A DNA stretch of 64,000 nucleotides from assembly GCA_023515725.1 (NCBI GenBank), contig JALDTO010000266.1, positions 2,108,762-2,172,761 of the forward strand, given 5' to 3'. This DNA comes from Amoeboaphelidium protococcarum X5. Taxonomy: Eukaryota; Fungi; Aphelidiomycota. Position 1 is the stretch's first letter. Each line of letters begins with the position of its first letter. The translations under genes were made by a program, and so were the position numbers. Below are positions 1 to 64,000 of the stretch, piece after piece. The notes under the pieces were generated by a model. That model did not search any database. It was not told where the DNA came from and saw only the letters and a list, made by a program, of their open reading frames with translations.

Positions 1-166
1 ATGAGCCTGTAATTACCTACATGCGAATACATAAGTCACATTATGAGGCTCAAAATGAAACTTACCAGGACGACGACAGCTCATACCGCCTAGCATTTCT
101 CAGACTGTCACAGGCCGTTACCAGAGACGGGAGTCCGCCAATGTGACTATAGAACTGGTAATCCAT
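1..166 (-). CDS. 5' part of an unidentified protein running off the window (candidate intron 17-65)
   Basis: ATG at 166 gives MDYQFYSHIGGLPSLVTACDSLRNARRYELSSSW; a GTAAG...TGTAG 49-nt intron keeps the frame open (WQLQAH). No family recognised. Confidence 0.4.
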
Positions 167-390
167 ACACAAGTGGTTGTCAATGAATGTTGTTGCCGTG
201 GTTGAGTTGTGCGAGGCGTCTCGCTTTTCGTCGATTTCGGTTGGCGGAAAGTGTTTCAACAACTAATCGTTTGCGAGAAAGGTTTCACCGTAATTTGAGT
301 GGAACGGAGAGGCGAGTGCGAAACGGTAAGGGCGGATGAAACAATGCAGTCTAACGTGGAATCGAACGGTATCATAAATGCAGTCGCTAG

Positions 391-1728
391 TCATTATTGC
401 AGCAGTTATTTGCTTATTTAGTAGATAGCCTGTTATACTGAGGCGTCCCCTGGCAGTGCTTTACGCAGCTTATTCAAAACTTGGAGATAATCTTTCGAAC
501 GCGCCATTTTCTGTAAACACTCAGCTGATTAGAATAAAGCCTCATAATCTAACGGATTTTATGAGCTTAGTGCCGCAAATAGATCATAAGCCTGACTGTA
601 TTACTAATTATCTTTGAGAAGCAACGCCAGATTATACATAGCAGGTTCGATGTGTTATTCCGCAGCTTCTTTGTACAATCTGAGCGCCAGTAAAGAATCG
701 CCTTCTCGCTAAGCTAATAGAGCTTCAAACATAATCTTATAATGAGATAATTGACCATATTTACGTGTCATTTCATCTTTCTCTTGAATATGATAGAATG
801 AAGCTAAAATTGTATAAGCTACGTCCTTTTGGATTTAAGTCAAACTATCGGAGTTATCACCTATTTGCTTAAAGTATTCTAATGAGGCATCTGTGAGTCC
901 ATCTAACGCATATAGCCATGCATCTAAAATGCGAATGTCATTTTCAAAAATTGCATACTAGCTCTATTACACCAACGTTAATATCCACTCCATGATATCA
1001 TCTTTGAGAGCTTGACACGAGAACTTGGTGAGCTTAACAGCATATCTGAGCTTATTTACCACATCATCAGAACTGCAAGAGCATTGTGGAGCTTTCAGAA
1101 GTGATTAAAAGCATTTCTAAACTATAATCTAATTTCCAAAGCCAAATTAGCATACCAGAAGATTAAAGCAATTCCCAAAATTAGAACTTGACTTGACAGC
1201 ACTATCAAAGTATTTGAGTGATAAAGTAAAAGATCCCTGTTTTAAATACACTTTCGCGATATTGGAAGCAATCTTTGATCTACATTTTATTCAGAAATTA
1301 ATATTAAAGAATGATGCATATAGAGCTTACTTAATATCAGAGTCTGCACCACTAATAGAATCATATGCCATTAGGTAGAACTTGAGCGATTCATCGTAAG
1401 ATTTCTGGAGGTACATGCATTCGGCCAGCGTGCATCTAATCCTTAGAATCTCGGATTTATGAACTTTACTCAGCTGATGCAATCTAGTAATAGCATTATC
1501 CATTTTATTCAAATCTCTCTCAAGACACGCCAAGTGGAATTCCACGCTGAAATTGATGTTCATGCCGTGATTCTATGTCAACAACTATTGCGCATGTAAG
1601 CCAGTCTTGTACGCTTCATGAATATTACCAGATTTAAAAAACTGTATACTGGATTTAAATGCTATATTTACTAAGTTTTATTAGAACTATAGTTGATCAG
1701 TATTGCTTTTAGAATCTTTCGAAGGCAT
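391..1728 (-). CDS. IFT88: Divergent, shortened intraflagellar transport protein 88 (TPR protein), 428 aa; intron 1280-1330
   Basis: With TAR=Gln the segments are colinear with IFT88: NFSVEFHLA (TYSVLFNLA), YDESLKFYLMAYD (YSKAIKFYRMALD), KIASNIA (KIMQNIG), CFNLLVCQFGFGN (GYNLTICYFAIGD), EWILTLVQQSQYAIFENDIRI (DWCVEVVKASQYVELANDLEI), LYKEA..AMYNLAL. The intron holds an in-frame TGA. Ends TAA TGA. Confidence 0.75.
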
Positions 1729-1916
1729 AATTTGGTGGTTTTAATTCCAAGTAAGTGCAATAGAAAGTTCAAACGCGCCGAGTTGAAAGAAATTTAGTAT
1801 AGATGCTGTTACTACTGAAAGCTACAGTTTGAAGACTTGGTATCCGCGAAACTAATTCAAAAGAGTTGAAATAAAAGATGGAAATCAATGAATAGTCGTT
1901 TAATATATTTCCAAGA

Positions 1917-4154
1917 TCAAGAACTCAACTTGACGCATCCATCACAGCCAGAGGTAAGAAGCCACGGTCTGAATGGATGAAATTCATTGTGGAGCACACC
2001 AACACCACCTTTAACTTTATGGACGTGAATCTTCTTGACAGGCACAATTTTCGGGTTCTCAATTAAACTTGTGAATACCATACCATGAAAGATTTGCACT
2101 GCACCGTCATCACCGCAAGAGGCAAAGAGTGGATGTCGCGGATGGAATGCAACATCTCGGACTGCGCGCTCATTATGAGGACGCAGGTTCTTGTATGGTG
2201 TCACAGAGAGATCCATGTCGAACCAACACACCTTTTTATCAAAAGTACCCACCAATAAATTATCGCCACCATTGTGAATGGATATCGATGAAATCCATTT
2301 AGTATTCGGATCGAGCTTCTTCTCCAATTCCTGACGCATCAAGTTGTATACACGAACTTATCTCTATGTTGCAACAAAAAGAATTGGCTTGATCGGATGG
2401 AACAGAACTTTCCAAATACTACCTGGAGACTTTGCCAGAGGTGTCTAACTACTTGCCTTTGACAGCTGATGGATATGCAGAGCACTTGCAGCCTCGGTTT
2501 TGCATAATGAGGCCAAGTAATCACCTTTCTTGTGCCAAGTCACCTGCTACACCAGATGACCATGTTCAATCTTAACACGCGCTCCCAGCTCATACAACTT
2601 TTAATCATCCACCGTGCACCACTTGACATGAGCGTGAGATTGAAAATTGTTCTCCTGGTTGAGAAGGGCATTACTTGCATCAGAGACAGGATCATTGATT
2701 AGCAGAGGATTAATGACATACACAGATTTTCCGCAAGCTACCGAAATAAGGCACAAGTTCTTATTAGGATTCCAAGCAACAAACGATATCGCATCCGCAA
2801 ATGGAAACGTTTTAATGCATCTTCCAGTAAGACATTCCCACACTTTGACAGTTTTATCATCACCGCCACTGACCATCCACTGGCCAGTAGGATCAACGGA
2901 GAACGTTCTAACTAATCCTTCAGCATGACCTTTGAACGAGAATGAAACTGCTTTCGGATAAGGTTCAAGATCACGAAGATTTGGCAACTCTGGCAGCATA
3001 GAATCTGGATCAATGACGCGCTTCCTTATAGCTCTTGGACATAAGTACAAGTCGAGACAGCGGCCAAATCTCTCATAAACCAGATTCTAATAACCACCAA
3101 CAGAACGCAGATTATCATGCTTCTTTGGAATAAAATCCATTCTGCGATCTTCAGGATCAGTCTCCAGCCATTCTTTGAGCTCCTACTCATCAAACAGATA
3201 CTCTTCAGGAGGATTATAAGATTCGGCGTGGGTAGGAAGCTTAACCTTCGGAGCTGGAATATGCATAGGACGATCTTTAAGATCCTCTTCGCGAACATCC
3301 TTCCAAATGTCGAAATTAATCGGCATATTCGCTTTCACCTTATCAGTAAGAGCCTTTTTATTAGGTACAATAAGTCCCTTTCTGATAGCTCTCACAATCT
3401 TCATCACAGTCTTATGCTCCCATTTGGAAGGCAAGAATCTCCGCTTAGGCTCAGGTGCACTCGAGAGAGGCATAACCTCCGAATGACGCGTAAAGAAGTC
3501 ATCTTGATCTGCATACGGATCCATCGATGCATCTGGAAAGTATCCATTCTACAATCTTGATATAATCTCCAACTCTTGCTCAGTAAGCTTGATATCTAAA
3601 TGATTCGATGCATCGTGAAAGGTGGCCAAGTGGTCAGGATCATCTAATTTAGACAGGAAATTATCAAGCTCATCTTTTGTTGCAGGCTTCAACACCTTCT
3701 TGCCATCGATGCTGTATCCAATGTGAGGATAATTTTCATACCATTCCACGGGAACGTTTCCAATAGTGATGTGTCCAGGAGGAACAGCAAAATCATCATC
3801 ATTCTCACTATCAGTTGGCGCCAGATATTTTTCTTGCAGAGCTTTACTATCCAAGTGCCCATTACGGGGCGCATTACTAATCTCAGCTCCAAGTAGATCA
3901 TCACTTTCATAATCATCCGAGTAGAGCGCGTCACTGTCTTACATGTTGTCCTCGGTACTAAACTCATCGCCGCTGCAATTACTCTAAATCTCGGTAAAGT
4001 CACCATCGTCAAAGCTATCAGAGTCGTCGCGCAGGGATACATCATTCATATCAAACTATTCCTCAACATCAGGCTTATCATCTTCAGGTAACTACCTCTT
4101 CTTCATCAAGCCACTACTGCGATTGATATCAGCTCTAATACCTTATTTGACCAT
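1917..4154 (-). CDS. ERB1: Ribosome biogenesis protein Erb1/BOP1 (BOP1NT + WD40), 745 aa
   Basis: IGNVPVEWYENYPHIGYSIDGKK, PEPKRRFLPSKWE, ESYNPPEEYL, CLDLYLCPR and a C-terminal WD40 domain. Four track ORFs lie in one frame, joined by TAA/TAG; TGA at 1917-1919. Confidence 0.97.
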
Positions 4155-4349
4155 TTTTCTCTATTTTCAGATTATGCTAAAATGAATTCTGATCGACAGA
4201 AACGCGCTATCTTTTTCGTTCGTTTTATCAACTGAAATATCACGAAAATGGACGACTAATAGACTGACACTGCACCGGGCGAATAAAAAGATGAAGGTCC
4301 AACACAATAAACTGTTGACTAAAATGAATAATAAACTGCTGAAACTTCT

Positions 4350-4706
4350 ATGACTACTGATTCTTGTGAACCGTGGAAGGTTGAACTGATAACTGTGAAG
4401 AAAAATGGAAATATCGAGAATGTTGTGAAATTGGTTCGAAATACACTAAAGAGAGAGAAGGTGGTGTATGTCAGTGCCACAGAGCACGTCTCTCACAAAG
4501 CAGTATCAATTTTGTAACGTATCAAAAAATGGCATCGTAGTAGTAAATTTGCAAAGACGGATGATTTAGAATCATTTATCCTGATTTCGCCTGCTTAGAT
4601 TCGTGTACTGCCTCAAGTCGAAGTCGATTAAATGGAACCATCACCTCAGTCTCTGCTCGGTGGTAATTCTCTATTAATGAGAATTGGGCTTACTGCAAAA
4701 GAATGA
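4350..4706 (+). CDS. Alba-fold protein, probable RNase P/MRP Rpp25/Pop6-like subunit, 118 aa
   Basis: ITVKKNGNIENVVKLVRNTLKREKVVYVSATEHVSHKAVSILQRIKK fits the Alba beta-alpha-beta-alpha pattern with the KAV motif; open from ATG to TGA with TAR=Gln. Confidence 0.6.
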
Positions 4707-4806
4707 AATTGATTATGATGTTAATATTTTGTGCATGTCAAGGCCTTGCCTATTTTTTCATTCTTATAATTTTACAAATCTTACAAGGTAGAGAATAGCA
4801 GCAATA

Positions 4807-5118
4807 ATGCTTCGATATAAACTCTAGAAATTACACGTGAGATACTCTATACAAAGATTCGCGACCAAATCTGAGGCTGACAGAATTCTATCAACGTATG
4901 GAGATAAGATCAAGCACAAGGCCAAGTCAGAGGGACTATCAGTGAATAATCTGATTCATAGGGAGGTACCGCGAGATGAGGTGATGAAGACGCGAAAGGT
5001 GGAGCAGGTTGTTAGTCAAGAACGCGCACAAGGTAAAGACAGCTGGCGGAAGCGATACGGTACAAGTGGAAAGAATTCAGTTTTCATATCAGTTCCGTGG
5101 CTCTAGAAGAAAGATTGA
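4807..5118 (+). CDS. Small basic protein with a mitochondrial-targeting-like N-terminus, 103 aa
   Basis: MLRYKLQKLHVRYSIQRFA presequence-like start; ILSTYGDKIKHKAKSEG weakly recalls the N-terminal helix of Atp11; ends WLQKKD-TGA. Confidence 0.55.
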
Positions 5119-5555
5119 TTGTTCATGATTGAACTCCAGTTTGTTTATGAATACAACAATTGTTATTTACTGTATACCTCTCACTGATCTACGTCGTGAT
5201 GATAGATATGTCATGATAAGAATTGCTTATTTATAAAGAGTCTAACATCTGATATAATATTTATTGACTAGTTTTTTACTATATAAGACTTTTAATTGAA
5301 TACTTTATGTCTAGAACCTTCCTCTTTCTTAAAATATTGTGTGTTCAGGGGTAATCACTGAGAGTGGGTAAGCTCACATTCTGAGGAGTCAATTGATTGA
5401 TTGAACGCTCATTGCAGAACAGTGATCGCTTCTTACATCGCCCCAAAATTCAGCTATAAATATATCGCGTATCTCATCAAAAGACCTTTACAATTATATC
5501 TTTGTAAATTTAATAGACAATTACGTAAGAAGAATTTGGAATAACGCGTTTAACC

Positions 5556-6293
5556 ATGTCATCAACTGAAGATTTGTCAACCGCGCAGGACTTGTAATAC
5601 CACACAGACACTTCTACCGCCCCAAATAATAGTGGCGCTAATGGTAAGAATGCCCATCTAAACACTTACAATAACAATTATCATAATGGTTATTATAAAT
5701 CCAATGTAGGTGATTCTTAATAACAAGGCAGTCAGTAGAATGAAGCATCTAAATTCATGGGCTAGAAGGAGCGTCGTAAGTCATCATCAGTGAAGATGTT
5801 TCTGGGTGATTATCTGTCACTGTCCACTAATCAGTCTATACTGAAGACTTTGGCCAAGTCTGGTGACTCGCAGATTGTGTTCAGCGATATTATCATCAAG
5901 ATCAACAAGAGAAATAAGATGTAGGAGAGAATCCTGCTGGTCACTGATTAGGCCATATACAACATTGAGCCTAGCACGTACAAGGTGAAGCGTAGAATCT
6001 CGTTGAAGGATTTGGGTGCGATCAGTATGAGCAAGCTGCCTGACAACTTCTTCTGTCTCCACGTGCCATCTGAGTATGATTATCTGTTGGTGAGTAACAA
6101 AAAGACGGAAATTGTGACCAAGCTGTGTGAGAGCTATGAAAAGTTAAAGGGGGATAAGGTGGTGGTGAACTTCAGCAACAGTTTTGATTACCGTATCGAC
6201 ACTGATGTGTACAGGGAGATCCTGTTCACTAACGTTGAGGGCGGAATCAGCACGTAGATATTCACCAAGAAGAAGAAGGACAGTAAAAAGTGA
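5556..6293 (+). CDS. Stand-alone myosin-I tail homology 1 (TH1, PH-like lipid-binding) protein, 245 aa
   Basis: KERRKSS..FLGDYL, IVFSDIIIKINKRNKMQERILLVTDQAIYNI, KRRISLKDLGAISMSKLPDNFFCLHVPSEYDYLL; low-complexity N/Q-rich N-terminus; no motor domain upstream. Confidence 0.85.
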
Positions 6294-6836
6294 AAGTGAA
6301 TTATGGTATAGTTAGTGAGTACACAGTAGTAAATAATACAGAGGGGAGTGTGTTTTTATGATTATATTTAGGATCTTACTTTTATTTGCAGCATGAGAGA
6401 GAATTACTAGTGTTGTATCTAGCAGCTGACTAATAAGTGATAAGCAAGCAACTAAAGTCTTCATCTGGTGATATCAGCAGACTATCTGCCGAGTACTGAC
6501 TCCACTTGGAAGATTCAATATCAGTACAGTTTTATGTTTGAACTTCTCAACACAGCATACAGTACTCCCATCCTCTATCAATTTGAGCATGACTTTGGTT
6601 ATCACTAGTCATACCCATGTCTGTGTAGGAATACCTAGACATATACTGGACTCACTAACAATGGTTGAGAATGATATTTTAATTCAATCCTGTGTAGGTG
6701 CTTTAGTTTATCCTTCTACGGTAGTTACATATTTCACACTCCATGTCGTTGTCTTTGTTTTTGTCGCGTTAGTGCGTTGCGCGCGCGAGTTCGTTCGTTC
6801 GTTTGTTCGTTTGTTTGTTTATTTGTTGTACTCGGC

Positions 6837-6895
6837 TATAAAATCCCATCCACTCCTCATTCTCTTTCTTCTCCTCTTCTCTCTTCATTTTATAG
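6837..6895 (+). promoter_or_regulatory. TATA-like box followed by a pyrimidine tract, preceded by CGCG and GTTC/GTTT repeats
   Basis: TATAAAA at about 6837 followed by a CT-rich run; the same layout occurs upstream of TPX2 (TATATAAA at about 48371). Confidence 0.4.
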
Positions 6896-6927
6896 TTATC
6901 GCATATTTAGGCATTGGCGACAGTGCT

Positions 6928-7108
6928 CCTGCATCGTGATGATGTCCTCGCTTTGGATAAAGCCCTGCATCGTGATGATGTCCTGCATCGTGATGATGTC
7001 CTCGCTTTGGATAAAGCCCTGCTCTGTGATAGAGTTCCTGCATCGTGATGATGTCCTGCATCGTGATGATGTCCTCGCTTTGGATAAAGCCCCGCATCGT
7101 GATGATGT
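6928..7108. repeat. Higher-order array of ten 18-19-nt units (A B A A B C A A B A')
   Basis: A=CCTGCATCGTGATGATGT, B=CCTCGCTTTGGATAAAGC, C=CCTGCTCTGTGATAGAGTT, read directly from the sequence. Confidence 0.95.
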
Positions 7109-7885
7109 ACCGGCCTCGGCGGTTCCCCCCTTTTATTAACCATTCTAACCTTTTCCAAGTGATGTACATACTTTATGAGGCTCAGTGCCTCCTCTTACAG
7201 TTATCGGGCAGACAGACTTTCCAATCCCGGTAGAGGCAGTCTGAAACAGTCCGTTTCACAGTTTCATGCGGCTGGCTGGTCGAGTCTTTACCTACTGCTT
7301 CATATATTGTGAAATCGACTTGAGCTTTACTCTTTACTTCTCACCTACAATCGTAGTGCTGCCTAATTTATAGCTTCAGTGTTAATGAAGTTGGATATCG
7401 TACGAGATAGGCTTCTGTTATGGAATAATGCTTTGGTGTGCAAGGATCCGATAGTGAATAAGAAGATATCTCTCTACAAAAGTGACTTGGTTATCTTATC
7501 TGAAGTTATGTGATGGTCTCCTCTGCTTACAAATTTGCCAACCTTAACACTTACGCTCCTTTAGAATTCTTCAAGTGCGTACCTCTAAACTCTCCAGTTC
7601 GTCCTTAGTGCCACATTCTGTGCAATGCATTATAATCATATTGAATCCTTTTGCTGCTGCTCTTAAAGGTTTATTTAAAAAATGTGGATTGAGACGGGCA
7701 CTGGTCCTTATGGTAAGTAGTGAGTGGATGCTATAAATGCTTTGCTCTCTTTACTGGCTAGTAATCAAGTTAAAAATTAAAAGATTTGGGCCAAGACTGA
7801 TGGTAAGTCCTTAGGCGAACCTGCTATTGCTCCTTTCAGTCATGTATATAGGTAGATCTCAGCAGTGCGATTTAGATTCTGAAGA
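7109..7885 (+). pseudogene. Degenerate ORF with in-frame TGAs and frameshifts; possible CCHC knuckle remnant near 7609-7654
   Basis: The frame continues from the repeats (HRDDVPASAVPPFYQPFQP...) with scattered TGAs; a frameshifted C-x2-C-x5-H-x4-C (C/TFCAMHYNHIESFC) is visible. Confidence 0.3.
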
Positions 7886-8113
7886 TGGATGTGCGCAACT
7901 ACAAACTAAATCCAGATGACCGTTTGCATACTGGAAGATTTGAAATGGTTTAGTCCCAAGTGGTTCTCTGCTTGTTATCCTTACGAGAGCAAAGCCTAGT
8001 CTTGGTAACTGGAATAGAGTGGAAATGGCGATATCTTCTGATTGAGATTGCGTAAAAATGGGTTGACGAGGATTAATCAGCAAGAATCTTATCTAAATCA
8101 AATCATATCCGAA

Positions 8114-9095
8114 ATGTCTGCAAAAAAGCATATCTGGACAGCGTAGTGGGAAGAGGACCTTGAGGCTGGTCTATGCAAATACCAAAACAGAGTAGACAAG
8201 TACGCAGCCATCCTCAAGGATGAAGAATTTAGAAGTCTGCTCCACCTTACTGGGACGCAGCTGAAAGACAAGGGAAGATATGTCCAATGATTAAAGAAGG
8301 CCGTCCTATGGAGGACATGGAAGGATGGATATTCGCAGTGGCTAGGGGTTCGGGCTTAATTTTGCATAAGGGTGACCATTAGTGAAATTAGGAATTAATT
8401 GCAGCCTTCTGCGAGAAGACGCAACGCTTCCTAGATGACGACAACTACTCTGCCTCTCCATCCTCTCCTCCAACACCACTCTAATAGCAGGCATCTGTGT
8501 AATCATCTTCAAGAACAATCCTGCCACCTTACTATCCGAACAAGTAAAATCAGCATCAAAGTCCGTAAAGTGCAACTACGCTGAGATTGTAGTTAATAAC
8601 TGCTGAAAATGTTACCGCCGAGTAAGAGTTCATGAAGTTTGCCGGCCTGTCCAGGATATAGTCTGTATTACAAAGTACATTCGAATATGCCAATGAAGAC
8701 GTCCTTTTTGATTGATTTGAAGCTCTGAGATTGAATTGGTTAGAGCACAGAATAGGAATTTCTATATGGACCAAAACTATGGTATATCAAGATTTTTAAA
8801 ATTAAGATATTCTTAATCTAATATCAAGAATGACCATCAAATGAGGCAGAAGGACGAAGAATACCTCCTATTGGATTTGATACAAGAGTACCAAATTTAT
8901 CGCAATGTGATTGTTATTAATTCAGATACTGAAACAGAAACAATAGATTTGACAATGTATAAAGATGAGTTTCTAGATGAACAAGAAATTGTACCAAGTG
9001 CGAGTCCTCTAGTTGAGAAGAGAAGGATTTTAGTCCTTTATCATCATAGGGGCGGAAGATTTCCTTTAATAAGTGTAGTGATTTTCACGGATTGA
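8114..9095 (+). pseudogene. Degenerate gene with an N-terminal telobox-type Myb domain
   Basis: 8114-8290 encodes HIWTAQWEEDLEAGLCKYQNRVDKYAAILKDEEFRSLLHLTGTQLKDKGRY (WT..E..L..G..KY, ILKD, LKDKxR). Downstream coding-like sequence continues through a frameshift and in-frame TGAs; the 3' limit is approximate. Confidence 0.55.
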
Positions 9096-9702
9096 ATGGT
9101 AAGATCATTGATAAGCCACTACCTGTCTAGTCCAAGATAAATTGCAGTCAACCCAAACAAGAGACAAGTACCAGGTTTGACCCGTCTAAAGAAGAGTCAA
9201 TTAGAAATCCCAAGAGACAATTTGTAATCAGAATTGTAATCTATGAAGAATTTGAAGCTTTGAGAATTATAGAGAGATATAGCTAGATTATGCGGGCAAT
9301 ACTATGTTTTTTTATCTTGTACACTAGTGTTGCTGACTTTATTTATCCAATCTCTATGAAATAGGCAAGCATATTAGAGAATCTTCTGACTTTCAATTAT
9401 GTACTGGCGCGTAAAGATCTAACTGCAAATTAGGCGTTCCACACGGGAGATCTGGTTATAGTGTCTGATGAGCTGTAGGAGTAGTTTAGTCTCTTATCGC
9501 GTAGAAGTATAGCTCAGATACTACGGTACTATTGGATTTCTGAGATGAGGACATAGTTCTATTCTCCTTGTCGTGGTCACGGTCGATCATAAGAAGGCAT
9601 ATCGTTAGCGTGATGATGTGAATTGTTTTAAAGTACTATTTAGCTATTAAATTTATGAAAAAGCCAAAATATGCGATATGATTTGTATAATTAATCATGA
9701 CT

Positions 9703-10454
9703 TCATCGTGTAACTTTGGTATACTGTCGTAGATAATCTTTAACAGAACTCTTGATCAGATCATCAGCGTGTGGATGCAGTTCAGACAGGTTCAATTTAC
9801 CATCACTAGACATAGACACGCGTGTAAAAGGAGACACTGTATAGTATGGTGGAATGCGACAAGCAGCATCGATAATAACGCAGTCTTTGACCACACAAAA
9901 CGGCCCCAGAACGCAATCACTACCCACGTATACATTATTCCCAATGATAGCAGCCTGTGACGTGGTGTTCTTGCCTATCCGAACATAATTACCGATTTTA
10001 CACGGATACGGAGTCATGGTTCCCTTAACTTCTCTCGATGGAGGCCTAACAACGACACCAGATTCCACGATATTGCAACTGCCCATCATTATAGAGTACT
10101 GAGAACCACTGCGCTTCAAGTCGCCACGTAGATGAGCCCCCTATTCAATTATGCATTAACTTTATATCACTATATTCTACGGCGCAACTATAGTAGACTG
10201 ACGCGATATTAAATTTCCAGAATCCTACACGTACATACTGCATATGCAGATGAAGAGTTATAACATCAATGATGTCGTCCGATTAAATTTACAGTTTTAA
10301 TAAAATCCTAAATGTTAAACTGATGGCAATTTAATTACAGTAAAAGTCCAGGTGGGAGAATGAGGGGATTATATTTTGAGATTTACTTTTATTGTTCAAA
10401 CTGCTGCTATTACAACTATTACTATTACTATTATCCAGAGATCATCATATTCAT
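9703..10454 (-). CDS. DCTN5: Dynactin subunit 5 (p25), left-handed beta-helix; intron 10225-10292
   Basis: Spliced DFIKT|DSGNLISRQSTIVAPQNIVI...LRGDL, VVRPP, IGNYVRIG, AAIIGNNVYVG. Exon 1 carries a polyQ run written mostly in TAA/TAG. Start could be any of the ATGs at 10454, 10448 or 10445. Confidence 0.9.
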
Positions 10455-11540
10455 TCACTGAGACGTGACAGCGGTCGACTTTCGCAGAGAAAACCCGACG
10501 CCTTTAAAGCTGTCGCTGTCTGGCTTGCTATCACCTCCTTCCTCTTTACCTTCATCCTTCCTGTACTCTTTGATAGGATATCCGAACCATAGCTTATTCT
10601 TGGGTAATCTGATAACAGTTGGCGCGTTGTTGTCACTGCCACCGCCACCTGTGGCAATTTTTGTAAAATCCACCACTTTGCCACCCGTGATTGCAGACGG
10701 TTTATCCAGCGACTTGCCATTCAATCTCTAACCTGCACCCTGAGTTCCTTCAAATGTCGTCCTTACAGTACCTGAAGATGAAGATGACGACTGTTATTAC
10801 TTTAAAGTGCGGCGATCAACTTTGTGCTCCTCAATCCCAATGCTATGCGCCGAGTGGAATGACATTTAACTATCCCTATTCTTGATAGCGCGACCCGCTG
10901 AGCCCATATTCTACTCAGAGGGATCAACATATCCGACGGGAGGTGCGAAATCCACACTCAAATCAGTCTCCACAATACTGATGGCACCGCTAGTATCTGG
11001 CTTGATTTCCAATAGTTTCAACTTGTACACCTTTTCATTATACAGAACACTGATAATATCGCCATTGGACAGGGTGGAGTAATTACGCAAAGCATTCTCT
11101 AGCACAGCCTTTGGATCAGTAATATCCAGAAAGTCAACTGACTGCGGCTCGATCTTGACAAAAGTTCCCAGCGGCAGAGTGACATTGGTGAGAGTGATCA
11201 GTGGTGTATCTCCTCGCTCCGTAGACAAGCCAAACTGGTCATAGATCCACTTGGGCAAGTACACTCGACCCTCCTCCGCGGTAAACTCCAAAACTCCCAC
11301 ATGAGTATGCAGCATCTGAGATGATGAGCCATCAGTAGGCGATTTCTTGATAAGCGACAATTTAAACAGCATTGGATACTCAATATGAAGTTGCGCCAGT
11401 TTCAACAGACAGCTGCTGGGCATCAAGATCTTGCCAGTGTGCTCCACAGCTTTCGCTCTACTCGCACCAACTCTAGATATCGGATAAGCTCTAAACTGCT
11501 CAATAAATAGGTTCGACTATGGTGCAAATGGGAAATTCAT
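10455..11540 (-). CDS. UFD1: Ubiquitin fusion degradation protein 1, 361 aa
   Basis: GKILMPSS, YPMLFKL, THVGVLEFTAEEG, DFLDITDPKAVLENALRNY, IVETDLSVDFAPPVGY, C-terminal FKGVGFSLR (SHP box). Confidence 0.97.
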
Positions 11541-11754
11541 ATTATCTTTTCAATGTTGATGATGTGCTCTTTGGAGAGTATTTCTCTTTCTTCTCTGTGA
11601 ATGTTTTGAAGAGCAAGAAAGGCTCAACTTACATCAAGCCACCATATAAGCTTTTTTCTACTTGTTAATAGAGATATATATCTTTTACATACATAATTTA
11701 TAAAATTGCTAGTCAGCGGTCTTTAATTAACTAAAATATATATTCATAATAGAA

Positions 11755-12771
11755 ATGGCATCGAGAGATCGGACGGTGCTGTATGTGTAATATAGAAACT
11801 CTTTTGCAAAACCGACAACATATGCATAATAATAAAGTCACATCGGTGGTGGTGGTGGTAACTTGAGAGCTCATGCCAACATTCTTAAAAGTGATGATGA
11901 AGAATCGCTGTTGAGATCGTCCAATACTGGTGGTAGAGATAGTGCATAAGGCGGAGCGGTGGCTATTGAAATGACTGCTCTACCTCCACAATGGATGGAC
12001 ATTGTTGATCAGGTGGAGGATGATCTGCGGCAACTTAAAGATGCTCTCACAAAGTTAGAAGCTCTATAGAAAAAGTCTATCCTCACTTCTTTCGACGATA
12101 CTGATGATGTGGTGGATAGAGCGACGGCAGAGATTACAAGAATGTTCACGCAGACTCAGAATTAGATCAAGCGGATAGGCATATAGAGCAGTCGCCAGGG
12201 AGAGGATCCGGTATAGGTGCAGTTGGGGAAGAATGCACAGAGTGGTCTGGCTAGTAAACTCAGCGATTTATCTAATCGATTCCGATAGATTTAGAATTCG
12301 TATTTATAAAAGATTCGTGGCAGAGATGGAAAGGCGAATGACTTTTTGATTAAATCCGGCCTCGATGCTGTACTCAATCCATCATCTCAAGGTGGTGGTG
12401 GTGGATCTAATGGCATGAATGACATGCAGTTCATCCCGCAGTTCAATCAGTAATAGATGGAGTTGATAAACAGGCAATCTGATGCCATAAGTTAGCGAGA
12501 GAAGCAGATTGAGGACATTGCCAAGAGTATAATGCAGTTGGCAGAGATATTTCGAGATATGCAGACTCTGGTGATTGATCAAGGTACAATCCTGGACCGT
12601 ATAGATTACAACATTGAGCAGGTGAAGACTAATATTGAGCCTGCGTTCCAAGAGCTGTAAAAGGCGGAGTAATATTAAAAGAGTGGAAAGGTTAAATACT
12701 GCATAATCTTCCTTATCCTGCTGATCGTTATCCTCCTGATTGTCGTGATGTTCAAGCCAAAAAAGCGGTGA
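11755..12771 (+). CDS. TLG2: Syntaxin-16/Tlg2 Qa-SNARE, 338 aa
   Basis: MASRDRT N-peptide, LPPQWMD, SNARE motif LAEIFRDMQTLVIDQGTILDRIDYNIEQ, C-terminal TM helix; absent from the ORF track because of frequent TAR codons. Confidence 0.95.
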
Positions 12772-12887
12772 TTGATTGTACAGATAGTGTTTTTTACGCT
12801 AAGATAATAATGATAGCATTTATGAATTTATATACAGACAAAGTGATCTTCTATAAGCGCGATTTCTATTAGCTTACGTTAGTGTTC

Positions 12888-14597
12888 TCAATACATAGTC
12901 ATAATTCTCAAAGTCTTGTCCATCTGCACGATGCTAGCGTGAAGACGTTAGAGGGCTGCGTTGTATGCTTTCAGCTAATCCTATTCCACCTTGGTCAGGA
13001 TCATTGACTTGCTCTGGACCGTTTGCGCAGTCAGTCTTTCCTATTTATCCGCCAAAGATTTATATTCCTCTTTGGACGTCAAATCTCCAATCTTGATAAT
13101 CATGTTCAGTATCGACTACTTGATCCTGGTGGTCAGTATGCTCTAGAACTGGGAATTCGCTTTCAAGGTATACAGGGCTCTATTGGGAGCTCGATCGGAA
13201 CTTCGCGGCACCAGCTACCACTAAATGACTTGATCATTCAATAATTTAAATAAATTATTTCTACACTCGGCGATATCGAGAAAGCAGTATTTGCTCAACG
13301 TCTTCTCATCCAGAATCTAATGTTACTTGACAGCTCTGTACACACGGAGTGCCATTCCACCATGCCTAACCAACACGTAATCTTCAACAATTTCGCGTTA
13401 ACACTACGCCAACACTAGAGGAAAGTTTACGATAAAATTGCTATTATCCATTGGGCGGATAAACTAGACAAGACCAGAATCTGCATTGGACAGAGCATTC
13501 AAGTGACTGCGAATCACTCGTGCGCGATCATTGGATGGTATGGAGTGAATAGGACTCTTGGGATCATTTTGGATGACTTGCGCAACTTTCATAAGGTTGA
13601 CAGTCTCCACATCTTGACTCATCAGTGGGTGGTCCATGCTCCTTGTGGATAGATCAAGGATAGTGGACATTACACTTGCGGCGAATGGATGGATCTTCTG
13701 TGCCAGTTGGGACAAATCACGATTACGCAGTAGAACATTCAAGCGATCAAAGTCAATCACATAGTAATCCTAACCGCTACTATCACCGGCGTTCTTCATA
13801 TCTAGATCGCGAATAAATTAAGTTTGAGATAGGACAACGCGTTTAAATTGAATTCCTTCATGTAGATTCTAGACCAATCTCCGTTTACCAGACTCCTGGC
13901 CATACCCCAGTGTATCTGCGTCATTCAAACCGCGTTTCCTGCTTGAGCCAACCTTTAGATAATCATCGGAAGTCTTAAGACTCTCAGCGTGTTGCCTTGC
14001 GAGGTCATTGATATGCTACAGGTCGGAGGACTGAGATAATTTAACCACGCGATACTCTTGCTATTACGATAGAATCCTCAAGCTCTATTCCGCCGCTGTC
14101 CTGTCCATACCGCTGAGGGAAGCGACACCATCCACAGTCTATCTGCCATATCTGAAGAGGCATTTGAACACTGATAGAACGTCGCTGCTACTACTAGTAC
14201 TACCCCCGCTGTTATATCGGCACACTGATCCCGTGATAAACTTGCAATACTCTCCGAATCTCATCAATCTAAGAATCTAATCAATATCAACCAGCGAATA
14301 ATAAAAGGTGCTAACCAAACTCTTTTAATCCACTTCCTCAGTATATTTTACCAAATCCAATTGCAGCAGCACCTTCAACGCGTTCTTAATCTAAGATACA
14401 CGCATCTTACTATACCTCAAAATCATTCCGATTGTACACCTCCCATGTCTCTCTAAACACTCGCCCACTGTCTACACAACTATTTAGTAGTGATACACTT
14501 TATAAATAAAAAACGACTATTAAAAACTTACAGCGATATGCAAACCAAAGAACTGCTATAACACAGTCCTGACCAACTATCTATCGACATCAGCCAT
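12888..14597 (-). CDS. RPC3: RNA polymerase III subunit RPC3 (C62/Rpc82), 549 aa; intron 14472-14531
   Basis: VLQQFFGLHIA|TVGECLERHG...QIKNALKVLLQLDLVKY, RFGEYCKFITGSV, HGGMALRVYRAVK, LDEKTLSKYC, EVPRSSSQ..WVLE winged-helix repeats. Confidence 0.88.
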
Positions 14598-14750
14598 AAT
14601 TGATAAGAACCGATTTCAGCAGAGTTTTTCTCGCGCAAAGGAGAAAAGTGTCAGGATGAGCCGCCTTTTATTTTTATTGCTTCAATCGTTGATAGATCCA
14701 AGAGGGAATTATTTTTGTGAGAATTTTGGAAGTGAAGATTCAAGATAAAT

Positions 14751-15728
14751 ATGGCATTTTGGACTAGTGTGAAAGACAAAGAGTATAGAGCTCATAGTGG
14801 GCGCATTCTGTGTCTGCGATGGTTCGTTCGTGAGGATGGTAGAACTCTTTTGGCGACGGGAAGTGCCGATAATACGGTTAAGATTTGGCACATTGACAGT
14901 TAAGATGGAGTCATTTTGAGACATTGGACTCTGGAAGGACATAGTGGAAGTGTATAATCACTGGACTGGAGCAGCGATGGTTCTCGCGTTGTATCTGCAT
15001 CATCAGATGGCACATGCAAGTTGTGGGATGTTGACAAGCGTTGCTGCTTGGCTTCCTCTTAGAGTGGAAGCAAGAACTTGAACGTGAAATTCAGTCCATC
15101 TAATAGATACGTGATATGTGGCAATGTTAAAGACCTCGTGACTGTTCTAGAGATTGTGGATAATGATAATTAATGGGAGCAAGTCAGGTTGCGATAATTT
15201 GATGTAGAGGTGAATGAACTTTAATGGATCTCGTAAGATGGTAATGATGCGTTCATGGCCATGTGCACTGGTGATGGAATTGTCTAGATTATTGATTTTA
15301 ATGTCTGGATCTCTGAAGATCGATTGGATATCTTGTATAGATTGGCTGGACATGGCGCGAGTGTATATAATGTGTGTGTATCCCAAGATGGACGTTATCT
15401 CTCATCCGGTGGTGCTGACAGCATGGTCAATCTTTGGGATCTTGCGGATGTGGTATGTATCCACTCCTTTGCTGGTGCTTAATCTGCCGTAAGATCTTTA
15501 GCTTTCAGCCCTGATGGCAATTATTTAGCTGTCGCTAGCAAGGATTATGAGATGTAAATCTATTCCACTCGCTCCTTTGATCTAGTGGAGTCTATAAAAG
15601 TAAAATCGACTGTTAATGCCTTACACTTTCATACTGATGGCAATATGCTTGCTTTCGCTGGAGATGATCTCGATTCTAGAGGTTAAAAAGACGCTGGCTC
15701 GTTCCATATTGTTCGATTTATAAAATGA
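14751..15728 (+). CDS. THOC3: THO complex subunit 3 (Tex1), WD40, 325 aa
   Basis: KEYRAHSG, ICGNVKDLVTVL, FDVEVNELQW, GGADSMVNLWD, VRSLAFSPDG, LAFAGDD..DAGSF follow the THOC3 layout; ends TGA TGA TGA. Confidence 0.88.
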
Positions 15729-15792
15729 TGATGAAAATTTAGTACACATTTGATTGAAGATTTAAATAATATTTACATTTCCGTGCTTGCAA

Positions 15793-16258
15793 TCACTGTT
15801 CTCGTTTCTATACACTTTCTTTTAATTGAAAGATGCTGTTATCCAGGTCCTTAATCAAGTTCCCCGAGTCTGTGATAATCTACACTTACGCGCGTCAATA
15901 TCTTTGCTTAATTAAATGGTGGCCATAAGATATAGATAGATAGATATTACCTGGCTGTAGATTGATTCGGCAGACTTCAATTATTGTTGAGTCATTTAAA
16001 GCAATTGCTGTTATTCCTATAGTAAGCGATCTTCCTAATTCAGTCTATTGGTGAGCTGCATAACCTCATGTTGCAACTGGTCCTTCTTAGACATTCGTTC
16101 CTTAACGTCTTTAACTAACAAGGATTGCTACTCCTTTAGTTACTCAATTCCTACATTCTTGGCATAGATGTGCCTCTTACATACATCTTCAATTTGTAAA
16201 ACTTACTTTAAACTAAATGGTTGTTGTTCTGCTATAGCAATGCTCCATACTTGGACAT
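15793..16258 (-). CDS. SSNA1: SSNA1/DIP13/NA14 centriole and microtubule coiled-coil protein, 112 aa; introns 16151-16206 and 15880-15950
   Basis: Spliced MSKYGALLQQNNNHLVQRIEQLKEQQ...QLQHEVMQLTNRL...AESIYSQIITDSGNL aligns without gaps to SSNA1 (GAALQNYNNELVKCIEEL...LQNEVRQLTEKL...EAAYLKILESSQTL). Confidence 0.88.
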
Positions 16259-16512
16259 TATTACTAGAATCCTGGTTCTGAAACGTGCAAGTCTATTTAA
16301 AATTCGGAATTCAGAAAGGCGCGTGTTTTAATGAACGGCCTAGACGATGCTTGGCGTGCAAGTGATAAGAATAGCCCATCAATGGGATCACCTTATCAAA
16401 AATCAACCAGCAATCAAACTTGGAATACACAAAGAGAGATTTAAAAATAATTCTTCATTTTATCGTTAATAGTAATTGAAGAAGACATTCCTGAAATTCA
16501 ACAACAATAGTA

Positions 16513-17532
16513 ATGGTGTAAATATCAAAGGGTAGTAAGCCTCCGTCACCATTAACATATTCAAACGCGGCAAACACTCAAAAGACATCGGCTCTTCCTG
16601 TTGCGGTCGCATAGTAGAAACAACAACAACAGCATCAATCTGATCTGCAACGCACGGTGAAACAACTGATTGCCGGCGGTGTCGCGGGATTTGTTAGTCG
16701 CACCGTTGTATCGCCGTTGGAGCGAATGAAGATTCTGTTTCAAGTGTAGACTAATTCCAACATCAAGTATACCGGTGTAGTGGACACGCTCAGGACTGTT
16801 TATCGCGAGGAAGGTGTCAAGGGATACTTTAAAGGGAATGGCACAAATTGTCTGAGAATTATTCCATACAGTGCAGTGCAGTTTGCCACCTATGAACGGA
16901 TGAAACGACTGATGATGAAAAATGGCGAAACAGAGCTCGATACTTCTGCGAAAATGATCTCCGGAGCTGTTAGTGGATGTGCTAGTGTGGTGACAACTTA
17001 TCCTCTAGATCTCGCCCGGACGCGTCTAAGTGTCATGACTGATATGCGCACCTCTGATGGCAATCGCATGGGTATATGGAGATGTTTAACGCAGATTTTC
17101 AAATCTGAGGGCGGCTTTAAGGGAATTTATCGCGGTATCACGCCCACAGCCATTGGAATCATCCCGTATAATGCATTGAACTTTACCGTTTATGAATCGC
17201 TAAAGGAGCATTTTGGCAAGAGATCGGGGAACAAAGATCAGCAAGTGGGTGTTTATCAGAGATTGCTATTTGGTGGTATTTCAGGCGTGATTGCACAGAC
17301 AGTCACGTATCCTGTGGATGTGGTGCGCAGACGGTTTCAAGTAATGGGCATGAACAATTTTGGATACGTTTACTCTGGCACTTTTTAAGCATTGTACACC
17401 ATGGTGAAAGTGGAAGGTTTGCGATCATTATACAAGGGATGCATTCCTAATTACCTCAAAGTTGCGCCTGCTATCTCTGTGTCATTTGTCACGTACGAAT
17501 ATGTTAAACAGTTGTTGGAATAAACCCGGTGA
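16513..17532 (+). CDS. Mitochondrial carrier (SLC25; adenine-nucleotide/CoA-type, YPR011C/ADNT1-like), 339 aa
   Basis: Three Px(D/E)xx(K/R) motifs: SPLERMKILFQ, YPLDLARTR, YPVDVVRRRFQ; also GNGTNCLRIIPYSAVQF. Confidence 0.93.
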
Positions 17533-17610
17533 TTTTAACCAATGTCTTGATTGCGGCATTCAAATTTTATAACTACTTATCATCTTAAGCATTTTTTCGC
17601 AGTATTATTT

Positions 17611-18726
17611 ATGTCTTCTAATGATAATTTAGTGACTTTGGACAAAAGTTCTGGTTGGAGATTCTTTGCAGAGGGTAATGCGCATATATTGTTTAGACAT
17701 TGTACTGAATGGACAGGCTGGTTACTGCGGATTAGAAAAGTATCCTCCCCTGCACTGTAATCCATCGACTCGGATATTATTGTGCGTTAATTATTTGGTT
17801 TTCACTATGCTCCTTTGACTAAGAGTGTGTAAATTAAAGACGAGTTTGTTGACCATCTAGTGGAATAGTTTAAAGTGAGTGTTCCAGGTAGATCTACATC
17901 AGCTTAATTTATTGAAGATTGCGTGTGGCCGTAGAGTCGCGATCCACTTGATTCTATAGCCGTTGAGATAAAGCCAAAGTGGGCGTATAAGGATACTAAT
18001 GATTTTGATCATTGCAGATATTGCAGGTAGTAATGCCTGAAATTAGGTACTGGATAAATATCAGAAGTGTCATCGTACTGCCCATTAGATCTATTTTCTC
18101 GTGATACTAACAGAATCTGCGGTGCTCTACAATCTCTCATTTATATTCCCTAAAATAATCTCAAGGTGTTTGTTAATGGTTAATGTATTGAAGTTGGAAC
18201 TTACGTCTAATTTGCATAAGTAGTAACATAGGAGTGGAATTTAGCTTGCGTGTTGTAAGCTATACTGGAGTCTGATGACATTCTTGATCTATTGAAGTCC
18301 GCTTAAGTGTAGCTAAAAGATTATACATTAGTCAGAGCGTCGCAAGCCTTTACTCAGATCTCGCAACGTCAAGATGATCTAGATACACTACAGTAAAAAG
18401 TTGTGAACTTGGCGTCATATTTCTTGTATACTCGATCTGCAGGAGACGATGCTGATGACAATTATAGATCTCTAGCATTTTTCCTTCTTGGTAAAGCTCT
18501 GAAAGATCTATCCATCCTCATTAATATTTCTAGAGCAGCTATTCCAGGTCTCAAATCAATCTAAATTGATGGTTAGGCGTATTGGTATGCTATCAAGATA
18601 GTTGATGTTGATCTTAAGCCAGCGTCCAAGATTGCATCGTATATCAAGCAGGATTTAGAGATTAACTAAGCGTACTCTAAAGTTAGATTGGACATTAGTT
18701 CTTTTCAGACTAAATGTCTTGATTGA
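17611..18726 (+). CDS. IPK1: Inositol-pentakisphosphate 2-kinase, 371 aa
   Basis: AEGNAH, VEIKPKW, CRYC, YCPLDLFS, PQNNLKVF, KDLSILI, IVDVDLKP. Confidence 0.93.
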
Positions 18727-19113
18727 AGATTTGCTATCTGTTTAGCTATATTAGTGGTTAGACTGTAATCTGGATTTACCTACTGCACGGATGCACGAAA
18801 CATGATGAAAGGCCGACCTTCTATACCGTATAGCTCAAATACTATTACTATCAGTTTTGAGATATCAATCGCGTTTGTATTATGGGTGTTTTCGGTTTAC
18901 AGTCGCAGGTATTATATTTTGCGATTCTAGTAGGGAGCAAAACTTGTGCCCTTAATGCAGTATGGTTAGTAAAGACTTCACACTTATCTTACCGGTTTAT
19001 ATACCTTCGATTATGGTCTTGAATTTTAAAATGTTGAATATTCAAGTAAAAATAGCTTCGCGTGACTTCAAATATGACACTTAATGGTAAACTTCAAATC
19101 TTTAATTTAGTGT

Positions 19114-21181
19114 TCAAATTCTCTTTTTAATTGGGCTCTCTAAAACAGTCTTGCGTTGCTAGTTCATCCATGAGATGGGAGATCCAACACGACTACCGAA
19201 AGAACTTGCAGATCTCATACCGCCTGACGATGTTCCAAACTTTTACATCTAAGTGCCCAGCTCATACCAAGCCTGTACTATGATCTTCTGTTCGCGACTA
19301 GTCATCACCTTGAAGTCTTCAAAATCTCTAAATAGTTTCTGACATTCATCGTCTTTAGCTTTCACTTGAGCTTAAAGTGCGTCAACTGCACCAGCATCCA
19401 GTTATGCGTTGTCGCTTGAAGATCTCAAAGACTAGCTATCCTTTACTTGCAGCTGTAACTTCATAACTTAAGACTGCGCTTCACTTAGAGCCGTCTACAG
19501 TTGTGACAATTGCTGGTCTTGGCTACGACCAATCTTAATATCTTAATTCAACGTTAGATTGACCTTTTCTAATTCTAGTAACTTATCTTTTAACTGCAAA
19601 TGCTCTCTGTACAGCGTGTCTTTTTCTTATAATAACTAATTGACTCTTTAATTTAAAGATTCCATTTCTTATTGATGATCAACTGTTGGGCCAGAATTAT
19701 CTTTAGCATACGAAGTAGAAGAGATACTGACTTACTTTTACAACTAATGCAATTAAGAACGCAATCTCTAATTTTCTTAGCGAAGAGGATCATCGGCATT
19801 ACTAGACTCCTTCATATTCAAATCCAATGCAGGTAAAATCTCGCCTTCACCATGCCTAGAATCCACCAACCGAGACTGAGAGAGTTCAAACTAAAGTTGC
19901 CGAATCAAGTCTTCATCACGCATCTTGCTCTATTCCAAATCTTAAATCTTATTACGCAACTGATCAAGTTACTAAGTCTGAGCGAACGCAGTCGTGGAGG
20001 ACTTGAAATCAGCATCAGACAAACCGCCTTAATCAAAAGACTTACCAGCCGCCTTGATATACTCCTACTCCAACTGATCATATCTACTAGCCAGTACTAC
20101 ATTAGACTACTCTAGTTCCTACAGTTTCTTCTTGGTCTATTATGCATCATCCATCTTCTTTTTCAAATTCTCTAAAGCAAGTTCAGATTTCTACAACCGT
20201 AATATAGTGTGTTACTACTCTTCAACTTGATCCCTCAGACTCTGAGTACCTTGTACCTGCTTATTAGCCGCCTCTAATTTCTTGCTCAACTCACTAGTGA
20301 TATCCTGCTACTACCTCACTTGATCCTGCAGTTCAATTCTCTACTACTCAACTTGATCCAATTACTTTTTCAACTTTTCAACCTCAACTTTATACACTAC
20401 TGTTAAATTGGAATTGTTGTCCTATTACTCTTTGGATTTCTATTTAGCCGTGGCATTCTACAACTGCTCTTGTAATTGATCAACATCTAACTACAACTTT
20501 TAATTCTTCTCCTACAGAGTTGACACTTCTCGCTTAGAGCTGTCTAACTCTGACTATAACTAACGCAAAGTATCAGTATTATATTAAGATGACTGCTCCG
20601 GACTAAGATTCTACTCTACAGGTTCTTCTACTTCTTCCAATTACATACTCAATTACTAGACATATTCCATAATGGAATGCTAAGAATCTTCAGGGAGTAA
20701 CTGAATGTTCATAATGTATTCTTAGTTATCAGGCGAACGTATGGCGAGATTGAGAATAATAAAACCAAGTTCTGATATAGTCTCAGCATCATCACTCTAT
20801 GCCATTGACTGAAGATTGAATGATGTTGAGGTGTTCAACGTGACGTTCAATACTTGTTTATAATAGCTATTAATCTAACCAAATAATCGCTTCAACATTG
20901 TATGCTTCAAAATCCAGTTCTGACCAGCACCTTCATTGCTATTACCACCAGTACTACTCCGAGTAGATTCTTACAGAGCAGACTTACTGACAAGAGTAAA
21001 CCGATCAGGATCAATGCTATGGAGTAGTGCAGAGAACGTGGAGCCATCCGCCAAGTCTGCCAATTCATCAATCTTATCATTCGGTCGACATGCACGCCAC
21101 TACAATTATATATATTTCAAGTATAAATGGTGAAATTAATTGTGCACTTACCCATTAAAGAAGAGCCTCAGCTTAGTTCAT
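19114..21181 (-). CDS. HOOK: Hook family dynein-dynactin adaptor, 671 aa; intron 21100-21151
   Basis: N-terminal Hook domain (ALLQW|W...DLADG...LLHSIDPDRF...NWILKHTMLKRL), long Q/E coiled coil, C-terminal EQKIIVQAWYELG and SWMNQQR. Confidence 0.9.
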
Positions 21182-21618
21182 TTCAATTGCTAATACTGTG
21201 TGCTTCAGTGTTGAATGTGATCGTAAATGGAAAGGACAAAGAAGGGAGAGCGACGCGTAGAGTTTCTCACTCACTCTCTCTCTCTTTCTCGCTGTAAAGA
21301 GAGCTCCACTTGGATCCTTCTATTAACTTGAAGGTACAGCCCGATTAACATTGATATAATGGCAGTCTGTCAGTAAAAGCTTGCAAGTCATCCTCGATTT
21401 AAACTCTGAATGTTTTAATGATTTTACAGCTTTATGCTGATGAGTATCTCTATGCGTAGATCATGGCTATGCACATCGCTGATATAGGGCTAAGATATTG
21501 ATCTACTGATTATTGGTGATACATCATTGATCTGATGAAAGGCGCTTTATAGTATGTAAATGCCAAGTGAGTTTAATTTCATCTTATAAATGCAATTATT
21601 AGGAGTGATTATCGCAAT

Positions 21619-23100
21619 ATGTTCAAGTACAGTAATATCTGCTTAAGCATCATTATTGGTAATCTTCAACTTGCAACAGTATCAGCGCTGGATTCTTTGA
21701 CAATATCAGGTAATCGCTTTGTGGACAGCAGTGGTAACGCGTTTGTAGTCAGAGGCTTGGCTTATTAGCCAACTGCTAATGGCTAATTTAAGGATGTTAT
21801 TCACAATGATGCTAGAAGTGTTTGGGGTCAAGATATTGACTATTTCAAAGAGTTGAATGTCAATGTTCTGCGTGTTTATGAGACTGACCCCACTCTGGAT
21901 CATTCAGAGTTCATGCGAGCGCTTGAGAGTATTGGTGTCTGTGTGCTCTTTGATTTACCAAGTTCATAGAATTCCATCAACAGGAAGGATCCATCGTACT
22001 CTTTGTAGTTGTCGGAGATGATGAAGTCAAAGATTGACAACTTGGCCAAGTACTCGAACACTATGGGATTCATCATTGGTAATGAGGTGGCAAACTAGGC
22101 TGGTGGTAATACGTCTTTAGCAGATGCGTTTGTCAAGACTTCATTGGTAGATATGAAGCGTCATATCAAGTAGATGGGATATCGTGCTATACCTTTTGGA
22201 TACGCAGCTGCTGACATTGTCGAAATTCGCCGTGAAGAGATGCAGTATTTTTGCTGTGATGACAGATCATCAGATTATAATGTCGACTTTTATGGTCTCA
22301 ATAGTTATTCATATTGTGGAAGTGAGTCTGATTTTGCCAAAGCTGGGTACGATCAGCTGGTTGATATATTCTCTGTGCCTGGTGTTCCGGTATTGTTCAC
22401 CGAGTTTGGATGTAATGTTGTTTAGCCGCGTACATTTAGTGAAGTGCCAGCTATTTACAGTGACGAGATGATGGCCGTCTTCTCCGGTGGTATAGTGTAT
22501 GAGTATACTCAGGAGACTAATGGCTATGGTCTGGTGGAGAAGGCTGAAGATGGCGCGGTCAGTAAATTGCCAGATTTTGATAATTACTTGTCAGAGATGA
22601 ACAAGGTGAGTTTCAATGTGCCTTAGGTGAAGTTTAGTGCATCTGAATCGTGCACTCTACCATTAGTCAATGAGCATTGGATACTTTCATCTTCTGAAGT
22701 ACCGCCAGTGCCTTAATTGGAAGTTTGCGAGTGTCTTTCGTAATCTTCCCAGTGTACTTACAATGGTAACTCTGATAGTCTTGTCGATGCTTTGAATTTG
22801 GTGTGCGGCCTCCTGATTCAACGTGGATCAGATTGTGATGAGATTACTCCAGTGACAGATGATGGTAGTTTTGGTGATTTTGCTTACTGCGCAGTATCGA
22901 ATAAAGTCAACTTTGCCTTGAATAAACTGTCCAAGTCTGGCGGTAAATGTGATGTTCCTGGCTCGTCAGTATAGAAGCCTGCATAATCTGAGAGTTAATG
23001 CTAGGAAATGGCTTATTAAAGTAGTGGTCATAATCTCTTTACTTCTGGTTATTGTGAAGAGCTATTGATATTGATTGTGGTTATATTTGTGTTGGTGTGA
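21619..23100 (+). CDS. GH72 beta-1,3-glucanosyltransferase (Gas/Gel/Phr) with Cys-rich X8-like domain and GPI-like hydrophobic tail, 493 aa
   Basis: Signal peptide, RGLAYQP, ELNVNVLRVY, catalytic IGNEV and FTEFGC, FSGGIVYEY, Cys-box, hydrophobic C-terminus. Confidence 0.95.
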
Positions 23101-23239
23101 TTTAGAGGATGCAAGTTGATGAAATGGTTCCGATGCATATCAATTCAAGAAATTATAATTTGACTTTGCACAATGAAATCAATATATTTAGCGATGTATA
23201 AATTTAATAGCTTATATTTCAATTTTATATCTTTTGAGA

Positions 23240-25513
23240 AGATGAACACTATTAAGATGCTTTACACGAATTGCAATTACGCGATAGTCTTGATAAGTTC
23301 GCGTTGAACAAGGTCTCTATCACTTAGAAAATTCATTTTGACAGATTCAGTTATTATCATTGAATGCAGTACGTATAAGAATGCCTGCCTTATATTTTTC
23401 AACCTTATCATAGAGATGGAACCAGCGTAAGCACAGATAGAGTTTGTCTCTTCCGATTACTGGCAACAACACGCTGATAGGGATACTTTTTTTACTAGCG
23501 ATATCAAAATGAGGACTAAATGCAATATCATAAAGATACATTCACTACAGAATCTTGCAATACTATCCTCATGCCTAACACGGTGACATTTTGGTATCCA
23601 AGCGGTAGTGTAAGCTCTATAGAGATCGGCTTGATATTCAATAAAGATCACACTTGACACCACGGAGGTGCTTGACACCGCCGAACAATTTGCATGACGA
23701 CGAACTTTATAATTTATACCATTGATATTCTCAATGAGCGCTGACTTTTACCACATTCTCCTCCGACTTTCATCTGGGTTATCAATAGTCGCCATAGACA
23801 CATACTCGATTTCCTCCTCAGGAAACACATAGAACGTATTGATTATGGATAAAGTTATAGCATACATCTCGTATCTTGAAGTCTTTGCCAACTCTTACAT
23901 ACCATATACAGCCAGTTTTAAAGGAGCACTTATTTCTTTCACCACTAGCTTCTGAATCTCACACTAAACTTGCTCAAGGCGGTCGTATCCTTTCGTTTAA
24001 TCTTTCAAATCTTGAATGTATATTGATTTGAACAACTCAAGAAGCTCTTCATAAAGCTTCTCTGCGGACCGACCGGAGTATACTCAGTAAAACAATTCAT
24101 GAGCGAAATATTGCTTCTCCAACAAAGTTTTCACGTTATTGACATTTAATACAGACGACTTTCTTTGAGGATGAGTTTATTAAAAGTTTCCATCCAGAGC
24201 AATTTATAATAATAGCGGCATCTGAGACTCTACAATAGAGGAGATGAAACGAGCTATAGATGTCAAATATAAATCCAAACTATCATCAGTTGCAAAAGTT
24301 TCATCAAACATCCATCTCATCAACGATCTATGAAAATTGCCACAGTAGTAGACAGCGTTGGGGCAAGCCATACAATCAAGATTATAGCTAAATCAATACT
24401 TCTTCTCAAGTGCAATATAGAGCCGCACGGTTCCAAAAAGGTGCTTGACTCATTGTAGAGCAAAACAACAGCCGGCTTCTTTTTAGTCAATGCAAAATAT
24501 ACTTCTGAAGGAGATGACACGGAAGACAACAGCGTCATATTCGACAACATAATGAAAGGCTTATATAACTTGCCTTTTTGAACAGAGATGGAACTTCGGA
24601 AGCAATCAGTCTCAATGACTAAATTAAAAACGTGTAAAAGTAGTAGCTGCTACACTATGCACATCAGAACCAAAAGACGACATGCTGGCAATAGATGATT
24701 CGGTGGAAATGGATGGTACATTAGCCATTAGGAATCAACGACTGATTGCAACTGCTATTGTTAATCAGCAACAGAGAGTGCTTGAAAAGATCACGAATTA
24801 CGTAAAGGATAATAACTTGATCACCTTGAAACCAAACCCGTAGTTTAGATTGAGCTTTCACTTTCTTCGATCCGCGAACTTGTTCTATATCAACAAATCT
24901 AGGAGCTATATCTCCTCTTTATCGACGATACCCAACATGACAAGCCTAACGATTGCAAGCCATACATGAAACTCTAGTCAAATTCGTTTTACGACGACTG
25001 TTAAAAGGATGGAGGTAAGAGGTAGACTACTAATCGTAAGTTCAGAGAGTTGAGAATCGACTGAACGATTGTTCTTCAACATTTATTTCAATCTTTCGAA
25101 GACTCTTTCTACTGTAAAGCACGCATTAAATCATCAATGAAACCATAAAATTTTTACAAGTTCCAGCAGGATGGCACACTTAAGCTTGACCAAATTTATC
25201 TTCTCTGTATCCAGAGGAAGCTCTTCCGGGAGTACATGGTGCATTAACAGCATGCGTGCGATAATTTGCCTTAATCTTCTCAGCAGGAGCAGCAATTAGA
25301 AATCTGGGCCAAATGCCAAATTGATCTTCTATTTTGAGTGAATCTTCTAAACCTTTTATCATTTCACATCCTCCCATAGATCCAAGAATGATTACTTTTT
25401 TCAACTCTTAAGATGGACTTCAGAAGTCTGAGTTTAAATATATTTCTCTATTTAGTCAACCTCAAGTACGTTTACTACCACAGTTCACATTCATCACGGT
25501 TTACAATGATATA
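23240..25513 (-). pseudogene. Large degenerate ORF, possibly a P-loop helicase (DUF3987/YfjI-like) remnant, interrupted by the Tc1 insertion and continuing to about 26800
   Basis: Long coding-like stretches broken by TGAs and frameshifts. Joining across the TA site gives YIIVNRDECELW (Walker-B-like), followed by VIILGS and DQFGIWPRFLIAAP (Arg-finger-like). Limits are approximate. Confidence 0.4.
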
Positions 25514-26663
25514 CAGTTTGTCCGTTCCGCGTGAAACCAAAGAGAGCACTGACCAAAACATGATTGAAAACTTGGATAATAATAGACTAAATGACTTCTA
25601 AAAAGGCCAAATTTCAGGCTTTAAAAGATTTTAATTACTCATTTAATCAAATAGCAGAGTATTTGAAAGTTCCACTGTCCACCATTAAGTCATATTGGTA
25701 CCGTAAGCGCGAGATAGAGGAGTTAGGCGAGAAGCCGGTGATCATTAAGCGCGCAACGGATGGCAACGTAGGCCGGACAATAAAACGTCTTAGGGATGAG
25801 AATCCCTCATGGACCATCAGAGACATTGAAAGAGAGCTCCCTAACCATTTGCAGCCTGGAGAACGCGCTGTTAAGCGCACTGCCATCAGCAAGTATTTGG
25901 CGCGCACTGGGTACCAATACATTAAATTGAAGAAGAAGTAGCTCATTTCTGAGCGTAATATTGCCAAAAGACTGCAGTTTTGCAAGAATGGAGTGCTTGA
26001 GGAAGATTTGTGGTGGATGCAGATCCTTTGGTCGGACGAAACTACGTTCAGGAAGATCCCCAAGGATAGAGAAGTGCATATGTGGTACACTCAAGTACTC
26101 CGGAGGATTAGAGGCCCTTAAACCTTTAAGTTCAAGCGGGTGGTTTTTCGGTGATGTTTTGGGGGTGTTTTAGCTTCTTCGGTCTGGGGCCTCTGGTGGC
26201 TCTAGATGATAACATGAATGCAGATTATTACCTATAAATCTTAGAGGAGTTTGTCATACCTGAGATCAATGCTGCCAAGGAAGTTCACGGGGTCGATTTG
26301 ACCTTTATGCAGGACAATGCCCCTTGTCATAAGGCGATGAGGGTCATGGACTATTTGAAGCAGTAGGGGGTCCAAACATTGGACTGGCCAGCTCAAAGTC
26401 CGGATTTAAACCCTATAGAGAACCTGTGGGCCATCCTTAAAAGGAAGAGAGAAAAAAAATATGGTGTGCCTATGACCCGCGATGAGTTAATCGATCAGGT
26501 GTTCGCTGTATGGGATGAAATCGATGAGGAGCTGTGCAAGAACCTTGCTACTAGTGTATACAATAGACTAACCGAGTGTATTAAGGCATATGGTATATAA
26601 ACCAAGTACTGAATAAATTTTTTATAATCAATGTTTTAAGTTTCAAACCGCGCGGTCAAACTG
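25514..26663 (+). mobile_element. Tc1/mariner DNA transposon, 1150 bp, TA target duplication, imperfect 24-bp TIRs
   Basis: TA|CAGTTTGTCCGTTCCGCGTGAAAC ... GTTTCAAACCGCGCGGTCAAACTG|TA (18/24 match) enclosing a DDE transposase. Confidence 0.93.
25591..26612 (+). pseudogene. Tc1-family DD34E transposase with one frameshift near 26085
   Basis: HTH N-terminus, ILWSDET, SVMFWGCF, FMQDNAPCH, WPAQSPDLNPIENLW with 34 residues between D and E; uses TAR=Gln and ends QTKY-TGA. Confidence 0.9.
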
Positions 26664-27078
26664 TAGTAGTAAATGGTAAAACTGAGGAGAGCTATAACCA
26701 CTCAGGCATATGCAGACTTAACAAAATGCTAACATACTTCATGACTACAGTTAACAACATTATTAGGAAATAAATATAGCTCAATATTGCAAAGAGTCTA
26801 TGAGCAAGTAGAATCTCCACATTAACACGCCACGACTCATAAAGGTCAACCTCTTCTGGATTAATCATGAGTAGATAAAAATTCCTGATGGTGTAAATAA
26901 ATTAGTCTCTTAAACTGTAGGTCAAGTGGTCGCAGTACCAGCATTATGAGCAGTGTCACCTTGTAGAATCCGAATATATTTTAGTCATACTGTTGAAAGA
27001 AGAGGAGAAGAGAAGATACGCAATAACGTCAACGAGTTTTCTAAAAACGATCTATATTTTAATTTTTTATCATTCATC

Positions 27079-28206
27079 TCATCTTAATGAACTCTTTATT
27101 ACTTTAATCAGCCCGTCTGCGAATCCTCCCAAGACTGCACCACCAATCTTGGCTCCAGCAGGTCCCAGCTCCACAATAGCTTTAATTGCGAGTTTCAAAG
27201 TAACTTCTATGGTGCTCGATGCAGCTCTGAACGCCAGTCCAGACATTCCAGAACGGACACCGCGCTTATGCAACCGGCTTTTACCAGCGGATGATTACTG
27301 TATCTGATTCAGAACATCACATTTCTTGTCAAGTGTACTCTTTTATTCATCAGTGAGGCCAGATTTGGTTCTAAACGGATTCTTGATTCTGGATCGACGC
27401 GTTTGACGCAGCTCACAATACTGGCTCAATGGAATCAACTTTCCCTTGTAAGGAACCGACTCATTAGAATCGGGTCTTCTACTTCTTCCAGGACGAAGCG
27501 GACGACCTTGTTAATAGCCAAGACTTTGCAGATATTCCTACTACTCAGGAGTATATTTGTTTTATTATTATTGTTGTTACCTCGCTCTAGTTTCATGCTG
27601 TGTTGAGGCAAACACGTTCGACTAACGGCCATTCATCGCGGCGTTTCTGCCTTGACCCGACTGACCAGGATATTACTAAAACGCAGCATTCTGTGGAATA
27701 TAGGCATGCTCTATCGATTGGACATTGGATGGACGTGCGTCAACAGATTCAACAGATGAGCCAATCTCAGAGTCACTCGAGTCCAAACCATCTCCCAGCT
27801 GACGACACAAGCTCATCAATTGAAATTTACGCTTCAGAGAAACCCCGCGATATGTAACCTTTCTAAAAAATGACTACTGGCAATACTCTTCTTCAATCTC
27901 ATTCAAATCCTCCTAAATTTCACCCGCAAATCTTAGGGCTTTATCAACCACCTCGTCCCATGGAATATCACAGAATCTACTCAATACTTGGAGACACTTT
28001 TGTTCAAACGCTTCTTGCTTACTCTGCGAATATTTCTTTTTGCTCTAGAAATAACCTACTGCGTCGGATAATGTCTAACCTTGAGGCGTTAGACAAATTG
28101 CAACTGACAGGCCTCGACAGACCTGCCCGCCAATCTCTTCCTAAACAGATTGTCGATTCGCGGCAACTATTGAGATAGAAAGCAGTATCGTTATTAAAGC
28201 ATTCAT
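27079..28206 (-). CDS. Secreted orphan protein, 375 aa: signal peptide, 6-Cys domain, Q/R-rich linker, LHKR site, 60-aa amphipathic Gly-zipper tail
   Basis: One open frame with TAR=Gln: MNALITILLSISIVAA... to ...KSRLHKR-GVRSGMSGLAFRAASSTIEVTLKLAIKAIVELGPAGAKIGGAVLGGFADGLIKVIKSSLR-TGA. Confidence 0.8.
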
Positions 28207-28867
28207 ATTGAGCATTAAGTCTATTTTATCTATAATCTATAAGGATATTATATAACCGCAGAATGAAGGTAGAAAGGTGTTAGAGGCGAATAAATGGATA
28301 ACATGGGTGTGACGTTGCAAGGTTACACATGACAGACTGACATGTGAACTATAGCTGGCTTGTAACAATGTATGATTGAAAACGGTCTATTGGGCATTCT
28401 TGTTGAGTGAGATTGGTATGTTTCTTGAATAGGCTTATGCAGATAGAATATTGTCTGATAATCAGAGTCTAAGGAAGTTATCATCAAGATCAGAGCTTTA
28501 ATCATTTGAGCTTGATTGTGCAAGAGTGCTGAAACGGGAAAGTGCAACGTCATCAAGGCGTCCTCAATTAAAAAAGCGCCTCAAAATTGTATGCAGCTCT
28601 AATTTGTACACTTTAAGGCGGAATTTACATTTCATTTCTTTATAAGTCGTTGCAATATTCTAGCCAATTAGACACAATTAGATATCGCACGTAATAACAT
28701 AAAGTCAGGATGTATTGGCTGCGCCTGAGTCAAATGTAACCGCGACTGACATCAAAACAAATCAGGTGACTAGAATTCATCCGATATGGGAGCTTCTTTT
28801 TCTCATTAAACCAATTAATAGCAATCCTCTTTAACTATCACCACACAGTCTATACTGTACATATATA

Positions 28868-30093
28868 ATGCTATCGAGTAACAAAAAGAATAACGAGGAC
28901 GTGCCACATCATACTAGCAAAGATCATGGTGCCGCCCAGCCAGAGGAGAAGGGGAGTCGAAACGTTTCAACTGCTCCTGCCGATCAAACATAAACTGAAA
29001 CACTTGACGGGTTCTTGGTGCTGGCACTGCGCAACCATAATGACAGAGAGCTCATACTGAAACTGGAGTAGGATATGGAGTATTTTATATTGGATCAAAG
29101 GTAAGATTGCATGCATTATGCTCTTTATTTGAATCTCATAACCATCACTATGATGACTGAATGTGTAGACGTTACCGACTCGCTTTCCCTCGCATGAATT
29201 CCTACCATCGTCTTGTTATCCATCGCGTCGCTTAGTACTACAATCTGGCGCATGTTGTCAATTCTAACAAGAATATAGTTATTTTGTACAGGACAGAGCA
29301 CACGTTGATTCCTAATCTGAAACTATCTGACCTCATTGATTTGAGTTACGATGATGCTTCTGCTGCTGGTGAATCTTCAAGGTAGTCGCGCTCTATGGCA
29401 GTGGCAAAGAGTCAAAGTGGAATGTATGGTGGAGATTTTCCCTTTATGTATCTCTATAATAGTATGTACGCTTACGCTCCAGCATATTAGTATACTCCAG
29501 ATTACGTTCACGCGTCTTATAATTAGTATTCTGTCTAGCCGCAAGATACACCTGGCCGTGTTGTTTCAAGTGAAGGAAAATCATCGCGTTTATAAAATCC
29601 GTCCGTATAATTGGACTAACACTCTCTTGGTATTAATTTTATGCCCAATCCAGCCGCTGCTTATTAGTAAGAATCTGATATAGCATTGATCTCTAATCAA
29701 TTCGCTGCAATGCACGTAGCCATGCCATACACTGGTTTGCTGCACGATTATTCTGCGTTAGCCTCATATGACGGTGTTAAAATCGACAAAAACATGGATG
29801 TTAAAGTGACGCACATATTGTTGATTTTGTAGTAATATTTAAGTCAATCTCTGGATTCAAGGCTTAAAGAAATTGGTCAAAACACTTAAGTGATTTTCTG
29901 CTTACGGCAGTCCAAGAAGGGCAATAATCTACTCGTATTCTAGTCCACCATGGAGGCTGACCATTTTTTGAAATAGTGCAAGTAACATGATCTCAGGCAA
30001 GTCACGCGTTGGAATCCTCTAATAGATTTGGAAATGTCTGTACCTCCCGTGTAACATCAGCGACCAAAAGGTGGTCGCCATTAAAGTCAATGA
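28868..30093 (+). CDS. R3H-domain RNA-binding protein (R3HDM/ARPP21/encore-like); intron 29101-29168
   Basis: LRNHNDRELILKLEQDM...FPRMNSYHRLVIHRVAQYYNLAH; possible RRM-like C-terminal segment. Confidence 0.87.
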
Positions 30094-30235
30094 TATTGTC
30101 ATAACTGGTACCTCAGCAATTGTTTCATTAATTAAAAGTGATTTATTATTACATATTAGTGGTTAACACGACATATCGCGCCTCGTTGAAGTATTTCCAA
30201 TTTTTCGTATTATAGATCTTAATAGATGAACAGAA

Positions 30236-31093
30236 TCACTTTTATTGATATAAAATGTCAAAGTGACCAGGACGGAATAGCAGATGCAGTTCAACTATAT
30301 CATCTGTTCCATTCCAGTCAGTGGGAGTAAATCTGTGGAATATTCCTCTTTAGTCTGTCAATGCGCCTCCTTATGCATCCAAGTACGCTATATTCAACAC
30401 AATGTTCAGAGCATTTACCAAAGCCACAATTTACACCTGATCAGCCTCACTGTCCATAGACTCGACATACATGCGACAAAAAGTGTCCATGTCTAGCACA
30501 GAATCGCCAGGTAGATTATTCAAATAGCGTGAACTATCGGATTGAGACAATAAAAACGGCAGGTACAACTCTTCATTGCATTTTAAATACGCGCTAGCTA
30601 GAAATCGCAGGTGCACCACAACAGCGTTAGAAATCATAATGTCATTCATGTCAGTCAGAAGACCACCGACATCCTTACCCGAGTTGGTAAGAAGACGGTA
30701 ATACTCGTCCCAAAAGTCCACTATGGCAAACTCTTCATACCCGGCCCCGGCGAGCCAAAGCCAATGCTTTCCATTCGGTTTCTGAGCATCTTCCACAGCC
30801 TGCTACTTCAGCGTCTTTCGAGAGAGCAAAAATTCCAAATACGCAAAGGCCACACATCTGTAGAAGCAATTCCCATCTCCTCTTATACGTCTAAACTGCC
30901 AATCGGCAACAGAATTCAACTTGACTAGAAATGGGACATTGTCCTTGTATTCTTGTTCAATCAAAGCCGATTTCACAGACTCTCTATCCCTAGACACCAA
31001 GTCCTTTGTATCTTTAATCTAATTTTCATATGCGGTAACTTGTTCAATCTCTTAAGCTGAAGATGCTATCTATTTAACCTCTTTATCTGCCAT
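30236..31093 (-). CDS. OTUB1: Otubain (peptidase C65 deubiquitinase), 285 aa
   Basis: FRRIRGDGNCFYR, VVVHLRFLASAYL, FCRMYVESMDSEADQVQIVAL, LLFRPGHFDILY. Confidence 0.95.
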
Positions 31094-31310
31094 TATTGAG
31101 CTATAAATTGAACTCTTATCACGCTCAATGTGTATACAGTACAGGAACAAAGTTGATGGAAAGGAGGTTCATTCAAAGAGAGAAAAAAACGAAGACAGAG
31201 CTGAAACATTTGAATCGAAGGAGAAGTAGATATGGTATAAACACGACTAAAATATATAAATTCCACAAAATAAATCAACAATTCATCTCCAAACTGAAAT
31301 TATTATCGAC

Positions 31311-31562
31311 TCATCCCTTAACATCATCTTCATCTTGATCATCAATGTCAGATAACAATTCCTCGTTAAGTATATCGCTCTGCATCAGCAAATCTAACAA
31401 GGACGCGTTCTACTCCCTATTCTTCCGAATCGCAGCCTTCAACTATGCCAACTGCCTTCGAAGCGTCTCATTTTCTCTCACAAGCTCTTCTTTACTTCGC
31501 TCCTCTTATAATGGCTACTATTATTATTACTACTATGAATCTCCTTAATTGATCTATTCCAT
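31311..31562 (-). CDS. Small coiled-coil protein, possibly INO80 subunit Iec3/INO80E-like, 83 aa
   Basis: TAR-encoded polyQ, then ELVRENETLRRQLAQLKAAIRKNREQNASLLDLLMQ and an acidic tail. Confidence 0.55.
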
Positions 31563-31811
31563 TACATATATGTGTTGATAATAATAATGAGGAATAAAGC
31601 GAATTTTCCCCCAATCGTGTATCAAGTACAAGGACTAGAGAGAACTCGAGAAAGAAAAGGTCAATCTCTCTCTCTTTTGCCCTCCTCAATCAGTGAAAGT
31701 CCGCGTTCTCTTCTTTCTTCTAATGATTCTGAATGACTGACTATAACTGAATCAATCAATAGTGAACTTAGATTGCAAATTCAGTCAAGACTAGCTATAA
31801 GTAAAGACTGA

Positions 31812-34800
31812 ATGTCGTTTATTCATATGAATAAATTGAAATAGAAACGTTCTGATAGCACAGTGAATGCTTAAATGTTACATGATGACACTACGCCTCT
31901 TATTGTGGACACTTAGTTAAACTCTTTATCGTCCTCTCATTAGTAGTAGTAGCAGTAGTAGTAACAGTCGATTGGTACTGCTGATCAGTATCAACAATCG
32001 ATCTTTGTAAGGCTTGGATTGAAGACTGCCACTCCATTGGCTCGCACAATTTTCATACCGTCAGATTAGAATGCGAATGTTGCTGATAGATTCCCAAGGA
32101 ACGCCATCAAGAATCAGAAATATAATGTCATCACCTTCCTGCCTGTGGTGTTATTTGATCAGTTCAAGTACTTTTTTAATTTGTATTTTCTATTGGTGGC
32201 CCTTTCATAGCTGATACCTGCACTATAAATTGGCTATCTGTTTACATATTTTGCACCTCTGGCTTTTGTACTATTTGTCACTATAAGTAAAGAAGGTTAT
32301 GATGATTTTGTTAGATATAAACGTGATTAGGAAGCCAATTCATAGCGCTATTGGAGGCTAGCACGTACTGGACAGTTTGAAAGTGTCAAGTCGGATGATC
32401 TCATGGTGGGGGATATAATCAAAGTGGAGAAGGACTGTAGATGTCCAGCTGATTTGATACTTTTGAAAGTTGCTTCTGAACATGCGTCTTGCTATATACG
32501 CACTGATCAAATGGATGGTGAGACTGATTAAAAGTTGAGGATTCCTATTGGTATCACGCAGAAGTTACATGATATATAGTTGGTTGATGGATCTACACAT
32601 GGAGAGGTTTACGCTGAAGCACCTCATAAGGACATTTACAGTTTTATAGGCAATTGTAAAGTTGGAATGGAATAAGAGGCTCTGACTGTAGAGAATACTA
32701 TATGGGCCAATTGTGTTGTGGCTAGTAAGTCTATCCTTGGCCTGGTGATTTACACTGGCTCTGATACTAGAGCTTAACTGAACACATCGCACCCGAGCAG
32801 TAAAGTTGGTCTCATCGATTTGGAGATTAATAATCTGAGTAAGATTTTATGTGGCGTACTGGTTGCAGTCTCCATCTTACTAGTTGGGTTGCATGGGTTT
32901 ATAAACAAGTGGTACATTTACCTTATGCGCTTCATTATCATTCTATCTTCCATTGTGCCGCTGTCTCTACGTGTCAATATCGACTTGGCCAAGACTTGGT
33001 ATTCATACTCGATAATGCGTGATAAATTGATTGAAGAGACTGTGGTGAGATCATCTACTATTCCGGAAGAATTGGGTAGGATATAGTATCTCATGTCTGA
33101 TAAGACTGGAACTTTGACCAAGAATGATATGGAGATGAAAAAGTTGCATCTGGGCACAGCATCGTTTAGTGCTGATGATCCTTCGATTTATGAGCTTTTG
33201 TAATCGAGTGGCAGTGGACATCCACTTAGTCCAAGTACTCCTGGTCATTCTAAGCCTTATAAGAGTCGTGATCTTTCTTTCAGATTATCAGAGTTCCTGC
33301 TTGCAATGGCTTTATGCCACAATGTCACTCCCGTACGAGATGATAGTGCTCCCAATTCTTCTACTTCAGATGAAGCTAATGGCACAATCAGTAATAATCG
33401 TCCAAAGAGTCAATAGTATGAAGCTAGTAGTCCAGATGAAGTTGCAATTGTTAAATTTGTAGATTCTGTTGGAATTTAATTATCAGATAGATCCATGACT
33501 AGTATCACCTTATTAAAGTAGAGTTAGCAGATGAAGTTTGAGATTCTTAATCTATTTCCGTTTACATCAGAGACTAAACGGATGGGAATTATAGTTCGTG
33601 GTGAAGACTCTAGGATAACATTCTACCTAAAAGGGGCAGATGTGGTCATGTCTAAACTTGTGCAGTACAATGACTGGCTCGATGAAGAGTGTGGAAACAT
33701 GTCTAGAGAAGGATTGAGAACTCTGGTGTTTGCAAAGAAGGCCTTGTCATAGGAGTAGTATGATAGCTTCTCGAAATTATATGAATAAGCCAAGTTGTCT
33801 GTTTAGAATCGTAACGCTAACGTGGCATCTGCTATTGCAACCTTGGAGAAGGATTTGGAACTTATTGGTCTCACTGGAGTGGAGGATAAGTTGTAAGATG
33901 ATGTAAAGATTACCCTAGAAATGCTTAGAAATGCAGAGATCAAAATATGGATGCTCACTGGCGACAAGATTGAAACAGCGACTAACATTGCCATTTCTAG
34001 TCGACTAGTATCTAGAAGTCAGACTTTGTACTGTATATCGAGACTAAACAATGAGATTGAAGCTAATCGTGAACTTGATCAGTTGGAATCACAATAATTG
34101 GATACTGCTCTCATTATTGACGGGCAGTCTCTTTAGTGGTGTCTTGATCATCTGGAGGCTAGATTTTTCTAGGTGACTATGATGCTCCCAGCAGTGATTT
34201 GTTGTAGATGTTCACCTACGTAGAAAGCTGCTATAACCAGCACTATGAAGAGGTATACAAAGAAGCGCATCTGTGCCATTGGAGATGGTGGAAATGATGT
34301 GTCCATGATCTAGGCTGCACATTGCGGAGTTGGAATAGTTGGCAAAGAGGGAAAACAGGCTTCTCTGGCTGCAGATTTCTCGATTACTCAATTCAGTCAC
34401 TTGGGAAGACTTTTATTCTGGCACGGCCGTAACAGCTACAAGCGAAGTGCAAAGTTGACGCATTTTGTCATGCATCGTGGTCTGATTATTGCCATCATTC
34501 AGGCAGTATTTAGTGCCATATTCTATTTCACTCCCATCGCCTTGTATTAGAATTTTATTGTAGTTGGCTATAGTACGGTGTATACGATGCTGCCAGTGTT
34601 CTCTCTCGTCCTCGACTGTGATGTCAATGATGACGTCGCCATGACGTACCCCGAGTTGTACAAAGATCTCACCAAGGGAAGAATTTTAAATTTCAAGACG
34701 TTCCTAGAGTGGCTTCTCATATCCATTTATCAGGGCGGAGCGATTATGATATTTGCACTCCTCCTCTTTGAAGATGATTTCCTACGAATAGTGTCGATAT

Positions 34801-35072
34801 CGTTCACCGCTCTGATTTTCAATGAACTGCTTATGGTTGCTCTAGAGATTGAACGATGGCATATTCTGATGGTTTTGGCAGAAGTACTCACCCTGGCCGT
34901 CTATTTGGCGTCAATGTACTTTTTAAAGACTGAATTCGATCTTCAGTTCATTCTTACGTGGCGATTCGTGTGGAAAACTGCAGTCATTGTCTCCATTAGT
35001 TGTATCCCGCTGTATGTTATTCGCGTTCTCCGTCGCTACTACTCTCCTCCAATTTACTAAAAACTTAATTGA
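31812..35072 (+). CDS. NEO1: P4-ATPase phospholipid flippase, NEO1/ATP9 class, 1086 aa
   Basis: [78 protein letters not shown]. Confidence 0.97.
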
Positions 35073-35450
35073 CGCTGTGTAATCAATCATAGTTGGATTA
35101 AATACATTCTCTCGCTACTGTACTTGCTTTGATATCTCTATTAAATATTGATATGGATGAAATCCTTCGTAAATGCACGATGCGATGTACAGGATTTTTG
35201 TCCTATTAGCTTTAAATTGATCTTGGAGAATAGTTAGCTTATATCGATCTCATTGTTGCTCTCGGCATAGATGACCTTAATCGCTTCACTTCATACGACT
35301 AGTGATTGATTCTTTTTGACGATTTGCTTTTGACTTCTGACGAATCCCAACTTAATCATCAACTCACTGCTTAATCTCCTCTTGCTTTATTACTCAATCA
35401 GTATTTAAACTTTTTAACTAAAGTTATCAGGTTTTTAAGTAACAAAAATA

Positions 35451-37676
35451 ATGAAGGCGAATCAGCTGATTAAGGAGAAATCTCCGTACCTGTTACAGCA
35501 TGCGTTTAATCCTGTTGAATGGTATCCGTGGGGATAGAAGGCTTTCGAGTTGGCCAAGTAGCAGGACAAGGCTATATTTCTATCCATCGGGTATACAACG
35601 TGCCATTGGTGTCACGTTATGCAACATGAATCCTTTGAAGATGAAAAGACTGCAGAAATCATGAACAAGTACTTTATCAATATCAAGGTGGACCGCGAAG
35701 AGTTGCCCGATGTCGATAGTGTGTACATGACCTTTGTGTAGGCCACGAGTGGTCGCGGTGGTTGGCCATTGTCTTGTTGGCTCACACCAGAGTTGAAGCC
35801 TTTCTATGGTGGTACGTACTTTCCACCGCGTAATCATTATGGGAGACCAAGTTTCATCAATGTGTGTGAACTGATTCATAATAAATGGACCTCGGATCGA
35901 TCCAAATTATTAACTTCTGCGGATAATGTTTACTTGCAGTTGAAATAGGCTCTGCGAATGGAATCTACTTAATCTGCGGGTGCACTGCAGGATTCTAATG
36001 CTTGGAAAGTGGCTAATAAGTGCTTCAAGTATTACCAATCCCGCTATGATTCTGAATATGGTGGATTTACACCTGAGCCAAAGTTCCCCACTCCATCTAT
36101 ATTCCAATTTCTCTTTGCATATCACCGCTCTGTGACTAGTAGGTTGCGTGACCTATCTAAACTATCCTCTACATCTTCACAAGATAATGATAAGTATGAA
36201 CTTGCTCGTAAACTTGGCTTTGATGATTAGAGTTCATCAAAGTCTACGACTAATGCGGAAGTCTATCTGTAGTAAATGTAGGAGAATGCCGAGTCGGCGA
36301 AAGATATGGCTCTATTCACATTGAAAAAGATTGCTCATGGTGGAATACATGACCACGTAGCCAAAGGATTCCATAGATATTCGACTGATAATAGGTGGCA
36401 CGTTCCTCATTTTGAAAAGATGCTTTATGATTAATCTCAATTGCTAGTTGCCTACTCTAATGCTTACTCTATCACCAAGGATCAGTTCTATCTTGACATT
36501 GTGAGAGACATTTGTGAATACATGAACAGAGATTTAGGTAATAAAGATAGTGAACATAGCGGTGGATATTATTGTGCTGAAGATGCAGACTCGTATCCTC
36601 ATGATGGAGCTTAACATAAGCTGGAAGGTGCATTTGCTGTGTGGACCAAGTCGGAGGTTGAATAGGCATTGGGAGAGGATGCAGAGATGTTTTGTGAGTA
36701 TTATGGGGTTAAGCAGGATGGTAATGTTCGGCCAGATTTGGATATTTAAGGAGAGCTTAGTGGTAAGAATGTTTTAATACTTGATAAGGATGTTAAAGCT
36801 GAAGATTGCGATGTCATGGATTAATGTTTAAAGAAGTTGTATGGTGTGAGGTAATAGAGACCAAAACCTCACTTGGATGATAAAATTTTGACTGCTTGGA
36901 ATGGATTGGCGATTCACGGTCTGGTTTAGGCATATAACTGCTCCATGAATAAAGAATATCTAGATAACGCTCTTAATGCAGCCAAATTCATTAAGAACAA
37001 TATGGTGAACGCAGATGGTCAATTGATTAGAAGTTACCGGGAAGGACCATCAGATATTCGTGGAAGCTGTAGTGATTACGCGTTCCTTATTTAAGGATTA
37101 TTAGCACTTTATTAATCTACTTTCTAGTCTGAATGGTTGGATTGGGCTGTCATTTTATAGAGAAAGTAGGATGAGTTGTTTTATGATTCCCAGCATGGTG
37201 GATATTATTCATCTAGTGATAAGTCTCTTCTGTTTGAATTAAAAGAGGATCATGATGCTGCAGAGCCAAGTCCCAATTCTGTGTCCATGTTGAATTTGTT
37301 GAAGTTTAGTGCCCTGCGCGGCGATTAATCATTTATGGATAAGTCGAAGTAGACGTTTAGGTTATTCAAAGACAAGTTGGAAGATCATCCATGGTCAATG
37401 CCGCTGATGGCTGCTTCTTATCTACTTTAGGATGTGGGATTGAAGACGGCTGTTTATATTGGCTTTTAGGATAGTAATGAGTTTGTTGAATTACATCAAG
37501 GTGTCCTTAGGGAGCATTTACCAGATGTGGTGTTGTAGCATGTTATAGATAGTTTATCTTCAGAGTTGAGGGAGTCTAGTGGTGCAGACGAAAATGCCTA
37601 AGTGCATATATGTCAGGATTAGAGCTGTGGAATGCCATGTAAAAATGTTAGAGAGCTGCTCGACGAACTTTCATGA
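35451..37676 (+). CDS. SPATA20: SPATA20/YyaL (thioredoxin-like + six-hairpin glycosidase-like), 741 aa
   Basis: [69 protein letters not shown]. Confidence 0.96.
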
Positions 37677-37779
37677 ATTAATTTATACGAAAAATTCTAT
37701 TACTAGTTATTCACTGATCTATCACCTTTGCTCTTCAACATGCGGATCACATCCTGCCGATGCTATTTTACTAAATAAA

Positions 37780-38870
37780 TCAATCCTATTCATGAAGAGC
37801 CTCCTGATCTTCTACTATTTCTTATTATTTTAGTATCTGCTTTTCACGCTGCAGATCTTTCAAGTCCAGTAAAATGCAGTCTTAAGGTTTAGACGCACCA
37901 ACTTCAGTCACTCTGTAAGCGTGGGCTCTCTTACCACGAACTTTTAGCCTTTCAAACTTAAACCATTTTTAGTCATCATCCGAGTCATCATCCGAGTCAT
38001 CAGAATCTGGGGCCTCTTTTTACTGCAGTTCCTTATATCTGTCCTTTAAAACATGCAACTAGTATCCTAAATGAGTGGCGTTTTAGTAATTAAACTCATA
38101 AACTGGGGCAGACTCATATTTGAACTTAACTAATTTATCGATGTCCTCACTTTGTATTATCTTACCTCCAAATCCAAAATCGTTAAACCCCTATTTCTAT
38201 TTCCCTGTTACAATAACGGGTTCTAGACTATTAGGCTCCTCGGGTTTCTATTATTACTTGAGGACAATGCCTTGGCCCCAAAAATAAAGTAACAAAACGT
38301 AGAAGGGGAACCTTTTAACCATCTTGATTAAATAGTTTGTCTCCTCACGCGCAACCACTATCAGCTCCCCAAAAGTTTCTGCCATGAGTGCTGCTGTTCT
38401 TTTGGAACATTCGAAGCCACTTTAATTACTTTGAAATAAAGACCGTATTCGTTTTTCTACACTTTACTAGATATTTCATCTTAGGTTTGAAACGATGAAT
38501 CCATATAAGAAGTCGCAAATATATTTTCCAACCATGCGTGTGGCATATCTCTCCCACATTTGCAGAATAACGCGTAAAAGACTGATCGAAACAGCGCATG
38601 TCTTTGCGACTCTAAACCAGAGGGATATTTCGTTATAGTTACTTAGTATGTCTTCAGATTTGTTTATAAGCCCCAAGAGCCTTGAAATTTAGAGCCCTGT
38701 TATTTGCATTATCTTACTTTCAGCTCAAAATAACTTCCATTTTCCGAGTGGCCTCTTTTCTCACTTTGAAAACGTAGGTCCAAACCCTAAAATTATACGT
38801 TTTTACCCAGGATAGAGTCTTGTTTCTTCTCGCATTAGAACCATTAAACTTGAGCGCAAAATCTGATTTC
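37780..38870 (-). pseudogene. Degenerate unidentified ORF with in-frame TGAs and an internal 12-bp DSDD tandem repeat (about 37972-38001)
   Basis: One frame stays open for about 230 codons (38475-37780) and continues upstream through isolated TGAs. No family recognised. Confidence 0.5.
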
Positions 38871-39380
38871 ATCTACGACAGTGCAATGAAAGAACTGAGT
38901 AACCAGCAGGAAAATTGCATCAAACTGCTTTAAGGACAAAGCTAGTGCCTGCTTTTATACTTCTGGGGACTATTTAGATATTAGATGTCTTCTGTCATAA
39001 CTTAAAATTATTGCCTCTATCTTTTCTAGGGTCTCGTGACATATCTGTTAGACTTTCTGCGTATTGATTTACGCAGAGAGAGTCTCAGGTAATTGATCTT
39101 CTTTAGGAGGGTGTTATTTGAAAGTAGGTAGTTTCATATAAACGTAGGCCAAAATATTATAAAACATCTTTGAAAATACTAAGCGAATTTAAGAAAGTGC
39201 AATAGGATAAGAAGACGTTATTTATCGATGCAGCAACCGATTAGGATATAAATGAATAGGTTGTGTACGATACGGAATATTCGGAAAGATCTTTGCTGAT
39301 CGCTGTTGTCATGGCCGATTTAGCTCAAAAAATTATGATCGCTTTAAACTCCTTAAGATAATAAGGCTTTGTTTTATTAA

Positions 39381-40367
39381 TCATTGTTACCCATTATTAT
39401 CCTACTCTTCATTTATCTATCCAGCAGAAGAAGAACCGCCTGCACCAGCACCACCCATAGCGGCCATCAAATCTTGCAAATTCGGCATACCACCTGCTCC
39501 ACCTTAACCACCAGCACCGCCCATCATATTACCCAGCATTGACGCCATCTACGGATTAGACATCACCTACTAGGCCATATTCATAATCGCTGGATTGCTC
39601 ATCAGTGCGTTCAAGTCCATACCGCCCAGATTAGGTAATCCACCAGCAGCACCACCAAGCGGATTAGCACCCGGAGCAGATCTAGTACTAGATGTACCAG
39701 AACGAGCCTTCTAACGCGCCGTGGAAAGACTATTCTTGGTGACTTCATTCGATGGATCCAACTCTAGACTCTTCTCATACGCTTTAACAGCATCTTCATA
39801 CTTGCCCAGAGAGTAGTATGCTAATCCCAAACGACTGTACGCTTTCACAAACTTTTCATCAATTGCAATGGCACATTCACAATCCTTGATAGCATTCTCA
39901 TGTTGGCCCAACTGACTATAGGCAGCAGCGCGGTTGCTATAATACACTGGATTAGAGGCATCTAACTCAATTGCCTTACCATACTGTTCAATAGCTTCGG
40001 CATACTTTTTCTCCACCAGCAGCTGATTACCGCGCTTCTTCACCTCTTCAGCTTCCTTCTGCGTCTATGCCGATGACGAAGAAGATGAACCAGCAGCAGA
40101 GGACTCGGCAGTCTACTTCTAAGCGCCCTACTATGACTTTTGCATATTCAGATACACGTCAAAGATGGACTTTAATGAAGCGGGCTTGATGCTATACTTG
40201 GCAGCTTCAGTTTCCTCCATAACTCTAAAAGCTTCCAGTATGCACGACTTGGCAACACCCAGTGACTCTACGTCGTCTCCCGTTATAGCTCCGGAACTGA
40301 CCAGCTGATCCAAATACTCTCCAATCGCGACTGCTAATCTCTTGTCTTTATCATCCAATTCAGTCAT
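39381..40367 (-). CDS. SGT2: SGT2/SGTA TPR co-chaperone, 328 aa
   Basis: N-terminal dimerisation motif ESLGVAKSCILEAF, three TPRs (YYSNRAAAYSQ, KAYSRLGLA), Gly/Met-rich STI1-like tail (LMSNPAIMNMAQQVMSNP). Confidence 0.96.
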
Positions 40368-40733
40368 CTTACAATTTTATGACTTATAATTTTAAAACTA
40401 TCTTTAATTTACTATTGATTAGAAAGCTTTTTTTGAGTGTGGAGGGATTGTTACGAGACGGGACGAGCGAAGAGCGCGGCTATTAGCATTTGCAGTAATC
40501 ATCTCACTCCCTTACTCCTACTCACCTAGACTAAATCTGCATACCTATATAGCCAAAAACCTAAAATCAGACATATATAGTATACTTACGATAGATTGAA
40601 ACACTATATTTTATTATTTTATTTTATTTTATTCACATTCTATATCATATAAAAAAACACAATAAAATATATACATTTTCATTATGCACTTAAAAAACTA
40701 TATAGATAAGGCTAGGTGACTTAGATGGGATTT

Positions 40734-42572
40734 TCAGATAAGCCCTTTACTGTAAGGAGTTCCGGTCATGAACCAAACATCGTCAACGCGCCATTCGTGA
40801 CCAGCTTTATCATAATAATGTCCTTTTTGACCATGTTTAATGCCGCCTTTGCAATCATCAGGAGTCTCGACGTAATCAACCACATCAACAGTGTCCACTT
40901 CATTCAGAGGTTGCAATGCCTTGACATTGTCTCCACTTATGAAGCCTAAATCATGACCATAAAGTTACAGACACGCCTTAAGTTTAGGTAAGGACACCAT
41001 TACAGACTTGTCTTTAGGATTCGCAGATTTTTCAATACACAAGGGTTAAGCATCAGCTTCAATAGCTAGCTTATGCAGAGCTTCAAAACCATTCACCGCT
41101 TTATAGGACACGTTGGTAAAAGGACTCAATGTTCTATTACCAAACACTTCTTCGATATCAATTTAGCCATTTCCATTCATATCAGGCATTGCTAGCATTA
41201 CATCACCACCATCAGCTCCGGCATGTAGTTCAGTTACATTGCTTGGATCCAACCAGATACCTGTGCCAAACTTGACTTGAACGCGCCAATCATAGTTGAC
41301 ATCAAACACCAGAGGGGATGCACAACAACTACCAGCAGAATCTGGACTATAATCACCCATGTCCGGAGGAGGGGCAGGAGCAGAAGGAGGAGGCGGTGGA
41401 GGAGGCATCACAGGACTAGGAGGCTATCGAGGAGTATCTCTAGAAGGTGGACGTCTGTCTGGAGGTGGACTCCTGTCGGTAGGTGGGCGACGAGATGGAG
41501 GAGCATCCGGTTCAGCAGGCGGTTAAGGAGGACGCTCACGAGGTGGTGGAGGAGGTGGAGGTTAATTTGGCGGTGGTGGAGGATTAATAGGGGGAGATGG
41601 AGGAGTATCTCTAGAAGGTGGACGTCTGTCTGTAGGGGGACGACGAGATGTAGGAGCATCCGGTTCAGCAGGTGGTTAAGGAGGACGCTCACGAGTTGGT
41701 GGAGGAGGTGGAGGTTAATTTGGCGGTGGCGGAGGATTATTAGGAGGAGATGGAGGAGTATCTCTAGAAGGCGGACGCCTGTCTGTAGGGGGACGACGAG
41801 ATGTAGGAGCATCCGGTTCAGCAGGTGGTTAAGGAGGACGCTCACGAATTGGTGGAGGAGGTGGAGGCACATTAGGAGGTGGTGGAGTAGGTTCATCAGG
41901 AGTTGGTGGTGGAGGTTGCGGCTATCTTGGATTCCAGAAAGCAGGCGTACTAACTGTTAATGATGTAGTTACACTTGGCGAGGATGTCACAATAGTACCA
42001 GTGGACACTGCAGTTGTAGTAGAAACCTTATAAGATGACTGATACTTAGTAGAGGTAGATACAGTTGTATTCGTATATGTAGATGGGGTGCTAAACCAAG
42101 ACTAAATCACCATAGAAGATGGCGTCTCACCAGTTACTAAAGTAATCTTAGTGGTAGTAGTCAACATTTCTGTTGTATCAACTTAAGACGACGTACCAAC
42201 ACTACAAAAAGAGGAACTCGAAGAGACCTTAGTCTGAGTGGCAGGAATATCCAATGAAGTATTTTGATCAAGAGTTCTAGTGAATTGGCACGTTGCGCAA
42301 GGCGTGCTTTTAACAACAACCAGAGAAGTGGAGGAAATCGCGTGAGTTGTGACGCAAGTGGTAGATACAAATGTACGAGTACTAGCAGTAGAGGAGCAGG
42401 ATGTAGATGTTTGTTGACTTGCTTTAGGGGCACAAGATGCACAGCCATCAGGTCCACCACTAGCAGTTACATTGTCCCTCAAACGGCACTTGATCGCAAG
42501 ACCGTCGTTTGGCATCGCACGCGTAAACATCACAGCGGACGTTAAAAGCGAGCACAGTTTTAACAGTAGCAT
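40734..42572 (-). CDS. Secreted protein A, 612 aa: signal peptide, KCRLRD..CASC motif, S/T stalk, Pro-rich repeats, C-terminal FrpC-SPM-like domain
   Basis: One open frame with TAR=Gln; C-terminal 194 aa SPLVFDVNYD...DVMLAMPDMNGNGQIDIEEVFGNRT...NGFEALHKL...QKGHYYDKAG..VDDVWF. Confidence 0.85.
41430..41880 (-). repeat. Three coding tandem repeats of 153 bp (51 aa, Pro-rich)
   Basis: GAGCATCCGGTTCAGCAGG recurs at 41501, 41654 and 41807; unit PPPPPPTRERPPQPPAEPDAPTSRRPPTDRRPPSRDTPPSPP... Confidence 0.92.
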
Positions 42573-42932
42573 TATCGCTATTAAGTACAATGACAAACTT
42601 GAATGTAGAAAGATAAGCTGTGTGCTTGGTAGAAAATAGAAAAAGAGCAACATAACGATCAGTTACAGAAGTAGTTTAGGCAGGTCCAGAACACAAATTC
42701 ATCCTTGGCATTAGAATGATTGGCTGTTGGGTAAGTCAACGGCGGCTTGACCAACTAAAATCATTATCGACCATTTTGTGTAAAGATAATTCGTGTTGTA
42801 CTACTTCATCAAAACAAATCAGAGTTACACTACATTATCAAAGGAACACATGCGGATTCCTTGTATTCTGCTGTAATATAGTAGTGAAAAACTAACCCAA
42901 GCTTTAAATAAAAATCCTTACATAATTTAGCT

Positions 42933-43445
42933 TCAATCACAGAAAATGTGCAAAGTCTTCAAGGCTCTCTATAGTTGAAGAGTCTTACAACTCAATAAAT
43001 ATATATAAAAAATTCGTTAAACAGAAACGTACTCATTACTCATGCGCTCTTGGCCTATCAATACGGCCATTCTTTACCACAAAGGACATAGTTTCTCTAT
43101 CTGCCCGGGCGCGGCCAAACAGTACATAAAAATGCCAGAATCGGGAGCACAAGGCATCAGCGGTGCAATAACGGGACACAGAGCAGAATCAGGGCCAGAA
43201 GGGCCAGCAATGTAGGTATCTTCTTCAGTAGGCGTTAAGCAATCAGCAAAATTAGAAGCAGAACCAGCGTTGCCTTGTGTAGCCACTGTCGCCCCAGCGG
43301 GATGGCTTTTCACTTCATCTACACTCTAAGAGACGGCCCGAGCAAGCTATGAATGTATGGTCTCCGCACTTGTCGGGGAGGCTGAGAAGCATATGCAAAG
43401 CTACTAGGACCGCACTAATTACAAAAGTTATTTCCCGCGCACCAT
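42933..43445 (-). CDS. Hypothetical small Cys/Pro-rich protein; may be a frameshifted secreted gene
   Basis: Gene-like codon pattern in ADCLTPTEEDTYIAGPSGPDSALCPVIAPLMPCAPDSGIFMYCLAAPGQIEKLCP; a hydrophobic stretch (ITFVISAVLVAL, from ATG 43470) is one frame away. Confidence 0.35.
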
Positions 43446-43709
43446 CCTCAATGAATATGATTCCAGACATTTTTCTTCATATTTACTTGTGTACTCTAAG
43501 AGATAGAAGTAGAAGAGAGTGGAGTAAACTGAGTCGAATGTCGTTTGGAGTGTTGAAATGAGGCGCGTTAAATTTCCCTCGAACGGACGCGTCTGAGACC
43601 GAGGCGCGCTTCATCAAACATTACCCATGTCGGAAGCGGTAATTACACGCAGCAGTCACACAGCAAGTATAATATTATGTTAAATGCTCTTTAATAATCT
43701 TTCAAATGC

Positions 43710-46454
43710 TCACTTGATAAATCCGTTGGCAATTCTTACAATCACCTTGAGATTTCTCAAACTCGGATGAACGGGAGACATCTTGGACATGACTTGACAC
43801 GCACCATCAAGCATTTAGCATACAGATGGCATAATTGCACTAACGTATTCTTTAATCAGCGCATCATCTGGATTCAGTGATACTAAAGCTTCTTGGACCC
43901 ATAGCAATAGCATCTCTACTCCCTGCACATCCTTCAAATTCTACGACACGTAAATAGACGCGTACTGCACAAATGATAAAAGGACTGGCTATGAAATCAA
44001 CGGCTATTCATCCTCAAAGACTTGATCAATATCCAACTTAGTGACCAATTTCAGCAAAGTATCAAAATTCTTCGACTCCAGAGCTCTTACGAAAGCCGTC
44101 TCATAATCTCGTTGCTCAATATCCTGCTTGATCAAATCATCAATGCTCTTGGACATTAGGAGACCACTCATCTAACGTCCATTCTAGCCCATTTGTTGCT
44201 ACTATTGCTGCTACATCTATTATTACTATTACTCCAACTGCTGCCTGCTCGCAGTCTTCAATTCATGTACAGCATTACCCAAGTCTAGTACCATCTTCTG
44301 CAAGGTGTCAATCTATTACTTTTAGAGCTATTACGTTTACTCCACTCTCTTCAGCAGTTCATACTCTGTCTTTTACATTTTCTCAGTCTGCTGCTTAACT
44401 TGCTTAGTCAGTTCAGCCATTCCATCTGCCACGGCGCGATCTAACTGCTTCATAACACCTTACAGAACGGTTTAAAAAGATGGCAATAAAGTGTCTTTGA
44501 ATTCCACCTTGAAAATATCTTTCAACTGATTCTGTACGATTTAGCTCAATTCCGCGCTGATAGCCTCTTAATCAATAGATAGTGCAGCTTTCACCGGAGA
44601 TCCCTGGCTTAATTGTTTCTAGATATCCCTGCCAATCTGCTCTTTGAACGTCTCCATCTCCTTTTTGATTAGCTATACTACAGACTGATCAGCATTTATA
44701 GATGATGCTACAGGTCCGTTACTAGCAGGAGTAGGAGTATTCTCTTTGAACAGGCCGAGCTACTTCATGATGGAATTCCCAGGAGCCATGGAAGTCGGTG
44801 AGGATCTGTTCATATTTTATTAGTTGATAGCGTACTACTTTTCAATATCAGCAACCGATAAGATACCAGGAGCCTTAGAAGCAGATGATTAGCGTGAGCC
44901 GGTATTGTCTTACGCAGCGGATTGTACTTTAAATTACTTCTACTAAATATTGGCCGCTTTGGTGGACTAGCCATACTAAAACTGTGGACTAGATACTCCC
45001 TGCACTGCATACTGATGTTCTATCAAACGCACACTCTTACCGGATAAAATAGATACGACCAACCCGACACCTTCTGAACTATACGTGTACAAGTCAATAA
45101 CATCAGACTCGCCGAAAGTTTAACAATCCAAAGACAATTGAGACTGATCTCTGTCCCACAGGAAGATCAGATACTTATTATGCGCACTAAACGACACTGC
45201 CAACGTGGCGCATTTCTGATCAAAAGACAGCTTTATAAACTCATTACCACCCATACCATCAAACTTAAATCTCTGCACCCATTTAAAGTCAACTTTATTA
45301 GCATTTGCACTATTAGACTCCAAATTAAAGACTGACATAGTACTATCCTTATTGGAAGAAGTCACAAACGAGGATGGAGACAGCCAAGCAAAAGAGTCCA
45401 CATGAGCATTAAGATCAATCAATTTGAAGCTCTTCAAATCATCCACTTGGAACCGCAACAGGCGATGACTCTGATGCTGATTCAAAATAGCCATACTAAA
45501 CTGACCACTAGCATCACACTCACTTACCACCATATGGTCAATGCTGATAAACTTCAACTTGAACACGTCGCTCACCTCATCCAAGCTAACAAGCTACTTT
45601 TTAGGATTATTGTACAGGGCCTTCAAAGAGTTGGTATCCACAATGTACAGCTATTCACTGGTCAATATCAGCAGAAGGCGCTGGTAAGGAGACAACAGTC
45701 TTGCGCAGATAATATTCTCGTTACACCTCAACTTGACCAATAACTAACACATATCCTTCACCTAATCCTCACCGTCTACCGGCTAAACTCTGTACAGCGA
45801 CAACTATCCACGACTATCCGTCGCCACCAGCATTCTATCGTACAGACAAAAGTCCACCACTGTGCTCTAGTCTCCACCCACGCGCCAAAATAGTCCATCG
45901 CTGAGATGGATAACGCGTACACCACCCTTACTCTCATACGCGATAAAATCCTTGTTATGAGACACCAGCTGCTTATTGGAGAACTTTACTGAATGCTTCA
46001 GCATGGTAATGGTCTCTTGATTCTAGGGCTGGTATGATTTCACCGCAGCGTTGTCATCCAAATCTATAGCGACACTCTAAACACCAGCATTCACATCAGA
46101 TGACTGCGGATTAAATTCCAATGGCAAATTATCCGTAGACTATTGCTAGGAAGACTAAATCAGCTCTTGCAGTGTCCGACCTGTGAAAGACATGTCTCCA
46201 ACTCTTTCGCTGGCATTGATTCTATCCGAGCTCGATAAACCATCGCCACTCATAGTAGTTGAGCCATCATAACGTGCACCAGTAGAACTAGCATTATCAA
46301 CGTTCGAATCGCCATAGTCACCATCGTCATCGCCTTGGGACATTTGATCCTGAGGTGTCTGCGCAACCAAACTCTACCCAGAATCTTTACGGGATGAACT
46401 GCCCAACAGAATATCCAATAAACTCACACTAGACGGCTTCTTTTTCTCAGACAT
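43710..46454 (-). CDS. EDC4: Enhancer of mRNA decapping 4 (Ge-1/Varicose/Pdc1), 914 aa
   Basis: N-terminal WD40 (KQLVSHNKDFIAY..GVRVI), helical middle, C-terminal ISQPVLLSFVQ...LLWVQEALVSLNPDD. Confidence 0.85.
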
Positions 46455-46739
46455 GAAAATGGAAATTAAATATTGTCAGTACGACTTTATAATGAACCAA
46501 CCTCAACGAGCGTCAATAAGGTAAAGACTTTCGGTAGGAGAAGAATTGGAGAAGAACGAACGACGCGCGCCGTTCACGACTGATAGGGACGATTTTAAAT
46601 TACTCGCTCATTCCATCTGTTACAGTACAGTCGTCACGGTTGAGAGAGTGCAAAGGGGCGGATTCTTCAAATTTGATTGATTGATTACCTCTATCGTTTA
46701 TGTCATTACCGTGAAAAATACAATTAAATTTTGTTGAGA

Positions 46740-48137
<1,398 letters not shown>

Positions 48138-48602
48138 AATTTGTGAATTCATAATTCAATATAGTGACAGAATATTATTCTTACTTATTCTTTGTTATGA
48201 TTCAGCATACTGAATAGTCAACTATAACGCGCTTGCCTGAATCCATTAATCACTGCACTTTACTCTTTCAAGGGACTTGATATTTAGCGAAACTGATACT
48301 CTCACTTAATTAGTATTATCTTTGCGGCAAGATGTCATGTAATTTGCTGAATAACTCGGCAACTGTAAGCTATATAAACCGCCACATCATCTCTTTCTTT
48401 CAGCGTTTATTGTTTCAGCTTTGTCATTTCGATCGTTTCTCTTTCTTTCTTATAACTCTTACCGTATAACGCGACTTTGAGTTCAATAGGATTTTATTTC
48501 TCATATAGGTTGCAAGATATTTGTGATTATATAATTCTCTTATCATATCCCTTTTGAAATTATAGTATCTGATAATATTGTTTCAATAAGAGTTGAAGGA
48601 TT

Positions 48603-50486
48603 ATGAAGACTCCGTACAAGTTGTATGTGAGTGGCTCCTCTCCACAATCTATTAATGCAATGTCAGAGTTCACAGCCGACTACAGTATGGAGGAGATGTA
48701 TTGTGAGACAGACTTGGATTTTGAGTGTGATGCTCCTAAATGGTTTGACTTTCGTACTATGCCCAAGTAGCCTGAGAATGTGGACTAGTGGTTTGATAAC
48801 AAGATGGATACTCCGCTGAGTTAGAGATTGAATGAGCCAGAGTGTCTGTACGTTCCCGGTGAAGACTCTGCTGTTCTTGGTGGATCTGCGTATGGTGATG
48901 GTGGTCATGATTTTGATAGCTTTTCTACTCCTAGCAAGATGCCATCTATCCCTGAGCCAGGCAATAATAATAATAATAATAATAATGAGAACGGTGTGCA
49001 TTCTGCCTCTTAGTCAAGTGACTCTCGGCCGTCATTCGCCTCCGAGACCAAGTCGTTTGCATCTTCACGCAGCTTCAGTCTGGAAGAGTTGCGAGAGTCT
49101 CTTGAGCTGGATAATAATAATAATAATAACATTAATGATAATGAGTCTTAGAATTCCTTTAGATTTGATGAGGATGAGACTCCTACCAAGAATAAGATAC
49201 AGTTATTAAGGCTTCAGTAGCAGTCTCTTTTGAAGAATAAGCCATTCAGTCCAGTAAAGCCATCTCGATTGTTCAAGAGTGCAACTGCGGAAGATTTTCT
49301 GTCTTCTGAAGAGTCTTAGAAGGTGTTGGTAGAATCTAAGCAAGTGGAATCTTAGACTATTCAATTGTCTAAAAAGTATCCCTCAATGAAGACCAAGAGC
49401 TCTCTTCTAAATTCTTAAAAAGAGAATGATTCTGGTGGATTCAATGTGGAAAAATAAAGAAACTCTCTTATGCATAAGAGTGGTAGATAGGATAATAACA
49501 TTACTTCTGTCCAGCCAGTTGTCGCTAAGAAGAAAGTGGTCACATTTATGGCCACAAAGTCGGTGAAGCCTCTCACTGTGCCTGTTGAATTCAATTTTTC
49601 AAAGAGAGATGTTCCTAGGTAGAAGTCTGCTGTCCCATAGCAATCATAAAGTTAATTCAAGTAAAAAGATACTGTGGGTACTGCGCAATAGAAACCGCAG
49701 GTACAAAAGTCTGCACCCAAGTTGACAAAGCCTAAGCCGTTCAAATTCCATTCAGTAACTCGAGCTGCTCACAAAGTGACGTAAGAAAAGTAGTCTCCCT
49801 ACGTCCCTCTGGCAGAGTGCGTTAAAAAGTTTGAAGCCACTCCCGCTAGATTCAAGTCACATGTGAATGGGAACATTAAAGGGAAGGTTCAAGATGTATC
49901 AAGAAAATCTATTGCGCCTAAAAGATAGTATACTCATTTGCGAATTACTCATCCCAAGTCACCAAAGTTTTTGACTGATAAGCGTCTCATGGAAAAGAAA
50001 GTTGTGTAGTAGTAGTTTTAATAAAAGAAAGAAGAGTAAGGCAATGTCTCTCAACTGGTAAAGCCAAAAGTCAAAAAATTTAAATCAGCTGCACCTCTTA
50101 AGAAGGTAAATTCAAATGTTAACGGACTCGCCGGTGTGCCTCGAGTCAAGAAATAGGCTCTTACTATTCCAAAGTCGCCTAATATTACCAAGCCGTCCAA
50201 GTTGAGACAAGTAGTTCAATAACCATAGCAGTTATAAACGAAAGATACATCAGCGGGATAGAGTGAGAAGACTGCTGCGTCTTTGAAAGTTCAAGTGCCT
50301 CATAAGACTGCTTCTTCTGTGTCTCGTACCTTCGCCGCTAAAGAAATTAAGCCTGCTCCGAAGATTAATGTTTAGCCGTTGAAAAAGGATAACAATAATG
50401 GTGCGAATATGCAGAAGAAGCCTCCGAGAATGTCCTTCTTTGAGAGACTGGCCCAGCCGAAGCATCGCGTTGAAGTAAAGCACTGA
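48603..50486 (+). CDS. TPX2: TPX2-like spindle assembly factor, 627 aa
   Basis: Aurora-A-binding-like DFECDAPKWFDF...NVDQWFD; repeats LTVPVEFNF, LTKPKPFKF, ITHPKSPKF, LTIPKSP; SPYVPLAECVKKFE.TP.RF. Confidence 0.82.
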
Positions 50487-50612
50487 CTGTCTGATATGTA
50501 TTTCGACACAATACTAAAAGATTGATAACTGTAAATAACATAACATAATTGTAAAATCACGTAATCTTATGGATACGGCAAATCTATTGGCGACTCTGCT
50601 TACACTTTAACT

Positions 50613-52063
50613 TCATCTTTTATTATTTTGATACTGCCCAGCATAATGTTGTTATTGATAATAAGGATCCTGATATTATGATTGATACTATGGATCATAA
50701 CTACCGCCAAAATTTCCATCATACTACGCGTAGTACGGCTAATTAGGAGGTGGGTAGTCGCCACCAAATTATCCATATGGATCATACTGATACTGATCGT
50801 AGCCACCATAAAACTACTATTAATATCCCTACGACTGCGCGGAAGGATCCAACTAATAATATTAGTCATACTGGTTATAATCATACTGCGGCTGAGCATC
50901 ATAATAATTGTAAGTTTAACCATACGTATCTGGAGCAGCCTAGAAGGACGAAGTATCAGATGCCGGCATAAAATCACTTGCAGCACCACTAAATTTGAAC
51001 TCTGCAGCATTTGGATTGAACGAGAGCTATTTGCTCAGCTTTTCTGGTGAGCTTGGCTTTTCTTCAGCGTATTACTACTTTGCAGCCTCTGGTGCCTTTT
51101 CAGAGAGCTCTTACTGTGGCTTGACTTTACTTTCAGATGTGGCAATAGACTGCTCAGTTTTTTAAGCCTTGCCATCAGTCTTTCCACCAATCTGTGGTGA
51201 TTACTACTTAGATCTCAAAGATGGTGGTACATATTTCCCCTCACCGCGACTTTTAATACTACTACTACTGCTAACGTGAGAGGGAGATGGTTTATCTCTA
51301 ACTACGGCGCCATATAAATCCTCTTCATCTATATCACCGCTAAGTTTATGACCACGCTCCTCTGCCAAATGAATATTACTAGTTTGTCCACGCTCAATTT
51401 CCCTGGCGATTCTTGCAGCTTCACGCTCCCGCTTCTTATACTCTGCAGAATTCTTATCTAATGTAGTGGTGTATAATTCTTCTTTGAAATCAGTCTTTAC
51501 TCCAAATAGTTTCTCATTAGCTGCGAATTAATCCCACCTGCCTCTAGACTTTTCATTGCTATTACTGCTATTAGGTGTTTGTGGAAGAGGCGACGAATTA
51601 TCTGGCGCCCATGCGACTAATTCTCTCTGCTTGCCATCCTATTAATTTTATACTTCACCTCTATTATTACTGCTATTACCACCAGATATACCCGTGTCAG
51701 TTTTGAATCCTTGACGATCATTTAATATTCCGCCACTAGCAAAAGTGAGATCGATATCCGTGGCATGCATCATCTAAAACTTCTGCAAACTAATCTTTAT
51801 CTCCGACTTGACATCTTCCAAAGACACTCTTTATTATTATTATTTGTATGACTGATGCACGCACTTTAAAGTAATTCCACTAGAATCCAAATGACTAAAT
51901 ACACCTTCATACTGCACTCCATCCACAGTTTTCACCATAACATGAGTTCCAACGAAATTCGTAAGCAACAACTGCAATCTTTGACTTCTACATTAAATTG
52001 AATGAAATAATAATCTTAAATATAGCAACAAGTACTTAAACTTTAACCTTACAACGATCCCAT
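50613..52063 (-). CDS. PBP1: Ataxin-2/Pbp1 (SM-ATX + LsmAD), 461 aa; intron 51988-52052
   Basis: [67 protein letters not shown]; Q/Y-rich tail. Confidence 0.93.
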
Positions 52064-52547
52064 AATTAATAGCTGAATTCACACGTAAAAAGGTTGACTA
52101 TATTTGCCTAAACTTTAAGCTAAGCAAGCATGAAAGGAAAGGGAGAAAATAGAGGAGCGGAAGAAAACGAGAGGAAAATTCTCATTCAGTACTATAGTTT
52201 TCACTCAGACAGTCAGTCACAGTACAGTGGCTTCAATGGAGAATAGGAGAGGAAAGACTGACGCGTGAATTGAAACGCCTCCAATTGATCAACTCAAGGA
52301 GATATGTTTCATATTGTTGATTTTCAGCCTCCCATGCTCGCAAAGAATGAATCTCCACTGTGGATAATGTTGAATGATTGGTCAAGCCGCTGAAAGGGTT
52401 GACATAATTGGTCAAGCCTTAGATTATCCCAACAGCCAATCGTTGAATACCATGTAATTAGCATTTTTCGGTCACATAAACTACTTTAGGTCACTTCAAT
52501 CACACAATACATTGTCCTTTTTCAACTCAGATATCGTCTACTTAAAA

Positions 52548-54164
52548 ATGTAATACCTAGTGTTGAAATTGTGCTCACTTTTAACGACTGTTGTGATCTT
52601 CACGCGTTCGATACCAAGCGAAGATCTGCCGATCAAATGCCGGTTGAGAGACAATACGCCTGCTGGTGGAGGACCTGATAGTTGTGCGTCCTGTACAAAG
52701 TAAGTCGTTGTAAGTGAATCGCCGTCTATACCCTGCTCTTCTAATGCTATTACTCTGGCATCTTCATCTACTGCATCCTCCACAGTCTAGGTGATTTCTT
52801 CTACGCCGAGCACAACTACTCTGGCTGTTGTGGAAAGCATTACTTGCACATCGTCGCAATTAATCAATACCTCTAGCTAAGATAAGACGTCTGCTATTCC
52901 AACTACTTAATCCAAGTTCACCTTATATACCTCCTCTCAAATCACTAGTTCATAGTCTAAGGTTGTTACAACCGAATACGGTTCAAAGTCTACACTGTCT
53001 ACTATTTATACCTCTACTACCGATTAGATACCCTCGTTAACTAAAACTTCCTCTAGCTTATTAAGTACTTCTGCTCACGAAAGTATTTTTGCTTCAACCT
53101 CTACTACTATAGCAGTGTCCACTACCACTGCAGTATCTACCCCTAGTACAAAGACTCGTCGTAAAATCCGTACATAACGTGTAAAGTCGTCTTAGTACTC
53201 TTCTGCTGCTTCATCTAGTACATTGTCCAAGACCAAGACTCGTCCAACTGCACCAACCACGGTGCGTACGACAACTTATTAGTCTATTCCTACCTTTAAG
53301 CCACTCGAGTCTTCCACAAAGGTCTCCAAGACCAAGACCAAGTCTACCACTTCCAAGAAAATGTCTACTTCTGTTCAGCCTCCTAAAACTACCACGAGAC
53401 AGCCTGTGATTACACCTACTTCCTAGAGGCCGTAAAACCCAATAACTGTACCTACACCTCCGCATCCTGCTAAACTGCCTGCGCCATTCTCATAGAAACC
53501 CTTAGTTCCCGCACCGCCTCCTCCACCTGCACCTGTAGCTGAAGAGCCACCTATGGACAATGGCAGTAGCTGCTGCGCATCCCCTCTAGTGTTTGATGTC
53601 AACTACGATTGGCGTGTACAAGTCAAATTTGGCACCGGTATCTGGTTGGATCCTAGTAATGTGACTGAACTACATGCCGGAGCTGATGGTGGTGATGTAA
53701 TGCTAGCAATGCCTGATATCAATGGAAATGGCTAAATTGATATCGAAGAAGTGTTTGGTAATAGAACATTGAGTCCTTTTACGAATGTGTCATATAAGGC
53801 AGCTAATGGTTTTGAAGCTCTACACAAGCTAGCTATTGAAGCTGATGCTTAACCCTTGTGTATTGAAACATCTGCTAATCCTAAAGACAAGTCTGTATTG
53901 GTGTCCCTACCCAAACTTAAAGCTTGTCTGTAAATGTACGGCCATGATCTGGGATTCATTAGTGGAGATAATGTGAAGGTATTGCAACCTCTGAATCAAG
54001 TGGATACCGTTGATGTAGTTGACTACGTTGAGACTCCGGATGATTGTAAAAGTGGTATGAAGCATGCACAGAAGGGTCATTATTATGACAAATCAGGTCA
54101 TGAATGGCGCGTCGATGATGTTTGGTTCATGACTGGAACTCCTTACAGTAAAGGTCTTATTTGA
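52548..54164 (+). CDS. Secreted protein B, 538 aa, paralog of 40734-42572: signal peptide, S/T/K stalk, short Pro tract, FrpC-SPM-like domain
   Basis: MQYLVLKLCSLLTTVVIFTRS..IKCRLRDNTPAGGGPDSCASC; the C-terminal 194 aa differ from paralog A at about 11 positions by my manual count. Confidence 0.85.
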
Positions 54165-54406
54165 GTGTTCTTTCTTTAGTGATATGTTAGTCACCAAAGG
54201 CCTTTATAAGCATGACTTTTTAATATATTATAGTATATCTGTATAAAGTTGTTATTTGCAGGTTTAATCACGTTTACTTTGGATGTATCAACGCGGATAT
54301 ATCTTGTACTCAGTCAGCGTCGTTATGAATACTAAAATAGCATTGGGATTTCATGTTGACCTCATTAAAAAGACAGAAAAAGATATTCCTATCGCTTGTT
54401 ATAGTA

Positions 54407-54904
54407 ATGATGAACTTTTAATCTAAAGGAAGACATTGCTGCTGCAGCCATCGCTGTTCACACTCGTGGAGTTTAGCAGAAAAGTCCGAGTTGAAACAAC
54501 AGAAGAATACAGTCAGGTCCACGATCAAACCGATTTCATAATAATCATCTGGTCATAGATTATCTGATTATAATCCAGGCATTTACCAGAACATTAGTAT
54601 TAACAATTCATAATTTAAAGCAGATGCTATAAAGTAGTAACAGCCGTTTATGGATGGTGATGCAATGACGTTGGAAGGCAAGAGTAACAGTCAATCTGAG
54701 GCGTCTCGAGAAGTGCCATTATCGTTTAATCAGGACTATGGATGGAGAAGATATAGAGAGCATCGCGTTCACTGGGATGATATAATGGTTGACAGAAAGA
54801 TTATCAACATGTATATATAATAAGATCATCAGGTTGGAAGTGCATTGAAGAGAGTGCGCCAGCATGTCGACTCGATGAAGTCAAAGTACAGTTCAAATAT
54901 ATGA
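54407..54904 (+). CDS. Hypothetical protein, about 165 aa (alternative ATG at 54353)
   Basis: Open frame with TAR-encoded Gln runs, ending in TGA 26 bp before the SAC2 stop. No family recognised. Confidence 0.4.
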
Positions 54905-54930
54905 TAGACTAAGTTTGTTATACAGTGATC

Positions 54931-57743
54931 TCATTATCGCTTTCGAAATACAGACATGGCCTACTTTACAAAGTGCACGGGAGATTTTATGCTCTACTAG
55001 TGTTATTCCGCGGCTGCCGGCACGAATTAATCCAATTCGCAATCAAGTACGAAATTCTTCTACGACGACTCTGGTGTTCTTTCATGGTCAGGTATACGCA
55101 AAACTTAGTTGGCCATTTTGGCCACCACTTCTTCAGCAATATTCTAACTTTCCACAATGTTATCAGCATCTGCAAGTATAAGTAAATGGTCCTTACCAAC
55201 TGCAGTATTAACCGGTCGTTTAGGCCTAGGTGAAGAGACGTTAGTTCTATATATACTTTCGCCTGATTTCTAATAAACTACCACAACTCCATATATAGTT
55301 CTAGCTTTATTTAGAGACACGATACCTTTAAGTAACTGGGAAATGCATGCTAGAGGAACATTCAACGCTTCTGTAACTTTATCAAGTTCTGCATCGAAAA
55401 TGGCCAAGTGTAGAGAATTCATAGTCAGAATCAAACCTCTATCGCCAACCACTGGAATATTAGCATGTAAACTCACTCCCTAAACAATCTGCTTGTACAT
55501 CACCATATCATCAGGCGATAAGAGATAAGATTCAACAGTCGTCAATATATCATTTCGGAGATCCGTTGGTTATGCACTACCAGAAGACAAGGTGTCTTTG
55601 TCTGCCTGAATCTATTACTCCTTCTACAGTTTACCATCAAACTATTCGAGTGAAATCACACCTTGTACGTAATCAATAACATTCTGCCTAAAGGAATCTC
55701 TGAAATTATTCTGATATAATCGATAGACACTATTAGAGCCGTCCTAAATAATACCAGTCCACTACCTCTTGTTCGTTCGAGTGATGTCTCCTTTGAGAGC
55801 ATTAGTGCTTGTATAAGCAGATGATATAGCATCACCATTGTCTGCCCACAGAATTTAAAAACTCTTCTCAAAATCACCAAAATAAGCCAATCCCTACTCT
55901 GGGGAGGAGTGAATACCAAGCTTTAAGAGTTGCTAATTAAGAATCTAACGCCCAAGAAGAGATTGGACAAGATTAGTCCTGTCGAGACAATCTATGCAGT
56001 TGGTTCTAAATGTACCACATTAAGATGCCAAAACTTTATTTTCATCTTTCCACAAATACTAAAATCTATCAACGAATGGCTAGATAAGGGATACCAATTT
56101 ACTTAGGTTCTCATATTTCATCTTCTTACACTCCTTATGGACATCAAATTCTATTATGGATAAATGTTGATTAGCCAATCGAGTCATAATCTCAGCAAAC
56201 TGCGAACCAACTATAGCCTCACGGCCATTCTATTCAACAAGACTAATACTCACAATATCTCCATACAATCGACGTAGCTCATCATAATGACTGGTCAAAG
56301 CATCCAGATTCTCTTCCTGTGAGCCAAACAATTCTGGAATCGGTTTCCGTTATGTGGAATTCTATTTCCAAAATAAAGGGATAGAACCTCTGACTTGAAC
56401 AAAACTAGCCAAGTGTGACTACTTAGTAACACCAGATGTTGCATTATCACCATCTTCTATGCTTTAATCGCAATCGTTTCCAAAGATTCGTATTCGCTGT
56501 TCAGTCTCTACGAAATTCGCCACATGTCCATCAGAGTCAATACCGCGCCTTTTATATCTCATTCCAGATCTAAATCTACTCCGCCTACTTAAAAGTGCCA
56601 ATTGGAATGGATGTCCTTCAATTTGACTATCGACGACACCCACAAATCCCTACATGACAGGAATAAGGAATGGCTCCACCAATTTACTGCATTAAAGAGA
56701 ACCATCATTTGCGTTGAGAAACGGAGAGCAGAGATGTCTATTCCACCAAAATCGGTCGTCCAATTAGCCAAAAAGTCTTTATGAATTCGATCTATTGTAG
56801 AGCTTGCGCTGCTCCGAGTTGGTAATGTCAAATTCGCCACTAGAGTAGAAAAAGCATCCAGACACAAGTAGAGATTTTAACGTGGCAATAACACTACGAT
56901 CCTTTAATACGTGTAAAAGCTAGGCGTCTTTACTCACAGTATTATTGTTATTGGATACCGATGTCTGAGCCAGTTAATCTTAAGATAGTCTATTTCTATT
57001 GTTAAATATTGAAGACACGGTTTATGAGTCAATCTGATTAAACTCTGCGTAGTTGGTGGGCTGCATTTACATATAAGATTTTATAGAGGATGCAAACTAA
57101 CCACCAACTTTCAAGAAATAATGCAAGCCCTTTTTAATGTAATCAGATGAAGCTTGAGATTATTCAACGCTTTGTATTGCATCTTACATCTCAGTATATC
57201 CATAATCAACCTGGCCATCACCATCTTATAGTATATCACTCGATTATGTCTTACTATTCTTCAACTTGTTCTACAAGTAAAAACAATAAAATATTTAACT
57301 CTCAATTACAGACAAATACAGCTTACTATAATAGCGACAGACTAACAAGCTCCACGATGAGATAGAGGGATAAAGTGGACATCAGACACTTTTAGAACGG
57401 AGCAGTCATCAATCACGCCAACACTCTTGGATTAAGTCACAACAATCAAATATGAGCCTAAACTAAAAGAAATAAATAGATATAAATTTAAATGAGATGA
57501 TAACAATATTACCAGTGAAGAGCTATATGATACCAAGGATCCCCTCAATGGAGCAATGACAATTATCGGAAGGCTAATCAATACTCTCTAATGGCTACTC
57601 TACATCACACGAAGATTATTAGCAGGAAACCAAATAAAATATAGAATACCGTGTACATTGACTTTCAGAGTCTAGAAATATATAGATAGTGAAGAGAATT
57701 CCCCTACTACAGCAAGATGATCGTCCTTAACACTAAGCTTCAT
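54931..57743 (-). CDS. INPP5F: SAC-domain phosphoinositide phosphatase, Sac2/INPP5F-like, 883 aa; introns 57600-57649, 57458-57512, 57271-57326
   Basis: GILGIIQLFTGSYLIVVT, SRRSRFRSGMRYKRRGID..VANFVETEQ, FVQVRGSIPLFW, catalytic RTNCIDCLDRTN, WADNGDAIS; C-terminal extension typical of Sac2. Confidence 0.88.
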
Positions 57744-58049
57744 TCTGTTAAATCCAACCAATGAAGAAAAGAGAGTGAAACATTCGTTCGTTCGCGTTTG
57801 AAACGAAATGAGAAGAGAGAGTGATCACCAGCAATCTGCATCGACAGTGAACGCTTTTGCCGAAAAGGTGAGCGCGCGATTACAATTGGACTAGCCGAGG
57901 CTACGCGTCGGTACTGCATAAGGCTCACTCTGCAAATGTACGATAAAGAGAGAGAAGTACAAATAGCCGCAACAAAATATAAAATCATTCCACTTAAGTA
58001 CGTAGTATAGTAAATATAAAATGTATAAAATACAATACGATTTATGTAT

Positions 58050-58658
58050 TCAGTATGGCGCGTATCCGCCTCTTCCACCACCGCTACCACGACCTCCGCG
58101 GTATCCGCCTCCTCTTGATCGACCACCTCTACCGCGATAGGCGCCTCTGCTCGATGCTCCTCTAGCACCACCACCGCGTCCTCTTCTATTATATCCAGGG
58201 ATATTAGTCCTCTTGGCGGTGACCTATAGCATTCGATTCCTGAACAATGTACCACTAAGAATGAGAGCATTTTCAACACTTTTCGCATCAGCAAATTCAA
58301 CATACGCATGGCCTTTGGGTCGACCTGTGAACTTATCAGCCAGGATAGTGACACGATTTATAGCACCACAATCTTGGAAATGTGCTTATAACTCTTCAGC
58401 TGCAGTCTCATAGTCTACATTACCAACATATATTGACCGTTTATCAATTTCTTCCTATGCTGCAGCAGTAGCCTGATTCTCCTATTCCAACTAGTCGTGC
58501 ATCTGTCTCACTTTATCAGCCTCTTTCACTAACTCCTCCACTTTCTACTATATTTACTCTGGTGTTTATACGGGCAATCCAAAAGAATCTTCCAATTCCA
58601 TAGCCTTGTCATCATCTTAATTATTATTATTATAATTAGTGACTGTATTGGAATTCAT
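58050..58658 (-). CDS. PABPN1: Nuclear poly(A)-binding protein (PABPN1/Pab2), 202 aa
   Basis: [49 protein letters not shown] tail ending YAPY. Confidence 0.95.
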
Positions 58659-58805
58659 TTTGAGTGTTTTTGTCGAGTTTTTGTGTTGATCAAATAAAAG
58701 CCAAGAGAAGAAGGAGAAAATGCAGCAAAGATCAAATGAAGTGCTTCAAGAGACTGCCACCTAGTACATGTACGATCTATTAAAATAATAAGATATGAAA
58801 GGGCA

Positions 58806-59957
58806 TCATTCATTAGTACTAAGTATCACAGTTCTCAAGATGTAGATATTTGATAGAAAGAAGGCAATACTTGATGCGAACAATTCAATAAACGTGTTCT
58901 CGCCTTTAATCTCCAAGCGGTAGGCAAAGTACAACCACACGGCTTGCGACAATACCCAATATGTTGTGCATTAGAGTAGTTACTTCATGGACATCCGCAC
59001 ACGCTACTAAATTAAAGGGATAAAGACCAGGAACCAGATAAAATACTGAGACGTTATAACCTTGTTGAAAGATACAAATACAAAGGTGCACAGGATGACG
59101 GCCATTATAAGATCTCGTGCAGCGTATCGCAACGAAATGGCCAGCAGTAGAGCAACTTGTGGTAAAAACGTGAGGATTGAAGAGTATCTGATAGCCGATA
59201 AGTTATCAGCCGCTGTGACCTGCATGTACATCAAAGTGTTATAAATGGCAAAATTATGACGATGGTCTCTTCTCCCAATATGATACAGATAGGCATTGTG
59301 TAAGAAGTCCATTCCATACCGTTAATAAAACACCGCGGTCAGTCCGCCTAATGAGAGTAGAGAAGCCACGCCAAACTTTAGAATTCTAGGGATACTTGCA
59401 GAGAGCGTATTAGATCGAGAGCAAATAAAAAAAGCGATAGAAGGTGCGTAAATCAATGGGTAAATCTTCCAATGAATTGAGACTCCGTATATCATTCCAG
59501 CCAATAACAACTTCTAGTTCTATAACAGGTATATGGTTATAATGACCAGTAAAACAATAATACACTCAGCATTACCGCGAGTAGATATAGCGATTACAAA
59601 TGGGTTCAGCCACCACCACCATACGACCGCATTAGACTATGTGCCCAACCGTGCCAGTAGCAATTCCATAAAGCAGCCACATATGATATCACCAGAGACG
59701 AATAATAATTTACCAAATGACTAGTCTATTATGTGGTTCCCTATCATCATCAGAGCCAGGAGCGGCGTATATCGGTAAGTGGATCTCTCATAAGGACTCT
59801 ACCCTTCAAGCATGAATCGGGCAGCATCAGTAAAAACTTCATAGTCAATGTCCGTGTATCTAATCCCCCATAGTTCCAATCCAGACACAGCCACCAACAA
59901 TACTCTGACCAAAATAGCAACTATTACCAGCCATCGCTTCATCCCGAGGAGAGTCAT
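58806..59957 (-). CDS. GPI14: GPI mannosyltransferase 1 (PIG-M/Gpi14); start at ATG 59957 or 59942
   Basis: [66 protein letters not shown]. Confidence 0.96.
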
Positions 59958-60198
59958 AGAATATACAAAGCAGTCAATAGCAGATGATGAGACTTAACTT
60001 ATCCTTCGACCGTATGAAAGTTGATATAATACACTGAAACCTTCAGCGAAATTTTAAAATGCGTCGCTCTATTTGAGATCTTTTAGTTTGACCGCGTGAT
60101 CATTTCACCACAGTGCTGTAATATTTTTGCTCTTCTATAAAGACTCATTTTCTTAGTGCTCACTAAAATTTTAAAACCAGTCTGTATTAAAATTCAAT

Positions 60199-61122
60199 AT
60201 GGCGTAATAACTCAAATCTTCAGTCATTATTCCGTCGATGCATGCAATTAGTCGAGTAAAGATTCCATTGCATACCAATAGTGTACCTGCCGTGTAACCA
60301 CTTAAGTGGACGCGTGTGGAGGAGCGCACAGGACTGCTGGCCATCAAGAAGGGCATGATGAGCGTGTGGGATCAGCAGGGCAGACGCGTACCAGCCACTG
60401 TTTTGTAATTGGATTAGACTATCGTTCTGGGACACAAGACTGAGCGTCGCGATGGTTATGACGCGTTAGTTGTCGGTTGCCGATCAGTAGATGTGGATAC
60501 CATGGAGAAGTTGGACAAGTATTAGTCACACGTTGCCGTATCGCGTCAGGCTGCTATTGGATATTGCGTCAAGCATTTTAGTGAATTCAAAGTATCTCCC
60601 AATGGATTTATCCCGGTCGGCACTCTTTTGAACGCGGCTCACTTTGTACCGGGTCAATTTGTTGATGTGCAGGCGAGATCGAAAGATAAAGGTTTCCAGG
60701 GAGTAGTGAAGAGGTGGGGATTTCATGGTCAATCCGCGTCACATGGTGTATCTAAAGCTCATCGCTCCGGTGGTTCGATTGGTATGAGAAAGACACCTGG
60801 TAAAGTGTTCAAAGGTAAGAAGATGCCTGGGCACATGGGTGATGAGAACGTTACGGTACACAGCTTGCAGGTTCTTCGCGTCGATCGACTGTTGAATCTG
60901 CTCTATATCAAGGGCAGTATTCCGGGTGATAATGAGAGCTGCGTTAAAGTGTGGGATTCTCTATTTAAAAGTGAGGAACAGTTTGATCCTTACCTGAATC
61001 CACCTCCATTCCCAACTATAAGTCCTCAATCTCTAGAACTGATGCCTGCTGAGCTGAGTATACAGTCTGGAGATGATGCCGAATAGTCCTTTTCCTCAAA
61101 GTACTTATATAAAATAGACTGA
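60199..61122 (+). CDS. MRPL3: Mitochondrial ribosomal protein uL3m, 307 aa
   Basis: RTGLLAIKKGMM..WD..G.RVPATVL, HFVPGQFVDV, KGFQGVVKRWGF, HGVSKAHRSGGS, PGKVFKGKKMPGHMG. Confidence 0.96.
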
Positions 61123-61232
61123 TTTTTATTGCATTCAGCGTGTAAATATTTTCATTATATAAGCCATTTTATAATAAAGACAGTTTTGAGGCAAGCTTGC
61201 TAAAATTACAGTATTACAATACTGCAAGTCTC

Positions 61233-63743
<2,511 letters not shown>

Positions 63744-64000
63744 TTAATATTGATACTTGATAATAGGGACCAATTATGAGTCAGTCTGTTAATAGTGAAG
63801 ATAAGCTAAGAGGAAAGAATTGGAAAATGCAGAGCGACGTCAAAGAAGAATTCTGTGCTGATCACGCGTTTGTCATCGTCGTCATCGTTATGCCTTAAAC
63901 GGCGAAAGATTTTGGGAATATCAAAAATTGATTGAAGTGGATACTTCGAACATTATTATTATGCGAACAGTCAGCAGTACGGCGGTAAAGACAATGACGC

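Follow-up and report, generated by a model that had tools for sequence, protein, structure and literature searches.

A Ser/Cys-Pro form of the FrpC self-processing module in a secreted protein family of the aphelid Amoeboaphelidium protococcarum

Amoeboaphelidium protococcarum, an aphelid parasite of green algae, encodes a family of secreted proteins that end in a domain from the SPM (self-processing module) superfamily, the superfamily to which the clip-and-link module of the bacterial RTX protein FrpC belongs; under the influence of Ca2+ that module folds, cleaves itself and forms an isopeptide, so attaching proteins to surfaces. The member described here lies in a 64-kb stretch of genomic DNA (the window), and both the homology of its domain to the SPM and the existence of a eukaryotic family are solid. 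In the founding structural paper the SPM is said to occur in some Gram-negative RTX proteins and nowhere else, and no report of a eukaryotic or a Ser-Pro SPM was found in searches of mainly open-access literature. The family places the SPM in eukaryotes. In addition, most of the SPM domains sampled carry Ser-Pro at the junction where FrpC has Asp-Pro, a prevalence that poses a biochemical question bearing on RTX biology and on SPM-based protein ligation tools. Aphelids, which are sister to Fungi, damage mass cultures of algae; the proteins are candidates for cyst building or host-wall attachment in these organisms, and their history appears to be a case of gene transfer from bacteria followed by expansion.

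The long frames of the window are open only when TAA and TAG are read as Gln, a code known in A. protococcarum (PMC5304391), and neighbouring conserved genes contain 12–37 such codons apiece. Read in this way, the SPM gene is an intronless coding sequence on the minus strand (40734..42572) with 12 in-frame TAA/TAG codons and a TGA stop. The first in-frame ATG, at 42653, would define a frame of 639 aa (40734–42653), which is used below for residue numbering. Met28 (42572) is probably the start, giving a product of 612 aa, since it is followed by a hydrophobic leader like that of the paralogues and since contigs from four public runs end at 42595–42611, just upstream of this ATG. These contigs span genes and not intergenic gaps; the runs bear no RNA label on record, and their RNA-like coverage only suggests that the gene is expressed. 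Bacterial contamination was rejected as the source of the gene, which uses the host code and has eukaryotic genes on both sides. A pseudogene was likewise rejected: the frames of all 27 family members are intact, contigs of the four runs span genes and leave out the gaps between them, and the paralogous domains are under purifying selection, with dN/dS values of 0.03–0.2.

The protein, all of whose elements are encoded on the minus strand, begins with a predicted signal peptide of about 19 aa with a hydrophobic core (42516..42572), followed near the mature N-terminus by the motif KCRLR (42477..42491). A mucin-like stalk comes next, consisting of about 50% Ser plus Thr (41937..42476), and then a Pro/Arg-rich stalk (41361..41936) that is 51% Pro and contains a 153-nt tandem repeat in 2.8 copies. 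The junction C-C-A-S-P (41313..41327) leads into the C-terminal SPM-fold domain of 194 aa (residues 446–639; 40737..41318). The signal peptide was called by eye and from hydropathy; a hydrophobic N-terminus is present in 27 of 27 paralogues and KCR in 23. The window protein has neither RTX repeats nor a C-terminal membrane or GPI-like tail. The preliminary description, made from the sequence alone, had placed an SPM-like domain on a signal peptide and a mucin/Pro stalk, and this architecture is borne out; the domain motifs that it quoted are present at 40737–41318 on the minus strand once TAA and TAG are translated as Gln. A search with the KCRLR DNA pattern returned matches at chance level. 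KCR(L/P)R-type motifs are kept in the aphelid copies, and an environmental homologue (P0027) displays four KCR copies.

Whole-domain searches made use of a stop-free paralogue (L009), whose domain has no TAA or TAG, and of an annotated orthologue (P0007), which is identical to the window domain at 187 of 198 positions (94%). The L009 domain matches the FrpC SPM over its whole length (PDB 6sjw and 6sjx, E 1.7e-8 and 4.1e-8). A structural comparison with the FrpC SPM, as proposed in the preliminary description, was carried out on an AF2 model of the P0007 domain (pLDDT 92.4): the SPM was the sole fold matched by Foldseek (E 3.6e-7, probability 1.0), and VIA-align superposed the two with a Z score of 13.5 over 150 residues (rmsd 3.7), the runner-up reaching 3.1. 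Among ESM Atlas clusters a Melainabacteria family lies closest (TM 0.86), and SPM clusters of PF26745 come after it (TM 0.66–0.69). Pieces of the window protein searched separately produced no Pfam, NCBIfam or PDB match, in a Pfam copy that lacks the PF26745 model, and precomputed PF26745 matches on close relatives are weak or faint only. Matches to EF-hands and dockerins reflect the Ca loops alone, and these identities were rejected. Membership of the SPM superfamily is confirmed by fold and by whole-domain sequence similarity. The FrpC motifs cited in the preliminary description differ from 6sjw in a single letter. Of the outcomes that it named as refuting, neither occurred: profile and fold similarity are present, and no broad spread across eukaryotes was seen.

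Two of the four FrpC Ca sites are kept, according to an alignment mapped on the FrpC residues (PMC7078468). Loop 1 (41286..41303, minus strand) comprises D451, N453 and D455, completed by D484, and is equivalent to FrpC D419–G424; its Gly has become Trp in the subfamily of this protein. The EF-hand-like loop 2, D491–E502 (41148..41183, minus strand), corresponds to FrpC D462–E474 and is intact, whereas the sites D499–D511 and D521–E532 are replaced. The first claim, that the Ca loop is retained, needs the qualification that no more than these two sites remain. The tryptophan pair W451/W519 is gone, Gly479 and Cys561 occupying its columns. The FrpC pocket residues D478 and D579 are represented by N506 (41136..41138, minus strand) and D625 (40779..40781, minus strand), in this order; FrpC tolerates D478N (PMC7078468), and at the column of D579 Asp is found in 109 out of 110 domains of the Ser, Cys or Thr type from bacteria. 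Aphelid domains possess a eukaryote-type Cys pair, C539/C561, and within the six-gene subfamily of the window gene C444 co-occurs with C601, a candidate disulphide that may tether the stalk to the head. A role for His607 as a Ser-specific base was not supported; it is a conserved and common His whose occurrence does not track Ser versus Asp, so that a dedicated general base was not identified.

The junction itself also departs from FrpC. Ser446 (41316–41318) takes the place of FrpC Asp414, and Pro447 that of Pro415. In a set of 131 domains (clustering at 70%), Pro is preceded by Ser in 88, Asp in 27, Ala in 7, Cys in 4, Thr in 3 and Pro in 2; Ser, Cys, Thr or Asp together account for 93%, counts that are not phylogenetically independent. 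Neither Asn nor Gly precedes Pro in any of the 131, despite frequencies of 6% and 10% at flanking positions, and at two columns of Ca ligands Asn and Asp replace each other freely; as the sequences are related, p-values for these contrasts serve as a guide only. An independent, more divergent sample (n = 19) comprises 14 Ser, 4 Asp and 1 Cys, again with no Asn. At least 11 exchanges between Ser and Asp have occurred on the tree, and the pocket was never lost. Among the 27 aphelid paralogues 20 have Ser-Pro, seven Cys-Pro and none Asp-Pro; the codons at this position are TCN, TGY or AGY, as would be expected were Ser and Cys the sole residues allowed.

Ser had first been described as standing in for the scissile Asp. 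It is not an alteration that arose in the eukaryote: Ser is the majority residue in sampled bacterial SPMs, including those of the closest kin, and Ser before Pro is inherited. Ser-Pro prevails in RTX SPMs as well, also in searches begun with an Asp-Pro query; in the Ser-type RTX SPMs every canonical feature is retained, and these modules stand after passenger domains. The companion proposal, that canonical Asp-Pro autoprocessing does not operate here, is upheld by the exclusive occurrence of Ser-Pro and Cys-Pro and by the behaviour of FrpC, in which D414A abolishes both cleavage and linking (PMC7846742). With two Ca sites and the Trp pair lost and Ser at the position of Asp414, the window protein is an SPM-fold protein outside the canonical clip-and-link class.

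Some observations on individual sequences may be recorded here. Ser-Pro, not Asp-Pro, is found in most of the sampled bacterial SPMs (P0111–P0150, P0159–P0273, L135–L163), those of RTX proteins with all canonical features included. Three bacterial proteins with cadherin domains (P0174, P0183, P0240) contain tandem SPM arrays with Ala-Pro or Pro-Pro junctions, and such repeats are probably non-cleaving. A member of the bacterial sister clade with Asp-Pro shows the same reduced fold as the aphelid domains. An environmental eukaryotic protein (L051, ENA ERZ19026022) has Asp-Pro and may be a eukaryotic case of the canonical chemistry.

The best database matches are proteins annotated as A. protococcarum; beyond these, the domain has relatives in about 85 bacterial clusters, mostly 36–51% identical and with the domain at the C-terminus. 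The relatives that could be placed in genomes belong mostly to Gastranaerophilales, Caenarcanum, Vampirovibrionales and other Melainabacteria MAGs, and a record labelled Gammaproteobacteria belongs to this GTDB class as well. It is in Vampirovibrionia (Melainabacteria), not in Neisseria, that the nearest kin are found, as SPM-like domains at the C-terminus. The RTX proteins of pathogens, with which the domain was first compared, are thus not its nearest kin. The subfamily is patchy, being found in 3 of the 251 genomes searched in the class. About 15 unnamed environmental proteins group with those of the aphelid; the carriers that could be traced are eukaryote-like contigs with the standard code and aphelid-like stalks, and their informative neighbours are IFT122, RNA polymerase, RPL7 or ArgRS. 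An RPL7 tree assigns one carrier to the fungus-related lineages, apart from both chytrids and Ascomycota and not firmly with aphelids. No named eukaryote other than A. protococcarum was recovered with the subfamily in these searches. Vampirovibrio, a predator of algae, belongs to the class some of whose MAGs carry it. MAGs titled Muribaculaceae, Gammaproteobacteria and Desulfobacteraceae also bear the Vampirovibrionia-type gene (L055, L057–L059, L083, L085, L086, L094–L096); these titles look wrong, since L094, the one checked, shares its GTDB class with a Vampirovibrionales MAG.

In a tree of 53 rows, from which long-branch, partial and tandem-array rows were left out, the eukaryotic domains form one clade (support 100/97) within the Vampirovibrionia-type group, which itself is separated from the RTX SPMs (100/100) and has a shared insertion and shared losses. 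Horizontal transfer of the module from bacteria is likely on this evidence, and a single transfer from bacteria to an aphelid-like ancestor would be the simplest reading. The free tree nests the eukaryotes in the bacterial clade in 200 of 200 bootstrap trees; an AU test does not reject bacterial monophyly with the eukaryotes as sister (p 0.26). The proposed acquisition from bacteria is supported by the tree, and nesting within the Vampirovibrionia-type group is unproven. An unsampled bacterium may have been a common donor, or the gene may have passed from eukaryotes to Vampirovibrionia. Both variants agree with the AU result, with the patchiness of the subfamily and with two close bacterial members (P0001, P0041) that are taxonomically unplaced, but the bootstrap trees speak against them, as does the superfamily's breadth in bacteria and narrowness in eukaryotes; taken together they appear unlikely, though far from negligible.

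The A. protococcarum family consists of 27 intact copies on seven contigs. A second paralogue within the window (52374..54164, plus strand) has a domain 94% identical to that of the first and a different stalk. Heads and stalks have evolved differently. Compared with its counterpart on contig C214, the window gene shows an N-terminal dS of 0.04 and a domain dS of 0.64, whereas the window domain (40737–41318) and that of a copy 30 kb away (L002/L024; G000:C264:2179885–2180481) have a dS of 0.03 and unrelated stalks; a head dS of 0.03 goes with a stalk identity of 40%. This combination indicates that heads have been exchanged or gene-converted between copies. Homogenised heads on variable stalks fit a generic anchor better than an adhesin tip that bears specificity. 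The life cycle of A. protococcarum involves attachment, encystment and host entry by appressorium and penetration tube (PMC3577820). The proteins may have a role in adhesion or in the cyst wall.

The reading that we place first, tentatively and at less than an even chance, is that the module serves as a generic C-terminal anchor, self-cleaving through an acyl shift at Ser or Cys, that attaches variable stalks to the wall of the cyst or of the host. After secretion, Ca2+ would fold the module via the two retained loops. Everything beyond this folding we infer. The junction would be strained in the conserved pocket (P447, N506, D625), by analogy with FrpC alone. An anhydride cannot form once Asp is replaced by Ser or Cys; the hydroxyl or thiol would instead attack the preceding carbonyl, in an N-to-O/S acyl shift at Ala445|Ser446-Pro, and the stalk, left as an ester or thioester, would be hydrolysed or handed on to a cyst-wall or algal-wall amine or hydroxyl. 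Variable glycosylated stalks could in this way be anchored by the module, in lieu of GPI or a membrane segment, in encystment and attachment. The sequence patterns point to a chemical role for the side chain preceding Pro, with a similar outcome for the host protein whether it is Ser, Cys or Asp. The acyl shift is narrowly favoured on account of the restriction to Ser, Cys, Thr and Asp, the absence of Asn and Gly, the codon pattern of the paralogues, the near-constant Asp at the D579 column of Ser-type domains, the canonical features of Ser-type RTX SPMs, and the Ser–Asp exchanges with the pocket kept, and the generic anchor also on account of the missing membrane or GPI-like tail, the homogenised heads and the diverging stalks. 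A precedent exists in NLRP1, whose autoproteolysis leaves an N-terminal Ser-Pro (PMC7483925). Several points count against this chemistry: no cleavage of a Ser-Pro SPM is reported in the literature searched, Ala or Pro stands ahead of the junction Pro in nine of the 131 domains, eukaryotic ones among them, two Ca sites are missing, as is the Trp pair, no base tracks the Ser, and a C444–C601 disulphide, if formed, would hold the stalk to the head.

Nearly as probable, and again less than even, is a head that does not cleave at all: a Ca2+-stabilised, disulphide-reinforced domain that binds the algal wall or wall proteins non-covalently, with Ser-Pro acting as a turn cap or Ca ligand. FrpC needs its Asp414 (PMC7846742), the aphelid domains have lost two Ca sites and the Trp pair and gained C539/C561 and possibly a C444–C601 staple, a covarying base was not found, and the tandem arrays of the cadherin-like bacterial proteins, with their Ala-Pro and Pro-Pro junctions, make it probable that the fold also serves in an inactive form. 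Were Ser-Pro a turn cap or Ca ligand, Asn would be expected too, and it is absent from all 131 and all 19 domains; Cys would not be expected to be favoured, yet it occupies the position in seven of 27 paralogues; and the heads are homogenised, not diversified. Another alternative retains the clip and dispenses with the link: Ca2+ and strain would cause plain hydrolysis at or beside Ser-Pro, shedding stalk or head with no covalent transfer. Shedding of this kind could serve, for example, the opening of the cyst wall. The invariant Pro persists along with the residues of the pocket, and FrpC has a Ca ion by which the carbonyl preceding Pro is polarised (PMC7078468); nevertheless FrpC D414A shows no hydrolysis, and a restriction to nucleophilic side chains would be unexplained if the Ser|Pro bond breaks, which makes hydrolysis alone improbable. 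Canonical Asp-anhydride clip-and-link has in its favour the common fold and the Asp-Pro members in the sister bacterial clade and in L051, but with no Asp-Pro in 27 copies and the nearest Asp of the window gene seven residues upstream of Ser446, the sequences effectively exclude it for the aphelid proteins.

The acyl-shift anchor invites comparison with known systems. The SPM of FrpC and ApxIVA (6SJW, 6SJX; PF26745) shares with the aphelid domain its fold, the order of its motifs, the Pro at its N-terminus, Ca loops 1 and 2, equivalents of the pocket residues D478 and D579, and an extracellular setting. The aphelid domain differs in being about 20% identical, in its Ser or Cys before Pro, in a helical insertion and Cys pair, and in its location at the C-terminus of a eukaryotic signal-peptide protein and not of a type I-secreted RTX protein. 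The Vampirovibrionia domains, undescribed so far, are much closer, with 36–51% identity, a TM of 0.86, the same losses and insertion, the C-terminal position and mostly Ser-Pro; by contrast, a signal peptide is rare among these proteins (2 of 71), RTX-like Gly/Asn repeats are frequent, an extra DxDGDG loop is present and about one quarter have Asp-Pro. The FIIND of NLRP1, of unrelated fold, has in common the proposed acyl-shift chemistry and the resulting N-terminal Ser-Pro. The fungal adhesins Als, Epa and Flo and the Pir proteins resemble the aphelid family in having a signal peptide, a Ser/Thr-rich stalk, a multigene organization and a presumed surface role. No homology links them to the aphelid proteins, which lack a GPI signal and have a globular domain at the C-terminal anchor position. 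SEA and GAIN domains, inteins and Hedgehog also autoprocess by Ser/Cys acyl shifts in unrelated folds, and the likeness is one of analogy only. A bolder reading, which we consider speculative and rather unlikely, is that Ser/Cys-Pro SPMs represent a second Ca2+-triggered clip-and-link chemistry, through an ester or thioester, that was taken from Vampirovibrionia-type bacteria and expanded by aphelids into covalent wall anchoring of cyst and attachment proteins.

The surroundings of the gene offer a few minor observations. Directly downstream lies an ordinary gene for an SGT/Sgt2-like TPR co-chaperone (39381–40367, minus strand), and upstream is a short Ala/Pro/Ser-rich frame (42933–43445, minus strand) that is covered by the run contigs. 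A CCAAT-box-like element is common to the upstream regions of both window paralogues, at about 42715–42735 and 52395–52415, and TGATTGG is found upstream of several further copies of the family too.
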